A DNA stretch of 62,610 nt, the filler included, from Globobulimina sp. (lineage: Eukaryota), in assembly GCA_003354225.1 (NCBI GenBank). It is 31 parts of 31 records of this genome, joined end to end, with 100 filler letters (N's around TTAATTAATTAA, not from the genome) between each part and the next. Parts side by side here need not be neighbours in the genome. Positions count along the whole stretch, not along the records: positions 34,403 to 36,325 come from PIVH01010560.1; 30 more parts are not named here. One strand, 5' to 3'. How positions within the stretch are numbered: the stretch's first letter is position 1; each line of letters starts with the position of its first letter. A program made the translations under genes and the position numbers. Shown here piece after piece: positions 1 through 62,610 of this stretch. The notes under the pieces are model-generated. The model searched no databases, was not told the origin of the DNA, and saw nothing but the letters and a program-made list of their open reading frames with translations.

Positions 1-526
1 TTTATACGAAATTCTCTCGTAAAAATCATATTTAGGATCGCCAATCTAAAAGACAAGTGTAGACATTGGAGACATGAAATGTAACGGTCTCGAAAATCAC
101 TTAAATAATCTTATCATCACAAGAATATGAAAACATAGCAAGAAAACATGTAACGTAACATTGTAAAGATTTGATGATGAAAGAACATCGGAAACGGTTC
201 GCAATTTGAAGAATCTGCATGAAATCTACCGGAGTTTCACTCTTAACTGCAACTAAAAGTGCATCTATTGGCCCTCCTCCCAGTCAAAATCAGGGAAAGC
301 ATGCTTGCATGTGTTGCATTCATGGTTTGACAAATCCATATAAATCATCAACAATGAAATCGTCATAGCTTAGATCAATACAAAATGGCAGCTAGCCTGA
401 ACAAATCAAAAATACGGAAATCTAAACAGATGCATTAATCAATTATGATCAGCTGTATTTAACTCTCTATTTTTGCAAATTATGAATTTATTTTTGGATA
501 CACATTAACAAACTGTACGAGCTAGA

Positions 527-1891
527 ATGGCATTGTTGCACATCAGTTTCACTATCGAGTATCAAATAGTGTATATTGCTCTGCGTTGTTGCGTTTGCAT
601 TCTATTTTTGTATCTTTTATCGCTGATATTCGTTCGTATTTTCTGCAACAAAGAATCTGTATTTCCGAAACAAGAATATCCGATGCTGATCATGGCAACG
701 TGTTTGTGGATTTCAATTGCTCTCGGCTTAATCATTCAATTATTGTTTGCAACAAACTATATCATTCCTCAGTTGGATAGTATCGCAGACTTACATTGCT
801 CTATTTATGGAAAGTTTAAACTTTGTTTACTCTCACATTATGCGTTTTTGAATAGATTATTGTGGCTGCAAGCAATAAAGCAAGGATTTATCGATGTTTC
901 AAACAAACAGATATGGACAGCCAGAATTTTTTTAATTTTTATCACAATATTAAATTATTTTCACATTATATTAGAATGGAAAGTGAGTCATCGTTATTTA
1001 AAAGATTCAAAATCATTTTATGCTTGCATGGTAGATCAAACTTTTGCTGATAATAAATTAATGTTGGCAACCAGCGCTGTAAATACGCTATTTCTCGTTG
1101 CAATTTGCCTGACATTTTTGCGGAAATCATACAAACTCATGAAAGCAGTTCCAGAGAGGATGAAACTGAAGTATTTTCATGACCCAAAACAGAGAAACTT
1201 AATACACTCATTAGTGGAAATAAATATCAGACAATGCTTACTTATCACAAGTTTAGTGGTATTCTGTTTCCTAATACTGTTTATCAATTCAAGCTTTTTT
1301 AGAACACAAGCATCATTTGAGTTGTTATTTGGTGGGATTAGTTTTATGTGGTTTAGATTCGATTGGGGATATGATATCTATGGTTTTATTTATGGGAAAT
1401 TGCATCACTATCTTGTTCGGGTATGGAGCAATAAAATTAGGCGTTCATCAGAAGATGCCATGAAGAAGAAAGAAAAACATCAAAACAAATCAAGACCAAC
1501 AGATGCAGTGCAAAGGAAACAAGTACTGCATATCAGCCCAAGTTTAAGCAATACGAATTATACGATTACTATGTTCGATCCAACATTGACTTCATTGACA
1601 GTGTTTATTACTGATCCAACGTTCACATGTGAAGATATCGAGTTAATGAGCTATCCAAATTGGAATGTCAATCAGATTATGATTTGGATCTTGTCTTTGG
1701 AAAATGGAAGGTATGAGAAATATCGAAAACAGTTGGTCGATGGAATGTTGTTAGAAGGTGTGAATGGGAAAGATATTATTGACATAGTAGAATTTAATTT
1801 AGAGAGGTGGGGAATGAAAGATGCTAGTGATCGGAAAGATTTGTTGACACATATCAACTCATTATCTGCTACAGTGAGACCCAATGTTTGA
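527..1891 (+). CDS. Multi-pass (about 7 TM) membrane protein with C-terminal SAM-like domain
   Basis: Several hydrophobic stretches in the first ~290 aa; C-terminus WNVNQIMIWILSLENG...EGVNGKDI...LERWGMKDASDRKDLLTHINSL fits the SAM pattern. Confidence 0.65.
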   Translation: MALLHISFTIEYQIVYIALRCCVCILFLYLLSLIFVRIFCNKESVFPKQEYPMLIMATCLWISIALGLIIQLLFATNYIIPQLDSIADLHCSIYGKFKLCLLSHYAFLNRLLWLQAIKQGFIDVSNKQIWTARIFLIFITILNYFHIILEWKVSHRYLKDSKSFYACMVDQTFADNKLMLATSAVNTLFLVAICLTFLRKSYKLMKAVPERMKLKYFHDPKQRNLIHSLVEINIRQCLLITSLVVFCFLILFINSSFFRTQASFELLFGGISFMWFRFDWGYDIYGFIYGKLHHYLVRVWSNKIRRSSEDAMKKKEKHQNKSRPTDAVQRKQVLHISPSLSNTNYTITMFDPTLTSLTVFITDPTFTCEDIELMSYPNWNVNQIMIWILSLENGRYEKYRKQLVDGMLLEGVNGKDIIDIVEFNLERWGMKDASDRKDLLTHINSLSATVRPNV

Positions 1892-1924
1892 ATTGTTAAA
1901 TTTGTTTTCTTGTACAGTGATGTA

Positions 1925-2024
1925 NNNNNNNNNNNNNNNNNNNNNNNNNNNNNNNNNNNNNNNNNNNNTTAATTAATTAANNNNNNNNNNNNNNNNNNNN
2001 NNNNNNNNNNNNNNNNNNNNNNNN
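1925..2024. other. Artificial contig-joining linker (44 N + TTAATTAATTAA + 44 N); 30 copies about every 2.02 kb, the last at 60590-60689
   Basis: Identical spacer with six-frame stops recurs between unrelated sequences; contig lengths fall monotonically from 1924 to 1921 bp. Confidence 0.99.
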
Positions 2025-2025
2025 G

Positions 2026-2289
2026 CTTTCCAGATTATCCAAATCAAAACGTACAAATTTATTAAAACAAATCAAGAATTTAGATGTTGACAAAGATAAT
2101 TATATTTTTGTTGGATTAAATGGTGCAATATGGACACCAACAACACTCACAAAATTGGTGCGACAATTTATTAAATTCATAGTTGTTCCAAATCCGAAAG
2201 CATATCCAACGTATAGCATTCGCATTGGCTCAACTTCATTATGTTATTTGCAAGAAATTGATTTATTAAAGATGATAAGATATGTTTGA
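2026..2289 (+). mobile_element. C-terminal fragment of DIRS-type tyrosine recombinase (truncated; not in ORF track)
   Basis: Manual translation ...NYIFVGLNGAIWTPTTLTKLVRQFIKFIVVPNPKAYPTYSIRIGSTSLCYLQEIDLLKMIRYV* aligns with NYVFVGSNGAIWRPSKLT...KAFPPYSIRIGATSLCNQQGIDLLK in the YR at 45359-46435. Confidence 0.9.
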
Positions 2290-3112
2290 ACCATAACTTT
2301 CATATATTGTTTGCTGGCTGTTTTCTCAATGAATATAATCAGAGCACACGTGGTTTCCACGCACATTGTTATAAATCGAAGCAATGTGCTATGCTTTTGT
2401 GATGTGAGAGGCAACGAATCCAATATGCGCACGTTGTATAAACAAAAGGAATTTGATTTGTTCCGTCATCTTTAACGATTCTATCCATGTACGTCTTGTC
2501 TAATATTTCTTGAAAACATATTAGCAAACATCAATTGGCAATTTTTGCATTCTGTTGAATTATGGTATAGATTTATATTCGATGGCGTTTGTTTTGCGTT
2601 TTTGAAATGTTTCTGACACATTATATATCATTGCTTGCTCATGAGATGTGTTTTAATTTCACAACAATACTGAATACACAATCTACTTTGCCCGATGGCC
2701 ACAATTGGAGCCAGGTACATTGGCAATGGATGATACGTATTACAGTGATATACCACCACGTATTGTCATGGATTTCCAGCAACAAAGACCAGGAACAAGA
2801 AGGATATTACCATCGATCATTTGTGACTGAAAGCATTGCTAAAAGAGATAAAGAAAGCATTTCTTTGGGTTTCGGCTTTCATTTTTTTATTTAATAATTG
2901 AAAAACTCCTACTACAAAAAGTCCTAACAATGGTACTTAATTTCGCATTAATTTAAATACTGCGAAATAAAATATCAACGAAATTAAATACAGTGCGCAT
3001 GCGAAATAAAGTACATCTAAAGTATATTTGAAATAAAATAAACAGAGCAAATAAAATATAACATGTAAAACAATTAAATGTAGAATATTAATGAAGAAAC
3101 AATTGCTAAACA

Positions 3113-3946
3113 TCATGCTTTATAATGATATAAATTATTATTTTTTTTATCTCTCTCTAAATATTCATTTTCAATCAACGCTTCAATTCTTTTTTTGATT
3201 TGTTTCGGCACGGCATCAAATCTCAATTGTTTTAAACATTGCGCCATTAATTGTTGATGAAACAACTGCTTTCTTGCTTTCATCACACGGACAATACACG
3301 CATCTATCTGATATTGCCGATCTTTTTTGATTTTCTGTGTTGTTTTTGTGATTTCTTGTTTGGTTTCGATGATTTGGATTTGATTCACTTTAACTCTTCG
3401 CAATCTATTCTCGTATTTCCCATTCAATTTAAACTCCTCACCATCTCCACATTCCATTCCCTTTGTTTTCTTCAATAAAATATTTGCTTTCACCAAACTT
3501 AACATTGTTTTTTTTAACTCTTTCTCTGAAATACAAGTCTTATTTTTGATGCTCAAAAAATTTAATTTATTCTGATGGTTAAACAACAACAACACAGTGG
3601 CTTGAAATGCAGATAAAACCAATTCCTTCCTTCCTTTGGGGAAGTTTGCCGCCATGATACAATGCGATATGCTATGCGTCCACGACAACTTACGACCGCT
3701 ATTGATGCGAATATAAAAATTGGTATACGCGCGCAATTCGGCATTGATGGAGCGCGGCAATGTCATTGTGTCCGTATTATACGTCGGCCAGCATCCAGAG
3801 GTCAACACATTAAATTTAAATTCAATCTCTTTTTTGCGGTGTTTTTGACTGTCTCCATTATTGAACTTATCATTCAAATCAAGCGAAATATCGATATCTT
3901 TAAACACATTTTCTAAATTGCTCGCAACGGACTGCCCGCACTCTGT
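3113..3946 (-). CDS. CUL4: Cullin-4, C-terminal part (5' truncated)
   Basis: ECGQSVASNLENVFKD, VLTSGCWP, SGRKLSW, FPKGRKEL, neddylation domain DRQYQIDACIVRVMKARK...IKKRIEALIENEYLERD. Confidence 0.9.
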   Translation of the reverse strand, partial: TECGQSVASNLENVFKDIDISLDLNDKFNNGDSQKHRKKEIEFKFNVLTSGCWPTYNTDTMTLPRSINAELRAYTNFYIRINSGRKLSWTHSISHCIMAANFPKGRKELVLSAFQATVLLLFNHQNKLNFLSIKNKTCISEKELKKTMLSLVKANILLKKTKGMECGDGEEFKLNGKYENRLRRVKVNQIQIIETKQEITKTTQKIKKDRQYQIDACIVRVMKARKQLFHQQLMAQCLKQLRFDAVPKQIKKRIEALIENEYLERDKKNNNLYHYKA

Positions 3947-4049
3947 GCNNNNNNNNNNNNNNNNNNNNNNNNNNNNNNNNNNNNNNNNNNNNTTAATTAA
4001 TTAANNNNNNNNNNNNNNNNNNNNNNNNNNNNNNNNNNNNNNNNNNNNA

Positions 4050-4993
4050 ATCACCGCAATAGCTGATCTTTACAGTCAAATAATTGATAACAAACGTAAC
4101 GTTGCGTTGGTAATGTTTTATTATGAACATGGCTCTGCAAACAAAGTGAGACGAAATCCGCATTTCGAAACAATGCAACTTGGCCGCGATAGTTATGTCT
4201 ATAAATTAATGCATGATATGTCCAATGTATTGCAAGTGCTGTGGCAAAGTGATTTTATTGATCGTGATGTGCGATTATCAAATATTATGATTGCTGGCGA
4301 TCCAAGTTCTTGGACAAACACATCATTCGTAAAAATAGATTATGGAATGGTTGTGGATCAGGACCTAGCTAGGAATCAATTGGCTGATTATTATGGAAGC
4401 GTTCATTTTTGTTACGACGGCAGTCATGTTAAGTGTTAATATATTGCTTCACCTCGTTTCTTGCATTGAATTATAAATTAATGTGAATTATAAAGGCATC
4501 GCCAATTGATGCGAGGATTATGTATGGCAAAACATATCGGAAAGTGTATACAAATGAAGAAAAATGTACGAGACAACTTGAACAAATTTATGCAGCACGA
4601 ATTTTAGCGGATAATCTGGAATCAGTGGATGTTATAGATTTAGTAGGAGCAGCTTTAGATTTTTATAACAAACTGACGATTTTTGCTGACGGTCAGATAA
4701 ATTTAGTCTTTCTTGGAAGCGATTATTCTGAAACAAAGCGAAGGTCGATAATTGAGCATAATTGGAAGGTATTGAATCAAGAATATAATTTTGCAAAGTA
4801 CTCAAATCCAAAAATTTCACCTAAAAACATTAAGGAATTGATTGTTAAAGTTTATTGGTTGGCGTTTGCACAGTTACCAGAACATAACACCACTGAATAT
4901 GATGCGAATGATTATCTCAATTGGAACACAATTAAAAAATGGTTGTATTATATTTGGGAAAATGACGCATTTCAACAAGCAACTTCGATTTAG
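4050..4993 (+). CDS. Protein kinase-like protein (partial; putative intron 4401-4495)
   Basis: Catalytic-loop-like FIDRDVRLSNIMI and KIDYG motifs; a phase-0 GT..AG intron joins ORFs 4107 and 4520. Confidence 0.7.
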
Positions 4994-5058
4994 ATAATTT
5001 ACTAGTAAAGTTTTTCAGTGGCTTTCATCTTTTCTCATTTTGAAGTTTGTTGTTGAAA

Positions 5059-5631
5059 ATGAAGTTGTTGTCACATAATCACTTGTTATGTTTGAATAAA
5101 TTTTGCAAGTCCAATGATGCGTTAATAATTGATCCAAAAAAAGTTACTCAAATTGAATCAGAGCCGAAATTATCATTTATGATACACATTTTATCAATGA
5201 TTGATTATAATGTTTTATTGATTGCAGCGCAACAGATTGGAATAAAAGATATTCCGTCAACATTACCATCCAAAGAAGTGATGGAATCATCAGAATCGTT
5301 TTTGCGTTCCATGCAAAAGGTATTATTAGACTCAAATATTGTGGAAGGAAGATTGATTTGTTCGAAATGCAAAACATCATATTCCATTGCAAATGGTGTC
5401 GTCGATATGATGCACCCACAAATATCTCAAGAGCACGAGCACGACAATGAAGAAAAGCAAAATGAGAGCAATGAATATGAAGAAGATATTGATATGAACA
5501 ATTTATTAAATGAGGCGGATCAAAATCAAAATCAGGATGAGGATTTGCAACAAAATCAAAATGACATAAATAATAATAATGATAACCAGATTGATGATGC
5601 AACAAATCAAGGCATAATTGATGTCGATTGA
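5059..5631 (+). CDS. TRM112: Trm112 methyltransferase activator with acidic/Asn-rich tail
   Basis: MKLLSHNHL N-terminus and IVEGRLICSKCKTSYSIANGVVDMM. Confidence 0.88.
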   Translation: MKLLSHNHLLCLNKFCKSNDALIIDPKKVTQIESEPKLSFMIHILSMIDYNVLLIAAQQIGIKDIPSTLPSKEVMESSESFLRSMQKVLLDSNIVEGRLICSKCKTSYSIANGVVDMMHPQISQEHEHDNEEKQNESNEYEEDIDMNNLLNEADQNQNQDEDLQQNQNDINNNNDNQIDDATNQGIIDVD

Positions 5632-6397
5632 GAACTTGTTTTTTGCTGTTTTTAGAGCAGCCTTTTTTGTTCGGAATTAAAAAAATTGTTTTGTTTCTAA
5701 CTGACCATTGAATTAATAAAATGATAATTTCAAGTGCAAGGATTTTAGCAAATAATGACCTAAACTGAACCATGTCGTCCTGCAACGAAGAAAGAGTTAG
5801 TTTGTTGCACGAGAATAGTGAGAGTGATACAGACTCAATGAGTGGAATACTTATTGTAAGTTGGGATTGTTATTTACAAAATTGTGTGGATGATTTTTTA
5901 ATTGAGCAACAATGCAAACATCAAAACGAAAATAAATTCAGCGAACTATCACAAATTAGAATGTGTCATTTGNNNNNNNNNNNNNNNNNNNNNNNNNNNN
6001 NNNNNNNNNNNNNNNNTTAATTAATTAANNNNNNNNNNNNNNNNNNNNNNNNNNNNNNNNNNNNNNNNNNNNTTGCAGAAAATGGCAAAAAAAATTACTC
6101 ATTGTGACATTTGTTTTTGTGTTGTATATTTCTTTTAAGATTGTTTATAATAAGATGCAAAGCTTTATTTTTGTTGGCGCTTTTTTCATGATTTCCCTTT
6201 GTAATTAAAAGATTTTGAACAAATGTACTTTACTAAACAAAGCATGTGCGCAATAAAACACTGTCATTACGAAGCTGTATACTGAGTGCATATGGCAAGC
6301 ATATGGTAATTATGAGTGATTTTGAGTTTGATGTTGAGTTATGGATAATTCTAAAATACAAAAAAATATAACAATTTTTTCCTGTTTGTGTCATACA

Positions 6398-7585
6398 ATG
6401 TCGAAATCGATGAAAGAAACAAGAACAATGTTCAAAAAAATGACAACTAACACCAGCAAATCAAAAGAAAAAGAAAGACATCAATTTTTAGTTTCTGGGC
6501 ATAAATTTGTTGTAGACAAACATTACCAGCCTCATAAAGCAGTGGGTTCAGGCGCATACGGTGTGGTTTGTTCGACAGTGGATGACCGTTATAATCGTAA
6601 AGTAGCAATCAAAAAATGTACAAATGCATTTGAAGATATCATTGATGGGAAACGAATATTGCGAGAAATTAAACTATTACAACATTTTGACCATGAGAAT
6701 GTCTGCGCATTGGTTGATATGATACCACCAACAGATCCAAAAAAATTCAATGATGTATATATGGTATTAAATTATATGGAATCGGATTTACATAAAATCA
6801 TATATTCGCGAAATAAATTAACTGATGAACATTATCAATATTTCATTTATCAGATTTTCAGAGGTTTAAAATATATCCATTCGTGCAATGTGATCCATCG
6901 CGACTTAAAGCCAAGCAATATACTGGTGAATGGCAACTGTGATTTAAAGATTTGTGATTTTGGATTAGCGCGCGGTTTAGATTGGAATCAAGAATTAACA
7001 GAATATGTTGTAACGCGTTGGTATCGAGCACCAGAAATTATGTGTTCTCATCAAGATTATAATGAAAAAATTGATATCTGGTCAGTTGGTACAATTTTAG
7101 CTGAAATGATATGTAAAAAACCATTATTTGCGGGCGATCATTATATACATCAATTAAACTTAATTTTTGAATTTCTTGGTACACCGAAAACATCTGAAGA
7201 TTTACAGTGTGTTTCTAATGCCAAAGCACTGAAATATATACAAAAATTATCAAACAGAACACCGAAATCATTTGAGCAATATTTTGGTGTAGAACATGGT
7301 GCAACAGCCACAGCAATTGATTTATTAAAAAAATGTTTGAAATTTAATCCAAATAAAAGAATATCAGTTGATGAAGCATTAAAACATCCATATTTTAAAG
7401 CGTTACATAACGAAGAAAAAGAGGTTTCGTGTGATAGGAAGATGGGGTTTCAATGGGAAGCAAAATGTAAAGATAGAAAAGGTTTAAAAGAACAAATGTT
7501 GAAAGCTTGTGTCGAAGTTAGACAGAAATCGGAAAGTAAATGGGCAGACCATCAAAAACAAAAACAACATGAAAAAGAACAATAA
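6398..7585 (+). CDS. Mitogen-activated protein kinase, TEY type
   Basis: GSGAYGVV, VAIKK, HRDLKPSN, DFGLAR, TEYVVTRWYRAPE; start Met uncertain (6341 or 6398). Confidence 0.95.
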   Translation: MSKSMKETRTMFKKMTTNTSKSKEKERHQFLVSGHKFVVDKHYQPHKAVGSGAYGVVCSTVDDRYNRKVAIKKCTNAFEDIIDGKRILREIKLLQHFDHENVCALVDMIPPTDPKKFNDVYMVLNYMESDLHKIIYSRNKLTDEHYQYFIYQIFRGLKYIHSCNVIHRDLKPSNILVNGNCDLKICDFGLARGLDWNQELTEYVVTRWYRAPEIMCSHQDYNEKIDIWSVGTILAEMICKKPLFAGDHYIHQLNLIFEFLGTPKTSEDLQCVSNAKALKYIQKLSNRTPKSFEQYFGVEHGATATAIDLLKKCLKFNPNKRISVDEALKHPYFKALHNEEKEVSCDRKMGFQWEAKCKDRKGLKEQMLKACVEVRQKSESKWADHQKQKQHEKEQ

Positions 7586-8096
7586 TTATGTACGTGTCAC
7601 TTGTTTGTTTTTTCGTTTACACCATTTACTTTATATAATATGTATATATTTTTCCGTCAATTGTTCCGCACAGACCTCGCTGTGTATGCTTCTGTTGCAT
7701 TTATGCGTTAAGTTTGGCTTTGAATTTCTTGTTCAGTTTCAAAAATCTTCGATCATGGTGTTTAATCTGCACTTATCAATCAGATTAATTATGGAAACTA
7801 TGAAACTGTAAATCTTTGACAAGTAATGTCCGAATGCAAAATTAGTGATAAATACTAAATGAAATATCAAATATATTTGCTTGATGTTAACAATGTGGTG
7901 GCAAAAAATACATTTTGCTATCTGTTGATTTGGCCATTTGTCAAGGTGTTGGTTTATTCATTGATAATGATATTGTTTCATGCTTTTGATAATGACNNNN
8001 NNNNNNNNNNNNNNNNNNNNNNNNNNNNNNNNNNNNNNNNTTAATTAATTAANNNNNNNNNNNNNNNNNNNNNNNNNNNNNNNNNNNNNNNNNNNN

Positions 8097-9933
8097 AATC
8101 ACAATTTTGTTATTCAACACATATTGCTCCAATGCCATGACACATTGCTTGGTATTCCATATCTGATATTCCTTCGGTATGACCAACACTTTTTTTTTCT
8201 CATTCAACACCGATTCTAATTCATTCATTTTATTATTATACTCTTCAACGCATTTGATTCGCCTTTCAATTTTCTCGCGATACAAATACGTTTTATTCGA
8301 TACCATTTCCAGCTTATTTTCATGCGAATTTATGGTGCTTAACACCTTCAAAATTGATTGCATTTTGCACTGTAAATCTTGTTTTTTTTTGCTTAACAAA
8401 TTAATTTTCTTCATCAACTTTGTAATTTCTGCACTGACTCGATTTAGATCATTCGATATCGTCCAACATTCGTTTTTAATGTCGTTTTTGTTCGATTTGG
8501 ATTTGAAAATATCCATTGCCATCGCATCCATTTCAGTTTCTAATCGCATTGATTCTGCGTCCAACACACCAGCAATGCCTGAATACTCTGCAAAGGATAA
8601 CGTCTGAGACCGTATCCCTTGATAAATATACTCAAAATCTGCCACATTTTGCAACATTAACACGCAGGGTACCATTGACTCAAATTTATACGTCTGATAT
8701 TTCAAATAATTGTCATGCAAAACCAGCTGCTCCTCGGCAGTTAAAATTGCTTTGCTGTTTCTTTTTATATTGACATTTTTATCCTGATTCAGCATCATTT
8801 TCACTGCACAAATACAACACAAATCACGTCCGACATTCTCGTGTTGCGATAGTTGGATATTGGGACAGTGATAATATTCCATACCCAACTTAGACACAAA
8901 AGCCTCACATTTATAACATTTTAGATGTATTTCATTCACGGCGCATTTGGTATGCACCATATTGCTGCCACACACACATTTTAATATGGCATATGGGCGG
9001 GAATCAGTGTGCTGCGACGGAGCATTTATCAGTTCTGAGTCTATAGCAGTGGCCGTGTTATGTGTAATGTATTTGTAATATGCATCGTTTGCATGCCGTT
9101 TCTGTAGTATTTGCATGATTTTGTCATCCATGTTATGTATGTTTTGGCTCAGTGACTGTATGGAATGCTTATATTCGTGCTTTTTTTTGGTGGTAGGCGT
9201 GATTAATAATGTCGTAGTGATGGAGTCGTTGGTGGGATCACTATATTTCCGCACCATTTTGTTCATCAAACCCAAGTTATTGAGGTTGAAATTTGCTTTT
9301 TTCAGTTTGGGAGTGTTTAGGTCGAGCGGCGGTGGTAACGGCAAGGGATTATTATGATAGAATTCATTCAAATTATTGGAGCTTATGGAGGAAAGAGAGG
9401 GTGCCGGCGACGGTGAAGTGGATAAATTGAAGTCGTCATCGTAATGGATGCGAATGAGTGGCGGACCTAATTTCGGCTTCATACTGCTGTTGATTTGAAT
9501 ATCGATGGGTAATAAAGCTTTTTTTTTATGATTGGTGTAAATATCAAATATTTCTGTTTTTTTTTTGCTGAATTTGTCGCTTTGGATTGGTGGATTTGGT
9601 GCAGACTGACTCGAATTGGAAACGAAACGATTGATGTCATTGATGTCGTTTTGAGAGAATACTGCACCTTTTGCAGTGTAACAAACTGCGCATTTGTTGC
9701 AGGACCAAGAATTTTGCGTTTTGCAGGAATTGCATTCCCAGTCTGTTCCGTATGGGTTGTGGTTGTGGTTGTTGTTACGAGCTGGTTTGTTATATTATAA
9801 TTATAAAGAGTTGTTTTTTTGTTGTGGAGTGTATATGTGTACCTGTACTACACACTGCACATTGGGATGAACTTGTGACGTTCACATAGGTGCATGTTGT
9901 GCAGGGCCAGGTTGATTCTATTGAGAGGGCCAT
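8097..9933 (-). CDS. Protein with two RanBP2-type zinc fingers, Cys-rich region and coiled coil (3' truncated; intron 9782-9842)
   Basis: ATG at 9933 gives MALSIESTWPCTTCTYVNVTSSSQCAVC; after the intron WECNSCKTQNSWSCNKCAVC runs in frame into the 9482 ORF. Confidence 0.75.
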
Positions 9934-10120
9934 GATTTCAACATAAAAATTTGTAAATGTGTCAAAAACAACAATTTCAGTCTACCTTCCTTACACAAAA
10001 CATTGCAACCACAGCCACGANNNNNNNNNNNNNNNNNNNNNNNNNNNNNNNNNNNNNNNNNNNNTTAATTAATTAANNNNNNNNNNNNNNNNNNNNNNNN
10101 NNNNNNNNNNNNNNNNNNNN

Positions 10121-11866
10121 AATAATTTATTTTATCATCTAACATATGAAGGAGCCGTTTCTTTGGATGAAATGGAGGATGAAATATTAAAACGTGCCAT
10201 GAAAGAACAAATTGCGAATTTTGGTCAAACCCCAATTCAATTATTCCATAAACCACACATTGAGAGAGACCCACAAATAAATATTGTACCATATGCTTGG
10301 AAGATTGGTAATAAATATCAAAAAATACCCTGTTTACATGAAGTAATTGTCAACAAACAAACCGCCATTCAAAAATTATTAATATTAAATACGAATAAAC
10401 ATAAGGATTATGACTATAATGTATTAGTTACAATATCTATATCGGGCTGTCCTTTGGGTCACACATTGTATGTCGAGCATAGCCACAGCGGCAAGGCTGA
10501 TATCTCCGCATTCAAAATAAAAATACCATCCGTTATTCGCGACCTCTATACGTATCGGACCCCACCACCACAATACGACACCCCTTCATTTGTGCTATTT
10601 GAACATTCGCATATCTCAAAGTACCATCCGTCCTCACTAACAAAGGCAAGTTGTGCCTGTATTGCCTATAATAATAATATTGTTTATGTCGGCAATAACT
10701 GGGACTCTTCACTCCGAGTCTATAGGTTGCAGTATACAACAAATACAAATGAGACCAATGACCATCAAAAGAAAGGCAATTCGAAGAAAAAACCACATTT
10801 AGGACAGATTAAATGGAGATTAATTCAATCATTTATTTCGCACAAATCTCGAATATCGTGTATTGACACAGATGGAATGCATCTGGCCTCCGGTTCTGAT
10901 GATTGCACCGTTGTTATTTGGCAAATAAATAACAAAAATAAACATAAAAATATGGATTATTTTACATTCGACTTATTAGTAAATAGCAGTAATAATAATA
11001 GCAACAATAACAATGATAATAATAATAAGGACGATGTATTGTTAAATGACAATAATAATAATATTGGATTAATATCAAATTCAAAATGTGTGCTACGAGG
11101 ACACCAATCCGCAATCGTAGCCATTGCATTAAATTCTGAATTAGATATTTGTGTTTCTTGTTCGTCGCAAGGACTGATATTAATCCATACTGTGCAGCAT
11201 GGCGAATACAGACATTCCTTATATTTATCTGCAGATATTTGTGGTCGCGGCACCTTATTAAATAATTTACAATTTAAACATATTCCGGATGGAGGCCGAC
11301 AATATCCGTCGCAAGTAAGGAGAGAAAAGGTTGAGCCTCATCCCGATGTCAAATATAATCCATTTGATGTTACTTCATCGCATGATATCAATGAGAATGG
11401 CTCTGATATGGACTTAAGTGATGATGATGATGATGATGATGATGATATACATAATAATATCATCATCAATAACTGGGGTGAACGCTGTCCGATTGATATA
11501 GTGTGCATATCACCCAATGGTGTTATTGTATTTTTGTCAAAAACGTGTAATATGATATTTTCGTGTAATATAAATGGAATGAATTGGAATTCATTGAAAG
11601 TGACAGATAATTTAACCTCAATTGATATTGATAAGTCTGGCAAATTATTATTAACTGCGGGACAATGTGGCATTGCTAAAATCCGTCTCATTCATAAGTT
11701 ATCTCGAAATGTATATAAATTTATGCCGGTTGGTGATAGTATAACAATCGCAAAGTTTGACCATAAAAACAATCGAGTTTATATTTGCACAGAATCTGGT
11801 AACCTGCATCTCTTTGCCTTGCCACATTTGACAAGAATTAGATCTATAATTGACACAATCACGTGA
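10121..11866 (+). CDS. BEACH-WD40 protein, C-terminal part
   Basis: BEACH end LTYEGAV...QIANFGQTPIQLFHKPH followed by WD40 repeats (HLASGSDDCTVVIW, LRGHQSAIVAIALNSELDICVS). Confidence 0.9.
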   Translation, partial: NNLFYHLTYEGAVSLDEMEDEILKRAMKEQIANFGQTPIQLFHKPHIERDPQINIVPYAWKIGNKYQKIPCLHEVIVNKQTAIQKLLILNTNKHKDYDYNVLVTISISGCPLGHTLYVEHSHSGKADISAFKIKIPSVIRDLYTYRTPPPQYDTPSFVLFEHSHISKYHPSSLTKASCACIAYNNNIVYVGNNWDSSLRVYRLQYTTNTNETNDHQKKGNSKKKPHLGQIKWRLIQSFISHKSRISCIDTDGMHLASGSDDCTVVIWQINNKNKHKNMDYFTFDLLVNSSNNNSNNNNDNNNKDDVLLNDNNNNIGLISNSKCVLRGHQSAIVAIALNSELDICVSCSSQGLILIHTVQHGEYRHSLYLSADICGRGTLLNNLQFKHIPDGGRQYPSQVRREKVEPHPDVKYNPFDVTSSHDINENGSDMDLSDDDDDDDDDIHNNIIINNWGERCPIDIVCISPNGVIVFLSKTCNMIFSCNINGMNWNSLKVTDNLTSIDIDKSGKLLLTAGQCGIAKIRLIHKLSRNVYKFMPVGDSITIAKFDHKNNRVYICTESGNLHLFALPHLTRIRSIIDTIT

Positions 11867-12145
11867 CAATCTATATTGATATAGTAATTCTTTTATTGTT
11901 TTGAGATTTTGTTTTAATTGTTCGACGCGACAAGTTCCGATATTTTGTTTTAATGCGACTGGATTAAGCAGCTGTCTGTAGTGACGTAAGTCAACTATGC
12001 TTACGGTGCGCGTATGAAAATCGAAGATGTATAAAGTTTTGAAGNNNNNNNNNNNNNNNNNNNNNNNNNNNNNNNNNNNNNNNNNNNNTTAATTAATTAA
12101 NNNNNNNNNNNNNNNNNNNNNNNNNNNNNNNNNNNNNNNNNNNNT

Positions 12146-14068
12146 TCATTTTTGAAAAAATATCCATTATTACGTCCAAATGATACATATTTCCGTACCT
12201 TATATTTATTACGTTGGCTATGTAGAATACCGAACGATTTCAAGCAAGAATATATCATCACATATTTATTAGATATAATAACATTAAATTTTACTCATAT
12301 ATTAACAAATGATGCATCAGAAACTGTCTTAACTCTGTATTCATTGATTGGTTTTCTTGGCGGTTCATCCATATCAATTTGCGATAATCAAACAGGAAAT
12401 ATATCCATCAATACCTATAAATTAATGCAACGCATTCCAGACAGTTTAAGAGATGGTTTAAGCAAAAATTTGAATCAAATTATTAAAAATTTGGGTATTC
12501 AAAAACTAGCAATAATTATCTCAAACATGTTCCTATGGCCTCAAACAGATGGAATCTATGAGTGGATATTGGATATACTACAATATTTGGAGAAAAATGC
12601 ATATTTTTCAGTACTAACTCATCTCGCAGTGGTTTATGCAAATAGAATTGTATCGCAATTAAAAGATGTCAATGACAAAAACAATTTAAATGGAGCATTG
12701 ATTATAACAAAATATTTATTGTACGGGCTGCGTAGTACAAGTCAAGCATTTCATAATGTACTACCTTCGTTATGTACGGCTATTAAAACACTTCAATTAT
12801 TACAAAATGATACGTTTTTTTATGGCAAGTTACATGACATTGTTGAATTATGTCGTGTTATGTTATTTATATGGCCTGGGCATCCATCCATATATTTTAA
12901 TATATCGCAGATATTACATAATAAGTTTGAGGAAATCAGCGAACACAGAATCCGTGCTGTTTTAAGTAAATATCAATGGAAAGCAAACATGGCCAATATG
13001 GGTAAAACGGATAGCGTTGATAGCAAATTAAGAACAGGGAATAACTCGTATGATTTATCAGCCTCATCGTCATATTTATCGTTTCGAATGAGACCGTCAA
13101 AAAGAAATACATTGACTGACAAAGCAGGATTAACCAATCTTGGAGCAACTTGTTATATGAATAGCATTGTCCAAGCATTGTATTTATCGGACGAGTTTAG
13201 AAAACATTTATTAACTTTAAAAGCTTTGGATTATGCCAGAAATGATAAAAATAATAATGTATTGGTAGTAAATAAGGATAAATGGCGTAAAATGAAAGAA
13301 ATTACAGGTGAATTACAACATATTTTTGGTCATTTAAAATTTACAAAACGAGAAGCAGTGTCCACTCGAAAGTTTGTTAAGTTATTGCCATCGCCATGGA
13401 CAGCAGGAAGACAACAGGATGCGAGTGAATTTTGCAAATTTTTATTAGATTGTATTTGGGAAACAATTAAACATTCCACTTCGACCGGTATAAATAGCAC
13501 AATTGACCCATTTTTTGGTGGATTGGAAAGGAATAACATTAAATGTAATAAATGCAATAATATATCATCCAAATTGGAATCATTTACAGAAATTGCGTTA
13601 TCAATGACATGTACAGAGAATAATGAATTATGTACATTGAAATTGATGGATGAACATTTTGGTATTGAAATATTAAAAGATGAAAATAAATATTTTTGTA
13701 GTAACTGTAATGAGAAAGTGGAAGCAGAGAGATATACAGAAATTGTTAAGCCACCAAAACATTTAATTATTTGTTTTAAGAGATTTTCATGGAATTATGA
13801 AACAATGAAAAGAATTAAAAAAAATGATGTTTGTTACGTGTATATTTGTTATGTTTATTTTTGTTTTACCGTTTTTTAATACATATAAGTGGGTAAATTG
13901 TCCGTTGACATTGGATTTACCGATAAATGAGAACAATGATATGGATAAAAAAGAAGATAATGATGATATGGATATTGATTCTGATTCTGATGATAATGGA
14001 GATAAGTCAGTAAAATATTTATTATATTCAGTAGTTATTCATTCCGGAAAATCAGCGGAATTTGGTCA
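12146..14068 (+). CDS. Ubiquitin-specific protease (USP35/38-like), partial; intron 13829-13889
   Basis: Cys box GLTNLGATCYMNSIVQALY, QQDASEF, start of His box YSVVIHSGKSAEFGH; helical N-terminal region. Confidence 0.9.
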
Positions 14069-14384
14069 NNNNNNNNNNNNNNNNNNNNNNNNNNNNNNNN
14101 NNNNNNNNNNNNTTAATTAATTAANNNNNNNNNNNNNNNNNNNNNNNNNNNNNNNNNNNNNNNNNNNNGCTCTTGCGTCCAGCAAAGAAGACATAAAAAA
14201 AAACTGCTTGGCGTATCTTCTTTTATACAAAGCACTTCGGGCTGTGGTCAGAACTTGCCGTGCGTCCAAGAACGTGGATTCTCTCTTGGCCACGGTAATC
14301 TTTGAGCGCTTCGCATGACGGCGATGCGAAAGCGGGAAGACATGAACCGGCATTTTTTGAAGTCAATCAGCGGGAAACGATTTT

Positions 14385-14837
14385 CGGAGAGTTGAAATAG
14401 ATACGCAAGGAACGTATCACTTTATGAGTCCATCGGCTATTGGTGGCTCAAAAAGGAACGCATTTTTTGATGATATATGGTCGTTAGGCATTGTTTTATA
14501 TTCATTTATATTTGCTACGGTTCCTTATTTTCATCCTGCGGATTATCAACTTTTTGAAAGCATACAAAATGATGAACTAATAATGCCGGATAATAATGTA
14601 TTGTCAGCCTCTGATGCCGTTCGGGATTTAATTCGGAAATTGTTGATTAAAAAGGACGAGGAAAGAATTACTTTATCCGATGTTGAGACACATGAATGGT
14701 ATATGGATAATAATTATGTCCATCCACAATATGTGTTACCCTACGATGTGGCTGATTATGTTGGTGATGCGGATAATATTAATTCAAATATGCATCGCAA
14801 TGGAAATAACAAGGATCTTTGTTGTAATGTGCTCTAA
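14385..14837 (+). CDS. Ser/Thr kinase C-lobe fragment (CAMKK-like)
   Basis: DTQGTYHFMSP, DIWSLGIVLY, DLIRKLLIKKDEERITL..HEW. Confidence 0.75.
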   Translation, partial: RRVEIDTQGTYHFMSPSAIGGSKRNAFFDDIWSLGIVLYSFIFATVPYFHPADYQLFESIQNDELIMPDNNVLSASDAVRDLIRKLLIKKDEERITLSDVETHEWYMDNNYVHPQYVLPYDVADYVGDADNINSNMHRNGNNKDLCCNVL

Positions 14838-14943
14838 TTTTTGTTGAATTTTGCGTTTGTATCCTTGCACAATTTTCGTTTGTGTTGTCAGTTGTGGTAT
14901 ATTTAAGTTTAGAAAACGCCCCCTATTGTTTTAACCTTAAAAA

Positions 14944-16092
14944 ATGGGCAAGTTTGTCTTAATGAGAGTACATGCAATTATATGCATTTTCTGCGCAGTA
15001 ATATCGGCAGCACAGCCAATTGGTCAAAATCCATCGATTGTTTATGCACCATTTACCGCAAACCCTTTCATGATATTTAATGGTGCACAAGGATTGCAAT
15101 CAATTTATTGTCAAGATTATAAATGTGATCATGAAAAGCGCCAATTGATAAAAAATAATTCCAAACTATCTGCATCATCATTAGTAGCAATTAATTATAA
15201 ATCAACAACCCAAAATTGTTCAAAAATTATCGACGACAAAGTATATTATTGTTCATATTACATAGTTGTTGGATATGATACTTTAAATCAAAATCCAAGC
15301 ACAAATCGTGTATCGTTTATTATTTGTTATGATACTGAATGTAATTCAGATCATATGGATGAAATTATAATTGATACATGGACAGATAATTCACATTTAT
15401 TTGGTTACTCCATATCATTAACAACATACTTTAATAATGAATCGAAAAACGTATATCCAATGTTTACGTACTCAAAATATAATAATAAATTAAAACAATA
15501 TATTTTGAATACTATCATTTGTGAGGATTTCTTTTGCCATTCATTCATTGGGAAAGCAGAATCTCCGCCGTATGTGATATTGGGATTAAACTCCAAAGGA
15601 AGGGTATCAATACAAGAGACATGGTATGAAAAAGAGAATTATTTATCGGTTATGTTTGCAACGAATGAATTGCGAATTGGTTCCTGTTCATTAACAAATA
15701 TTTGTCGTAATTTAATTGAGAAAGAGTTAGAATGTGAATCAATTGCAATGTCCACTGATGGCGAGTTAAAGATTGATGATATAACAATGGTTGAATATTC
15801 ATTAGCGAGCAGCAAACCAAATGTACCAATTATGATTGCCTCATACATTATTAATAATAATTTAAATCATAATGAATTATGGATAATGTATTGTTTTAAC
15901 GTATTTTGTAATTCAATCAATATGCTATCGTATAAAGTATGGACATCGCAAGTCATTGATTATCCAGTCATTAGTATTCATTCTCAATATTTTAATCCAT
16001 CCATTGCATTTTTTGTTAATTCACATGCTTTAAATATAATGTCATGTGAATATCAACCAACACCATGGAATTGTACCATTTATGAGTATAAC
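14944..16092 (+). CDS. Secreted Cys-motif repeat protein (3' truncated)
   Basis: N-terminal signal peptide; recurring hydrophobic-C-x(4-5)-C motifs. Confidence 0.65.
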
Positions 16093-16192
16093 NNNNNNNN
16101 NNNNNNNNNNNNNNNNNNNNNNNNNNNNNNNNNNNNTTAATTAATTAANNNNNNNNNNNNNNNNNNNNNNNNNNNNNNNNNNNNNNNNNNNN

Positions 16193-18116
16193 CACATTGC
16201 ATCGTGTCGCATCCTTTGGTGCATTTACCATCGCCAAACAACCGCGGCGGACAAAAATGGGAAGCTGAAAATGGACATAATTGTAAACATGTTTCATTTA
16301 TAAAATTCTGCAATTTTGAAGGTAATAACTCACTTTCTTGACAAATTGGATTCGATGTCAACCAGTAATCAGTAAAATTATTAAATTTAAAATTATCCTC
16401 AAACCATACATCCAAATGCATTGAATCATTAATTGATATATTATTATAATCCAATAAATTATAAAAATCAATACTTGCAACAAATAAACTTAACTCTAAT
16501 AAGTTGGGCAAATTGAATATTGACAACGGTATTTGTGTTAATCCAGTCACGTCAAACCATATTGCTTTCAATTGAGTCAATTTAGACACACAATGCGGCA
16601 ATGCTTGAATATCTGTTTCAAACTGAACCTGTAAAACCTGCAATTGACTCAACTCACAAATACTATCCGGTAAAGCATTTAAACCATTCCTTTCGAATAA
16701 TAAATATTGAACAGACTCTAAACCGCCAAAATCCGATGGCAATTTTTGCATAAACGAAGTGCTAACAAATGCTAAATATTGCAACTCAGTCCACGCCGAT
16801 ATGCCATCGCCAAGAGACCAAACATCCACATCTCTCCAATCAAATGCTTTCATGTGAATTGATTTGTACATTGACGATGCAAATATAAAGCCATCAGCAT
16901 TAATATCAAGATCAATATCGCCGAATGTATGGAATTTCTCCAACATATACCAGTGATTTAAGGCACCTTTCAATATCATATCTTGTGTGAGATTAAAATA
17001 CCTTCTTCTTTCGCTCTCTTTTGATTCTAAATCGTTCCAATCAACCACAAATATTCGGCACTGGCATTTAAATTCATCATCGTTCACAAATGGATACACT
17101 TTATACAAACATGCATCCCATAGATATAGTTCACCATTTTGTGAAAATACCGTCCTTTCCGCGTCGGATAAACTTAAATCACTCTCAAACAGCGCATCAT
17201 TGCCAAAATATTTCTGCTCAGTTATAGAATGGCAATATTCTGAGGACGATTGGAAGTGATTGAGGGTTAATATCAATACCATCGATCCAAACACAATAAA
17301 AAAAAAGGACACGCATAAAACCCAGATTTGGTTAAATATTTTGATTCTGCTCGGTTCATTTTTCTCTTTAATATCGTGGTAAATCCAGCTCTTTGCCTTA
17401 TTCTTTTCATTGGCCGCAATGGATTCGGCTGCATTCAAACTGTATCCCAGGGATTTAAAGCTGAAGAAGAAGAATAATTATTTAATATTTACTAACTTTT
17501 TATGTAACAAAACTGTTGCACTGCGACACTGCATTCATTTTCTGTGCGAGTCTTCCATTTTGAAAAGTACTTATTCTGCATTTCCTGTCTTACCGTTATA
17601 CTTATTACAAAGCACTTGTTGCCTAAAAATAGCAATGGTACAAATGTCGAAACAAACAACAATTGCGAATTGATTTGCGGCGTATAAAAAATGTCAGAAA
17701 TCTCGTTATAATCGTCCATAAAAGCAATGTAAAATGGAAATAAGGCATAGCAAAAATCACTAACTATATCCACAAAGAATATGGCTCGATTGAATAATTT
17801 ACCAAAGCAACAATTGGGACACGATGCGTATAACAACCATAAAAAACCCGATCCGATATAATTGAAAGCTAAAATACTGGCAAATATCAGAATAAATTGC
17901 GGCCGATTGGCTAAGTACACATCATTTTGATTGTTGGGGTCAAATACATGATATCCATTATACAGCAATAGAGCTGATGATTGGACGATAAATTCTGCAA
18001 ATTCTGCCACTAATTTAATCATTATCCATCCTGTTGTATCATTATGGAAGTAATTAGTATACAATGCATCGCAACAAATGCTGCGGGTTTGAGCTGAAGT
18101 ATAATTTGCATATTCA
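16193..18116 (-). CDS. Multi-TM protein with LRRs and an LNR/Notch-like Cys repeat (partial; intron about 17450-17510)
   Basis: TM segments in ORF 17492-18064; LRRs LPSDFGGLESVQYL, LPDSICELSQLQVL, IPLSIFNLPNLLEL; CPPRLFGDGKCTKGCDTMQC. Confidence 0.75.
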
Positions 18117-18266
18117 NNNNNNNNNNNNNNNNNNNNNNNNNNNNNNNNNNNNNNNNNNNNTTAATTAATTAANNNNNNNNNNNNNNNNNNNNNNNNNNNN
18201 NNNNNNNNNNNNNNNNACGAAACGTTTTTGTTTATTTATAAAAATGTTTGACCTTTTTAGTTATGA

Positions 18267-19099
18267 GTGGGGTCACTTATTTATTTTCAATTTGAATGGA
18301 ACTCGAACACATTTATTAAGAACGTATCTGGACAATCTGTCACAAAATTAGTGTTGGAAAGTGGTGCTATTGTTGTTTATGAGGAGAAGTTTAAAGGAGT
18401 TCCTGGTTTTGATGCTGTTGAGCTATGGCGGAGTAATGATGCAAATGATGATGTAACTCCACTCATTTTAAGGTGTGGTTTGTATTGCAGCTAATTATAT
18501 GTTTTGTGTTTCATATTGATATTGAATTTAGATTAACGAATGAAGCGTGTTTAGTTTTGAATAAATATGGACAAAAAATGAATGTAAATACAGCTTTTTG
18601 GTATAGATGTTTTACTTTTATGCCAGATGATGATGATAACAATGGCGAGCTGAATACAACAAAAGTAAATGACAATATAATTTCAAGCAGCACGACATTA
18701 GCACAATCTGATGAGGAGAGACTTGATTCACATTCGAATGTAAGTAATGCGAATTCATTCTGGTGGGCATGGGTATTGATGGCAGCTTTTATTTTATTAA
18801 TATTGTCAACGACATTGTTTTTTGTTGTCAGAAAACAGAATCAGAATAATAAACGTATGCTGGACCGGAATACTCGCAGTGCGGTTGTTCGATATGAATA
18901 TGAAGACACGATGGAAGGAAACGGCGCGGAAGAGATGGAAACAGAAATGCAGATTCAACAATGGTGCATGGAAACAAATGATACAGCGTTTGTTTATAGG
19001 CAAACCAGTGGTGATGTGATTGAATTGGAAAACGTTGACGGCAGTACGGATACAATAAGCGATGATGAGCAGACTATTGATATCGATGAATCTATTTAG
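18267..19099 (+). CDS. Single-pass membrane protein, C-terminal part (spliced)
   Basis: WWAWVLMAAFILLILSTTLFFVVRK TM followed by acidic tail. Confidence 0.5.
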
Positions 19100-19315
19100 A
19101 AGACATATTTTATATTTTTGATGTTGTTTTGAAATTATAATTAATTCTGCGAAAATGTATACATTATTTTCTAATGATCATTTTATACTAATTTTCGTTC
19201 TAAAAGTCATAAAAAAATAACAATGATTTTGAAAATTAGTACAAGCCAAATTGTAGAAGCTGTAGAAGTTTAAAACAGAACGTTATGTTTTGATAAATGA
19301 AGTAAGCTTTGGAAC

Positions 19316-20140
19316 TCATTGAAAATAGTAGTTCCATCCTTGAATAATATCACTTAATTTTTTCATGGTAAAATTTAATGTATTTGTTTCATGCAGTAAC
19401 ATGGCTCCATTCTCTTCATCAAAACAAACCAAACCATATTTACCACCACCACTTAATGACAAATCTATTCTCACCGCAGATATTGCAATATTTTGGATTC
19501 TTTTGTCTTTCCAATCCATTTGAAACTGCCACATAAACACAGATGATTTAAATTGCATTGAGTTTCTATTCCCATTCTTTCTCTTCGTACTATCATTTAA
19601 TCGATACGTCAAATCCATAAATAATAAATATTGCTCACTTTGTTGATGATAAAAGAAATATTTCTGCGCAATATTCATAATATACACTTTATCACTACTT
19701 AGTGTTTCTGAATATGTATCATTTAATAAATGAAACGGAATTTCAATATCTAACATTGCCGAATCACTGCAATATCTGAGTCCTAATTCACATGAATTGC
19801 TCACAAAGTCATATTTATGATATATTAAACAAACACAGCCATCATTTAATACATAGCAACATTTTGGACCAACAATTAAATCATCCGCCAGTATGAAATG
19901 ATATAATCGCTTTGTCTCAAATCCATTATTACTTAAAATATCAGCATATGAGCTATTCAATGCTCGTTTTAATACAAAATGAGTGTTTTTATGATTTCTT
20001 TGCTGCCACATATCAATGATTGGATTTTCTGAATTTGTAGCATACATTGGAGGCAATATTCTGTTCTTTGTTATTTTAGCAATTTTATGTTTTGTTGCAA
20101 GCATTGATGAAGAGGCTGAAATAATTTGTGTCTCAGCAAT
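19316..20140 (-). CDS. Hypothetical protein (partial)
   Basis: 262+ aa ORF with no recognised motif. Confidence 0.45.
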   Translation of the reverse strand: MAETQIISASSSMLATKHKIAKITKNRILPPMYATNSENPIIDMWQQRNHKNTHFVLKRALNSSYADILSNNGFETKRLYHFILADDLIVGPKCCYVLNDGCVCLIYHKYDFVSNSCELGLRYCSDSAMLDIEIPFHLLNDTYSETLSSDKVYIMNIAQKYFFYHQQSEQYLLFMDLTYRLNDSTKRKNGNRNSMQFKSSVFMWQFQMDWKDKRIQNIAISAVRIDLSLSGGGKYGLVCFDEENGAMLLHETNTLNFTMKKLSDIIQGWNYYFQ

Positions 20141-20240
20141 NNNNNNNNNNNNNNNNNNNNNNNNNNNNNNNNNNNNNNNNNNNNTTAATTAATTAANNNN
20201 NNNNNNNNNNNNNNNNNNNNNNNNNNNNNNNNNNNNNNNN

Positions 20241-21616
20241 GCAGTCTGTTTGGGTGAGGTTGCTGAAGAAAACGGCCGTTTTCTCCCGCGACGTTACAAA
20301 ATCTGACAACACAGACAATGCACCGATTGCATCGGTCTCGGATCAAACTGAAAAACTTTCCAAACACAAAGAGATAGAGTCAAAACAAACGGATGTTTAT
20401 GAAAATAAGGAAGATGAATACAAAGATAATAAATTAATGCCATCTGTTTTGATGTTACCAGACAATAATTATCAAGCTTTGATACCAATGGATGATGATT
20501 TTATTGATGAAAAAGGTATAATTTTAAATTCAAAAAAAGAATTAGAATTAAAACATAAGAATTTATTTTATTGTTCGCGTTGTAAGAAATTAATATCATT
20601 GTTGGATGACGAAAATAATGGCAAATATACACCAATAAAATGTAAACATGTCAGTTGCAAACAGTGCGCAAAAAAACATACAAAACATGAAATGGAGGTT
20701 TTGCAATTTATCCCAAGCTGTCAGGTCTGCGGCAAAAGCATTGTTGATAATGATTTGGTTAATATTTGGGGCCAAAATCAAGCAAACACGTTAATGGCTG
20801 CTTTGTTCAAGGTACCATTGGATAAATCCGAAGGTATAAATCCGCAAAGTAACGGCTTATGTGTCGGATTTATAGTTTGTGATTTATATTTATATGTGCT
20901 TTTGTTTCGGAGTTTATATGATTTGTAAATAAAACAAAAAGGAGAAATCATTGCAACTTCCACCGGCTGAGCCTGCATTGGCTGGTGCTCCACAACCAAA
21001 CATCGTTGTAGCTGGCGCAGAAAATGCAGGAAATGCAGAAAATGCAATAAATGATGCTGGAAATGTGGAATTGGAGCAAAAAGTAGTAGAGAATGAGAAT
21101 GAGAATGAGGATGGATTTGCACATTGTATGACAGAAAGTTGCCATAAAAAAGGATTATTATCGCGAGAAAAACATGAAGAGGCACGATTGGATTGTATTG
21201 GATGTGGTATATCGTGGTGTGTTCGATGCGGTGTTGCATGGCATTTGGGACAAACATGCAAACAATATGAGAATGAAGGTGTTGACGATATTGATATAAT
21301 ATATGCATTACAACAACAAGAAGCAATGCAATTTGATAATAATTATGATGATATTCTGAATGGATATTATGATAAAAATGAACAGGAATTTCAGAACTTG
21401 TATCAAGAGCAAGGATGGAAGACATGTCCAGTGTGCAATAGTGTGGTTGAAAAGGATGGTGGTTGTAATCGTATTCAATGTGCTCAGTGTACTGTGTCAT
21501 TTTGTTGGTGTTGTGTACAAATTGTCGATGAAAATGGCAATGATAAACATTATGAAATTGGAAAATGTCCATTGAATGAAGAGATTATAAATAATGACGC
21601 AGCTGGACAGAATTGA
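20241..21616 (+). CDS. RBR (RING-IBR-RING) E3 ubiquitin ligase, partial; intron about 20875-20941
   Basis: RING1 CSRC...CKHVSCKQC...CQVC; IBR CIGCGISWCVRCGVAWHLGQTC; RING2 CPVCNSVVEKDGGCNRIQCAQCTVSFCWCC. Confidence 0.88.
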
Positions 21617-21722
21617 ATTATTTTATAGTTTTTGTGTTGAGTTTTGTGTTCTTGTTCGAATTCGGTTTTATAAGTATTACTAGTATTCGTACAACGAGAA
21701 TTGCGAAAAACTTTCTAAATAT

Positions 21723-22164
21723 TTGCAAGTGATGTCGATAAAAATGTGGATTTGTCGGATGTGTTTAATGTTCATGGTTGAAATTGCAAATAGTTCAAAT
21801 CAACTGTTGCCATTTATTGATGGTGTTTTAAGGAGAGTGGGAATAAAGGAAAATAGAACAATCTCATTCGATTTAATTGATAGAATCAATGATTATTATT
21901 ATAACGATTCAATAACACGTTATTGTTATAATACATATGATTCGAATTCCATAGGAAATGATTGTTTTGTATGTATCAGTTTATTCGATGGAGATAGGCA
22001 AGATATTGAATCATTGAATGGGGCTTGTTTTGATGATTCAGAATATTCAAAAAATATTGTTTTTATTTGCTTGCCAAACTTAACACAAATTGATTGCACA
22101 AAAACAAGATTTCCAAAAGAAATTGCAAAATTAGAAATTATTTATTTGCCCAATCTGAAAATAA
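21723..22164 (+). CDS. Putative secreted/LRR-like protein N-terminus (truncated)
   Basis: Signal-like start, LPNLTQID and LPNLKI repeats. Confidence 0.4.
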
Positions 22165-22345
22165 NNNNNNNNNNNNNNNNNNNNNNNNNNNNNNNNNNNN
22201 NNNNNNNNTTAATTAATTAANNNNNNNNNNNNNNNNNNNNNNNNNNNNNNNNNNNNNNNNNNNNGGGTCAAAATACCAAGTAAACATCTATTAAATGACA
22301 AGTCTCTATTTTATGGAAACATACAAATAAACAATTAATATACAG

Positions 22346-24187
22346 AGGGTGTAGAAGGAACAGTTCGTTATGTTGGGAAAGTTACCTTTTCCACAGGAAC
22401 ACATTTAGGCGTTGAACTCGATGAATCAGGTACGTACATAACACCATACATCACTACCTAACCAGGTGCTTTTTATCCATTCATTTGAACCAATTCGATG
22501 AAAAGCACCACACCAAAGCACTACGCATCTATAATATATTACATACCATACCATACACAGCCGGCGATAACAATGGCAGAAAAAAGGTCCAATCCGCCAT
22601 ATATTAAACACACATTATATGAAACCAACAACCAATACATATCTGATACACACAAAAAGGGCAAAACCTATTTTAACTGCAAGCGAAAACACGGCGTCAT
22701 CGAGAAAACAGCCTATTTCACAGCAATTAAAAGCAGGAGATCCAGTAAACGCAAATCCATATCTTCGCGAAGCAAAAAAAGTGGCAAATCCTCCAAACCG
22801 CCAAGCAATCTCAGTGCCATTACAGACGACCCCGAAGAAAAAGAGAGCGGCAAAAAGAGCAAAAAAGGCAAAAAAGCGTCACCCATACCATCAGCGCCAA
22901 AGATAACCACTCAAACCAAAGCTATCCAAACCGAAGCACCAAAGGAGATGTTGGCTTATGTCGGTATGTCCAGTCCAATACACATCGCAAAATCGCAAAA
23001 ACACAGCACATGGCACTAACATATAGAGAGCGAATATTATTGCAAGATCATAACCCGTTTATACACGGAGGAGAATGAGAAATTACGCAAACAGCGCGAT
23101 GGCGCCATATCACAGACAATATCATTGCAGCAACGCACAGATGCGGCAGAAGCGCGTGCAAAACAGTTGGAATATGAGATCAAACAACAAAATGTAGAGT
23201 TGGATCCGTTGCGCGTCGACTTGGAGTTTAAGCAGGTTGAGATCGAAGAGTTGAACATCAAATTAGAGATTGCCAACATGGAGATTGAGGAATTGAATGA
23301 TAAGTTTGAAGAGTCGTTGGAACAGTATGTGAGGACTGTGGCTGACGACGATAAGCAGCACGCGGAGCTTGTTGCCATGAACGAAGAGTTGCAGCAACAG
23401 TTAACTATGTTGGTCAAAGTCGGACAAGAATTGTTTGACAGTAAGGACAAACATATTAATCGGCTGGCCACGGAGTCGGATTATGTGGATAGTTTATCTG
23501 CGAGGTATGTTGACGGAACACGTAGGGAAATATATTAATATAAGCCAAAGGGTGCCATGCTTGAAGTTACTGAGTCTTCACTGAAAAAAAAACGTTTGCG
23601 TGCATGGCAAAATCATGCTTCCCAGTCTGATAGACCTAAAAAATACTAATTTTATGTTAATAATGATAGATTGAAGGATTTGCTATCCGTAGAACAGGAA
23701 GTATTGGGCTTAAAGACCGAAGTCCACCAACTCCGCGACAAATGCGCAGTGTTGGAAGATGCCGACCGAATGTGTCAGACCTTAACAGAATACAACAACT
23801 CATTGGAAGGTGAGCTAACTGATTGGCGGGAATGGGTCCTTGACGTCGAAGCCGAGCGCACAATATTGGAAGAATTGCATGACAATGACGACCTACACAT
23901 AAACGAATTGATCAAAGAGAAGAAGGATTTAAATGTGCAATTATTTGAGTTGGATAAGGAAAATAAACAATTAACCATCGAAAAACATGATTTGCAAAAG
24001 GAAATCTTCGAATTACGCAATAAAATGGATCGACAGGACATCTCTGCGGCGAATCAGTTTCAAAAATATAATTTTGCCCCGACCAATGACAACGACTCCG
24101 GCAACGCTTCCAATCCAACCGATGACTATGCGGCAATCGACGCAGTTCCATCCAATCCGACTGACACCACAGACGGCGACACCACCG
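22346..24187 (+). CDS. CAP-Gly domain coiled-coil protein (multi-exon, partial)
   Basis: Exons 22346-22429, 22561-22586 and 22660 onward splice to GTVRYVGKVTFSTGTHLGVELDESAGDNNGRKKGKTYFNCKRKHGV; later exons are coiled coil. Confidence 0.85.
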
Positions 24188-24287
24188 NNNNNNNNNNNNN
24201 NNNNNNNNNNNNNNNNNNNNNNNNNNNNNNNTTAATTAATTAANNNNNNNNNNNNNNNNNNNNNNNNNNNNNNNNNNNNNNNNNNNN

Positions 24288-25166
24288 TGGAGCTGATGAT
24301 TCTATGCAGTATTTCTATAATGGTGAGTTGGCAGAAATGATTGTAAATGCTACAAATAGGCACTTTAATGTTTGGCAATATGATAATCAACAGTTAACAG
24401 ACCAGGTACAGGTACATGGCATTGTTGTCGTGAAATGTATACATATGAAATATGCAAAATGTTCCTAAATGAGTACATTTTTCAACGTATATCTGATACT
24501 TTTTGCAGATTTTTATTTAGATACATTTACTGCAAAAACGTTTGTAAAATATAGGTGTGATGCGTATTGACGATATAAATGGATACAAATCGGTATTTAG
24601 AGAAGTTATAAAAAGTGATTTTGGTGACAGCGCAGATGCAGAATATACAATGTATGGAATGAATATGCCTTCGTCAGGTAGCGCGAGCGTACAATATTTA
24701 ATGAATTTAATGTATGCTTTGCTCAACAAAGCTGAATTAAGCCACTTAAATGGAACAGATATACTGACTCAAAACATATCATTTGCAGACAATATCCATT
24801 ACATTCTCACCGCAAATAACATTGCTTTCAGTGACAGGAATCAATACATGGCTGACCCTGATTTTGTGGATGTTCCAGTGCACGGCTTGTTAGATTTTGA
24901 TTACATTTATAACGAACGATCGAATTTGTTTGATGCGCATATGGTTGAAACACCGATCCCATTCGGCATACCGCCAAATGTCACCACTCAGCCTCAAACA
25001 CCAATGGTTGGCGTGGAACATGGAACTAGTCATTTTTTTGTGGTGGACCAATGGAACAACATAGCCACTGTAACCACCACCATTGAGGGTGGCTGGGGAT
25101 CATGTATTGTCGTACCAGAATATGGCTTTTTGTTAAATAACGAGCTCACTGATTTTGACGCTTTAG
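24288..25166 (+). CDS. GGT: Gamma-glutamyltranspeptidase, internal exons
   Basis: FYNGELA, MPSSG, AFSDRNQYMADPDF, autoprocessing HGTSHFFVVD, TTTIE, GFLLNNELTDFD. Confidence 0.9.
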
Positions 25167-25337
25167 GTATGTTCATATGTTCATTGTTTTTGTTGTTATG
25201 TATATACAAATTGTCCAATTGCAAGGTGTAACTTTTGATAACGTTTTGTTGAGCAAAAAAACAGTTTTTTCGTTTCTCACACACGAATTTTTGTATACAT
25301 TTTGAGAGTTAAATTAAAATAATTCTAAAACTTTATT

Positions 25338-25367
25338 CAAACTCAAACTCAAACTCAAACTCAAACT
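25338..25367 (+). repeat. (CAAACT)n microsatellite
   Basis: About five tandem hexamer units. Confidence 0.8.
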
Positions 25368-26348
25368 TTTTTTACCTTGGCACATCTTAAATCATGCCAC
25401 CGCACGCTTTGCGGAAAGAAGAAGAAGGAGAGAGAGGACAGTATGGTTATATGATTATTTTTACGTTTATTTTATTATTATTTTATGGCAATGGAACAAT
25501 AATGGATTTACAAATAAAGGCAAATACCGTTAACTCATCAGGGACCTATTTCTATCTAACAAAAGCCCTTAGTGGCGGTAGATTAGGTATAACTTCTGCG
25601 TGGGGGTATTGCGATTGTGCTATCTGGATTGCTTCTTTTTTAAGGAGTCCTACTGGGAGTCGACCCCAGCTCAACCATTTTTATCTGGAGTGTGTTATCA
25701 CCTTTATTTTGTATTTACATTTTTTGTTTTATGGCTGTAATAGTTTTATGCGAATTTGCGTATTAGATTATTATATGAATCATGGACAAATTATTAAAGA
25801 ATTTATCTTAAATTTCTGTAAAATGTTTATATGCATTAGATTTTAAACCAACAAGCTTTTAATAGTTTTTAATTTTGAGTTTGAATGTGAGATCTCAGAA
25901 TCTCCTGGCCTAATAATGACAAATATTGCTTGCCTTTGACTCTGTTATAACATTGTTATTTAAGTGTGTCTGTATGCTGATTCGGTGCTTTTCCACAATT
26001 CCTATCCGCCGCTAGATCTCCTGACACATTTTCATGTTTATTTTCACTTTTCTGTTGTTGCATATTCATATTATCCACAATCATCTTGGTTATCGGATCA
26101 TTTTTATCACCATCATCCATGTCATGCTTTTGCTGTACATTATCAGGTTCGGGATAAATTAAAACAATGTCACCATCTTCATTAATAAACCACGAGTCTG
26201 TGTTTGCTATNNNNNNNNNNNNNNNNNNNNNNNNNNNNNNNNNNNNNNNNNNNNTTAATTAATTAANNNNNNNNNNNNNNNNNNNNNNNNNNNNNNNNNN
26301 NNNNNNNNNNTCAGTTTAATAGTCGCAATAGTATTACTCATTGTATTT

Positions 26349-26420
26349 GCGTCATTAGTTCAGTGGTTAGAATACGCCGTTGCCAACGGTGTGGCCCGGG
26401 TTCGATTCCCGGATGACGCA
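26349..26420 (+). tRNA. tRNA-Gly (GCC)
   Basis: Cloverleaf: acceptor GCGTCAT/ATGACGC, D arm GTTC/GAAT, anticodon arm CGCCG-TTGCCAA-CGGTG, T arm CCGGG-TTCGATT-CCCGG; no encoded CCA. Confidence 0.95.
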
Positions 26421-26435
26421 AACAATTATTATGCA

Positions 26436-26517
26436 GGCACTATGGCCGAGTGGTTAAGGCGTTAGATTAGAAATCTAATGGGTGTTACCCGCGTGAGTTC
26501 AAATCTCACTGGTGTCG
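26436..26517 (+). tRNA. tRNA-Ser (AGA)
   Basis: Acceptor GGCACTA/TGGTGTC, anticodon arm TTAGA-TTAGAAA-TCTAA, long variable arm, T arm GTGAG-TTCAAAT-CTCAC. Confidence 0.95.
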
Positions 26518-26531
26518 TTTTCTTTTTTTTT
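26518..26531 (+). terminator. Pol III oligo-T terminator
   Basis: T-rich run (TTTTCTC/T..., ending in a long T tract) directly after tRNA-Ser. Confidence 0.7.
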
Positions 26532-26774
26532 ATCACACTGGAGTTAAAGCAAAATGATATTATTGATCATAGGAATAGAAAACTGCGGGAACTCAAAATG
26601 TGACATCAATGAATATAATGCGATTAAAATACATCATCAAGAAAGTGGCACCAGAACAAAGGAGTATGTTATTGCCACATTAAAAATTTATCCGAATTTT
26701 GCAAAGCCAGCATTTTTCGTAACCCTCTCGACTCGAGACACAAGAAACAAATAGCGGCCAAGATATAATTACTT

Positions 26775-27365
26775 TCAAATTGATTTTAGCCATGAAACTA
26801 ATTCTTGATAAATATTATTTTCCACAGGAAAGTGATGTCCAGCTTTATGTTGGTATAATGGAGGATTGTTATTGTACAATCCATGCAATTCAATTCCTCT
26901 TTGATACCATTCATCTTTTTTACCAACAATATGAAATGACGGAATATCAACATTCATTTGATATCGATATATATCATCAAAAAATGGTATGCCACACACT
27001 GACACCAAAAACTTGAGTGGGATTTCGTTTGAAAGTAACGAACCAATATATGTTCCTTGAGAAAAAGCAACTATTCCATCAATTTCTTTTTCTTTTGCTA
27101 TTTCCTTATAAGTTTCAATGGTTTCATCAACACCAAAATATTTTGCCTTATTTTCATCGATCCATTCAAACTGACAATGCTCATAAAAAGGAGGCTTGAA
27201 ATGTTTGAGAATATTTTGTGGTGGATCCTCTGTTGCGACATATGGCGCATTAATCATATTATGATTGCACTCTGGAAGCAATTTTATTAGCTTTCTTGTT
27301 TGGAATTTCATTACTGATATATTCTCCCTATATCCATGCAAATATAATATATTTTTGTACTTCAT
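26775..27365 (-). CDS. FSH1/OVCA2-family serine hydrolase
   Basis: ILYLHGYREN, DGIVAFSQG nucleophile motif, HIVGKKD, HKAGHHFP. Confidence 0.88.
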   Translation of the reverse strand: MKYKNILYLHGYRENISVMKFQTRKLIKLLPECNHNMINAPYVATEDPPQNILKHFKPPFYEHCQFEWIDENKAKYFGVDETIETYKEIAKEKEIDGIVAFSQGTYIGSLLSNEIPLKFLVSVCGIPFFDDIYRYQMNVDIPSFHIVGKKDEWYQRGIELHGLYNNNPPLYQHKAGHHFPVENNIYQELVSWLKSI

Positions 27366-27407
27366 CTTTTCTAGTTAGAATGAGTCTGACCTCAAATTAA
27401 TTATTTA

Positions 27408-28233
27408 ATGTCACAAATAAAGCACTCTGAAAGCAAGGCAAACCATCAAACAGATGCCCTCGACGCCCACGTAATTGTTCAAATCAAAGGATTAAAGAAA
27501 CAAAAGCAGCACAACCAAAAGTACGCAATAATTGTTCAACATAAATTAGACACTGTCTCAGCTCGATATCGTGTTCGCTTGTTACACGATGATGAATTGC
27601 ATCAACCAACACCTAAAATAATGTTATTTAACAACTCAAACCAAACCAAACCAGAACCGTCACCATTTCAACATCTTTACATCAAAGACATGAATCTCTT
27701 CCCAGTCTGCAAAATTACTAAATCAAGCATTCATAAACAGGGTATAATTGCGCTCAAATCCTATAAATCCGGCGATATTATTTACAGCGATGTTCCTTTA
27801 TTGCAATGTCCCGGATTTACACTTCTATGGAAGACAGATCCGTCCAACCAAATCACTCGATTGTGGCAAATATTTGGCGGCACCAATAAGACAAAGAAAA
27901 GTTATTTTGAAGAGATACTGCATTTTAATTCAGACAGTATGGTTTATGTGGATGTGGCCAGAGCACTCCATAAATTATCGAGGGAGCCCACCTTCAAAAT
28001 GCGATATTTATCACAAGATCAAATATCCGATGATGTAAAATCAAAATTAAATCAACATTTACGCTCTGATTATCAGATAAATCGAGATAAAGATTCAGCA
28101 TTTAATTTTGAGAGATGGTGCAAAATTATAACCATATTCAAATTAAACGCAATCAACGACATTGTTTATTATATATCTTCAAAATTGAATCATTGCTGTT
28201 TACCAAAGGTGTACGTTACGCGTGATGGTAGAA
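27408..28233 (+). CDS. SET-domain (SMYD-like) protein, 3' truncated
   Basis: SSIHKQGIIALKSYKSGDIIYSDVP and SKLNHCCLP motifs. Confidence 0.75.
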
Positions 28234-28333
28234 NNNNNNNNNNNNNNNNNNNNNNNNNNNNNNNNNNNNNNNNNNNNTTAATTAATTAANNNNNNNNNNN
28301 NNNNNNNNNNNNNNNNNNNNNNNNNNNNNNNNN

Positions 28334-30146
28334 TTAAACGGTTTTGCAAATATTTGACCTCCGATCCGCAATCCTTTGGCACCTTTCTTATAACCATCCA
28401 ATTCTTTCGCTATTCAATCTTGTTGAGACTTTTCCAAATCATGCAGATCATAATGACACTCATGTTCATTGACAAACGCAACCGGACCATAATTACCCGA
28501 AGCACAGTCCAATATATTTTGTAAAAAGGTTGATGTGAATGTTGGCGTAAAATTAGTTGAAAAATCATGCTTTGGTGCTGGGTAGAAATTAGTTGGAGCA
28601 ATAATACAATCAATGTCATGATTACATCCATTGAAATATTTCTCATAAAACTCGTATTTAAATTGCATGATTTCTAACGCCACATTTTTATACTGAGTGA
28701 CTGTCAAAGCACCGGGTGGTAACATGGTCAGCAAATCATATTTACGTTTCTCTCCAATATACCATAATATGGGAGCAACAATATAACGTTTAATCAGATA
28801 AGGAATTTGTTGCAACCTTCTTAAACGCTTAAAACCATGAAACAATTCTTCTGTATCTTGTATAGCATATAAATAATCTTTCATCTTTCCTTCAGCTCCA
28901 ACATAATGGAAATATAACTGAAGTACTTTTCGCCCCATATCGAACTGCATTGGTTCCAATTCATATTCATATTCTTTGGACAACACATCAACCACTTCGT
29001 TAATTGCCCTTTTCACACATTGTGCAGAAGTAAACCATCCATCATCGCACCAATAACCAATTTTTAATTTCCGTCTGCCATTAAATATATTATTCCGAAA
29101 CGGAATTGGCGCCATATAACAATCCAAACTCTCCATATTTTGAGGCGACCACATCATACGCAAAAAACGTACAATATCATCCATGCACAGTGCCATTGGA
29201 CCCGTGGATGCGACAATAACTGCTTTATTTGAATAAGTATGCCTCCAAACCAGACCTTTGCCAGTTTGTGGTGAGCGTCTTGATGACGGTTTATATGCAA
29301 TACAACCGCTCCAATTGCCCGGTGAACGCAACGAACCACCGATATCAGTGCCTATGCCCAACTTAGAGACTCCACATGAAATTAAGGCAGCTTCCCCTCC
29401 ACTGGAACCGCCGCAGACTCTGTCAATGTTATACGGGTTATTTGTTCTTCCTATTATATGGTTCACTGTTTCTGGCAACATATTTAATTGCGGGCAGTTT
29501 GTCTGAATATGTTTGTTATAATTAAATTTATTACAAATGGGTGAAGCGCAGTACATTATACCTTGACATATGGAATACCACCGGATTTACGCACTAATTT
29601 AAGTACTGCCCCATCATTTGTATATGGTTTGTTACATAATCTAATTAGACCACATGTTGAATCGCTATTTTTCATTTGAAAGAGATCCTTAACCGATATG
29701 GGAATGCCTAACAATGGTTTGCTAGCAAGGAATGCCAACCAATCTTGTTTATTTTTGCTGTTTCGTTTGGTTGATATTAATTTGTCTAATTGTAATGCAT
29801 CAGCAACTGCGATATCGTAATGTTTTTCTAAAATTGCATTCAATTTTTCATTTTGTTTGTCAGTGTTATAACAAATAATTAACATTACTTCGGAACATGT
29901 TATTTTTCCATCTATTATATTTTCACGAATTTGAGTGCCTGACATAGATAATATAAATGATTCAATTTTTGGTTTTGATTTGATTAATTTATGATAGTCT
30001 TCAAAACATTTATAATTTTGATTCAATGCGGATTTCTTATCCAATGCCGCTTTTTTATATCTTGATCGATTTTTATTGGTTGCAAAGAGACCATAAACAA
30101 AATGTGTTGACAAAATAGCGACAGTTGTAACTTTTGTGTTGAACAT
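28334..30146 (-). CDS. Amidase-signature (FAAH-like) enzyme; intron 29503-29561; in-frame TGA at 28414-28416, possibly a pseudogene
   Basis: LLGIPISVKD, KTNCPQ after splicing, GGSSGGEAA, GTDIGGSLRSP; similarity continues past the TGA (GLRIGGQIFAKPF). Confidence 0.88.
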
Positions 30147-30357
30147 TTCGCAAAGTTAAAGTTTTTTTATTGCAGACCATGGTAAAACCAGTTGACCATA
30201 ATCGGCAGAACACACAGCGTGTAGTGACTGTAGTGATATTATTAGCTTCAGTACTGNNNNNNNNNNNNNNNNNNNNNNNNNNNNNNNNNNNNNNNNNNNN
30301 TTAATTAATTAANNNNNNNNNNNNNNNNNNNNNNNNNNNNNNNNNNNNNNNNNNNNG

Positions 30358-30699
30358 AAATTGTCTTCTCATGCGATGGATAGACTTCTTCAGTCCAACT
30401 GGCCCTGTAACAGTCGAGAGCTTAAAAATGTAATTGAATATAGTGTGGCTATGTCTGACAGTGATATCATTTCAGAAAAATTAATCCTTATAGATGACCC
30501 AAAGAACTCGCCGCAAGAATTAAAACCCCTTAAGGATGCCAAACTGGATTTCGAAAGAGAATATTTGATTGAACTACTTGAATTAACCCAGGGAAATGTT
30601 AGTAAGGCTGCCAAATTAGCGGGCAAATATCGGGCAGATCTTTATGAATTAATGAAAAAATGTGGGCTGAGGGCTGATCAATTCAGAAAGGATCTGTAG
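30358..30699 (+). CDS. Bacterial sigma-54-dependent (NtrC-family) regulator, C-terminal AAA end plus Fis HTH
   Basis: WPCNSRELKNVIE and FEREYLIELLELTQGNVSKAAKLAGKYRADLYELMKK. Confidence 0.9.
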   Translation, partial: KLSSHAMDRLLQSNWPCNSRELKNVIEYSVAMSDSDIISEKLILIDDPKNSPQELKPLKDAKLDFEREYLIELLELTQGNVSKAAKLAGKYRADLYELMKKCGLRADQFRKDL

Positions 30700-31101
30700 T
30701 AAATTCCATACACCCAATCTGTCTAAATTCTATCGCGCCTGGACAAGAAACCAAAAAAATCATGACAAAATTCACTTTACCCTGCCAATTCTCATTCTGC
30801 TATAATTATCTGAAATTATAATGGTTTATATCTTTACAACTCGAAAGATATTTGTATTACTTGATAGTAAACTTATAGTTTCATCCTTAAAATGCTGGTT
30901 TATCAACATCTTGGGATGAAATTTGGCTTGAATCGGTGAAGGAAAAAACAGTCAGTTACTTATTGCCGCACATCAGTTAAGCCCGCAGTATTAAAATACT
31001 AAAAAAACAAGTGTATGGTATTCCATCCACAATAGTTATTTGAAAATCCCATCAATTAATTAATTTCCTATTATATTAGTCAGTTATAATATTTTTCTCT
31101 A

Positions 31102-31117
31102 TGGCATGAATATTGTA
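31102..31117 (+). promoter_or_regulatory. Possible sigma-54 (-24/-12) promoter
   Basis: TGGCATGAATATTGTA versus consensus TGGCAC-N5-TTGCW; the -12 GC is GT. Confidence 0.3.
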
Positions 31118-31219
31118 TTGCATACTTATAATTATAAAACGACTAAATGTACGATGGGCAATTATTCGGATACAGCTAAAAAATATATTAAAACTATTTT
31201 CGGATTACAAAAGTCAATA

Positions 31220-32279
31220 ATGATTCTAATAAAGATTTTTAGTAACAATTGTATTCGGCTGACATTTGCAATTTATTTTGTTTTGTCAATTACCTCTTCC
31301 TTTGCAGCTGCTCTTCATTGGGGCACCGTAGAATCGACTCAGGATTATATAATTGCGGGTTATAAAGTCAATTATGGAACAGTCAATGGACAATATACCC
31401 AGGTCATAGATGCAGGTAATGTAACCTCCTATGATTTGGGGAGTTTAAATCTTAATCCAAGTCAGACCTACTTCTTCGCTGTTAATGCATATACATCATC
31501 AAATGTTGATGGCCCTTTATCCGCATCAATTTCCTTTAGAGACTCTCCTAATATTGTAAGTTATCCTACCATTGACTATAGTAATCAGATAATTGAAATC
31601 ACCTTCAATGAGAGCAATATGGTTGGGGCGGATTCCAAAAATAATTATGCGTTTAGCCCTACCTTGCTCTTTAGTAATAGCCATCAGATTACTCGTACGA
31701 ACAAGACATACAGGCTTACCATGATAGATATACCTGTGCACACTATCATCACATTGACAACCAATAATATCACTGATGAAAATGGAAACAGATTGATCTC
31801 CAATTCAATCATTCTAAATGATAATGATAGTGATGGCATGGCTGATGACTGGGAATCATATTATGGGGTTAGCTCAGCATTTTTAGATACTGATTCTGAC
31901 GGACTTTATAATCGGTTGGAATATTCAAATGGTACCAACCCAACCGTTGCCGATAGTGATCAAGACGAGATGCCAGACGGTTGGGAGGTTGATAATGGGT
32001 CGAACCCAGTTGTTAATAATGCAAATGGAGATATAGATAGTGATGGTATCAACAATCTGGATGAATATAATGCTGGAACCGGTGGATCAAACATGGGACC
32101 CTCAAAGCCTATCCTTGCCCTTCCAGGTAATTTATCAACCAATATATCACTAAGTCCTCAAATCAAAACAAATGCATATACTGACAATGAAAATGATGCC
32201 CACTCCAAAACCCAATGGCACATCAGTCTGGATCAGTCATTTGCAATACCTGAAAATATTCTGTTTGAAATAGAAACAT
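31220..32279 (+). CDS. Bacterial secreted protein: FN3 domain, Ig-like domain, Ca-binding DxDxDG (TSP3-like) repeats (3' truncated)
   Basis: Signal peptide ending SSFAA; IAGYKVNYG...YFFAVNAY; DNDSDGMADDWE, DTDSDGLYNRLE, DSDQDEMPDGWE, DIDSDGINNLDE; no introns. Confidence 0.85.
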
Positions 32280-32380
32280 NNNNNNNNNNNNNNNNNNNNN
32301 NNNNNNNNNNNNNNNNNNNNNNNTTAATTAATTAANNNNNNNNNNNNNNNNNNNNNNNNNNNNNNNNNNNNNNNNNNNNA

Positions 32381-34302
32381 CCAAGCCCATGTCTATATTT
32401 TGCATCATTTTGTGAAAATAATCAACATCCAAATTGTGAATTTTTTCAATGGATTGTATTATATACCAAACAATTACATGTCTATGAAAAAAATCATATT
32501 AAAATTATTAAATACGATATTATTAAATGTATCAAACATAATTCAGATCCAATCTCATTAATATACGACATAAAATTGATAACTATTAAAAAATATGATA
32601 TATTACATCGAGTGCCTGTTAATATTATTATATTTATACCAACAACATTAAGAAACGAATCATTTATTCATCGACGGAATCATATATCTGAAAATTTATT
32701 TAAATGGATTTTTGATACATTATGGGATACTGTGAATATTCGAAAATTAATGAAAGAAATGGCTCGCAATTATAAAAACAATTTAATAAATTATTTTGAT
32801 ACAATTAAATTTAATGAATATTGCCCTTTAACATTAGAAAGAGAGGCAGAAAAAATTATGATTTCAAGGAGTCATTTACGTGAAAATATTTGTGAATTTA
32901 TAAAATGGTATTTGAAAAGTAAAAAAAATGAAATGTATCAATTAATATCAAAATTTAAAAATAATGAATGGAATGTAGATTGTACGTTTTTTGTATTGCA
33001 AGGATTAAAATTATATTTTAAAAATAAGAAATATGATATGAATAAATCATTGGCTTTGGTTACTGGACAGTTAGGCTATATTCGCGGTGATGAATTATTT
33101 GATAAAGGCTCAGAATCAAATGCAAACTATGCAAAATTAGTGGCTCCTGCAATTTTACGTAATTTGAAGCATTCTCCTGAAAAAATAGATATTGATAAAG
33201 AATATTTAGGAACTGATAATTCTGAATCACAAATTAATTTTTTTGAGCCATTAAGAAATGAAGTTATACACATTAATAATAATTGTCATATATTAACATC
33301 AAATAATAACATTGTTTATGATTTAAATAAATTAAATGGAAAAGTTATGTAATTAATTATGTTTTTTGTTATATGATATAAAATAAATATATATTGATAT
33401 AGATATGTCAAGAAAAGACTCATTATGAACGAAGAAATACAAAATTAATTAGCAAATATAATCCATCCAAACAATTGTATGTCAATTGTTTTAAATTTAT
33501 TACAAATAATGTTGAGTTAGTTGCTGATGCCATTAATTTAGATTATTATTATCAATATTATGATAACGAAACCGATCCAATTTCATTATTTCATTCAAAT
33601 AAACATATTTTTATTAACTTAATTATTTATCAACAAATTATTATTGTATGGCTTAAATGTATGCGTACAAAATCAGAAGATAAATTATTGGAATTACGTA
33701 GTTATTTGGCATCAAATAAAAAATATGCCAATGAATTAATAAAAATTATTACATTTTTAGCAGATAAATATCCAACGCCATTATTACATCACGCAATTGC
33801 AATATTTACACCAACTATGACATTTAATAAATTTATTGATATCGCAAATATGATAATTTTTAAATGTAAAAAAGGGAATGATATATTCACCATTAAATTC
33901 CCCAAATTTGGAACTCCAGCACCTATTTTTAACGCAATAATGAATTTTGCAAAATTGGATACAAATTTATTTTGTTTACGACATTATTATTATCAATCTG
34001 GTATACAATTACAATCTGATATTTTATCAATATATCGCTGGTGTTTAGACCGGATAGTATTTCGTCATAATAATGATGAAGAACCCCCAGTATATGTTAC
34101 TATTTCATCATTAAATAATAAATGGATTACCCAATTAAACCAAGCATTTAATAAAAATGTAATTTTCCCTTTGTTTAATTGTCAGGATTTATTAAATATA
34201 CGTCATGGTACAAGCAATAAGAATGAGCATTCCCATTCATATTTATTATCGTTAGTAAAATTATGTGTTTCTCATCGCGTTGAATTCAGCGATTTAATAC
34301 AA
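32381..34302 (+). CDS. Large hypothetical helical protein, internal part (intron about 33345-33402)
   Basis: Two long very AT-rich ORFs separated by a short intron-like gap. Confidence 0.5.
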
Positions 34303-34404
34303 NNNNNNNNNNNNNNNNNNNNNNNNNNNNNNNNNNNNNNNNNNNNTTAATTAATTAANNNNNNNNNNNNNNNNNNNNNNNNNNNNNNNNNNNNNNNNNN
34401 NNTC

Positions 34405-34980
34405 CACCTGAATCTGTCGCAACAAGAGTCTCCGGTCCCCAGTGATCTTGAACTTAGCCTTCTCGACCAAGGAACGGGCCTTCCTGAACTACCGGTTGGC
34501 CATCTCGAAGTCGATCTAGAACAGCCATAAATGCCCATTCACATCACAACTTGCCAGACCCTTCTATAGTAGAGCTCGTAGGGAACCGTAGTCATCTAGG
34601 TGTTTCAGCTGCTGTTATGCTCGACAGGCTAGAATGTAGGCCTTTTCGTTGTCTTGGAAGAGACTCAGCAGCTGGGCGTGTTGACTCCAGACGGCGCTTT
34701 CGTCTTCTAGCTGGATTTCCAGAAGTAGAGACTGTTTGTACACCTTGAAGGAGGACTGGCACTTCTCGCGGGCCTGGGCCAGCACTTTCTGGGCTGCGAG
34801 CTGTTCTCCTTGGCTGGTCTTGAATTTGCTTATGGCTAGGTAGATGAGAGGACAGGACGGGTTCTACTCCAGAGCCTGGGTCAAGTACCGGTCTGCGATG
34901 AGTTGCTGGTCTTTGGACTATGCGTGTTTGGCCGCTGTGAGCCAGAGAGTCTCTCCTGTGGGATGCTGTCGTAGGGCCAT
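34405..34980 (-). CDS. PRP6: PRP6 (U5 snRNP HAT/TPR splicing factor) fragment read with TAA/TAG as sense codons
   Basis: Manual translation ALRQHPTGETLWLTAAKHA*...ALE*NPSCPLIYLAISKF...AQKVLAQAREKC...LL*KGLASC...LWLF*IDFEMANR*FRKARSLVEKAK follows PRP6 HAT repeats across six UAR codons, with no TGA. Confidence 0.8.
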
Positions 34981-34984
34981 CTTA

Positions 34985-35480
34985 GACATCGCCTTTGGTA
35001 CACCTCAATTCATCCAATTCTTCATTTATTTGTATTTGATCGCGTTTGGCATCGTGATAATGTTCGTAGAGGCGCCCACTTGGACATGTACGAGGTTCTT
35101 CCAGTTGCGCTTCTTTTTTTGGTTCAGATTGTTATCGCGAATGTGGGGCCGAGCCTGGTTTTACTTATTTGTGAGCATATTATGTTACGCCCCGGCCGGC
35201 TCTGAGGACAATAATGCGGTTTTCAGTGTGATTGCAGGTTCGTATTTGACCATTATCTCTATTTTGAGCTTCATATTCAGCCGGATGGCCGGCAAGAAAT
35301 TTGCGCGAATGCGGGAGTATATCGCCGCGGGCGCGGAAGGAGATGAGTTGGAGGGGCGGTTTATGCGGAAATTTGATGAGTTGGACTTGGGCGGCAAGCC
35401 TGGCACCATTGGCAGCAGCGAGGTGGTCAAGGCAGCGACGCAAGCGGGGCGAGTGGTGTCTAACTCTGAGAGACATGTAT
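34985..35480 (+). CDS. COPI-associated/TVP15-like membrane protein with EF-hand-like tail (partial)
   Basis: YLIAFGIVIMFVE...FRLLSRMWGRAWFYLFVS; FDELDLGGKPGTIG. Confidence 0.65.
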
Positions 35481-36579
35481 GTTTTGTGTGTGTTTCGCAG
35501 ATTCGCATCGCGCAAAATCGCATGTGATGTGTGTGGCGTTTTATATTTAGGCGATTCAAACCTTTTTGGATGAGAGTTGCAATGGACACGTAACTAAAGA
35601 AGATTGGATGAAACAGTTTGTGACACAATATCAAGAGAAAGGATTTAAGCAAAAGTTTTTATAAATTTTAGCATGATATGATCGATAATCTTTCAATTAT
35701 CACAGTTAGTAACTATTAAGGATAATTATTTGAATTTCAAGTTTGATGAATTTAGTAACTAATTATTAATTAATGTGGTTGTGTTATTGTCATAAAAACA
35801 CGTACAGCTTGTTTTTTTTGTTATTTATTTTTTTCTTGTCAATATTGTGCTAAATGCAAGACATGAGACATCATTTTTTTTTGTGGTTTAATTTTACTTT
35901 TTTGGTCTAAACTGAGTAAACTCTGAAGCAAAAGTAAAGTCCAATATTTAAATACGAACGGCTTTTGGCAGTAACTGAAAATTATTCAATGGCTCCGATA
36001 TATTTGAGCGTTGTTGTATTGATTCATTGTGTATTGGGTGAAGATTTTGCGTGGAAAAGTCATGTCGAAGTCCAATCATGGTAGAACACTGCTGCTGTAG
36101 AATTAAGCAAGTTTATGGAAGGAGAGCCTGGCATGGATGCAATTAAAGCATTGGCAAATGGGTGAAACTTGCCGATGATTTTGAGGAATATGTTGAAGAC
36201 CAAGCAATCATTGGAATCGAAACTTGGGCGCAATTTGCTGTGGGCTTACCACAATTAGCAACCTCTTGGGATTGTTACTTTGATGTTAATGTATTTCATG
36301 AACGCCATGCATCAGCTTCATTTTTNNNNNNNNNNNNNNNNNNNNNNNNNNNNNNNNNNNNNNNNNNNNTTAATTAATTAANNNNNNNNNNNNNNNNNNN
36401 NNNNNNNNNNNNNNNNNNNNNNNNNATCTTAATTTTTTTTTGACAAATATTTAGAACACCGTTTGAACTTTATTAAACAACTGGTTTTAATGTGGTTAAG
36501 CACGTTCTTGATGATTTTGATGGACGTTAAACAAAACAAAGAGTTAGGTTTGGTTTTAAATTGCAAGTCTTAATTTGCT

Positions 36580-38163
36580 TTAATTTTCAGATTTTTCTGA
36601 TTTTGAATTTTGTGTTGTTTTCTTTGCCTTTGCATCCATCTCAAATTGTCCATAATCAACCAAATCGATATCATTTTCTCTCAAAGTAAGTCGAGTTTGC
36701 GACGAAATTGCAACATTATATTTTTTCATTTCTGTCAATAACCATTTCACAAATTCTTCTTTTTTATCAAGATCTTTTTCAACCACATTAAAATGACACA
36801 ATCCAACTTTTAAAAAATTATGAAAACACAAGGATGAAATCTCAACGTGTTCATCAATCATTTGCTGATAAAACTTCTTTGCAATCAAAAACTTACAATT
36901 ACTTTCACCAAATGCATCACCACATAAATGGAACAATAGTCCATAAATCACCACATTCCGCTCAATATCCAATTCCTTCATTTTCAAAATTATGTATTTA
37001 ATCATTTTCCAACAATCCTCAACCTTCAATTGATCCATTTCGCCACCCTCAAACACCGAAATTTCCTTAAATTTCCTCACATTTTTATTCCGTTTCTTCC
37101 TTAACTTTTCATTGTTATTCAAACGACACAACGCCTTCAACATTATGCTAAAAACCATCACATCGGCTTCATATCCAACAACATTCGAATTTTCATTATA
37201 ATTATGCAATATTTGCGTAAATAACTCCCAACATTTCATCACATTCCCTCGCGATGCATATCCATTCATTAAGGCACAATAAACGTTTTTATTTGGCACA
37301 TTTGGCGCCAAATATTCATGTGATTCGGTGAATAACTTTTGTGCGTTATCAATGTCCGAATGTTTATGTGCGCCATTAATTAAAATACAAAACGTTAAAT
37401 TATCACATTTTACATGGTTTAAAGTGCGAATGTTTTCATATAAATCGTACGCTTCATTCATTTGATCGGACTTTGAGTATAAATCTAACATTGTATTATA
37501 AGCATCGATATTCAATTCAATATTAAATGTGTTATTTTCTGTATTTATAACAGATTTGAAAAAGCCTTCGCCTCTGCCATATTGTTGTAATTTGCAACAG
37601 GATGAGATTACGGTTGTTATTGTATCACAATCAATTTCTAAATTTATTTTATTTTTTATGGCGGATAGCAAACTGAATATTTTATCACAGGTTTTCTTGC
37701 GCCGCAGACTATCGTTTCGGACTTTGTCCGGTTGACACAAATGTTGCTGACAAGATAACCAAATCATGGTTGTGTATAAATTGGTGCGTAAAAGGGGTAA
37801 ATATTTTTGTGTGGTGGTTAGATCTGAAAACATTTTCCAACACAATTTGAATTCTTCCAAACTTGCTAATTTTTGTATGGCCCAGATATGGTGCGATAGA
37901 ATATCGATATCGTCAGACTCTCCGTATTTGGTTAAAAGATTTAATATTTCATTTGTGTTTTTGCAGTTGTTGTATTCGGCGTAATACGGACTGCTTTTAA
38001 ACTGTTTTCGTGCGAAATGTTTGGATTCGGTGTGGATTGCATTCAGATTTTTTTGTTTATCGTATGATAATTTATGCACAAATGACCTATGTATATGTAG
38101 CATGTCACCGTGCTTTGATAAAAGTCTTTTGAAATTGGTGCAAAGGCTGTGTTTGTGTGCCAT
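36580..38163 (-). CDS. Pentatricopeptide repeat (PPR) protein, probably mitochondrial
   Basis: 35-aa repeats AYNTMLDLYSKSDQMNEAYDLYE, TFCILINGAHK, VYCALMNGYASRGNVMKCWELF. Confidence 0.9.
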   Translation of the reverse strand: MAHKHSLCTNFKRLLSKHGDMLHIHRSFVHKLSYDKQKNLNAIHTESKHFARKQFKSSPYYAEYNNCKNTNEILNLLTKYGESDDIDILSHHIWAIQKLASLEEFKLCWKMFSDLTTTQKYLPLLRTNLYTTMIWLSCQQHLCQPDKVRNDSLRRKKTCDKIFSLLSAIKNKINLEIDCDTITTVISSCCKLQQYGRGEGFFKSVINTENNTFNIELNIDAYNTMLDLYSKSDQMNEAYDLYENIRTLNHVKCDNLTFCILINGAHKHSDIDNAQKLFTESHEYLAPNVPNKNVYCALMNGYASRGNVMKCWELFTQILHNYNENSNVVGYEADVMVFSIMLKALCRLNNNEKLRKKRNKNVRKFKEISVFEGGEMDQLKVEDCWKMIKYIILKMKELDIERNVVIYGLLFHLCGDAFGESNCKFLIAKKFYQQMIDEHVEISSLCFHNFLKVGLCHFNVVEKDLDKKEEFVKWLLTEMKKYNVAISSQTRLTLRENDIDLVDYGQFEMDAKAKKTTQNSKSEKSEN

Positions 38164-38466
38164 GGTTGCTTGATATAAAATAATGTTGAGTGTATTTTTC
38201 AGTTGTTCAGCTAACTCCGTTTATCTCGTCATGTTCGGAAAACATTAACTGGGTCACAATGTTACAAAATGTAAACAGTTGAATGACCATGGCACTCCTG
38301 TCAGACCAAACGAAAGCAATCTGATATATACAACTGATTTCAATCTGNNNNNNNNNNNNNNNNNNNNNNNNNNNNNNNNNNNNNNNNNNNNTTAATTAAT
38401 TAANNNNNNNNNNNNNNNNNNNNNNNNNNNNNNNNNNNNNNNNNNNNAAGTGTTATGGTCGCCGGT

Positions 38467-39066
38467 TTACGCATGGTCAGTCAGAAAGGTATTCATTGAA
38501 TGTAACGAAATTGAAACATCTTTAGGATTTCTGGCGACATAAATCAATTTTGTGTCTGGATGAACATTTTGTATTTGTTCGAAACTTTGAGCTGTTCCAT
38601 GAAAGTGAGTAATTCTTTGAAATCCATCACTTGTTTGATTGTTCCATTTATGATATGCATCCATTCCAAGCCAACCACCATAAAATTCTATATTTGGCAT
38701 CTCCGACACCAAATTAATAGAATCAAATCGATGATGATCTCGTGTTGTTTTATTTTCCCTCAACATTTCCAAACATATTTTTTTGATCCAATGAGTTCCA
38801 GATTTCATAAAACTACAAACTATAATAAATTATAATTGTAGTTATTTGTATGATAATATATATACAATTAAAATTTGCAAACCTGTGATATCTTGATTTG
38901 TGATTTTATGATTTTCATTCATATAATTCATCCATTCCCCGCTATAAAATGGAAGATATGGTTTGCCATTAATTACATTGTGTGTTCCTCCAAATTCCGG
39001 ATGAAATTGATGTAATGGCCCATACACAGGGTTTCCTGTGATTTTGTGATTCCCCAATCGAAGCAT
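38467..39066 (-). CDS. Sulfotransferase (Sulfotransfer_1) N-terminal part; intron about 38813-38882, junction unresolved
   Basis: 5'-PSB MKSGTHW and 3'-PB LIYVARNPKDVSISL motifs. Confidence 0.8.
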
Positions 39067-39116
39067 GATAACTTGATGACTTATTGTTTTTTACTCAGAG
39101 TTAATTATTTTGCAGC

Positions 39117-40256
39117 ATGACTTTGCTAACAACATTGGACGAGGATATTCTTGATATATTAGGATCAGATATTGGCGATTCGCCCAAAACGTCTCTGTTG
39201 ACACCAAATCCATCCAAACTAAAAAACCAAACTATTCCCAGACAAACCATTGAATCTCAACATATTCTGAAAAATGCAGAAGCACTTCTTACAAAAGATA
39301 AAAACACTAAATCGGAAAAACAATTGCCAATGTTAATAAAACCCAAAACAAAACGAAGCAAGAAAATGTTGCACAGTCAATCAAATCGATCATTACCATC
39401 AACAGCAGCTAGTATGTCTGGACCAACTCCAATGAGCAGAGAAGAAGCATTATCATTATTACAATCAGAGTCAGCATTATCATCATCATTGTCACAACAA
39501 AATAAATTAAAACACAGTAATTCCGATAATAAGGATCCAGATATCGATGGTTCTGACGATTTTGATTTCCCAGATTCAATATCACCATCAAAAGATAAAA
39601 CCTATATGTCAGAAAACGAGAGTAATGACAGTATATTGGATTGGTTAGATGCACCTCGGGTAAACAAGCAAAATACGCGAAAACCATTGTTGCCAAAAAA
39701 AACAGCAAAGTCTCACTTAAAATCATCAACACCAACAAATGATGTCTTGGTAACTAAAAAAGAGCATAATGAGACAAAGCAATGCGAGGATAATAACACA
39801 AACAGTGTCGAACAATGGCAGGAATGGTTGGGATTGAGTCCAGATAAAGAAGAAGATAAAGAATTTGTATATTTGGCACAAAGTGCAGCAAAACGTGCAT
39901 TGCCAGTTGAATGGGAAAAAGTTAATGATAATTTATATCGAAATATTAGAACTAATGAGAAAACAATGAGTCATCCATTATTAAAAAATGTGCGAAATGA
40001 ATTGAAATTAGCCCGAAATAATAAAAAACAAAAACAGAAAGAAAAAGAAATTGAAAATGTGAATAAACATTCAAATACAAATACTTCTTTACGACAGATA
40101 GCAACACACATTCATTGTTCTACAAATAAAATGCAGGAAATTAAGATTTCAAATAATCAGAAAACAACGAAATTGATTACAGAAACAAACGAGAAAAAGT
40201 TTGAAACAGAGGAACAAAATAAAGAATTAAATGAAAATGTATATCAACAACAATAG
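39117..40256 (+). CDS. Disordered protein with CEP164-like WW region
   Basis: WLGLSPDKEEDKEFVYLAQSAAKRALPVEWEKV...YRNIRTNEKTMSHP resembles the CEP164 N-terminal module. Confidence 0.55.
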   Translation: MTLLTTLDEDILDILGSDIGDSPKTSLLTPNPSKLKNQTIPRQTIESQHILKNAEALLTKDKNTKSEKQLPMLIKPKTKRSKKMLHSQSNRSLPSTAASMSGPTPMSREEALSLLQSESALSSSLSQQNKLKHSNSDNKDPDIDGSDDFDFPDSISPSKDKTYMSENESNDSILDWLDAPRVNKQNTRKPLLPKKTAKSHLKSSTPTNDVLVTKKEHNETKQCEDNNTNSVEQWQEWLGLSPDKEEDKEFVYLAQSAAKRALPVEWEKVNDNLYRNIRTNEKTMSHPLLKNVRNELKLARNNKKQKQKEKEIENVNKHSNTNTSLRQIATHIHCSTNKMQEIKISNNQKTTKLITETNEKKFETEEQNKELNENVYQQQ

Positions 40257-40489
40257 ACCTTTGGAATTTATCCGGTCGAATTCGCCTTGAGTTCGAGTGC
40301 TTGAAACCTATGGTGGAGTGTATATGATCTCTAAAGGGGTTTGTATGCAAATATATTTCTCTACATCTANNNNNNNNNNNNNNNNNNNNNNNNNNNNNNN
40401 NNNNNNNNNNNNNTTAATTAATTAANNNNNNNNNNNNNNNNNNNNNNNNNNNNNNNNNNNNNNNNNNNNCTTTTTTATTTTTGTTTGTC

Positions 40490-41288
40490 AGGCCGTTCCT
40501 TATCAGCCAATGGATTGCTTGAATGGCATCCGGATATTCCGGAGACGCGTCAGTTGCTGACGTGGGTCAACAGTTTGTCGACTCCCATCGCCGAGCATCA
40601 ATTGGCCGAATTGACGACGGGTAATAGCGGAGTGAGCGGGAATGCGCCACGGCGTACGTTTGGAGAGGTAAAGGAGATGAAATTAGGGGAAGATATTGAC
40701 AGTAGAAAGGATGCGAAAAAGGCGGATTTTTTCACTGTGGTGGCCACAATAACTACCATTGCACAGTCCGCAGATAAGAGGCCATGGTATGAAGCCAATC
40801 CTGATCCAAATTCGGAGGCGAAGAGCGCCAAAGTAACGGCTATGGGCGATGGCAAATGGCGGTGCGAGAAGAATGGGAAAGTGTATGATCGGTATATCCC
40901 GCGCTATATCTTAAGATTCTGCGCTACGGATTTTACGGGCAATGTATGGTTGACGTCGTTTAACGAAGTGGCTGAGAAGATTTTGGGGCTTCCGGCGTCG
41001 AAAGCGGAGCAATTGCTGAAGGATGGCAAATATGCGCAGTATGAGCAGATTTATAAGGACGCGCAGTTTAAGAAATATGTGTTTAAATGCAAGGCGTATA
41101 GCGATGTGTGGGAGGATTCGACGCGAGTCAGATATGATTGTATTGGTGTTGAGATTGCTGATCCTCAGCAAGAGTCGGAGAAATTATTTGAAAAAATTCA
41201 ATTATTACAAAATTTACAAAGGAGCTGTTCAAATAATAATAATAATAGCAATAATAATATGAACAATAATAATAATATGAATTATTGA
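40490..41288 (+). CDS. RPA1: Replication protein A 70 kDa subunit, C-terminal OB fold
   Basis: GRSLS, PDIPETRQLLTW, KADFFTVVATI, PRYILRFCATDFTGNVWLTSFNEVAEKILG. Confidence 0.9.
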
Positions 41289-42491
41289 TTTTAATTTTTT
41301 TTTTTCAGGAGAGACTGGTTTTTTTTTTGTAGAAGTTTTCATTTTATTTAAATTTTAAAGGATTTTCAATTTTTCAAATGGTTTATTGTTTCAAATCATG
41401 AATGTTGTAGATTCTGACTTACAGTCAATTTGCGGTTTTTGTAATTTTGTTTGTTATTTTTTTTTATACACAGTTATCTGTTAAAATATGCACACTACTG
41501 ATCACAGGCAAAGAGGCGCTCGAAAACAACAAATTTAATAAACTTGTATTCCATGTTTGAAAGCTTTGCAGAATAACGGTTTGAGCGCTAAAACATGTTT
41601 ATACAGACGGTAAATTGGAGGCAGTATCCACACCACTAGATACATAAATTTGATTATTTACCATGATAACAGCTGCAGATGATCTCCCTAAATATAAACG
41701 ACGTAAACCAACATTTACAACTTGAATCGTATCTGTAGGGGGTTACTTTTTTTAATTTAATATATTATTATACAAAAACTCTATTGGAAGTACATGGCAA
41801 CTGCACACGATCTCGAAATGAATCCATCACAAAAGGTACTTAAACCTCTATCCTATACCATTCACTCCATCAAAACACATGCACACATTTCCCAAAGCCG
41901 TTTGGTTGCGACCAAGCAAACACAAAACTAAGCTGGGAAGATTTCTCAACATTTTACAAAGTACACACAAACATACAGTATACACACAAACAAATATAAC
42001 TCCACAGACTGCAAACGATTGGGACTATCCCGTAGAGGCAGCACAGTCCACCGAAGTCACCCAACACATCAATACAAACACAACCAATACCAAACCCAAC
42101 GACGACATGTTTAAAAACCACGGCTCCCATCACTCAATGGACATAGTTAAACACCCATACATCAGCCACCTGTGCAAGGATATACACATACATATATTAC
42201 CTAAGCTGGCCGACGAAATGAGCACAAAATGGTCGTACGACATCGCCCACAGCACCCCCGATGCCAACACACTCCCAGCCGACCCCAAATGGAAAGCCAC
42301 CCATTCCACCATCACGCAGCCTCCCCTCGGCACAGAACGCATGGAACAGTTCCTCGACGAAGAAGAAGACAGCCACACAGTCACTCCCTTANNNNNNNNN
42401 NNNNNNNNNNNNNNNNNNNNNNNNNNNNNNNNNNNTTAATTAATTAANNNNNNNNNNNNNNNNNNNNNNNNNNNNNNNNNNNNNNNNNNNN

Positions 42492-43784
42492 AACAATATA
42501 ATTCCAATTTGCATCCATTCAATATCCAATGTTAAAATATATGCGTTTAATATGTATCCATTATTCCACAATATAGAATTTAATATAATCACAGATAACG
42601 TTTCACAAACTCCGCCTATTAAACATAACTTCACATTCGACACATACTGCGATAAAATGGGTATTGCGCACAAAGAAATAGTTTCAGCGCAAGCTTCGCA
42701 AATAGTGACATAAATGCCCAATTTGGCTGCATCTAAATCAAATAATGTTTGCAACCAAAAACCAAAACTTCCATAGTACATTCCCCAATTTGTGACGCAG
42801 GCCAATGTATTCAACATAATAATGACTAATATCATGTCACCAAACAAGACGCTGAGATCTGAAAATAATTTATTATTCCACCCACTATCAGCATGAACAT
42901 CCTCTGCGGGATTTCCATTTTGCAAAATATGTTCTAATTCAATGAAATCATCCTATATAAACAAACAAATTATATAAAACTTGCATATGCAATGCATTCA
43001 GTTAACATACCAATGAGATTGCCGGCATTCGATAAAATAGTAAAATAGTTACGACACTGTTAAAACAAGCAACCATTAACATTGTTTGTTTAAATCCATA
43101 CGCATCAATTAAAGGACCTGTGATTAGAAATAGTACAGTTGAAAAGGTCCAACTTCCCATGAATACAGTAGTTGCAGCATTTTTTCTCCATTTTTTGTCA
43201 CCTTCTATTTCCTGCATAAAGTGGAACCCGACCGAATTGCCTACAGTCCAAAAAATTTGCAACACCAAAGTGCGTGCAAACGACACTATGAATATATTGA
43301 ATACAGAGCCAGATAATAGAGAATTTATAATAGTACAAATCATTCCAAATATGTTCAAAAATAAACATAGATAATTGCATTTATATCCATTTAAGTATGG
43401 TATGATAAATATAGTGGGAAAGGCTGCTGTTGTTATCATTAATAAGCCACATGATAAATACTTAAAAGTTATATGATATTCGAAATCAATGAATGGAGTA
43501 AAAACAAACCATGATTTGAATATTCTGTATTAATTGTTTTATAATTACATCATGATTGTCATAGAAAATGAATGATAAATACTTATTACATACAATTGAT
43601 TGATTGTGCAAACAAATGTTATTATGATTACATCAAACCAAGAAATTGAATACTTGTTTATGAGGACTTGTTTGCTCGATTTGTGTTTGATATTTTTATG
43701 CAGGTTAAATAATGGTATTGTTTCAGAGTTTACTGATTGATTTGGTATTTGATGATGGTCCGATTGCAATGGTTGAGTTGACAT
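42492..43784 (-). CDS. MFS-like multi-TM transporter (multi-exon, 3' truncated)
   Basis: Three consecutive hydrophobic ORFs separated by short intron-like gaps. Confidence 0.6.
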
Positions 43785-44513
43785 TCTTGTATGTATTTGT
43801 ATTTGTCGGATAAAAACTGCGGTAAAAAAAGCAACAGCAAAGTAAATGTAAATTAAGCAATAATTGTGACTGTGACATATATGAAAGTAAAAGTAAGCAG
43901 AGAATAAAACAGATGGTTAAATGAAAGCAAACATATGATTATTTCAATATTGCTGCCTTTTTATTAATATTTGTTAATTCTGTTTCTAAATCATCATCAT
44001 CACTACCATTAAAATCACCAAATTTATCCATATCAATCATACCAAATTCAGCATCAATATCATCCTCAGTGTCAATCATTTGATACTGTTTTGCGTTTTG
44101 TTTACAAACCCACCTAAACCACCAAATAGTATAAATTAGTCCTAAAATGAAGTTAAACGAAGCCCAAATATTTATAAATAAATCATTATTCATTGAATTA
44201 TTAATTTTATTTAAAACATTTCTTTCTAAAATCTGATCGATATCACTTGTCATGATATAATTCGATGTAAATCGATAAACACAAATAACTAAATAACCAA
44301 AATAAAACAGCGATTGTGTATAAATACGTGTTGAGAGCCAAACATTAAATTTCTTTTTATCGAAAATTGATTTTATTAACGGGATAAATACAATAAAACC
44401 GTGTTTAATTAAANNNNNNNNNNNNNNNNNNNNNNNNNNNNNNNNNNNNNNNNNNNNTTAATTAATTAANNNNNNNNNNNNNNNNNNNNNNNNNNNNNNN
44501 NNNNNNNNNNNNN

Positions 44514-45230
44514 ATTTGCGGGAAAATGATGCATTGGGCACAGTTACGCAAACCTGCAAAAGTTTTATGCTACAGATTACTTAATATGATACATAAACAA
44601 ATCCGACAAAATAAAAAATTGAAAAATAAAATATTTTGGATCCCAGATCTCATAATCCAAGATTTCAAATTCTGGTTGAAATACGCCAATTATATGCGCG
44701 ATGTATCTATGCAATCAGTAATAAATCAGCCATCGATAACAATAACAGGTGCAACAGATGCAAGCAGTGTTGGTGGTGGATTTATTGTCGGTAAACACTA
44801 TGCAAACTATCGATTTTTAGACACTATAAATATGGAAGGAATGAATCATAGATATATGTCTATTAATTACCAAGAAGCACATGCCGTAATAATGTTAATT
44901 GACAATTTCAAATCATTGTTAACCGGCAGGAAGCTATTATTATATATTGATAATACTTCGGTATTATTCAGTATGTACAGACATTGGGCGGGAAGTCATA
45001 AACTAATGGAATTTATTCAGGAAATAGTTCTTTTAATGTGTACATATTGTATTGAAATCCACGTTGAATTTATTCCATCGAAGTTTAATGGTTTGGCTGA
45101 TTCCCTATCAAGATTTGAGATGGATCGTTTCTATGAAATTGTTTACGATTATAATATGATAATAGATCAAAATCCTTCCAAATTGATTTATTATCCCAAT
45201 CTCACATTATTGAATAACCCTAACGACTAA
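44514..45230 (+). mobile_element. DIRS/Ngaro retrotransposon RT connection plus RNase H
   Basis: ATDASSVGGG, SINYQEAHAV, LYIDNTSV, FIPSKFNGLADSLSR (D-E-D-D). Confidence 0.9.
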
Positions 45231-45358
45231 AAAAGAACTGCTCGTAAGTTTCCATGATTCAAACAAAAATTTAAAGACTTTGAGAGTTTTTTAGTTTTTC
45301 TTCAAGTATTTCACTAATTTACAGAAACGCTTTGTTGTTTGTTTGTATATCAACTTAG

Positions 45359-46435
45359 GAGTAACTTCGAAAGCAATATGGGCGGATCCAATGGCCCACG
45401 CAGACCCGACTACCACCAGAAATATTATACGAGATTTATTCAGAAAGAGACGAGTCACAACCAAATCAAACTATGTCTCAGTATTAAAGGATTGGTGGGG
45501 TTATTGTGTGGAACGTGGCAGAAACCCCTTCACAAAATATATTGATCCCAGAACGGCAATCTATTGGCAATATGATAGATGCTATAGATTAGGATCATGC
45601 AACTCACACACAACATGGTCATCTGCGTTATCTTGGTATACAAAAGCGTGTGGTGGCTCGCCAACATATTTAGATAATTTATTTTATCAGGATGTACATG
45701 AAACGATGCTTAAATTATATTTAAAACCTAGAGGCATAAGATTACCAATTCGGATTCGTTGGATTGTGAAATACTTACAATTAATTAATGTAACTCCGAA
45801 AACATGGGAAATTTGCCCAATTGACGATTTAACCAAAGCTTCGTTGATTTTGTTCTGTTTTTTCACGATAAGCAGACCAGCAGAACTACTGTATACAGAT
45901 AGCACCGAAAACGCTGAATGGGAAGTTATAACTACTGGTTTACGTTGGGGTGATATCACAGAACATAATTCGAACAAACCGTATGTGAGGAGATATTTAA
46001 AATTGATAATTAACTGGTATAAAAACCAAGAATTTAGGGATGTACCAAAGGAGATCTATATGGCACCACCAATATGCAACAATGTAAGAAATTGCCACTG
46101 CCGTTTCCTGGATTTCTTTGCTATATTTAAGATTTTATTGAGAAGACGACAGACTTTACATCGTCATTTATTACAGAAACAGAAATCAAAACAAAGGAAA
46201 CTTAAAAAGCAATTATTAACAAAACAACTACAAAATTTGAATACAAATAATTTCAATTATGTTTTTGTAGGATCAAATGGTGCGATTTGGCGTCCGTCGA
46301 AATTGACGCAATTCATGAAGGAATTCGTCAAATTACTTCAATTAAAAAAACCAAAAGCATTCCCACCGTATAGTATTCGCATAGGTGCTACATCCTTATG
46401 TAACCAACAAGGAATTGATTTATTGAAAGTCGGCT
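45359..46435 (+). mobile_element. DIRS/Ngaro tyrosine recombinase (3' truncated)
   Basis: FTISRPAELL (catalytic R), WYKN (K), YSIRIGATS; lies directly downstream of the RNase H. Confidence 0.9.
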
Positions 46436-46535
46436 NNNNNNNNNNNNNNNNNNNNNNNNNNNNNNNNNNNNNNNNNNNNTTAATTAATTAANNNNNNNNN
46501 NNNNNNNNNNNNNNNNNNNNNNNNNNNNNNNNNNN

Positions 46536-47020
46536 TGGTCTGAATCATTATTATTATCGCTTGGCAATACAAGGGCTCTTTCACTGAGTCCATTGTTTTC
46601 GATTTCATTTTGATTTCGTTGTGGAATATCATTTATGTTTTGCTTTGGAGGCAACATTTGTAGCAGTTCGGCGATGATTTGTTGTCTTTTTTCGGTTTCA
46701 TTTGGTTTTGGATTTATATAAATTTCAGTAAATGTTTTTGTCAATGTTAAGAATGATTCGATATCCTCTGATTTTTTAATGTATGAATTGATTTTTTCGA
46801 TGAAAAATCCACGGTATTTTGGGTCGAGTTTCTCGATCCTATCAATGGTCCAATCTTTGCAGTCGATTGCGATGAATCTTAATCTCTGTTTGTCTTTGAT
46901 GTTTGAAGTGTTGGTGGATGAGTTTCGAGAAATGTATTCCTTTAATTTCTTGACATTCCAACCGAATATTTCTGTGTCGTCCGGCTCCGCTTTGGTTACA
47001 GATATTTGTTCTGAAGCCAT
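46536..47020 (-). CDS. Hypothetical protein N-terminus, possibly retroelement ORF1
   Basis: Intronless ORF from ATG; WNVKKLKEYI...KDKQRL is SAP/HeH-like; family assignment weak. Confidence 0.35.
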
Positions 47021-47527
47021 GATGTAAGAGTTAAGAGTTTGAAGAGTTTTAAATAAGTTTTTGATGGTACAAATCTATAAATGTCGATTATGGTATAAAG
47101 TTTATTTTTATGTCGATTATGAGTATAATCGAATTAAACAGCTACTGATCCATCATATTGTCGATAAGATGCGGATTACTCCAAAAATCTATATTTATTT
47201 CACAAATGAATGCATGGAATTATTATATCTATAAACATCAACAGAACAAAAACAACAATTTAAACAACAGAAAAAAAGCGTATTCAACAGAAAGAGAAAC
47301 AAACAAAATAAACTTTCAAACAACAAAAAATAGTAAAAATATGTTTTATGGTTTAGGCTAAATTAAAAAAAAAAATTGAACAATGCACACTCGCATAATT
47401 TGTGTACTTTATAATGTAAAACAAAAAAGAAATACGATAATCAAATAGAACATAGAGCAGACAATCCTTGCTCGAAACAATTCGAATTACCGATAATATT
47501 CACAACAAAAAATACACAACAATATCT

Positions 47528-48457
47528 TCAAAATAATTGAAAACGTTTTTTCAACTCAACAGCTTCTTTTTTTCTCACATTCATAGATTTTAATGTTTGT
47601 ATCGGTGCCACAGTGCATCTATCACTTGAACCACCACATTGCCATCGACCATTCACCGCTGGCTTCATACAGACAAAACAAAATGATGTTGAGCACAATC
47701 GACTGTATATACACAATATAATAAATTAAATATGTACAAATATACATATATATAATTATACCATTTCATATGTTTGCAAGCAGTGACATGGCTTATCAAT
47801 TGGCTACAACTTATATTTGGACAACAACGAACCGACGGTACACCATGGACATAACCGACAGTTTTCGTAGCACATTTATTCAAAATATCTAATATCTGCA
47901 ATCTGAACGAACCGTCACATTGATGGGCAGCCGTATATTTTTTGCCACAGTTCCAACAGAAACAATTCATACAAAAAACACATTTTGTTTTAAATTTCCT
48001 GAATCCGTCCAGATTTATTCTATTTTCATGTTTCTTGTTCTTAAAATATAACGTCTCGCAATGATAACATTTCTGCACATTCAAACTTTTATTATTTTCT
48101 ACATTATTCCGCGCAGATAATAACTCTAATTTTTCCATATTAAAATCCAAAGCATGGCCATCCATATCTGACTTTTCATCGCTATCATTGTGACATAATA
48201 TCAGTTTAATTAATGAGTAATGCCATATTGTATTACATTGATTGGTTGCTAACGAAATATTTTCCGGTTTTGCACTGCCGCACATTGCACATTTCTTGAT
48301 CCGTCGGTACGATGTCCGGTTAACACCGCTATTAATATATGTACACTGAAGACAGGACCATTTTCGTCTATTTTGACTGGTAGTGTCTGCACCATATTTT
48401 TGCTCCGGTTCCTCATTTAAAGTATGTGGACATTTTAAATATCGATTTGCTTGATCC
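47528..48457 (-). CDS. RanBP2-ZnF plus IBR/RING (RBR-like) protein, C-terminal part, spliced
   Basis: WSCLQCTYIN; CMNCFCWNCGK; VPSVRCCPNISCSQLISHVTACKHMK...CSTSFCFVC. Confidence 0.75.
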
Positions 48458-48674
48458 NNNNNNNNNNNNNNNNNNNNNNNNNNNNNNNNNNNNNNNNNNN
48501 NTTAATTAATTAANNNNNNNNNNNNNNNNNNNNNNNNNNNNNNNNNNNNNNNNNNNNATTAAATGGCTTAAACAGCCAATGAGAATTAGAGAAAAATCAC
48601 CATATTAAAGTCTAAATATTACATAATCGAATGCATAAAATATTGTCACAATTTATGATTTAGCTTACAAATTA

Positions 48675-49532
48675 ATGAAATATTTAAATCCAGAAATTAG
48701 AAATATTGACCATAAATCTGCGACATTTGAAATAAAAACTTTATTCAATAATAAATGGAATGCATTCAATATAATCAAATTTATCATTGCATTCACAAAA
48801 CAGTTATCTGATCACTTAAACACTAAAATTGCCAAAGATAATGATGAAGCGCGTCTACTTAGAACCATTCGAACATTCTGCGCCTATAAAATGTTTGATT
48901 TACAAAAATTAAATGAAATAATAACAGATCAAATACGTAATGACTCAGTGACTGCAGTTGCATTTTTTATTTGGTTCAATGTTGGATTAAAATTAGCGCT
49001 CAAACGAGATCATTCATTTTATGTTACTTTCATCTCAAATTTAATGCAGTCGCAGTCCGCATTAAAAACAACAAAAACATTGATGTCGGTGTTATCGTCG
49101 ACATTTATTAATTTTGATCCCGATGAACTGCTGAAAAAAAGAGAAAAAATACCTTCGTCGATGACTTTGGCGGATTTGATTGTTTTAAAAGAATTAAAAG
49201 CTGATAATATTAATCAAAACTGGAACCAAAATATCTCCAATCAAAACTGGAGAAATAATAATAAATCCTTTAATAAAAATTCTTCAAATCGAAATATTTC
49301 AAACACTAATAATTGGAAATCGAATGTTGACCGAAATTTGAATATTTACGCGGCTGAAAAATTGATTAGAAATAAGTTGCGCGGCAAAAATATCAAATAT
49401 GATTTAAATAGTAAATATTGCTCATTTTTCAATGCTTATAGTTATTGTCGATATGGTACAAATTGTCGTAAAAAGCATCCCTGTATTTTTGATGATGAAA
49501 AACATTCATTAAGAGATTGCAAAGCTGTTTGA
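48675..49532 (+). mobile_element. Gag-like ORF1 of YR retrotransposon with terminal CCCH-type zinc finger
   Basis: YCSFFNAYSYCRYGTNCRKKHPCIFDDEKHSLRDC at the C-terminus, upstream of RT on the same contig. Confidence 0.7.
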
Positions 49533-49897
49533 TTAGATTGGCTCTATTATTTATATGAATATTCATTAAATTTGTTTATATTAATTGTAAATGGCTTCAA
49601 TACCATTAATTATCAGAAATTAATAATTTGTATCGATTAATAAGTTCTATATCCAAATTTAAATAATCTTCATTCAACTCAAATATCTTAAATCTGCTGT
49701 TTAAATTACTTAATTTTTAAATATTTAATTCCATTGATAAAATCTTTAATATTTTCATTTTAAATAAGTTTCAACGTTGAATTTGTATATCACAAATTTT
49801 CTGTTGTTATGTTGTTGTTCCTTTGCCCATTCCCTAATTTTTTCATCGTATTTTGAGAATGTTCTGTTTCAGCCATTGATACCAACATTGCGTCTTC

Positions 49898-50479
49898 AAT
49901 ATAAAAGCTTTTAGGAAATATTTAAAAAATAAACAAAGCAGAAATTTAGAAATTCATTTCATCGAAAATGGATTTCCTTTATGGTTGTCATTTTATAATA
50001 AAAATACTGCACCAAATAATTTGCCAACGGCTGTAAACAACAAAGCACGCTCAAAAAATGATATCATTGCATTTATTGATAAATTAGCTGAGGAGTGTCA
50101 GAGAGGTCAAATTGAGCCAATTAACTATGATCCAAAATATATATTAATGATATTTGGTACACCAAAAAAGGATGAATTTGGTTTATACACAAAAACCAGA
50201 GTCATCAGAAATGGCTCCTTTCACGAAAAAGGAAAAACTGCCATAAATGAATGGATACGTAAAGAAAAATGCAATATGAGAGATCTTCCGAACTTAAAAC
50301 AATACACAAAATTATTAATAAACCATAGATATATGTCTTTGAGGGATTTATCTGACTTCTTCCGACAAATAAAATTACCCGAATGTGATGCTGATTTTGT
50401 GGGATACTCCGTATTTGGCCTAAGATTTAGGGATCGAAGCCAACCATACGGTGTATCTTCAGCCCCCGGTAACTCTCAA
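49898..50479 (+). mobile_element. DIRS/Ngaro reverse transcriptase N-terminal part
   Basis: ENGF, FGTPKK...RVIRNGS, AINEWI, SLRDLSDFFRQI, SQPYGVSSAP (RT motifs A and B). Confidence 0.88.
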
Positions 50480-50579
50480 NNNNNNNNNNNNNNNNNNNNN
50501 NNNNNNNNNNNNNNNNNNNNNNNTTAATTAATTAANNNNNNNNNNNNNNNNNNNNNNNNNNNNNNNNNNNNNNNNNNNN

Positions 50580-51033
50580 TTTATATAAATGTGTTGAAAA
50601 TTGTTTCCCGCAGTTACTACAAATCGCTTTGCATTCGTGTTGGGGAATAGGTCGTATGTCAACATCATTTAATTCAAGTGCGCTGAAACGAATTGCATCA
50701 TTTTCATCTCGCCATTCAACTTGGACCATTGGGAAATCCGTAGCCCGAACAGGCGATACAATCGTTTTGATTTCTGCAATATACCATTTTCTATTACCAG
50801 GTGAACATATTTCTACATAATTACCCTCTCTCCATTTATGACGATCAAATTTCTCATTCTTATTTCGAATATTTGGTTTTATTATGTCTTTTGGTCTCTC
50901 GTTTTCACAAATTTCACATTTTGGTAATGCTGTATGGTTATTAAACGTGCAGACAGGACACATCCAAGGCTCACTGCGTACAATGCCTTTTTCGTTTTGT
51001 TTTGGTTGCTGTTTACTAAGTTTGTTTGCCATT
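50580..51033 (-). CDS. RanBP2-ZnF plus Tudor/MBT-like domain protein (partial)
   Basis: WMCPVCTFNNHTALPKCEICENERP; WREGNYVEIC...KWYIAEI. Confidence 0.65.
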
Positions 51034-51083
51034 ATAAGTTGCACCGCTTCGTAGTCTCTAGCTAGTAGTTTGACACTCAAATA

Positions 51084-51767
51084 ATGTCATTGACTAAACA
51101 AGAATTAGATTGTGTAGAACAAAGGTTTATTGACATTGTTTTCGGTTTCGCCAGAAAAATACAACACTCATTTTCATACAAAATAATAATTCCATCGGAA
51201 ATAATTTATCTTTGTTTATCATATTATTATTTCAAATATAATGGAAAATTTGTTTTAAAATACGCAACCGATGACATTAAAATTGTTTCCCCAACAAAAA
51301 TTGAATTAAAAAGCAGGGGATCAGCTCGATTGGATGCACCATTGCCATCTGGCAGAGAAACATCATGGAAAATAAAATTCCTTGATTCAGTAAATGGATT
51401 TAATGGAAATGGACTGTTTTACAGTGTTCATTTTTTTTATGGTGTAGTATCTCAAAAATGTAACAATTTCAAAAAAACTGCATATGATGGATTGACAGAT
51501 GCATTTGGCATCAGTGGGTTTACGAAGCCACATATGTTTAAAGGAAATGGATATCATCAATATGACAGCAAACAGAAGAAAATCAATGTTCAGTTTCAGG
51601 ATATTATGGAAATGAAATATAATTCATTTAAATCAGAATTAGTATTTCTTAAAAATGCTGAGGAAATATATAGGATTATGTTGCCAACCATTGATAACGA
51701 TATTGCATGGTATCCAACTGTTTCATGGCAATCAAATGCAAAAGTTTGTGAGGTGTTCTATGACTAA
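51084..51767 (+). CDS. SPRY/B30.2-like protein
   Basis: IPSEIIYLCLSYY N-terminus; WKIKF...FFYGVV...DIMEMKYN...LVFLKN...WYPTVS. Confidence 0.6.
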   Translation: MSLTKQELDCVEQRFIDIVFGFARKIQHSFSYKIIIPSEIIYLCLSYYYFKYNGKFVLKYATDDIKIVSPTKIELKSRGSARLDAPLPSGRETSWKIKFLDSVNGFNGNGLFYSVHFFYGVVSQKCNNFKKTAYDGLTDAFGISGFTKPHMFKGNGYHQYDSKQKKINVQFQDIMEMKYNSFKSELVFLKNAEEIYRIMLPTIDNDIAWYPTVSWQSNAKVCEVFYD

Positions 51768-51993
51768 GCTAGCGGAATATCGCCAGTCACTTTCATGTCA
51801 ACATAACTGCAATTCGATCACTGTACGGACTTTTTAATCTGTGCAGTCATAAAAGTGCCGTTTGTTCGGTGCGACGAACTCACCAACACTACGACGCAAA
51901 AAGTGCAAGTCTATGTTCTCATTTTTGATTCTGAGCAAATTAACTCAATATATATTTATTTAGTAATATTACAAAAAATAAACAGCACATAAT

Positions 51994-52501
51994 TTAACCA
52001 GTTATTTTTAATATGGTGGTTGTGCACATTATACAATTTCCTTTCTGTTTTGGTTGGTCATATAACTTCAATACAGCAGTAGCTGTGCCATCGGGAGCTT
52101 TTTTCGCAATAAAACTTGTCATCACTACATCCATTGGACCAATGGCAACTGGACATTTGATTCCATTATAAATTAATGTGCCATCATTAAGCGGGAAATT
52201 ATAAACATACGGAACACATCCATCCTATATTAATGTAATAATATATTATACGATAATTCGCATTACGCAAAATCGCACATAAAGATATATATAAAAACCC
52301 AGACCTCTGTAATATGTGCATTTACAAACACTCCATCTTGAATTGTTAGGTCAAAACTTGGATCAACAATGACTTCAAATGAAAACCCCGATCCTGTAAT
52401 GGTAAACTATTTTTTTTGATACATATATATATATGATAATGTTATTTATTGTACAAATGCAATTTACATACATTTTGTCCAACGGGTGGCGGATTTGGTA
52501 C
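51994..52501 (-). CDS. ML/NPC2-like lipid-binding protein (multi-exon; not in ORF track)
   Basis: Manual translation PNPPPVGQN...PVAIGPMDVVMTSFIAKKAPDGTATAVLKLYDQPKQKGNCIMCT. Confidence 0.55.
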
Positions 52502-53178
52502 NNNNNNNNNNNNNNNNNNNNNNNNNNNNNNNNNNNNNNNNNNNNTTAATTAATTAANNNNNNNNNNNNNNNNNNNNNNNNNNNNNNNNNNNNNNNNNNN
52601 NATATTATTTGGGTGAATAACAGTGTTGAATATGAAAAAAAACAAAATTAGTAAATTATTATTAGACAATGAAAACAAGAGAAATATTGCACATTTTATG
52701 GCAGGCAATTATTGTGTGATGTGAATTAATCGATTTTTGTGTTAAATGTGTTATTTTATTTTGGTACATATTGATTGGTTTGCAACTATTTGTGAATTAA
52801 CTATTTTTGTGATTGGTTTGCAACTATTTGAGAAATATTCATTACTTCAAATTACAACGTTTTTAAGTAACAAAAATCATGAAAAATGTTCAAAATAAAA
52901 TAACAAAAATACTCGTTAAAAAGTGTTCAAAAGATTAATCGTTTTGACTAGATCCAGGCAGCCAGCGCCCACTCGCCCACCCACATCAACACCCAACCCA
53001 CACCCAACCACACCTACACCCACCACCCAGCCAGGCAGACAGCGAAGTAAACAAATTCTTATTTCTAGAGTGCAAGTGAAGGACAGACCAAACCAGTTCA
53101 AGTCATTAGTCATGTATATTTTGTGAAATCTATTTATTAAAAAGCAAGTGTGAGTCAGTATCAGTATCAGTATCAGAG

Positions 53179-54501
53179 TCAGGTCAGCGCCTCGATGATG
53201 ATGCTCAATTCTTTGACAATGTTTTTAGCTTTGCAATTTTCTACAAATCTCCGATAATATGAGAAATCTTTGACAATGTTTTTGGCAGAATCTCCAATCT
53301 CGATTTTCAACAAAGTGGTGATACATTTCCGCATCAACTCCGGCTGTATATTTTGCAAATGGTTTCCAATCAAATACGGGATGACAGCTTGGTGGATTTC
53401 GGGAAGAGTCCACAGATTTAAATTTGTTGCATTTTGATTTTGAGCGGATTTCTGTTCCTCTGCACCTGGAGCTTTTTCCTCATTCTCCGCGTCCTCATTA
53501 TTATTATAAATCAGAATGCCTTCCAACAACAACTCGCACGCCGAAATCACCACATCTTCGTTTTTATTCTTGAAGAGCGGCACCAAATGTTTCTCAAACA
53601 AATTGATTATATCTCCGCTGTCCTCCTCAAATGCGATCATTTGCCGCACAAAATAATAGCCGCAGCGCAACGACGCAATTTGCACCAAAACTTGTTGAGA
53701 CTGCAAAAAGGAGACAAAGATTTGGACCACGTCTTGCTTGTACTTGGCATACAAATGGTTCTCCAGTTTGAGTTTGAGAATGAACGCCAACGAATTGAGA
53801 TCATATTCGATGGATCGCCAATCATCATCGTCCTCGTCGATATCCAGCAAATTCACCAAAAGCTGCTCCTTTTCTGGCGCCGAAGAGACGGAGTTCACGA
53901 TGGCCGCCACACATTTACTGGCCACAAAGCGCAGATTGTCGTCGCTCTCACTGCGAAACGACTCGTTCACCAGAAACGTCTCTTGAATGTCGCCCAAAAT
54001 GCTGGCTTTGGCCCTGCCGCCACAGACTAACAACACATTGCTCATCGTGCTCAGTATCGAGACGGTGATGCCTTTGTCGCCGCCGCCGTCGCCGTCGTCC
54101 GACTCTTTTTCTTTTTTGATGTAATTGTTCAAATCGCGCAGCAAATTGTCGTACTTGGTCGAGAATTGCATTAATTGCAAGATGGCCTCGCTGGCATCGT
54201 AACGCACATCGCGCGACGGGTCGTGGATCACTTTGACAAAGGTCGTCTGCAGCGGCGTATAAAAGCCCTTCATCAACGCGCCGTATTTGCGGATCAGCAA
54301 CGACAACGTCTGCAAAATGGCGCACTTCACCGTCGCCGGAAAGCGGTCCGCACAAATTCGGATCAGAGCGCCCGCGATCTTGTTCAAAAACGGCCGCACC
54401 GCCTCCAAAGTGGTGGCATTGATCAGATCCGACATTAATTTGGCGGCCGCCGCCCGTTCCTCGAAGGAGCCGTTCCGAATGCCATAGTCGAACATAGTCA
54501 T
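53179..54501 (-). CDS. GCN1: GCN1 translational activator, C-terminal HEAT repeats
   Basis: GIRNGSFEERAAAA...VRPFLNKIAGALIRICADRFPATVKCAILQTL...LQTTFVKVIHD. Confidence 0.85.
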   Translation of the reverse strand: MTMFDYGIRNGSFEERAAAAKLMSDLINATTLEAVRPFLNKIAGALIRICADRFPATVKCAILQTLSLLIRKYGALMKGFYTPLQTTFVKVIHDPSRDVRYDASEAILQLMQFSTKYDNLLRDLNNYIKKEKESDDGDGGGDKGITVSILSTMSNVLLVCGGRAKASILGDIQETFLVNESFRSESDDNLRFVASKCVAAIVNSVSSAPEKEQLLVNLLDIDEDDDDWRSIEYDLNSLAFILKLKLENHLYAKYKQDVVQIFVSFLQSQQVLVQIASLRCGYYFVRQMIAFEEDSGDIINLFEKHLVPLFKNKNEDVVISACELLLEGILIYNNNEDAENEEKAPGAEEQKSAQNQNATNLNLWTLPEIHQAVIPYLIGNHLQNIQPELMRKCITTLLKIEIGDSAKNIVKDFSYYRRFVENCKAKNIVKELSIIIEALT

Positions 54502-54659
54502 TCTCCTTTCTAAAAAAGAAAAANNNNNNNNNNNNNNNNNNNNNNNNNNNNNNNNNNNNNNNNNNNNTTAATTAATTAANNNNNNNNNNNNNNNNNNNNN
54601 NNNNNNNNNNNNNNNNNNNNNNNTTTCTTTTTGGAAGTTGTATGTTCTTCTTCAACAGA

Positions 54660-54770
54660 CCTCCCCCATGATGTGGCTACCAAATGATTTGAATGTTTGA
54701 ACCATTCCACACAGGATATTCCATCTGATGGGGGATTTCTTATTTCAAATTGGTTGGTTTCTGCTGACAT
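54660..54770 (-). CDS. BUB3/RAE1-family WD40 N-terminus (truncated)
   Basis: FEIRNPPSDGISCVEW...HLVATSW. Confidence 0.75.
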
Positions 54771-54902
54771 TTTTTATCTTCTTTTTTTAATATCCTTGCA
54801 CTCGTTTTGTTGAACGAGCTATGATTTGAACACTAAAACCGAAAAAACTTCAGATAAAACTGTGTCTAAATATCAATTTGACCAAAACATCATTGTTTAC
54901 AA

Positions 54903-55794
54903 ATGCTTCGAAAACAAAGTACGTTTTTATAATTATATGTATGTGATCAGTTGTTTATACATAATCTGATTTCTTTCAAAAGGCACAATCTGTAAAAAAT
55001 TATACCCACATCTATCACGACAAAATGCGATTGTGTCACATTCAAAACGCACATTATACAGCGTCAGTGTATTAAGTGTAATGCAGTTGAAACATTCAGC
55101 AAAGCCATCTATATATTATAAAAAGTCAATGCATAGAAATTCATGTGGATGCTATTTATGTAATAAATGCAAATTCCACTCATCACCACATTTGTATGAC
55201 GATCAACAAACACAAGAAACAGAACAAACACAAGAAACAGAACAAACACAAGAAGATATCCGTAAAAATACAGTTCAACAAACAAAAGAAACAAGAAACA
55301 CTAAAATTGATTTTATTGTTGATGAAATTTCAAAATTAAACTTATTGGAAGTTTCTCAGTTAGTCCAAACATTGAAAACAAGACTCAATTTACCAGATAA
55401 TGCTATTATGGGCGCAAACATGCCAACGAACACTGCTGTTATGGGTGTGTCTGGTCCATCAGGTGCTGATATTGGTGGCGAGGCAGGTATGCAATGCCTA
55501 TGCATAATGATGGAAAATAATGGAAATTAATGGAAATTTCTTTACTTAATTATATTCTAAACAGAGCCAGAAATTACTCAAACAATATTTGATATTGTAT
55601 TGAAAGCATATCCAACTGATAAAAAAGTAACAATTATAAAGGAAGTACGAGCGCTTTACAAGTTGGGATTGAAGGAAGCAAAGGCTTTGGTTGAAAAGGC
55701 GCCGTGCACTCTGCAGGTACAAGCACCAAAAGTTGAAGCGGAGGAAATAAAGGAAAAATTGGAAGCTGTTGGCGCTGAAATTGCATTGGATTAA
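54903..55794 (+). CDS. MRPL12: Mitochondrial ribosomal protein L7/L12; introns 54919-54982 and 55487-55564
   Basis: IVDEISKLNLLEVSQLVQTLKTRLNLPD; KVTIIKEVRAL..LGLKEAKALVEKAP...KLEAVGA; both introns keep frame. Confidence 0.9.
55207..55254 (+). repeat. 18-bp coding tandem repeat (QTQETE)
   Basis: CAAACACAAGAAACAGAA about 2.7 copies. Confidence 0.8.
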
Positions 55795-55975
55795 AGTCAT
55801 AAATAAATATATTATATTATATCTGATATATATATATTATGAATCATACTGAGTATAGCGAACAATAGATTTAGATTTTGACAACACTTGACTTGACTTG
55901 ACTTGTAAAACAACTGCCAAACTGCAACGTACATCCTAAAAACCTTTAGTTTACCTTAACTGATTTATCTTTACC

Positions 55976-56545
55976 ATGCCACAAATTCGAACTATATCTC
56001 GAACACCAGCAGACAGAATTGGATATCATCGAAACTTCTCAAGCCATGAACATCGTTTTGCAAGAGGTCGTGAGTACATTCGTGCGTTACGTGCAGCAAA
56101 ATTGGAACGATTGCATGCAAAACCATTTGTGGCCTCCTTTGATGGTCATGTTGAAACAGTATGCAAAATTGAAAAAGTGCGCAATTCATTGCCATTGATA
56201 CTGTCAGCAGATTATGACGGTGAGATACGATGTTGGGATATTAGTCAACATTTATTAAATTGGAGAGTTCAAGGCCATAATGGACGGTGTATGGGTTTAA
56301 CTGTAACAAATAACACTAAAAGCTCACCAAATCTAGTAATCTCTACCGGTATTGATAAAACAATAAAATTATGGCTGCTAAAACCAAACACAAACAAATC
56401 ATCCCGATCCATATGGAACAGAGATGACGCAAAACAAACGGATTTCTCATATATTGCAAATAAAGGCATTGATTATGGCGGTAACTCACAAAAAAGTATA
56501 ACCACAACAACCGCAACAGAAACAGCAACAGCACCAGCAACAACA
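55976..56545 (+). CDS. DCAF13: DCAF13/Sof1 WD40 protein N-terminus
   Basis: IRTISR...REYIRALRAAKLERLHAKPFVASFDGH. Confidence 0.9.
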
Positions 56546-56645
56546 NNNNNNNNNNNNNNNNNNNNNNNNNNNNNNNNNNNNNNNNNNNNTTAATTAATTA
56601 ANNNNNNNNNNNNNNNNNNNNNNNNNNNNNNNNNNNNNNNNNNNN

Positions 56646-56764
56646 TTTTATTTCACGAAAAAATATTTTTTTTACGAAAAGCAAATTTCACGAAAAGCAA
56701 AAGTCACGAAAAGATCTTTTCGTGACTATCCAGTTTGCAAAATCTCAGTAGTTGTTGCCATAGT
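56646..56764 (+). repeat. Exact 119-bp terminal direct repeat of the contig (copy at 58449-58567)
   Basis: Base-by-base identity of contig start and end. Confidence 0.9.
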
Positions 56765-56976
56765 TTAGTGTTCTTCTTCGAATGGATCCAAGTTTAATAC
56801 CAATCCAACTGCAATATGTCCGCAGTTGGGTCTTGTGATGGATCAAAGTTTCATACCAATGCAACTGAACTGTGTTATTTCCACAGTTATTAATTATTCA
56901 TATATGGACTACAACCAAATCATATTATTTCTTTTCCGATTTTGCTTACAAAAAAAACCAAACAACAAATCTGACA

Positions 56977-57285
56977 ATGTCGTTCACTCTTGCCCTCGGT
57001 TTTGGCGCATTGATAGCCTCTGTAGTAGCATTCGGAGCAGTTCCCGAACCATCCAAATACATTTTATCGTATCCAACAGGCGACAATTACCTCAACATCT
57101 CCGTCGACCCAGATCCATCCAAAAATTACATCATTCTCATCGGTGATTGGTGACCGTATCGCAATGGCTCAGAAGTGATTCAACATATCAAAATCCAAGA
57201 AGCGGTGGGTAAGAAAATGATCTCATTCTATAATAAACAAAAAGCAGAGGGCTATAATTTACTCTTTGTGGCTACAGTCGGCGAT
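56977..57285 (+). pseudogene. Secreted metallophosphoesterase (ACP5-like) fragment with in-frame TGA
   Basis: Signal peptide, IILIGDW*...IQEAVGKKM...LFVATVGD; TGA at 57151-57153 sits at the Gly of GDWG and the similarity stops before GDNFY. Confidence 0.6.
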
Positions 57286-57678
57286 ATTGATCATACTTTG
57301 TTTTATTACACCTGTAATTAGAAATATTTATTTATTACCCACAGTCAAGACCTTGTAAACTTTGTTTATTACCCATGTAATAAATATACTTTGGTTTATT
57401 ACATGGTGTAATAAAGGGTTCTTTCCGGATACACGACTGTATACCAATGAGTCTCTTTTCATGTTTGATTTCCTTTGCGATATGGCCGATATTATTTCAG
57501 GGAAGATCAATCTGGATTGTGTTCCCAATATATTTCGGATCCACAGCTGCAGACACTCAGGTCACACATTCACTCATGAATTATGAATAGTTCCGATATA
57601 AATAGATAACATTTGCCGCTTTTGGAGATATCGTATCTATCATCACTTGAAATCAACACTGAACAGACAGAGCAGACG

Positions 57679-58231
57679 ATGCAACGAAGATTTAATCGAA
57701 AAAGAAACTCATTAGTAGATCGACAAAAACAGCAAAAATACATTCAAGGAATAGCAAATTTAAACAATAAATTTAAAGCATTGCAACATCTCAAGAAAGA
57801 TTCAGATTTAACCCAAGTTAAAAAGGCATTTTCACATTTCATCGCTAATAATGGTGTATCAATCAAAGATTATGATAAAGGTTACATCATCCACATAATT
57901 TTGTGTTTTTTATTGACAGAGTTTATGTTACATCACGAAATGCGATATTGTCTGATCCTGCGATTTGGTGTACAGTTTACATTATTTGGTTTTTCAGTTA
58001 TGCAATTTGGGAATGAAAAGCAGCATCAATGGTTATCAGAAGTGTACAAAAAGGGAGAACTTGGATGTTTTGGATTTACAGAGGAACGTGCTCGTGCAAT
58101 TACAGGTGCAATTGTTGAGTCTACTTGTCAATGCACTAAAAAAGGTTTCATTTTGAACGCTGAAAAAATGTGGATTGGGCAAGGATGTACTGCAAAATGG
58201 GCCATTGTTTTGGCACGATTAATATTACAAA
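57679..58231 (+). pseudogene. Acyl-CoA oxidase/dehydrogenase fragment interrupted by a TIR element
   Basis: GVQFTLFG, LGCFGFTE, EKMWIGQG, WAIVLARL, then abrupt switch to repeat. Confidence 0.7.
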
Positions 58232-58546
58232 ATTTTGCAAACTGGATAGTCACGAAAAGCAAAATATCACGAAAAGGGGGTTACGAAAAGATCAAAATTT
58301 CACGAAAAGAAAATTAATTTCACGAAAAGCAAATTAATTTCACGAAAAGCAAATGGGTAACGAAAATTTGGATTCCTATACAAATCCTTAAGGATTTATC
58401 ACGAAAAGCGCATGGTCACGAAAATTTATTTTAATTCACGAAAATTTATTTTATTTCACGAAAAAATATTTTTTTTACGAAAAGCAAATTTCACGAAAAG
58501 CAAAAGTCACGAAAAGATCTTTTCGTGACTATCCAGTTTGCAAAAT
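58232..58546. mobile_element. MITE/foldback-like element with 28-bp perfect TIRs and internal (T)CACGAAAA repeats
   Basis: ATTTTGCAAACTGGATAGTCACGAAAAG (58232-58259) is the reverse complement of 58519-58546. Confidence 0.8.
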
Positions 58547-58758
58547 CTCAGTAGTTGTTGCCATAGTNNNNNNNNNNNNNNNNNNNNNNNNNNNNNNNNN
58601 NNNNNNNNNNNTTAATTAATTAANNNNNNNNNNNNNNNNNNNNNNNNNNNNNNNNNNNNNNNNNNNNAAGAAGAGCAGTTGTCCTTGAGAACTTCGGCGA
58701 GCGCTTGAACCTGGTAGCAAGACTTTGGCTACATGCTCACTAAGCCTGGAGACAAGAT

Positions 58759-59996
58759 TTAGGGCCGCTCGCAAAGCATTCGCCCATACCGCGGGGTATG
58801 ACTCTGCAATAGTCGATTTTTTACATTGAGGTCATTATGAGAGGGACCATGAATAATATCTCGGACCATATGACTTAAACATATGGCATCTGGTCGGACA
58901 TATCGCATACTAATATCTGGTAATTTGGAGTCACTCCAACCTACATACTTCAAAATAAGTCCGTGAGCAATACCAACCTGCGAGGCTCGTGTAGTGCCGC
59001 CAATTCTTGAGCTATATGAGGAATATCGTTTAGGCTCGAGAATATATGTCTTATTGGCAGCAAGGACTTCTTTTATGATTTTAGCGAGATAGGTGGTGTT
59101 CACAACTTTGCCACTAGACCAAACCAATACATTGTTTTCCGCAGTAAGTCGTAAATTGTGTTTACGTATTTTATCATGGCACCCGAGAGTTAACAAGAGT
59201 TGTTTCCTTCTTTTTAGGTATACTCGCAATAATATTAATGGATTGAGTAACTTGCAAGGGCAGGAATGATTGGATAACAATGTTTTATCACAATAAGAAT
59301 TGCCTACATATAGGAGCTTAGAATCGCGTAACGATTTCATGGATTTATGCGAAACAATCTGAATACGAACAAAGTGTGTGGATGGTTTGCGTGGATTGGG
59401 TTTCATAAACGTAATGTGTTTGAATTTGATGCCTCTTTTGGTTTTAGAATAAGTGGAGAGTAATAACTCCGATGGCCTGGACATTGTGAAAAAGTATAAC
59501 TGGATAATAAGCACTTTTAACAATGTATCCAATGGAATGGTATAATATTTATCGATGACACAATTGGATTGAAGGGTATATCGGATTAAATGACTCATTT
59601 TTAGGGGCAATCTCGAATCAGATGGTTTATCAAATCGCTTCAATGCTGCGGATTTAAACCGATTATATTCGTTGTTATAATTAAAAACAGAGTCAATATC
59701 CGCGGCCTGATGTAACCAAAGGAGCATGGATTGTGACTGGCGAATACAATTTGTGTTATTTGCCTGTTGAATACGGTCAGCGATCCAAAATAGCGCTAAG
59801 GAGGCATTAGTAGGGAGTTCAAAGGGATTCTCTTTTAATGTAACACAATAAAACACCCAATTTCTTAATTGGGAAATGTATTGGACTTTGGTGCCGATAC
59901 ATTTATCTAATAAGTTAGTTTCGACAATGAAATCAGCAGTCTTTGGTTTTTTCTTAGCGAGGGAGTGAGTTCGCTCAAAACGTTTTCGATACCATT
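58759..59996 (-). mobile_element. DIRS/Ngaro tyrosine recombinase with all catalytic positions present
   Basis: MSRPSELL (R), SHKS (K), YSSRIGG, YVGWS (W), SMRYVR (Y); frame open up to 59997. Confidence 0.9.
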
Positions 59997-60050
59997 CTTA
60001 AATTAAAACAAAAACAATGGCAAGTTTAAAGAGACAACATATAAATGGAA

Positions 60051-60589
60051 TTACAACACAAAGTTGGATGCATAATTAGGGTATCCTCTGCGCGCTCTCT
60101 CTTTGAGTGGCAAACGCAAAAAGTCAATGAAAGTTTGATATTCTATATTGTCATAATCAATATCGGCCAATGGATTCTGGACATTATTGATTTGCTTGTT
60201 AAGAAATTTAAATTGGTCAAAGTATAATGGTTCTGTTTTTGATTCGGATATTGCAAGGTCAAAATTATGGACAATGGACCAAAACTCATCAAACTGCAAT
60301 CTAGAAAGGGCATCGGATAAGCCATTGGTGGATGAGGATATCCAATCTATCCATGCTACGAACTTGAATTCCAGCATAAGATGGCACAATTCATAGATAA
60401 ACAGCATCAGATTATATGAGGATGACCATTTTTTACGGACCGCATAATAACATGACTCATTATCAACAAATAAATGGATTGTTTTGCCAGATAAATAGTG
60501 GCGAAACGTATATAGCGCGGAAAGAATGACATGAGACTCTTTCTGATTGATATGCCAGTTGGCAGTGTGGTAGTCATTGAACATATAAA
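60051..60589 (-). mobile_element. DIRS/Ngaro RNase H (5' truncated)
   Basis: HINQKESHVI, LFVDNES, WISSSTNGLSDALSR. Confidence 0.9.
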
Positions 60590-60689
60590 NNNNNNNNNNN
60601 NNNNNNNNNNNNNNNNNNNNNNNNNNNNNNNNNTTAATTAATTAANNNNNNNNNNNNNNNNNNNNNNNNNNNNNNNNNNNNNNNNNNNN

Positions 60690-61471
60690 CTTTTTTCCTC
60701 GGTTTTTTAATTATTTTCCTATGGTCTCCTATATCAATGTCGATATCATCTGTCTCCTCATCCTCGTCGTCATTGCCATGGCCAATTTTATCCGCAGATG
60801 GATCGTCCTCATCGCCCTCCTCGTCATTACTCGATTGTTCCTCGGATGAAATGTCATAAAATGCAAACTTTTCAGTTCTTAAATTGAGCCATTCCTTATC
60901 GCCATCTCTGTATTTGACTAAAATTGGTTTTTGTTTCGATTCATTTATGGATGAAACGACACCGCGATAAAATTTCTTATCCAACGGCCAGTATACTTTG
61001 ATTTTTTTGTTTAAGATTGCTTTGTTCCATAACGGGCTGAACTTTTCCTCCTGTTTTGGTTTTCGTCGCTTACGTTTTGGTTTTGCAAATTCGGGTTCAT
61101 TCTTTTTTTTATTTTTTGGTGATTTGGTTTGTTTTTTGTGTGATTGTATTTTTTTAATGGAGGCGTGAAGTAATTTGGATGCTCGCTCTTCAAACTGTTG
61201 GTCTTGATCGTACATTGCGGCATAAAGTGTTCTGAGCTCGTTCCGTAAATCTGAGGGCGATGTGATTGATTCTATTTCATTTAGTTTGAGTTTCTATTTA
61301 TTTGTTTGTTTGTTGTGTGTTTATTGTGTTTTGTTTTTTGATTCATACTCAACTCACATTGGACCTCACAGAACGATGCAAAATGTATGCCAACTCGTCT
61401 TGTGTTGCTTTGTGTTGTGCTTTGTTTGATTCCATAATGAATTGCGAATCTAGTTTAGAATTATCTGCCAT
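60690..61471 (-). CDS. Tudor-domain (PDS5/MSH6-type) nuclear protein, spliced, 3' truncated
   Basis: KIKVYWPLDKKFYRGVV...VKYRDGDKEWLNL; basic NLS-like and acidic tracts. Confidence 0.75.
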
Positions 61472-61636
61472 GGTTTGGAGTCGGTCACTGCGCAAAAAAA
61501 CTTTCAAACAACTACTAAATACTTTGCTCGTGGATGTTAATGGTGCGCGTGTCAACAAATATTAATTATAAAAAATAGAGTAAGGGTAATTGAATTATAT
61601 AAACAAATACATTGAGTATTAAACTAAAAAGGCACT

Positions 61637-62314
61637 ATGGAAGGGGATCATGTACATTCTAATATTATTTATGAGTTTGAATTGATATCAACGGGAGAGC
61701 CAACAATACACATTACAGAAGGACCAAAGGCTTTTTTTATGGACGATAATAAAATAAAAATTGATATTTTGGATAAGTTAAATTCTAAATGGGAGGACAT
61801 TGGTGATCTCGATCCAGACTTGCAAAATTCCATTAAATCCATGCGGCCAAAATTTCAAAAAATATTAACAATCGTAATTGGAATTGATGTTTTACTCACA
61901 GCAGCTTTAGTTATTTTGTTAAAAACTGTTCTAAACTCATACGAAAATCTCGTTTGGTATGGCCTGATTTTGATCGGTGTTATCCAAACTGTTGTTATTT
62001 TATGGTATATACATCGCGTAATGTCGCAACATACCATAAATATGAATAAATGGAGAAAATTGTTTAATAATCAAATGAGATATTATGTTGAAACTATATT
62101 AAATCCAACGTATACACATATTAATTCAAACTATGTCATACGAGCACACAAAAAAGTGCATAAACTGTATATTGTATTGTCTTATTCAACGGGATATAGT
62201 GAGGACGATAAATCATCGATTTTAAATTTCGAAAATGTTAATCACAACAAACCATTGTTGCGTAATGGTTTAAAAGACACAAAGGATCGTAATATTTATT
62301 ATTCATCCATTTAA
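61637..62314 (+). CDS. Two-TM hypothetical protein; start of a tandem paralog at about 62409-62610
   Basis: Two TM segments; HSNIIYEFELISTG...HITEGPK recurs as HSRIIYEFELSTG...HVTEGPK. Confidence 0.55.
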   Translation: MEGDHVHSNIIYEFELISTGEPTIHITEGPKAFFMDDNKIKIDILDKLNSKWEDIGDLDPDLQNSIKSMRPKFQKILTIVIGIDVLLTAALVILLKTVLNSYENLVWYGLILIGVIQTVVILWYIHRVMSQHTINMNKWRKLFNNQMRYYVETILNPTYTHINSNYVIRAHKKVHKLYIVLSYSTGYSEDDKSSILNFENVNHNKPLLRNGLKDTKDRNIYYSSI

Positions 62315-62610
62315 ACTTATAATTATATTTATTGTCAGTTTTTGTAGTTTCTTCTGATCGAGAAATGTGTTTTTGTAGTTTCTCATAAATGTTTTTTCTG
62401 TTTCTCAGATGAGACACACTGACACAGTGATGTCAGAGGATTTGCCAGTATTAGTGGAGCATTCGAGGATTATCTATGAATTTGAACTATCAACGGGATT
62501 TAATTTGTGTTTATCGCAGAAAAAGGTGAGGTATATTCATGTAACAGAAGGACCCAAATCAATCCGTATGATGAACCATTCGATCCAGACAAAATTATTA
62601 CGGAAAATTG

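Follow-up and report, generated by a model that had tools for sequence, protein, structure and literature searches.

PRP6 (PRPF6, Prp1), a HAT-repeat protein associated with the U5 snRNP, forms the bridge between U5 and U4/U6 in the U4/U6.U5 tri-snRNP of the spliceosome, and the domain that defines it is the N-terminal PRP1_N (PF06424). In the ciliate, dasycladacean and Hexamita nuclear code (NCBI table 6), UAA and UAG specify glutamine, which is by far the commonest reassignment; in the Mesodinium code UAR means tyrosine, and in the peritrich code glutamate. Inverted chimeras are known from multiple displacement amplification, and chimeric contigs from the amplification or assembly of mixed samples. 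As to other stop-codon meanings, sections of PMC11687900 describe UAG as leucine or glutamine in phyllopharyngean ciliates, some of them from ocean metagenomes, and UAA as the preferred stop in UAG-only codes. A section of PMC6394959 describes one Amoebophrya in which all three stops are read as sense, part of PMC10553269 describes one ciliate in which UAA and UAG differ in meaning, and parts of PMC10553269 and PMC4967479 indicate that other stop-codon meanings exist in marine alveolates.

The stretch of DNA analysed here (the window, 62,610 nucleotides in all) contains one contig with a stop-interrupted frame that resembles PRP6. We hold with considerable confidence that this is a foreign piece of PRP6, that its donor was most likely a ciliate in which UAA and UAG encode an amino acid, probably glutamine, and that a chimera joined it to the sequence beside it.

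A scan of the whole window found 30 spacers that split it into 31 pieces, arranged in descending size from 1924 to 1921 bases; the spacer between pieces consists of N44, the 12-base six-frame stop TTAATTAATTAA and another N44. Rather than a single molecule, the window consists of short contigs that are unrelated to one another. As it represents 31 separate contigs, features that run across spacers and arguments from neighbourhood between pieces are meaningless. Three of the spacers are as follows:

1925-2024: artificial spacer, joining two pieces
34303-34402: artificial spacer between two unrelated contigs, just below the PRP6 fragment
36326-36425: artificial spacer, closing the contig with the PRP6 fragment

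The contig at 34403-36325 carries the PRP6 fragment and has the highest GC content of the 31 (0.438; the other 30 range from 0.237 to 0.426). The preliminary description of this DNA had noted a GC-richer segment, and 150-base windows bore this out, with values of 0.49-0.56 over 34403-35002 as compared to 0.24-0.43 in the other 30 contigs. At third codon positions, GC (GC3) was 0.66 in the fragment, as compared to 0.32 pooled over 8929 codons of long ORFs from the other contigs. The neighbouring membrane-protein exon is also GC3-rich (0.63), and one other contig reaches 0.62, so that composition alone is no proof of foreign origin. The contig at 32380-34302 has by far the lowest GC in the window (0.237), with a GC3 of 0.14-0.16 in its long ORFs, and its longest ORF had no Pfam match; it may represent a further source, an organelle or another element.

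Sixteen public runs matched the contig at 34403-36325, and four of them (X1, X2, X3 and X6) were compared by their contigs; the small shares in X7-X15 play no part in this comparison. X1 and X2 are from organism A and belong to one study, and X3 is from organism B and belongs to another. X6 is a marine metatranscriptome run from a third study, separate from those of X1-X3; it is an RNA library that can contain DNA, and transcription of the PRP6 fragment is not proven by it. The fragment itself is described as follows:

34403..34968, minus strand: PRP6 gene fragment, 566 bases, 188 codons of a HAT-repeat array (from translation, phmmer against PDB, library matches and X6), corresponding to about residues 603-781 of human PRPF6, and truncated at 34403, where the contig ends, and at 34968, where the chimeric junction lies

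Searching solved structures (PDB) with phmmer returned human PRPF6 as the top matches (E 2.2e-15 and 4e-15), and the alignment at E 4e-15 is a single colinear stretch that pairs query positions 5-195 with PRPF6 residues 595-781, in keeping with the HAT-repeat array of the C-terminal two thirds of PRP6. The next-ranked HAT proteins were far weaker, with E 9.5e-8 for a Suf-domain protein and 1e-3 to 7e-3 for CRNKL1, and the fragment is nearer to PRP6 than to the other HAT-repeat splicing and 3'-end factors (CRNKL1/Clf1, SYF1, CstF77/Suf and PRP39). A library of 1.84 billion representative proteins yielded 185 matches at E<=1e-3 and 21 at E<=1e-10, the best having E 6.1e-18 and 30% identity. These proteins are mostly about 900 residues long and align at about residues 550-800; 104 of them align over at least 150 of the 200 query positions. 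Identity was at most 31% to each of the best 150 full-length or long matches in this library, and the best local identity, 43%, was to a 68-residue fragment rich in asparagine and lysine (P0099). PRP1_N was present in all seven tested top matches of at least 887 residues and absent from two shorter ones; P0099 gave no family. Pfam matches on the fragment itself were of generic TPR/HAT type. Judged by these matches, the fragment is PRP6, though a very divergent one. The proposal that a PRP6 fragment lies hidden here was thus upheld, the matches to PRPF6 at E 4e-15 and to the best library protein at 6.1e-18 being well outside the range of chance. Its extent, first put at 34405-34980, had to be redrawn: the donor part is 34403-34968, and codons 1-12 of the open frame (34969-35004) are antisense to the neighbouring gene. 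The N-terminus is missing from the contig because the chimeric junction swaps the upstream sequence for that of the partner.

When TGA is taken as the sole stop, the minus-strand frame from 35004 is open for 200 codons. Among the 188 codons of the fragment, TAG occurs five times and TAA once, whereas TGA and frameshifts are absent, in agreement with the earlier statement that about 190 codons are free of both. The other five frames of 34403-34968 contain 2 to 8 TGA in four cases and none in one. All six UAR codons lie where they had been reported, the positions given then being the low coordinate of each codon (counts below are for the 104 library homologues):

34918..34920, minus strand: in-frame TAG, codon 29; family column Trp 77/104; within X6 record 25
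34864..34866, minus strand: in-frame TAG, codon 47; family column Ala 41/104; within X6 record 25
34615..34617, minus strand: in-frame TAA, codon 130; family column Glu 20/104, Tyr 14/104; the same in X6 record 22
34564..34566, minus strand: in-frame TAG, codon 147; family column Glu 15, Gln 13 and Ser 12 of 104; the same in X6 record 22
34516..34518, minus strand: in-frame TAG, codon 163; family column Ala 44, Leu 23 and Tyr 13 of 104; TAC (Tyr) in X6
34489..34491, minus strand: in-frame TAG, codon 172; family column Asn 17, Gly 17, Lys 11 and Gln 9 of 104; the same in X6 record 22

The alignment with the 104 homologues crosses all six codons free of gaps, with homologue residues opposite each, and the preference for TAG over TAA (5:1) parallels that for CAG over CAA (14:4). 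The sequence evidence supports the view, put forward in the preliminary description, that UAA and UAG are read as sense in the donor of the fragment, since the alignment is colinear through these codons, TGA and frameshifts are absent, and at least three of the six codons are unchanged in a contig of the marine RNA library that is about 97% identical.

That contig comes from X6, which covers only 34403-34961 of the contig at 34403-36325. Record 22 of X6 is an 858-base contig that lies on 34403-34813 with 13 differences and extends 447 bases past the contig end at 34403. Codons 29 and 47 fall in record 25, whose 147 bases contain a single difference of unlisted position. Three UAR codons are therefore confirmed in X6 (130, 147 and 172), two are probable (29 and 47) and one is TAC (163). 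Ten codons differ between the two copies: two changes are synonymous, seven are replacements and one is the TAG/TAC change. At codon 154, X6 has proline, as do 65 of the 104 homologues, and the window has aspartate; at codon 188, X6 again has proline, as do 46 of the 104, and the window has threonine. Twelve of the 13 differences lie within the terminal 150 bases of the window contig (34403-34552), and at most differing positions there X6 has G on the plus strand; this end of the contig may be a diverged variant or an error-carrying, lower-quality assembly end. Because the X6 copy suits the conserved columns of the family better than the window copy does, it seems that selection acts on the reading frame in the lineage of the donor.

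These comparisons bear on the possibility that the fragment is a dead PRP6 pseudogene, of the donor or of the main organism, in which the six stops are real lesions. The varied residues opposite the stops in human PRPF6 (W, A, E, N, L and Q) would suit such decay, as would the strong divergence (at most 31% identity to full-length PRP6 among the best 150 matches), the lack of an N-terminal part in the contig and the poorer fit of the window copy at the two conserved prolines. However, a decaying gene would have to have gathered six UAR codons in 188 with neither a TGA nor a frameshift beside them, the missing N-terminus is accounted for by the chimeric junction, and the GC3 of the fragment together with its parallel CAG and TAG bias points to a maintained coding frame. 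At least three of the six stops are unchanged in the RNA-library copy from another study, which differs elsewhere and matches conserved residues. A second copy that keeps the frame and the stops, and that fits the family better, argues for a working gene with sense UAR rather than a decaying pseudogene, and we regard the pseudogene as very improbable. If UAR is sense, it might nevertheless stand for a residue other than glutamine, whether tyrosine, glutamate, split meanings of UAA and UAG, or a context-dependent code with no dedicated stop. We derived a profile from these 104 homologues, entering the six UAR codons of the query as X, and read out its emissions. Summed over the six columns, the log-odds were 3.1 bits for Gln, 2.8 for Ala, 2.4 for His, 1.8 for Lys, 0.3 for Glu, -0.8 for Tyr and -4.0 for Leu. 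At ordinary codons the true residue averages about 1 bit, so that about 6 bits would be expected of the right answer over six, and because true residues give only about 1 bit per position, six codons are too few to decide the residue. Glutamine occurs in 3, 4, 5, 13, 2 and 9 of the 104 homologues at the six columns, which thus fail to single it out. Tyrosine draws some further support from codon 163, which is TAC in the related RNA contig and where 13 of the 104 homologues have Tyr, from column 130 (Tyr in 14 of 104) and from the aromatic column 29 (Trp in 77 of 104); several meanings of UAG or UAR are also described in marine alveolates in sections of PMC11687900, PMC6394959 and PMC10553269. 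In the profile, however, Tyr lies 3.9 bits and Leu 7.1 bits below Gln. Replacements outnumber synonymous codons by 7 to 2 between the two copies, so that TAG and TAC need not be synonymous, and a change from Gln to Tyr is a single third-position change if UAR means Gln. The prevalence of UAR=Gln among reassignments also weighs against another residue, which we consider unlikely. Codes in which UAG alone is reassigned to Leu or Gln, as in Phyllopharyngea, were rejected, as TAA is also in frame beside TAG and both are kept in the RNA contig. Glutamine remains our best guess, mainly on prior knowledge, as it stands at the top of the profile, if barely ahead, as TAG and CAG share a G-ending bias, and as it is the commonest reassignment. 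The earlier wording, probably Gln, stands insofar as Gln leads the profile at 3.1 bits; with Ala (2.8) and His (2.4) close behind, the sequence does not show Gln. In the reported match of ALE*NP to AFQANP, the stop stands opposite Ala in human PRPF6, and the sole codon that faces Gln is 172.

A related reading would have the donor be an undescribed marine lineage, possibly outside the ciliates, in which UAR means a residue other than Gln or two different meanings. Tyrosine in such a lineage would fit the TAG/TAC variant and the aromatic columns 29, 130 and 163, and an identity of at most 31% over the length of PRP6 (best 150 matches) would fit gene callers that break genes at in-frame stops. 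We hold this reading to be quite unlikely. On prior grounds, the likeliest donor would be a marine ciliate. That the fragment comes from a second eukaryote, a co-sampled marine protist, is supported, since the Pfam-supported ORFs of the other contigs close with all three standard stops. In the other 30 contigs, whose DNA is about 33% GC, ORFs run up to 581 codons under the standard code, and reading through UAR lengthens them little. Pfam families were found at E<=1e-5 in 12 of the 30 longest ORFs, including cullin, protein kinase, BEACH/WD40, ubiquitin hydrolase, PPR, replication factor A and GCN1 HEAT repeats. There are 23 ORFs of at least 250 codons, 7 of which run off their contig; the 16 that end inside do so at TGA (10), TAA (5) or TAG (1), although intron borders may account for some of these ends. 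All three standard stops are in use in the main organism. The assertion that host genes end in TAA or TAG was thus mistaken, 10 of the 16 ending in TGA, but its conclusion, a standard host code, holds. The claim of a second organism was sustained by the standard-code ORFs elsewhere; the runs with the neighbouring gene also show no cover of the PRP6 part, a point that is weak alone.

Four further contigs (22265-24187, 38448-40369, 42492-44413 and 50580-52501) are opened by a TGA-only stop and were tried as carriers of a second donor fragment, and were rejected, as homology did not continue through UAR in any of them; what they gain in length comes from flanking or antisense sequence or, probably, from introns that stay in frame. 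On the plus strand of the contig at 22265-24187 (GC 0.417), a 566-codon coiled-coil frame from 22489 is broken only by three TAA, which, judged by eye, look like short in-frame introns rather than sense codons. Two long ORFs on separate contigs, 45295-46434 (plus strand) and 58762-59997 (minus strand), share 27% identity over 350 residues (E 1e-32), and neither matched a Pfam family at E<=1e-5. A repeated or mobile element present in more than one copy is a possible source of both, and they gave the impression of putative tyrosine recombinases. A pair of tRNA genes lies on one main-organism contig:

26348-26517, plus strand: tRNA-Gly(GCC) and tRNA-Ser(AGA), 14 bases apart

These two were the only tRNAs found, and no donor tRNA, rRNA, gene end or release factor (eRF1) was present within the window. 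The marine RNA runs that contain the fragment are X6-X9, and the donor protist is present in several marine RNA libraries. A word-indexed protein search gave seven candidates among shorter proteins, none at E<=1e-3, and one match among longer proteins, a fungal PRP1_N protein at 29% identity, with no close relative. The 99 pattern matches in JGI metagenome contigs came down to one locus (L001) and no relative. This locus was rejected, being a bacterial contig of 51.6% GC with a TPR protein that merely has the motif TQALEQNP; full-length PRP6 gave no tblastn match on it, and its ORFs, by eye, are PspA-like, GGDEF-like and radical-SAM-like.

The sequence adjoining the fragment was resolved into a junction and part of a second gene:

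34962..34968, no strand: chimeric junction; the donor RNA contig ends at 34961 and main-organism contigs begin at 34969
34969..35476, plus strand: exon of a multi-pass membrane protein, its 5' part cut off by the junction (Pfam; X1, X2 and X3)
35477..35550, plus strand: GT..AG intron of 74 bases (GTATGT...TTTAG) (spliced contig in X2, loose ends in X3)
35551..35664, plus strand: last exon of the membrane-protein gene, with a TAA stop at 35662-35664 (translation)

The membrane protein matched COPI_assoc at E 4.3e-6 with 27.3 bits, below the curated cut-off of 30, and may bear a weak resemblance to a COPI-associated protein. Its spliced joint (35476/35551) is present in one X2 contig at a depth of 364, with matching loose ends in X3, and the intron contains a TGA (35528-35530) that is the apparent end of the ORF. 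As the intron is spliced out in the X2 contig, at least some of the organism A and B runs contain cDNA; the 74-base GT..AG example also indicates that the main organism has short canonical introns.

Within this contig, the contigs of X1, X2 and X3 cover only 34969-36325, and they extend before 34969/34977 with sequence that is mutually identical and unlike the window. X1-X3 had no cover of 34403-34922 and X6 had none of 34988-36325, missing contig cover being weak evidence alone; X1, the best-covering run, had no PRP6 part. Among the contigs shown for X1, X2, X3 and X6, none crosses 34962-34968. The join of the PRP6 fragment to the membrane-protein gene is supported as a chimera, an artefact, because independent data contain its two sides separately, with the sequences parting at a single point; the argument is carried by the loose ends and the pieces that are present, rather than by missing cover. 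The step that produced the chimera may have been amplification, library making or assembly. A fusion near 34985 had been described, and the fusion itself stands, with its position moved to 34962-34968; that the join is chimeric was also supported, as contigs of three runs leave the window sequence exactly at the junction. For the join to be real, prey or symbiont DNA would have to be integrated beside the membrane-protein gene in the main organism or in the cell line that was sampled. Both parts do lie on one assembled contig, and no run from the source sample was shown to contradict it. Against this, the contigs of three runs, which bear two organism labels and belong to two studies, share an upstream sequence unlike that of the window, and a real join would leave an expressed, spliced gene without its 5' part; integration is extremely doubtful.

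Under the preferred reading, a foreign fragment joined by chimera, suppressor tRNAs of the donor would decode the six UAR codons, with UGA alone serving as the stop. The piece would owe its head-to-head join with the 5'-truncated membrane-protein gene, at 34962-34968, to a chimera formed in amplification, library making or assembly, and would do nothing in this assembly. It is a contamination marker and is not to be annotated as a gene or pseudogene of the main organism or as a horizontal transfer. It also serves as a flag on the quality of the assembly, whose record strings together short contigs of a mixed sample and includes at least one chimera. At the same time, the fragment offers a small handle on a marine protist with reassigned stops and with no close relative in the protein collections searched, and organisms of this kind are systematically missed by gene calling under the standard code. 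As the type of code has long been known, the biological surprise is small unless the UAR residue differs from Gln.

Compared with known systems, the fragment has in common with PRP6 the LWL motif, the AR..L..AR spacing and the Trp residues at codons 21 and 160. In contrast to full PRP6, it represents about one fifth of the protein, from about residue 603, so that the PRP1_N region lies outside it, and it differs from the PRP6 family in its six UAR codons. The join resembles amplification and assembly chimeras in being head-to-head, with unrelated sides that are each found separately and never together; unlike in such chimeras, the two sides here are from different organisms. Like the marine alveolate reassignments, the fragment combines a marine setting with stops inside a conserved gene, and its TAG/TAC variant would fit the tyrosine of Mesodinium, whereas its profile scores disfavour both Tyr, as in Mesodinium, and Leu, as in Phyllopharyngea. 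With NCBI table 6 it shares UAA and UAG in frame inside a conserved gene, the absence of in-frame UGA, and a G-ending bias common to TAG and CAG.

Follow-up and report, generated by a model that had tools for sequence, protein, structure and literature searches.

Split direct terminal repeats in the order A1 ... B1 A2 B2 define the Ngaro elements, a group of tyrosine recombinase (YR) retrotransposons in the DIRS order whose definition is reportedly due to Goodwin and Poulter, in 2004. In the subgenomic splicing of retroviruses, above all that of foamy-virus Pol, a single 5' donor is joined to acceptors ahead of the genes downstream, and RNA left unspliced is the genome. ORF IV of rice tungro bacilliform virus is expressed as an in-frame fusion of a short leader frame with the gene downstream. 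The RNA-replicating elements copia and Ogre keep introns or splice to set protein ratios. We know of no claim that a leader exon serves several reading frames in kangaroo-1 of Volvox, itself a YR retrotransposon.

According to the available excerpts of the respective papers, the YR lies in a frame separate from RT-RH in all Ngaro groups (PMC3783388), introns are reported in kangaroo-1 transcripts (PMC1636488), splicing occurs in BARE, an element that replicates through RNA (PMC3735527), and Penelope-like elements carry "spliceosomal introns" (PMC4209133). In the literature searched, part of it in excerpt, the kangaroo-1 introns were the one mention of splicing for DIRS or Ngaro elements; two papers outside that search, Goodwin & Poulter 2004 and Duncan et al. 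2002, may bear on novelty.

RESULTS

Ngaro-like elements in the window

The window, i.e. the whole stretch of 62,610 nucleotides of Globobulimina sp. DNA that was analysed (assembly GCA_003354225.1), is a chain of contigs of approximately 1.9 kb with runs of N between them, and the two elements studied here, elements 1 and 2, are truncated approximately 0.8 kb upstream. The following features were identified:

44514..45230, plus strand: element 1, 3' part of the RT/RNase H frame, from the contig start, which truncates it, to its natural stop (TAA, 45228-30)
45231..45358, plus strand: element 1, spacer of 128 nt, read as the 3' end of an intron, with CTAAT, T-rich tract and phase-1 AG
45244..45249, plus strand: element 1, GTAAGT, the candidate donor of the sequence-only reading, in phase 1 of the RNase H frame and 14 nt past its stop
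45359..46435, plus strand: element 1, putative YR coding exon, to the contig end; ATG at 45391-93, TK block from 45460
60051..60589, minus strand: element 2, 3' part of the RT/RNase H frame, with a 48-residue tail between the conserved end and the stop (TAA, 60053-51)
59997..60050, minus strand: element 2, T-rich spacer of 54 nt ending in TAAG; phase-1 AG at 59998-97, overlapped by an in-frame TAA at 60000-59998
58759..59996, minus strand: element 2, putative YR coding exon, an open frame of 412 codons; first in-frame ATG 90 codons on
48639..50479, plus strand: third, degenerate element fragment; gag-like frame 48639-49532, RT homology from 49883 in another frame
2029..2274, plus strand: C-terminal piece of another YR gene, the fourth, sharing 52% identity with the element 1 YR over 82 aa

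The contigs of elements 1 and 2 are pieces of Ngaro-like YR retrotransposons, in which gag is followed by RT/RNase H and then by YR and there is no methyltransferase domain, an assignment made on gene order and domains, the contigs ending short of any split direct repeats. The Pfam model RT_RNaseH matched element 2 with 25.8 bits (cut-off 24.8) and element 1 below the cut-off (19 bits, E 0.0016). The RT/RNase H frame of element 1 was found to be 68% identical over 233 aa to that of a related locus, L003, and the RNase H domains of elements 1 and 2 shared 31% identity. The RT domain itself lies outside both contigs; in a second related locus, L005, RVT_1 was matched with 31.7 bits (cut-off 29.6). 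Taken alone, the YR proteins of elements 1 and 2 gave no Pfam match. A profile of 36 YR homologues, 12 of which matched PF00589, found the integrase 3nkh at E 1.7e-5 and, weakly, Cre and XerH. Among the 36 homologues R189, K238, W380 and Y392 are invariant and G359 of YSxRIG is nearly so; we take these to be the catalytic R...K...R...W/H...Y residues of a YR.

Likeness to Ngaro lies in the order of gag-like, RT/RNase H and YR frames, in the separate YR frame, and in the lack of methyltransferase, protease and DDE integrase. Neither a DDE integrase nor an aspartic protease was found by Pfam in the frames of L003 and L005, within the element parts present there. No methyltransferase was found by Pfam between RNase H and YR, where the stop of the one and the start of the other are just 54-432 nt apart; the DIRS1-like and PAT-like groups, which have a methyltransferase after RNase H and inverted or split repeats enclosing an internal complementary region, were rejected for want of room for a methyltransferase and of a match to one. 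All contigs end inside the YR or earlier, and a search of L003 and L005 showed no repeats of at least 30 nt.

When contigs of the X1 run were aligned to element 1, 35 of the 60 that aligned were less than 90% alike to it, indicating a multicopy, diverged family. In one of them, of 2186 nt, element 1 positions 45142-45463 are replaced by 334 other letters. No intron-less copy was seen, and no X1 contig joins across the element 1 spacer, although such contigs cannot show absence; nor did the protein search return fused, longer forms, which is weak evidence. Searches of viral and prokaryote-genome collections returned no further DNA relatives. In the Atlas clusters of related proteins, the phyla most commonly recorded were Oomycota, Bacillariophyta and Basidiomycota.

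A conserved AG at the beginning of the YR frame

The sequence-only reading had reported a T-rich tract and an AG ahead of the YR frame in both elements, and its coordinates (AG at 45357-58 on the plus strand and at 59998-97 on the minus strand) were confirmed. Both AGs mark the exact onset of conserved YR coding. In element 1, whose stop-to-stop YR frame starts at 45295, the spacer contains a branch-like CTAAT (45314-18) and the T-rich tract (45332-45356), and the tract before the AG reads TTGTTGTTTGTTTGTATATCAACTTAG. The G at 45358 is base 1 of the codon GGA, which leaves 2 nt before the next codon, and this junction codon is number -34 relative to the TK block, the T of which is at 45460. 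In element 2 the junction codon is GAA at -35. The 2-nt remainder and the spacing to the TK block were also borne out.

For comparison at the DNA level, elements 1 and 2 were set beside the independent related loci L001, L003 and L005, the last being the same element as L002. An AG with its G as base 1 of codon -34 was present in element 1 (TTAG/GA, the slash marking the junction) and, at the same codon and phase, in all three related loci (ATAG/AA in L001, TTAG/CA in L003 and ACAG/CG in L005), and the AG of element 2 (TAAG/AA) is one codon off this place. AG accounts for 3-7% of the dinucleotides in the 200 nt upstream of the YR acceptor sites. Among 19 protein homologues that read on upstream, a G-first codon (E, D, A, G or V) is implied at -34 in 15, compared to 17% at neighbouring positions (P ~6e-9), and a residue able to end in A stands at -35 in 18, compared to 48% further upstream (P ~2e-5), counts in which related sequences are taken as independent. 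Glutamate or aspartate at -34 could in part reflect a conserved residue. Place and phase are kept, more often than chance would give, among relatives with only 25-50% protein identity, so that the conservation claimed from two elements extends well past them.

The context of these AGs is modest. Over the six YR acceptor sites pyrimidines make up 50-73% in an AT-rich background, and over all 12 acceptor sites considered, of which 10 are YAG and two AAG, 45-73%. A CTAAT or CTAAC lies 30-40 nt upstream of the AG in element 1 and L005, and the 3' splice signals of L001 and L003 are weak. The spacers showed no sequence conservation between elements. Two other signals were rejected: CAG/AAACG as a coding acceptor (45322-24 in element 1, 5749-51 in L003) is phase 0 in element 1 and in L003 is out of frame and then meets a stop, and the GTGACA that overlaps the TGA stop of L001 and L003 is in phase 2, the wrong frame.

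We infer that the conserved AGs are 3' splice sites, and that the YR is probably made from a spliced message in the manner of a retrovirus.

The YR frame and its start codons

No in-frame ATG precedes the conserved block in three of the five elements read as DNA. The first one past the junction comes after 90 codons in element 2, where the TAA directly upstream and the lack of an ATG before the TK block had been noted correctly, after 70 in L001 and after 116 in L003. In-frame stops lie 1-3 codons upstream of the junction in element 2, L003 and L005, and an out-of-frame ATG in element 2 (59995-93) runs into a stop after 6 codons. Element 1 has an in-frame ATG at 45391 that the sequence-only reading had not mentioned, 11 codons past the AG and 23 codons ahead of the TK block, and L005 has one directly after the AG (-33), so that both could initiate translation alone. 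Coding conservation of element 1 with L003 and the homologue P0001, however, begins at codon 45358-60, upstream of the ATG (VTSKAIWAD in element 1, FTSKAIWAR in L003, IAKETFWKD in P0001), and element 1 and L003 differ there at third bases. At the position of the element 1 ATG most relatives have L, I, F or Y. As read from these sequences, the YR frame lacks its own start at the point where conservation sets in.

The ATGs of element 1 and L005 bear on an explanation without any splicing, in which translation of the YR would start at its own ATG where it has one, at a non-AUG codon or through reinitiation, the copies without ATG would be dead, and the G-first codon would encode a conserved acidic residue. 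An M at -23 or at -33/-34 opens several of the database homologues, E or D prevails at -34, and some copies are degenerate (the third element, and the C-terminus of the element 2 YR, which lacks the DPW motif present in its 73%-identical relative P0018). We consider this explanation improbable. The base before the junction G lies outside conserved coding, and yet it is A in all five DNAs and is implied to be A in 18 of the 19 proteins. The frames of element 2 and L001 are open for more than 400 codons though they lack an ATG for the first 70-90. The ATG of element 1 is not conserved and conservation extends upstream of it, no near-cognate start common to the elements was seen, and the RT frame repeats the pattern (see below). 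Nor was there a common IRES-like structure to support internal initiation: the fold of the upstream region gave z of -1.17 in element 1, -0.48 in element 2 and -0.84 in L003, and the hairpins of L005 (-3.67) and L001 (-2.73) are not common to the others; spacer length varies from 54 to 432 nt. A bacterial gene caller may have set a non-ATG start that database proteins show as their initial M (compare P0005 with L001). Frameshifting, readthrough or another genetic code linking RNase H to YR was rejected: the two frames differ and do not overlap, with stops between them, which excludes frameshifting.

No conserved donor near the end of RNase H

The two donors proposed earlier, GTAAGT at 45244 in element 1 and GTTTGC at 60115 in element 2, are at the reported positions, in phase 1, and 115 and 119 nt from their acceptors, but neither is conserved in relatives. 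A short local intron between these sites (45244-45358 in element 1, 60115-59997 in element 2) would fuse RT-RH to YR; alternatively, serial introns would give a gag-RT/RH-YR polyprotein. The element 1 site is a perfect donor hexamer in phase 1 with CTAAT 40 nt ahead of the AG, the element 2 site (C/GTTTGC) is also in phase 1, and in L003 a phase-1 C/GTAAAT at 5542, 5 codons ahead of the stop, would give an in-frame fusion. The element 1 site, however, is 4 codons past the TAA, and this stop is 5 codons past YYPNLTLL, the same distance as in L001 and L003 (conserved end YYxxLxLL), which argues that it is not mutational. The TAA being the natural RNase H stop, an RT-RH-YR fusion through the 115-nt intron, as proposed earlier, is unsupported; the donors are unmatched and the spacer is unconserved. 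No counterpart of the element 1 GTAAGT was found at the matching place in L001, L003, L005 or element 2, the 54-nt spacer of which is too short to have room for a donor and an intron past the stop. Upstream of the RNase H stop, phase-1 GTs were found in L003 and element 2 only, at unmatched positions. L005 contained none within the final 150 nt of its RNase H frame, nor, by eye, did L001, and the three candidate sites differ in place relative to the conserved RNase H end.

Serial introns could use the phase-1 GTs within gag (GTGAGT at 3420 in L003, GTAGGT at 2381 in L005), but no donor close to where gag or RNase H ends scored 4 or more, and the conserved T/GTATTT in the gag zinc knuckle would, at the L005 RT junction, make a TAG stop. 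Either form of this explanation is unlikely. A donor further upstream, in a leader exon or in gag, would fit better, and this covers the Gag-YR option of the sequence-only reading.

A candidate leader exon and a parallel design of the RT/RNase H frame

The window contigs showed no conserved donor of matching phase and no leader-region motifs; in elements 1 and 2 a leader donor would lie further upstream than the 1.9-kb contigs reach, out of view. In the relatives, donors of matching phase were found at 2091 in L003 and at 1261 and 2020 in L005 (locus coordinates). Upstream of gag, L003 has a candidate leader exon running from an ATG at 2042 to CAAG/GTAAGT at 2091, and L005 has one from an ATG at 1176 to CAAG/GTACGT at 1261, both ending in a consensus phase-1 donor, and these donors rank best or second-best in their loci. 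They are followed, ahead of gag, by phase-1 acceptors (TAAG/AG at 2510 in L003, ACAG/AC at 1482 in L005). Approximately 90 nt 3' of the leader donor are conserved between L003 and L005 at the DNA level despite their predicted intronic place. The gag of L005 contains an intron-like interval of 61 nt (CAAG/GTTAAG...CACACAG/CG), phase 1 at either end; a stop lies inside it, and the frame is restored on its removal. When junction codons were composed, an exon ending in G gave sense codons at 9/9 junctions and one ending in T gave a stop at 5/9.

The leader exon is known from these two relatives only, and its peptides are weakly alike (RDLVDELQ and KDCLKEVQ). No homology links the frames that lie still further upstream in L003 to those in L005, and these frames may fall outside the element. 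A phase-1 acceptor precedes the leader exon of L005, so the leader may not be the first exon. Introns from leader to YR would span 3.7-4.0 kb.

The RT/RNase H frame of the relatives begins like the YR frame, without an ATG and at a predicted phase-1 YAG acceptor. The junctions of L003 (ATAG/AT) and L005 (ACAG/AG) are both 4 codons ahead of PKL, and these RT frames have no ATG for 89-95 codons. Of the RT homologues, 17 reach far enough upstream; in 16 of these, codon -8 or -9 is G-first and always follows S, L or T, which implies YAG. In the degenerate third element, a spacer of approximately 340 nt follows the gag-like frame, and a T-rich tract with CAG (approximately 49871-73) stands ahead of PLIPTLRL.

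Since the acceptors of gag, RT/RH and YR are all in phase 1, one leader donor could serve all three. The preferred reading, to which we give a probability of roughly 0.55, is that messages are spliced much as in retroviruses: an exon lying upstream would be joined to the gag, the RT/RH or the YR frame, and the unspliced RNA would be the genome. Splicing would supply the YR with an ATG and with the first base of its junction codon; the likeliest donor would be a short, ATG-bearing exon upstream of gag that ends CAA G/GTA in phase 1, as in L003 and L005. One transcript would thus give three messages, and the unspliced RNA would be the template for reverse transcription, so that the introns would be kept in every new copy.

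An acceptor ahead of each frame, with no conserved local donor seen, could also mean that a spliced leader is added in trans, the AGs being trans-splicing acceptors and a polycistronic transcript being resolved into gag, RT/RH and YR messages. Trypanosomes, which carry YR elements (VIPER), trans-splice every one of their messages. We regard this as very improbable: both long relatives, L003 and L005, have phase-matched cis donors behind an ATG, there was no sign of spliced-leader use by the host, and a spliced leader seldom supplies an in-frame start codon, so that trans-splicing would not explain the kept phase.

DISCUSSION

The frames described here differ from those of Ngaro elements in the literature, at least in the excerpts searched, where overlapping or frameshifted frames are described; here the frames appear to lack a start and to lie behind conserved phase-1 acceptors. 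Kangaroo-1 is alike in being a YR retroelement with introns reported in its transcripts. The leader fusion of rice tungro bacilliform virus is the closest functional parallel. The viruses concerned, however, are LTR retroviruses or pararetroviruses and use other enzymes, whereas here gag and RT/RH too would have to be expressed by splicing, and integration is the task of a tyrosine recombinase. In copia, BARE, Ogre and Penelope-like elements, what splicing takes out is a portion of a single polyprotein frame, or it makes a gag-only message; it does not provide a start codon for several frames. A retained intron, called unusual for an element replicating through RNA, is no paradox: retroviruses, copia, BARE and Penelope-like elements all keep introns or splice their RNA.

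A wider reading, put forward tentatively and less probable than that given above, is that a whole clade of Ngaro-like elements expresses gag, RT/RH and YR from alternatively spliced messages sharing one ATG-bearing phase-1 leader, and that the approximately 90 nt past the donor mark the unspliced RNA for packaging or priming. This conserved intronic stretch would then be comparable to a retroviral packaging signal.

Protein expression in DIRS and Ngaro elements is poorly known, and the literature searched, in part as excerpts, gives only overlapping or frameshifted frames. A phase-1 acceptor at the starts of RT/RH and YR provides a testable mechanism for a widespread class of retroelements, namely alternative splicing from a common upstream exon. 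Splicing would also explain the ragged false N-termini produced by gene callers and the annotations "without a start codon". If it is true, the retroviral way of obtaining several proteins from a single genomic RNA would have a second case, independent of the first, in these elements. If the clade-wide reading is also true, retrovirus-like control of splicing would have arisen independently in a class without LTRs and without integrase.

Organization of the YR elements

The window was found to consist of 31 separate contigs of 1921-1924 nt each (33.9% G+C overall), with N44 + 12 nt + N44 between neighbours, and to represent several loci rather than one. Two contigs, termed el1 and el2, each carried the 3' part of a reverse transcriptase/RNase H (RT/RH) frame and, beyond a short spacer, the greater part of a tyrosine recombinase (YR) frame. 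Codon positions -34 and -35 are counted back from the T of the conserved TKxxYxSxLxxWxxYC (TK) block.

Features of el1 and el2
44514-46435, plus strand: el1 contig
45228-45230, plus: TAA stop of the el1 RNase H frame
45244, plus: GTAAGT, phase 1 relative to the RNase H frame, 115 nt from the AG and 4 codons beyond the TAA
45295, plus: beginning of the el1 YR open frame
45357-45358, plus: candidate acceptor AG of el1 at the end of the tract TTGTTGTTTGTTTGTATATCAACTTAG; G 45358 is codon position 1 of GGA
45391, plus: in-frame ATG, 11 codons 3' of the AG
45460, plus: beginning of the el1 TK block, which puts the junction codon at -34
58668-60589, minus strand: el2 contig
60115, minus: GTTTGC in phase 1
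60053-60051, minus: stop of the el2 RNase H frame
60000-59998, minus: TAA immediately 5' of the el2 YR frame
59998-59997, minus: candidate acceptor AG of el2; junction codon GAA at -35

On re-reading, the sequence-only reading was accurate for el1 (TAA, AG, phase, TK-block distance, GTAAGT and the 115 nt) and for el2 (TAA before YR, AG and GTTTGC); the ATG at 45391 was absent from it. It had also claimed that the el2 YR lacks an early in-frame ATG, and the first was indeed found 90 codons past the junction. The ATG at 59995 is out of frame and is followed by a stop after 6 codons.

The YR proteins of el1 and el2 shared 27% identity across 350 residues (E 1e-32), and the RNase H parts shared 31%. 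Pfam RT_RNaseH was matched in both elements, above the cut-off in el2 and below it in el1, and neither YR frame singly gave a Pfam match. A profile of 36 YR homologues matched an integrase of solved structure (E 1.7e-5) and, weakly, Cre and XerH; 12 of its members matched PF00589, and R, K, W and Y were invariant in the homologues where a tyrosine recombinase is expected to have them. The gene order was gag-like, RT/RH and YR with no methyltransferase, which we take to be an Ngaro-type layout, assigned here from gene order. Contigs of one sequencing run aligned to el1 represented a multicopy, diverged family, in which one diverged copy kept a spacer of similar length and no intron-less copy was seen.

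A C-terminal YR fragment at 2029-2274 (plus strand) shared 52% identity with the el1 YR across 82 residues. Together with el1, el2 and a third fragment, el3, it brings the number of element fragments among the 31 contigs to at least four. The el2 YR (58759-58830, minus strand) lacked the conserved (V/I)(F/Y)DPW motif found near the C-terminus of P0018, a 73%-identical relative; the 3' end region of this copy may be damaged.

A conserved AG at the beginning of the YR frame

A single metagenome scan yielded five related loci, L001-L005. Since L002 lies inside L005 (99.7% identity) and L004 overlaps L002 without its N-terminus, the independent DNA relatives are three: L001, L003 and L005. All three carried an AG whose G is the first base of codon -34 (TATATAG|AA, ATTTAG|CA and ATACAG|CG, respectively); AG made up only 3-7% of the dinucleotides upstream of YR junctions. 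As in el2, no in-frame ATG occurred over 70-116 codons in L001 and L003, and in L005 an ATG lay immediately 3' of the AG. In-frame stops were present 1-3 codons 5' of the junction in el2, L003 and L005.

The word-indexed search with the el1 YR found 17 homologues, and the exhaustive search with the el2 YR found 137, 33 of them at E <= 1e-30. Many are raw frames from bacterial-type gene finders that often extend 5' past the true start, so the residues around the junction can be read in them. When homologues were anchored on the TK block, 19 extended 36 or more residues upstream of it. The -34 residue was E, D, A, G or V, whose codons all start with G, in 15 of these 19, compared to 0-37% (mean 17%) at 13 neighbouring positions (binomial P approximately 6e-9), and in 18 of the 19 the -35 residue had a codon able to end in A, compared to 48% further upstream (P approximately 2e-5); both P values assume independence, and the sequences, although 50%-identity cluster representatives, are kin. 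The homologues were unrelated and F/Y/I-rich 5' of -35 and alignable 3' of it. An AG across codons -35/-34 is thus implied exactly at the onset of conservation, and the acceptor proposed on el1 and el2, conserved in position and phase, recurs in the three DNA relatives and is implied by the 15 proteins.

At the sequence level, these findings show a conserved candidate acceptor before YR frames that in several copies lack a start codon, and we put the probability of a genuine 3' splice site at this AG at approximately 0.8. Only el1 and L005 could initiate YR on an ATG of their own, and such a start would leave the conserved AG unexplained, as well as a translated stretch 5' of the el1 ATG: VTSKAIWAD in el1 resembles FTSKAIWAR in L003, both 5' of that position, with codons differing at the third base, which shows translation there. 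Most relatives have L, I, F or Y where el1 has this Met. Frameshift, readthrough or another genetic code linking RH to YR was rejected because the frames differ without overlap. No shared IRES-like structure was seen in a fold comparison. A perfect hairpin, GAGAGACAAGTGATTGTCTCTC, was present at L005:5205-5226 (fold z -3.67), just 5' of the branch-like CTAAC that precedes the YR acceptor, and was not common to the other elements.

Candidate donors near the RNase H stop

Between the RNase H stop and the AG, the spacer measured 128 nt in el1, 54 in el2, 244 in L003, 223 in L001 and 432 in L005, with no sequence conservation among the five. In each of el1, L001 and L003 the stop lay 5 codons past the conserved YYxxLxLL end, which indicates that the el1 TAA is natural and not a mutation. 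A phase-1 GT 5' of the stop was found only in L003 (C|GTAAAT, 5542) and el2 (C|GTTTGC); there was none in L005, nor in L001 as read by eye. These two sites and the el1 GTAAGT, which is past the stop, occupy non-corresponding places. The donors proposed at 45244 and 60115 therefore have no counterpart across relatives, the former lying beyond a natural stop, and no convincing donor was found on the el1 and el2 contigs. The sequence-only interpretation is supported in part: its acceptor stands, and support is lacking for its donors and its RT-RH-YR fusion.

Candidate leader exons and introns in relatives

Upstream of gag, L003 and L005 each carried a short ATG-bearing putative leader exon ending in a phase-1 donor. 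The L003 leader (ATG 2042, 16 codons, MMNKKRKNRDLVDELQ) ends at CAAG|GTAAGT, 2091, the best donor in its locus; the L005 leader (ATG 1176, 28 codons ending KDCLKEVQ) ends at CAAG|GTACGT, 1261. Phase-1 acceptors open the gag-like frame at L003 2510 (TAAG|AG) and L005 1482 (TTACAG|AC), and the L003 gag-like frame also lacks an early ATG. In the L005 gag, a 61-nt interval (2020-2080, CAAG|GTTAAG ... CACACAG|CG, both ends phase 1) holds a stop, and its removal keeps the frame. Together with the leader donors, this interval shows that these elements carry ordinary-looking introns.

Directly 3' of the leader donor, approximately 90 nt (L003:2091-2180, L005:1261-1350) were conserved at the DNA level, in blocks GGGTCTG.TCCCTTT, CATCATGTGAGTC, GTAA[AG]T and TGACTTTGG that include two more donor-like GT sites; the proteins of L003 and L005 are approximately 50-57% identical. 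This stretch, absent from the window, may be a cis signal on unspliced RNA only. The L005 leader is preceded by CTAAC...CTAATATACAG|TC, a phase-1 acceptor (L005:1140-1161), and a phase-1 donor GAG|GTATGT at 653 ends a 121-codon frame. Further upstream exons may exist; the L005 upstream frames had no homology to the 494-codon frame at L003 498-1982.

The RT/RH frame

The RT/RH frame of L003 and L005 runs 89-95 codons without ATG; it opens with ATAG|AT and ACAG|AG, respectively, right after stop codons. In both, the junction G is codon position 1, 4 codons 5' of a conserved PKL motif, and homology between the loci begins exactly there. A search with the L003 frame found 96 homologues, of which 29 were anchorable and 17 had at least 11 residues 5' of the anchor. 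A G-first codon was present at -9 (n=9) or -8 (n=7) in 16 of the 17, the two positions having been chosen post hoc, after the rows were viewed, and reflecting a one-residue length difference between subgroups; the preceding residue was always S, L or T, implying YAG|G. Judging from these junctions, the RT/RH frame is built on the same design as the YR frame. The el3 contig covers a gag-to-RT junction.

Features of el3
48558-50479, plus strand: el3 contig fragment
48639-49532, plus: gag-like frame, ending in KHPCIFDDEKHSLRDCKAV
3' of the gag-like frame, plus: spacer of approximately 340 nt, AT-rich by eye
about 49871-49873, plus: T-rich tract and CAG before PLIPTLRL; the acceptor reads as phase 0

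The frame is broken after 13 codons, RT homology resumes in another frame from 49883, and el3 is a degenerate copy.

Proposed expression of YR

The gag, RT/RH and YR acceptors and the leader donor are all in phase 1, so a single donor would fit each of the three frames. All 9 junctions examined become sense codons if the exon ends in G, and 5 of them become stops if it ends in T; the mostly acidic -34 residue is also compatible with a G-ending exon. From the phase match and the sense codons we infer that splicing occurs and that the leader donor is paired with the YR acceptor. YR would then be made from a spliced mRNA that has its ATG in the first exon, and reverse transcription would use the unspliced RNA as template. 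We give this full leader-exon model about even odds.

The frames might instead be spliced serially into one polyprotein, or the donor might lie within gag, where candidates are present at L003 3420 and L005 2381. Trans-splicing is possible in principle and is made unnecessary by the cis donors in relatives. In all three gag-like frames (L003:3486, L005:2585 and window about 49482) KH.CI was encoded with identical codons (TGT ATT), creating T|GTATTT in phase 1; because a T-ending exon would give a stop at the L005 RT junction, this probably reflects protein conservation rather than a donor. P0017 (NCBI source, 430 aa) joins a gag-like first half to the C-terminal half of a YR in one frame; its junction does not coincide with the splice sites proposed here, and the protein seems to stem from an element with an internal deletion or from an error in the gene model.

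Splicing of retroelements as such is already well known, from retroviruses, foamy-virus Pol, rice tungro virus ORF IV and copia. It is also described for BARE (PMC3735527) and Penelope-like elements (PMC4209133), and kangaroo-1, a Volvox YR element, is listed among retroelements with introns in transcripts (PMC1636488). The available portions of reports on DIRS/Ngaro elements give overlapping or frameshifted frames with splicing unmentioned there (PMC3783388, PMC4157794, PMC7192593, PMC8547959, PMC12477816, PMC9940879, PMC5633606). The variant described here is a clade of YR retroelements whose downstream genes, and perhaps all genes, appear to depend on conserved phase-1 splice sites.
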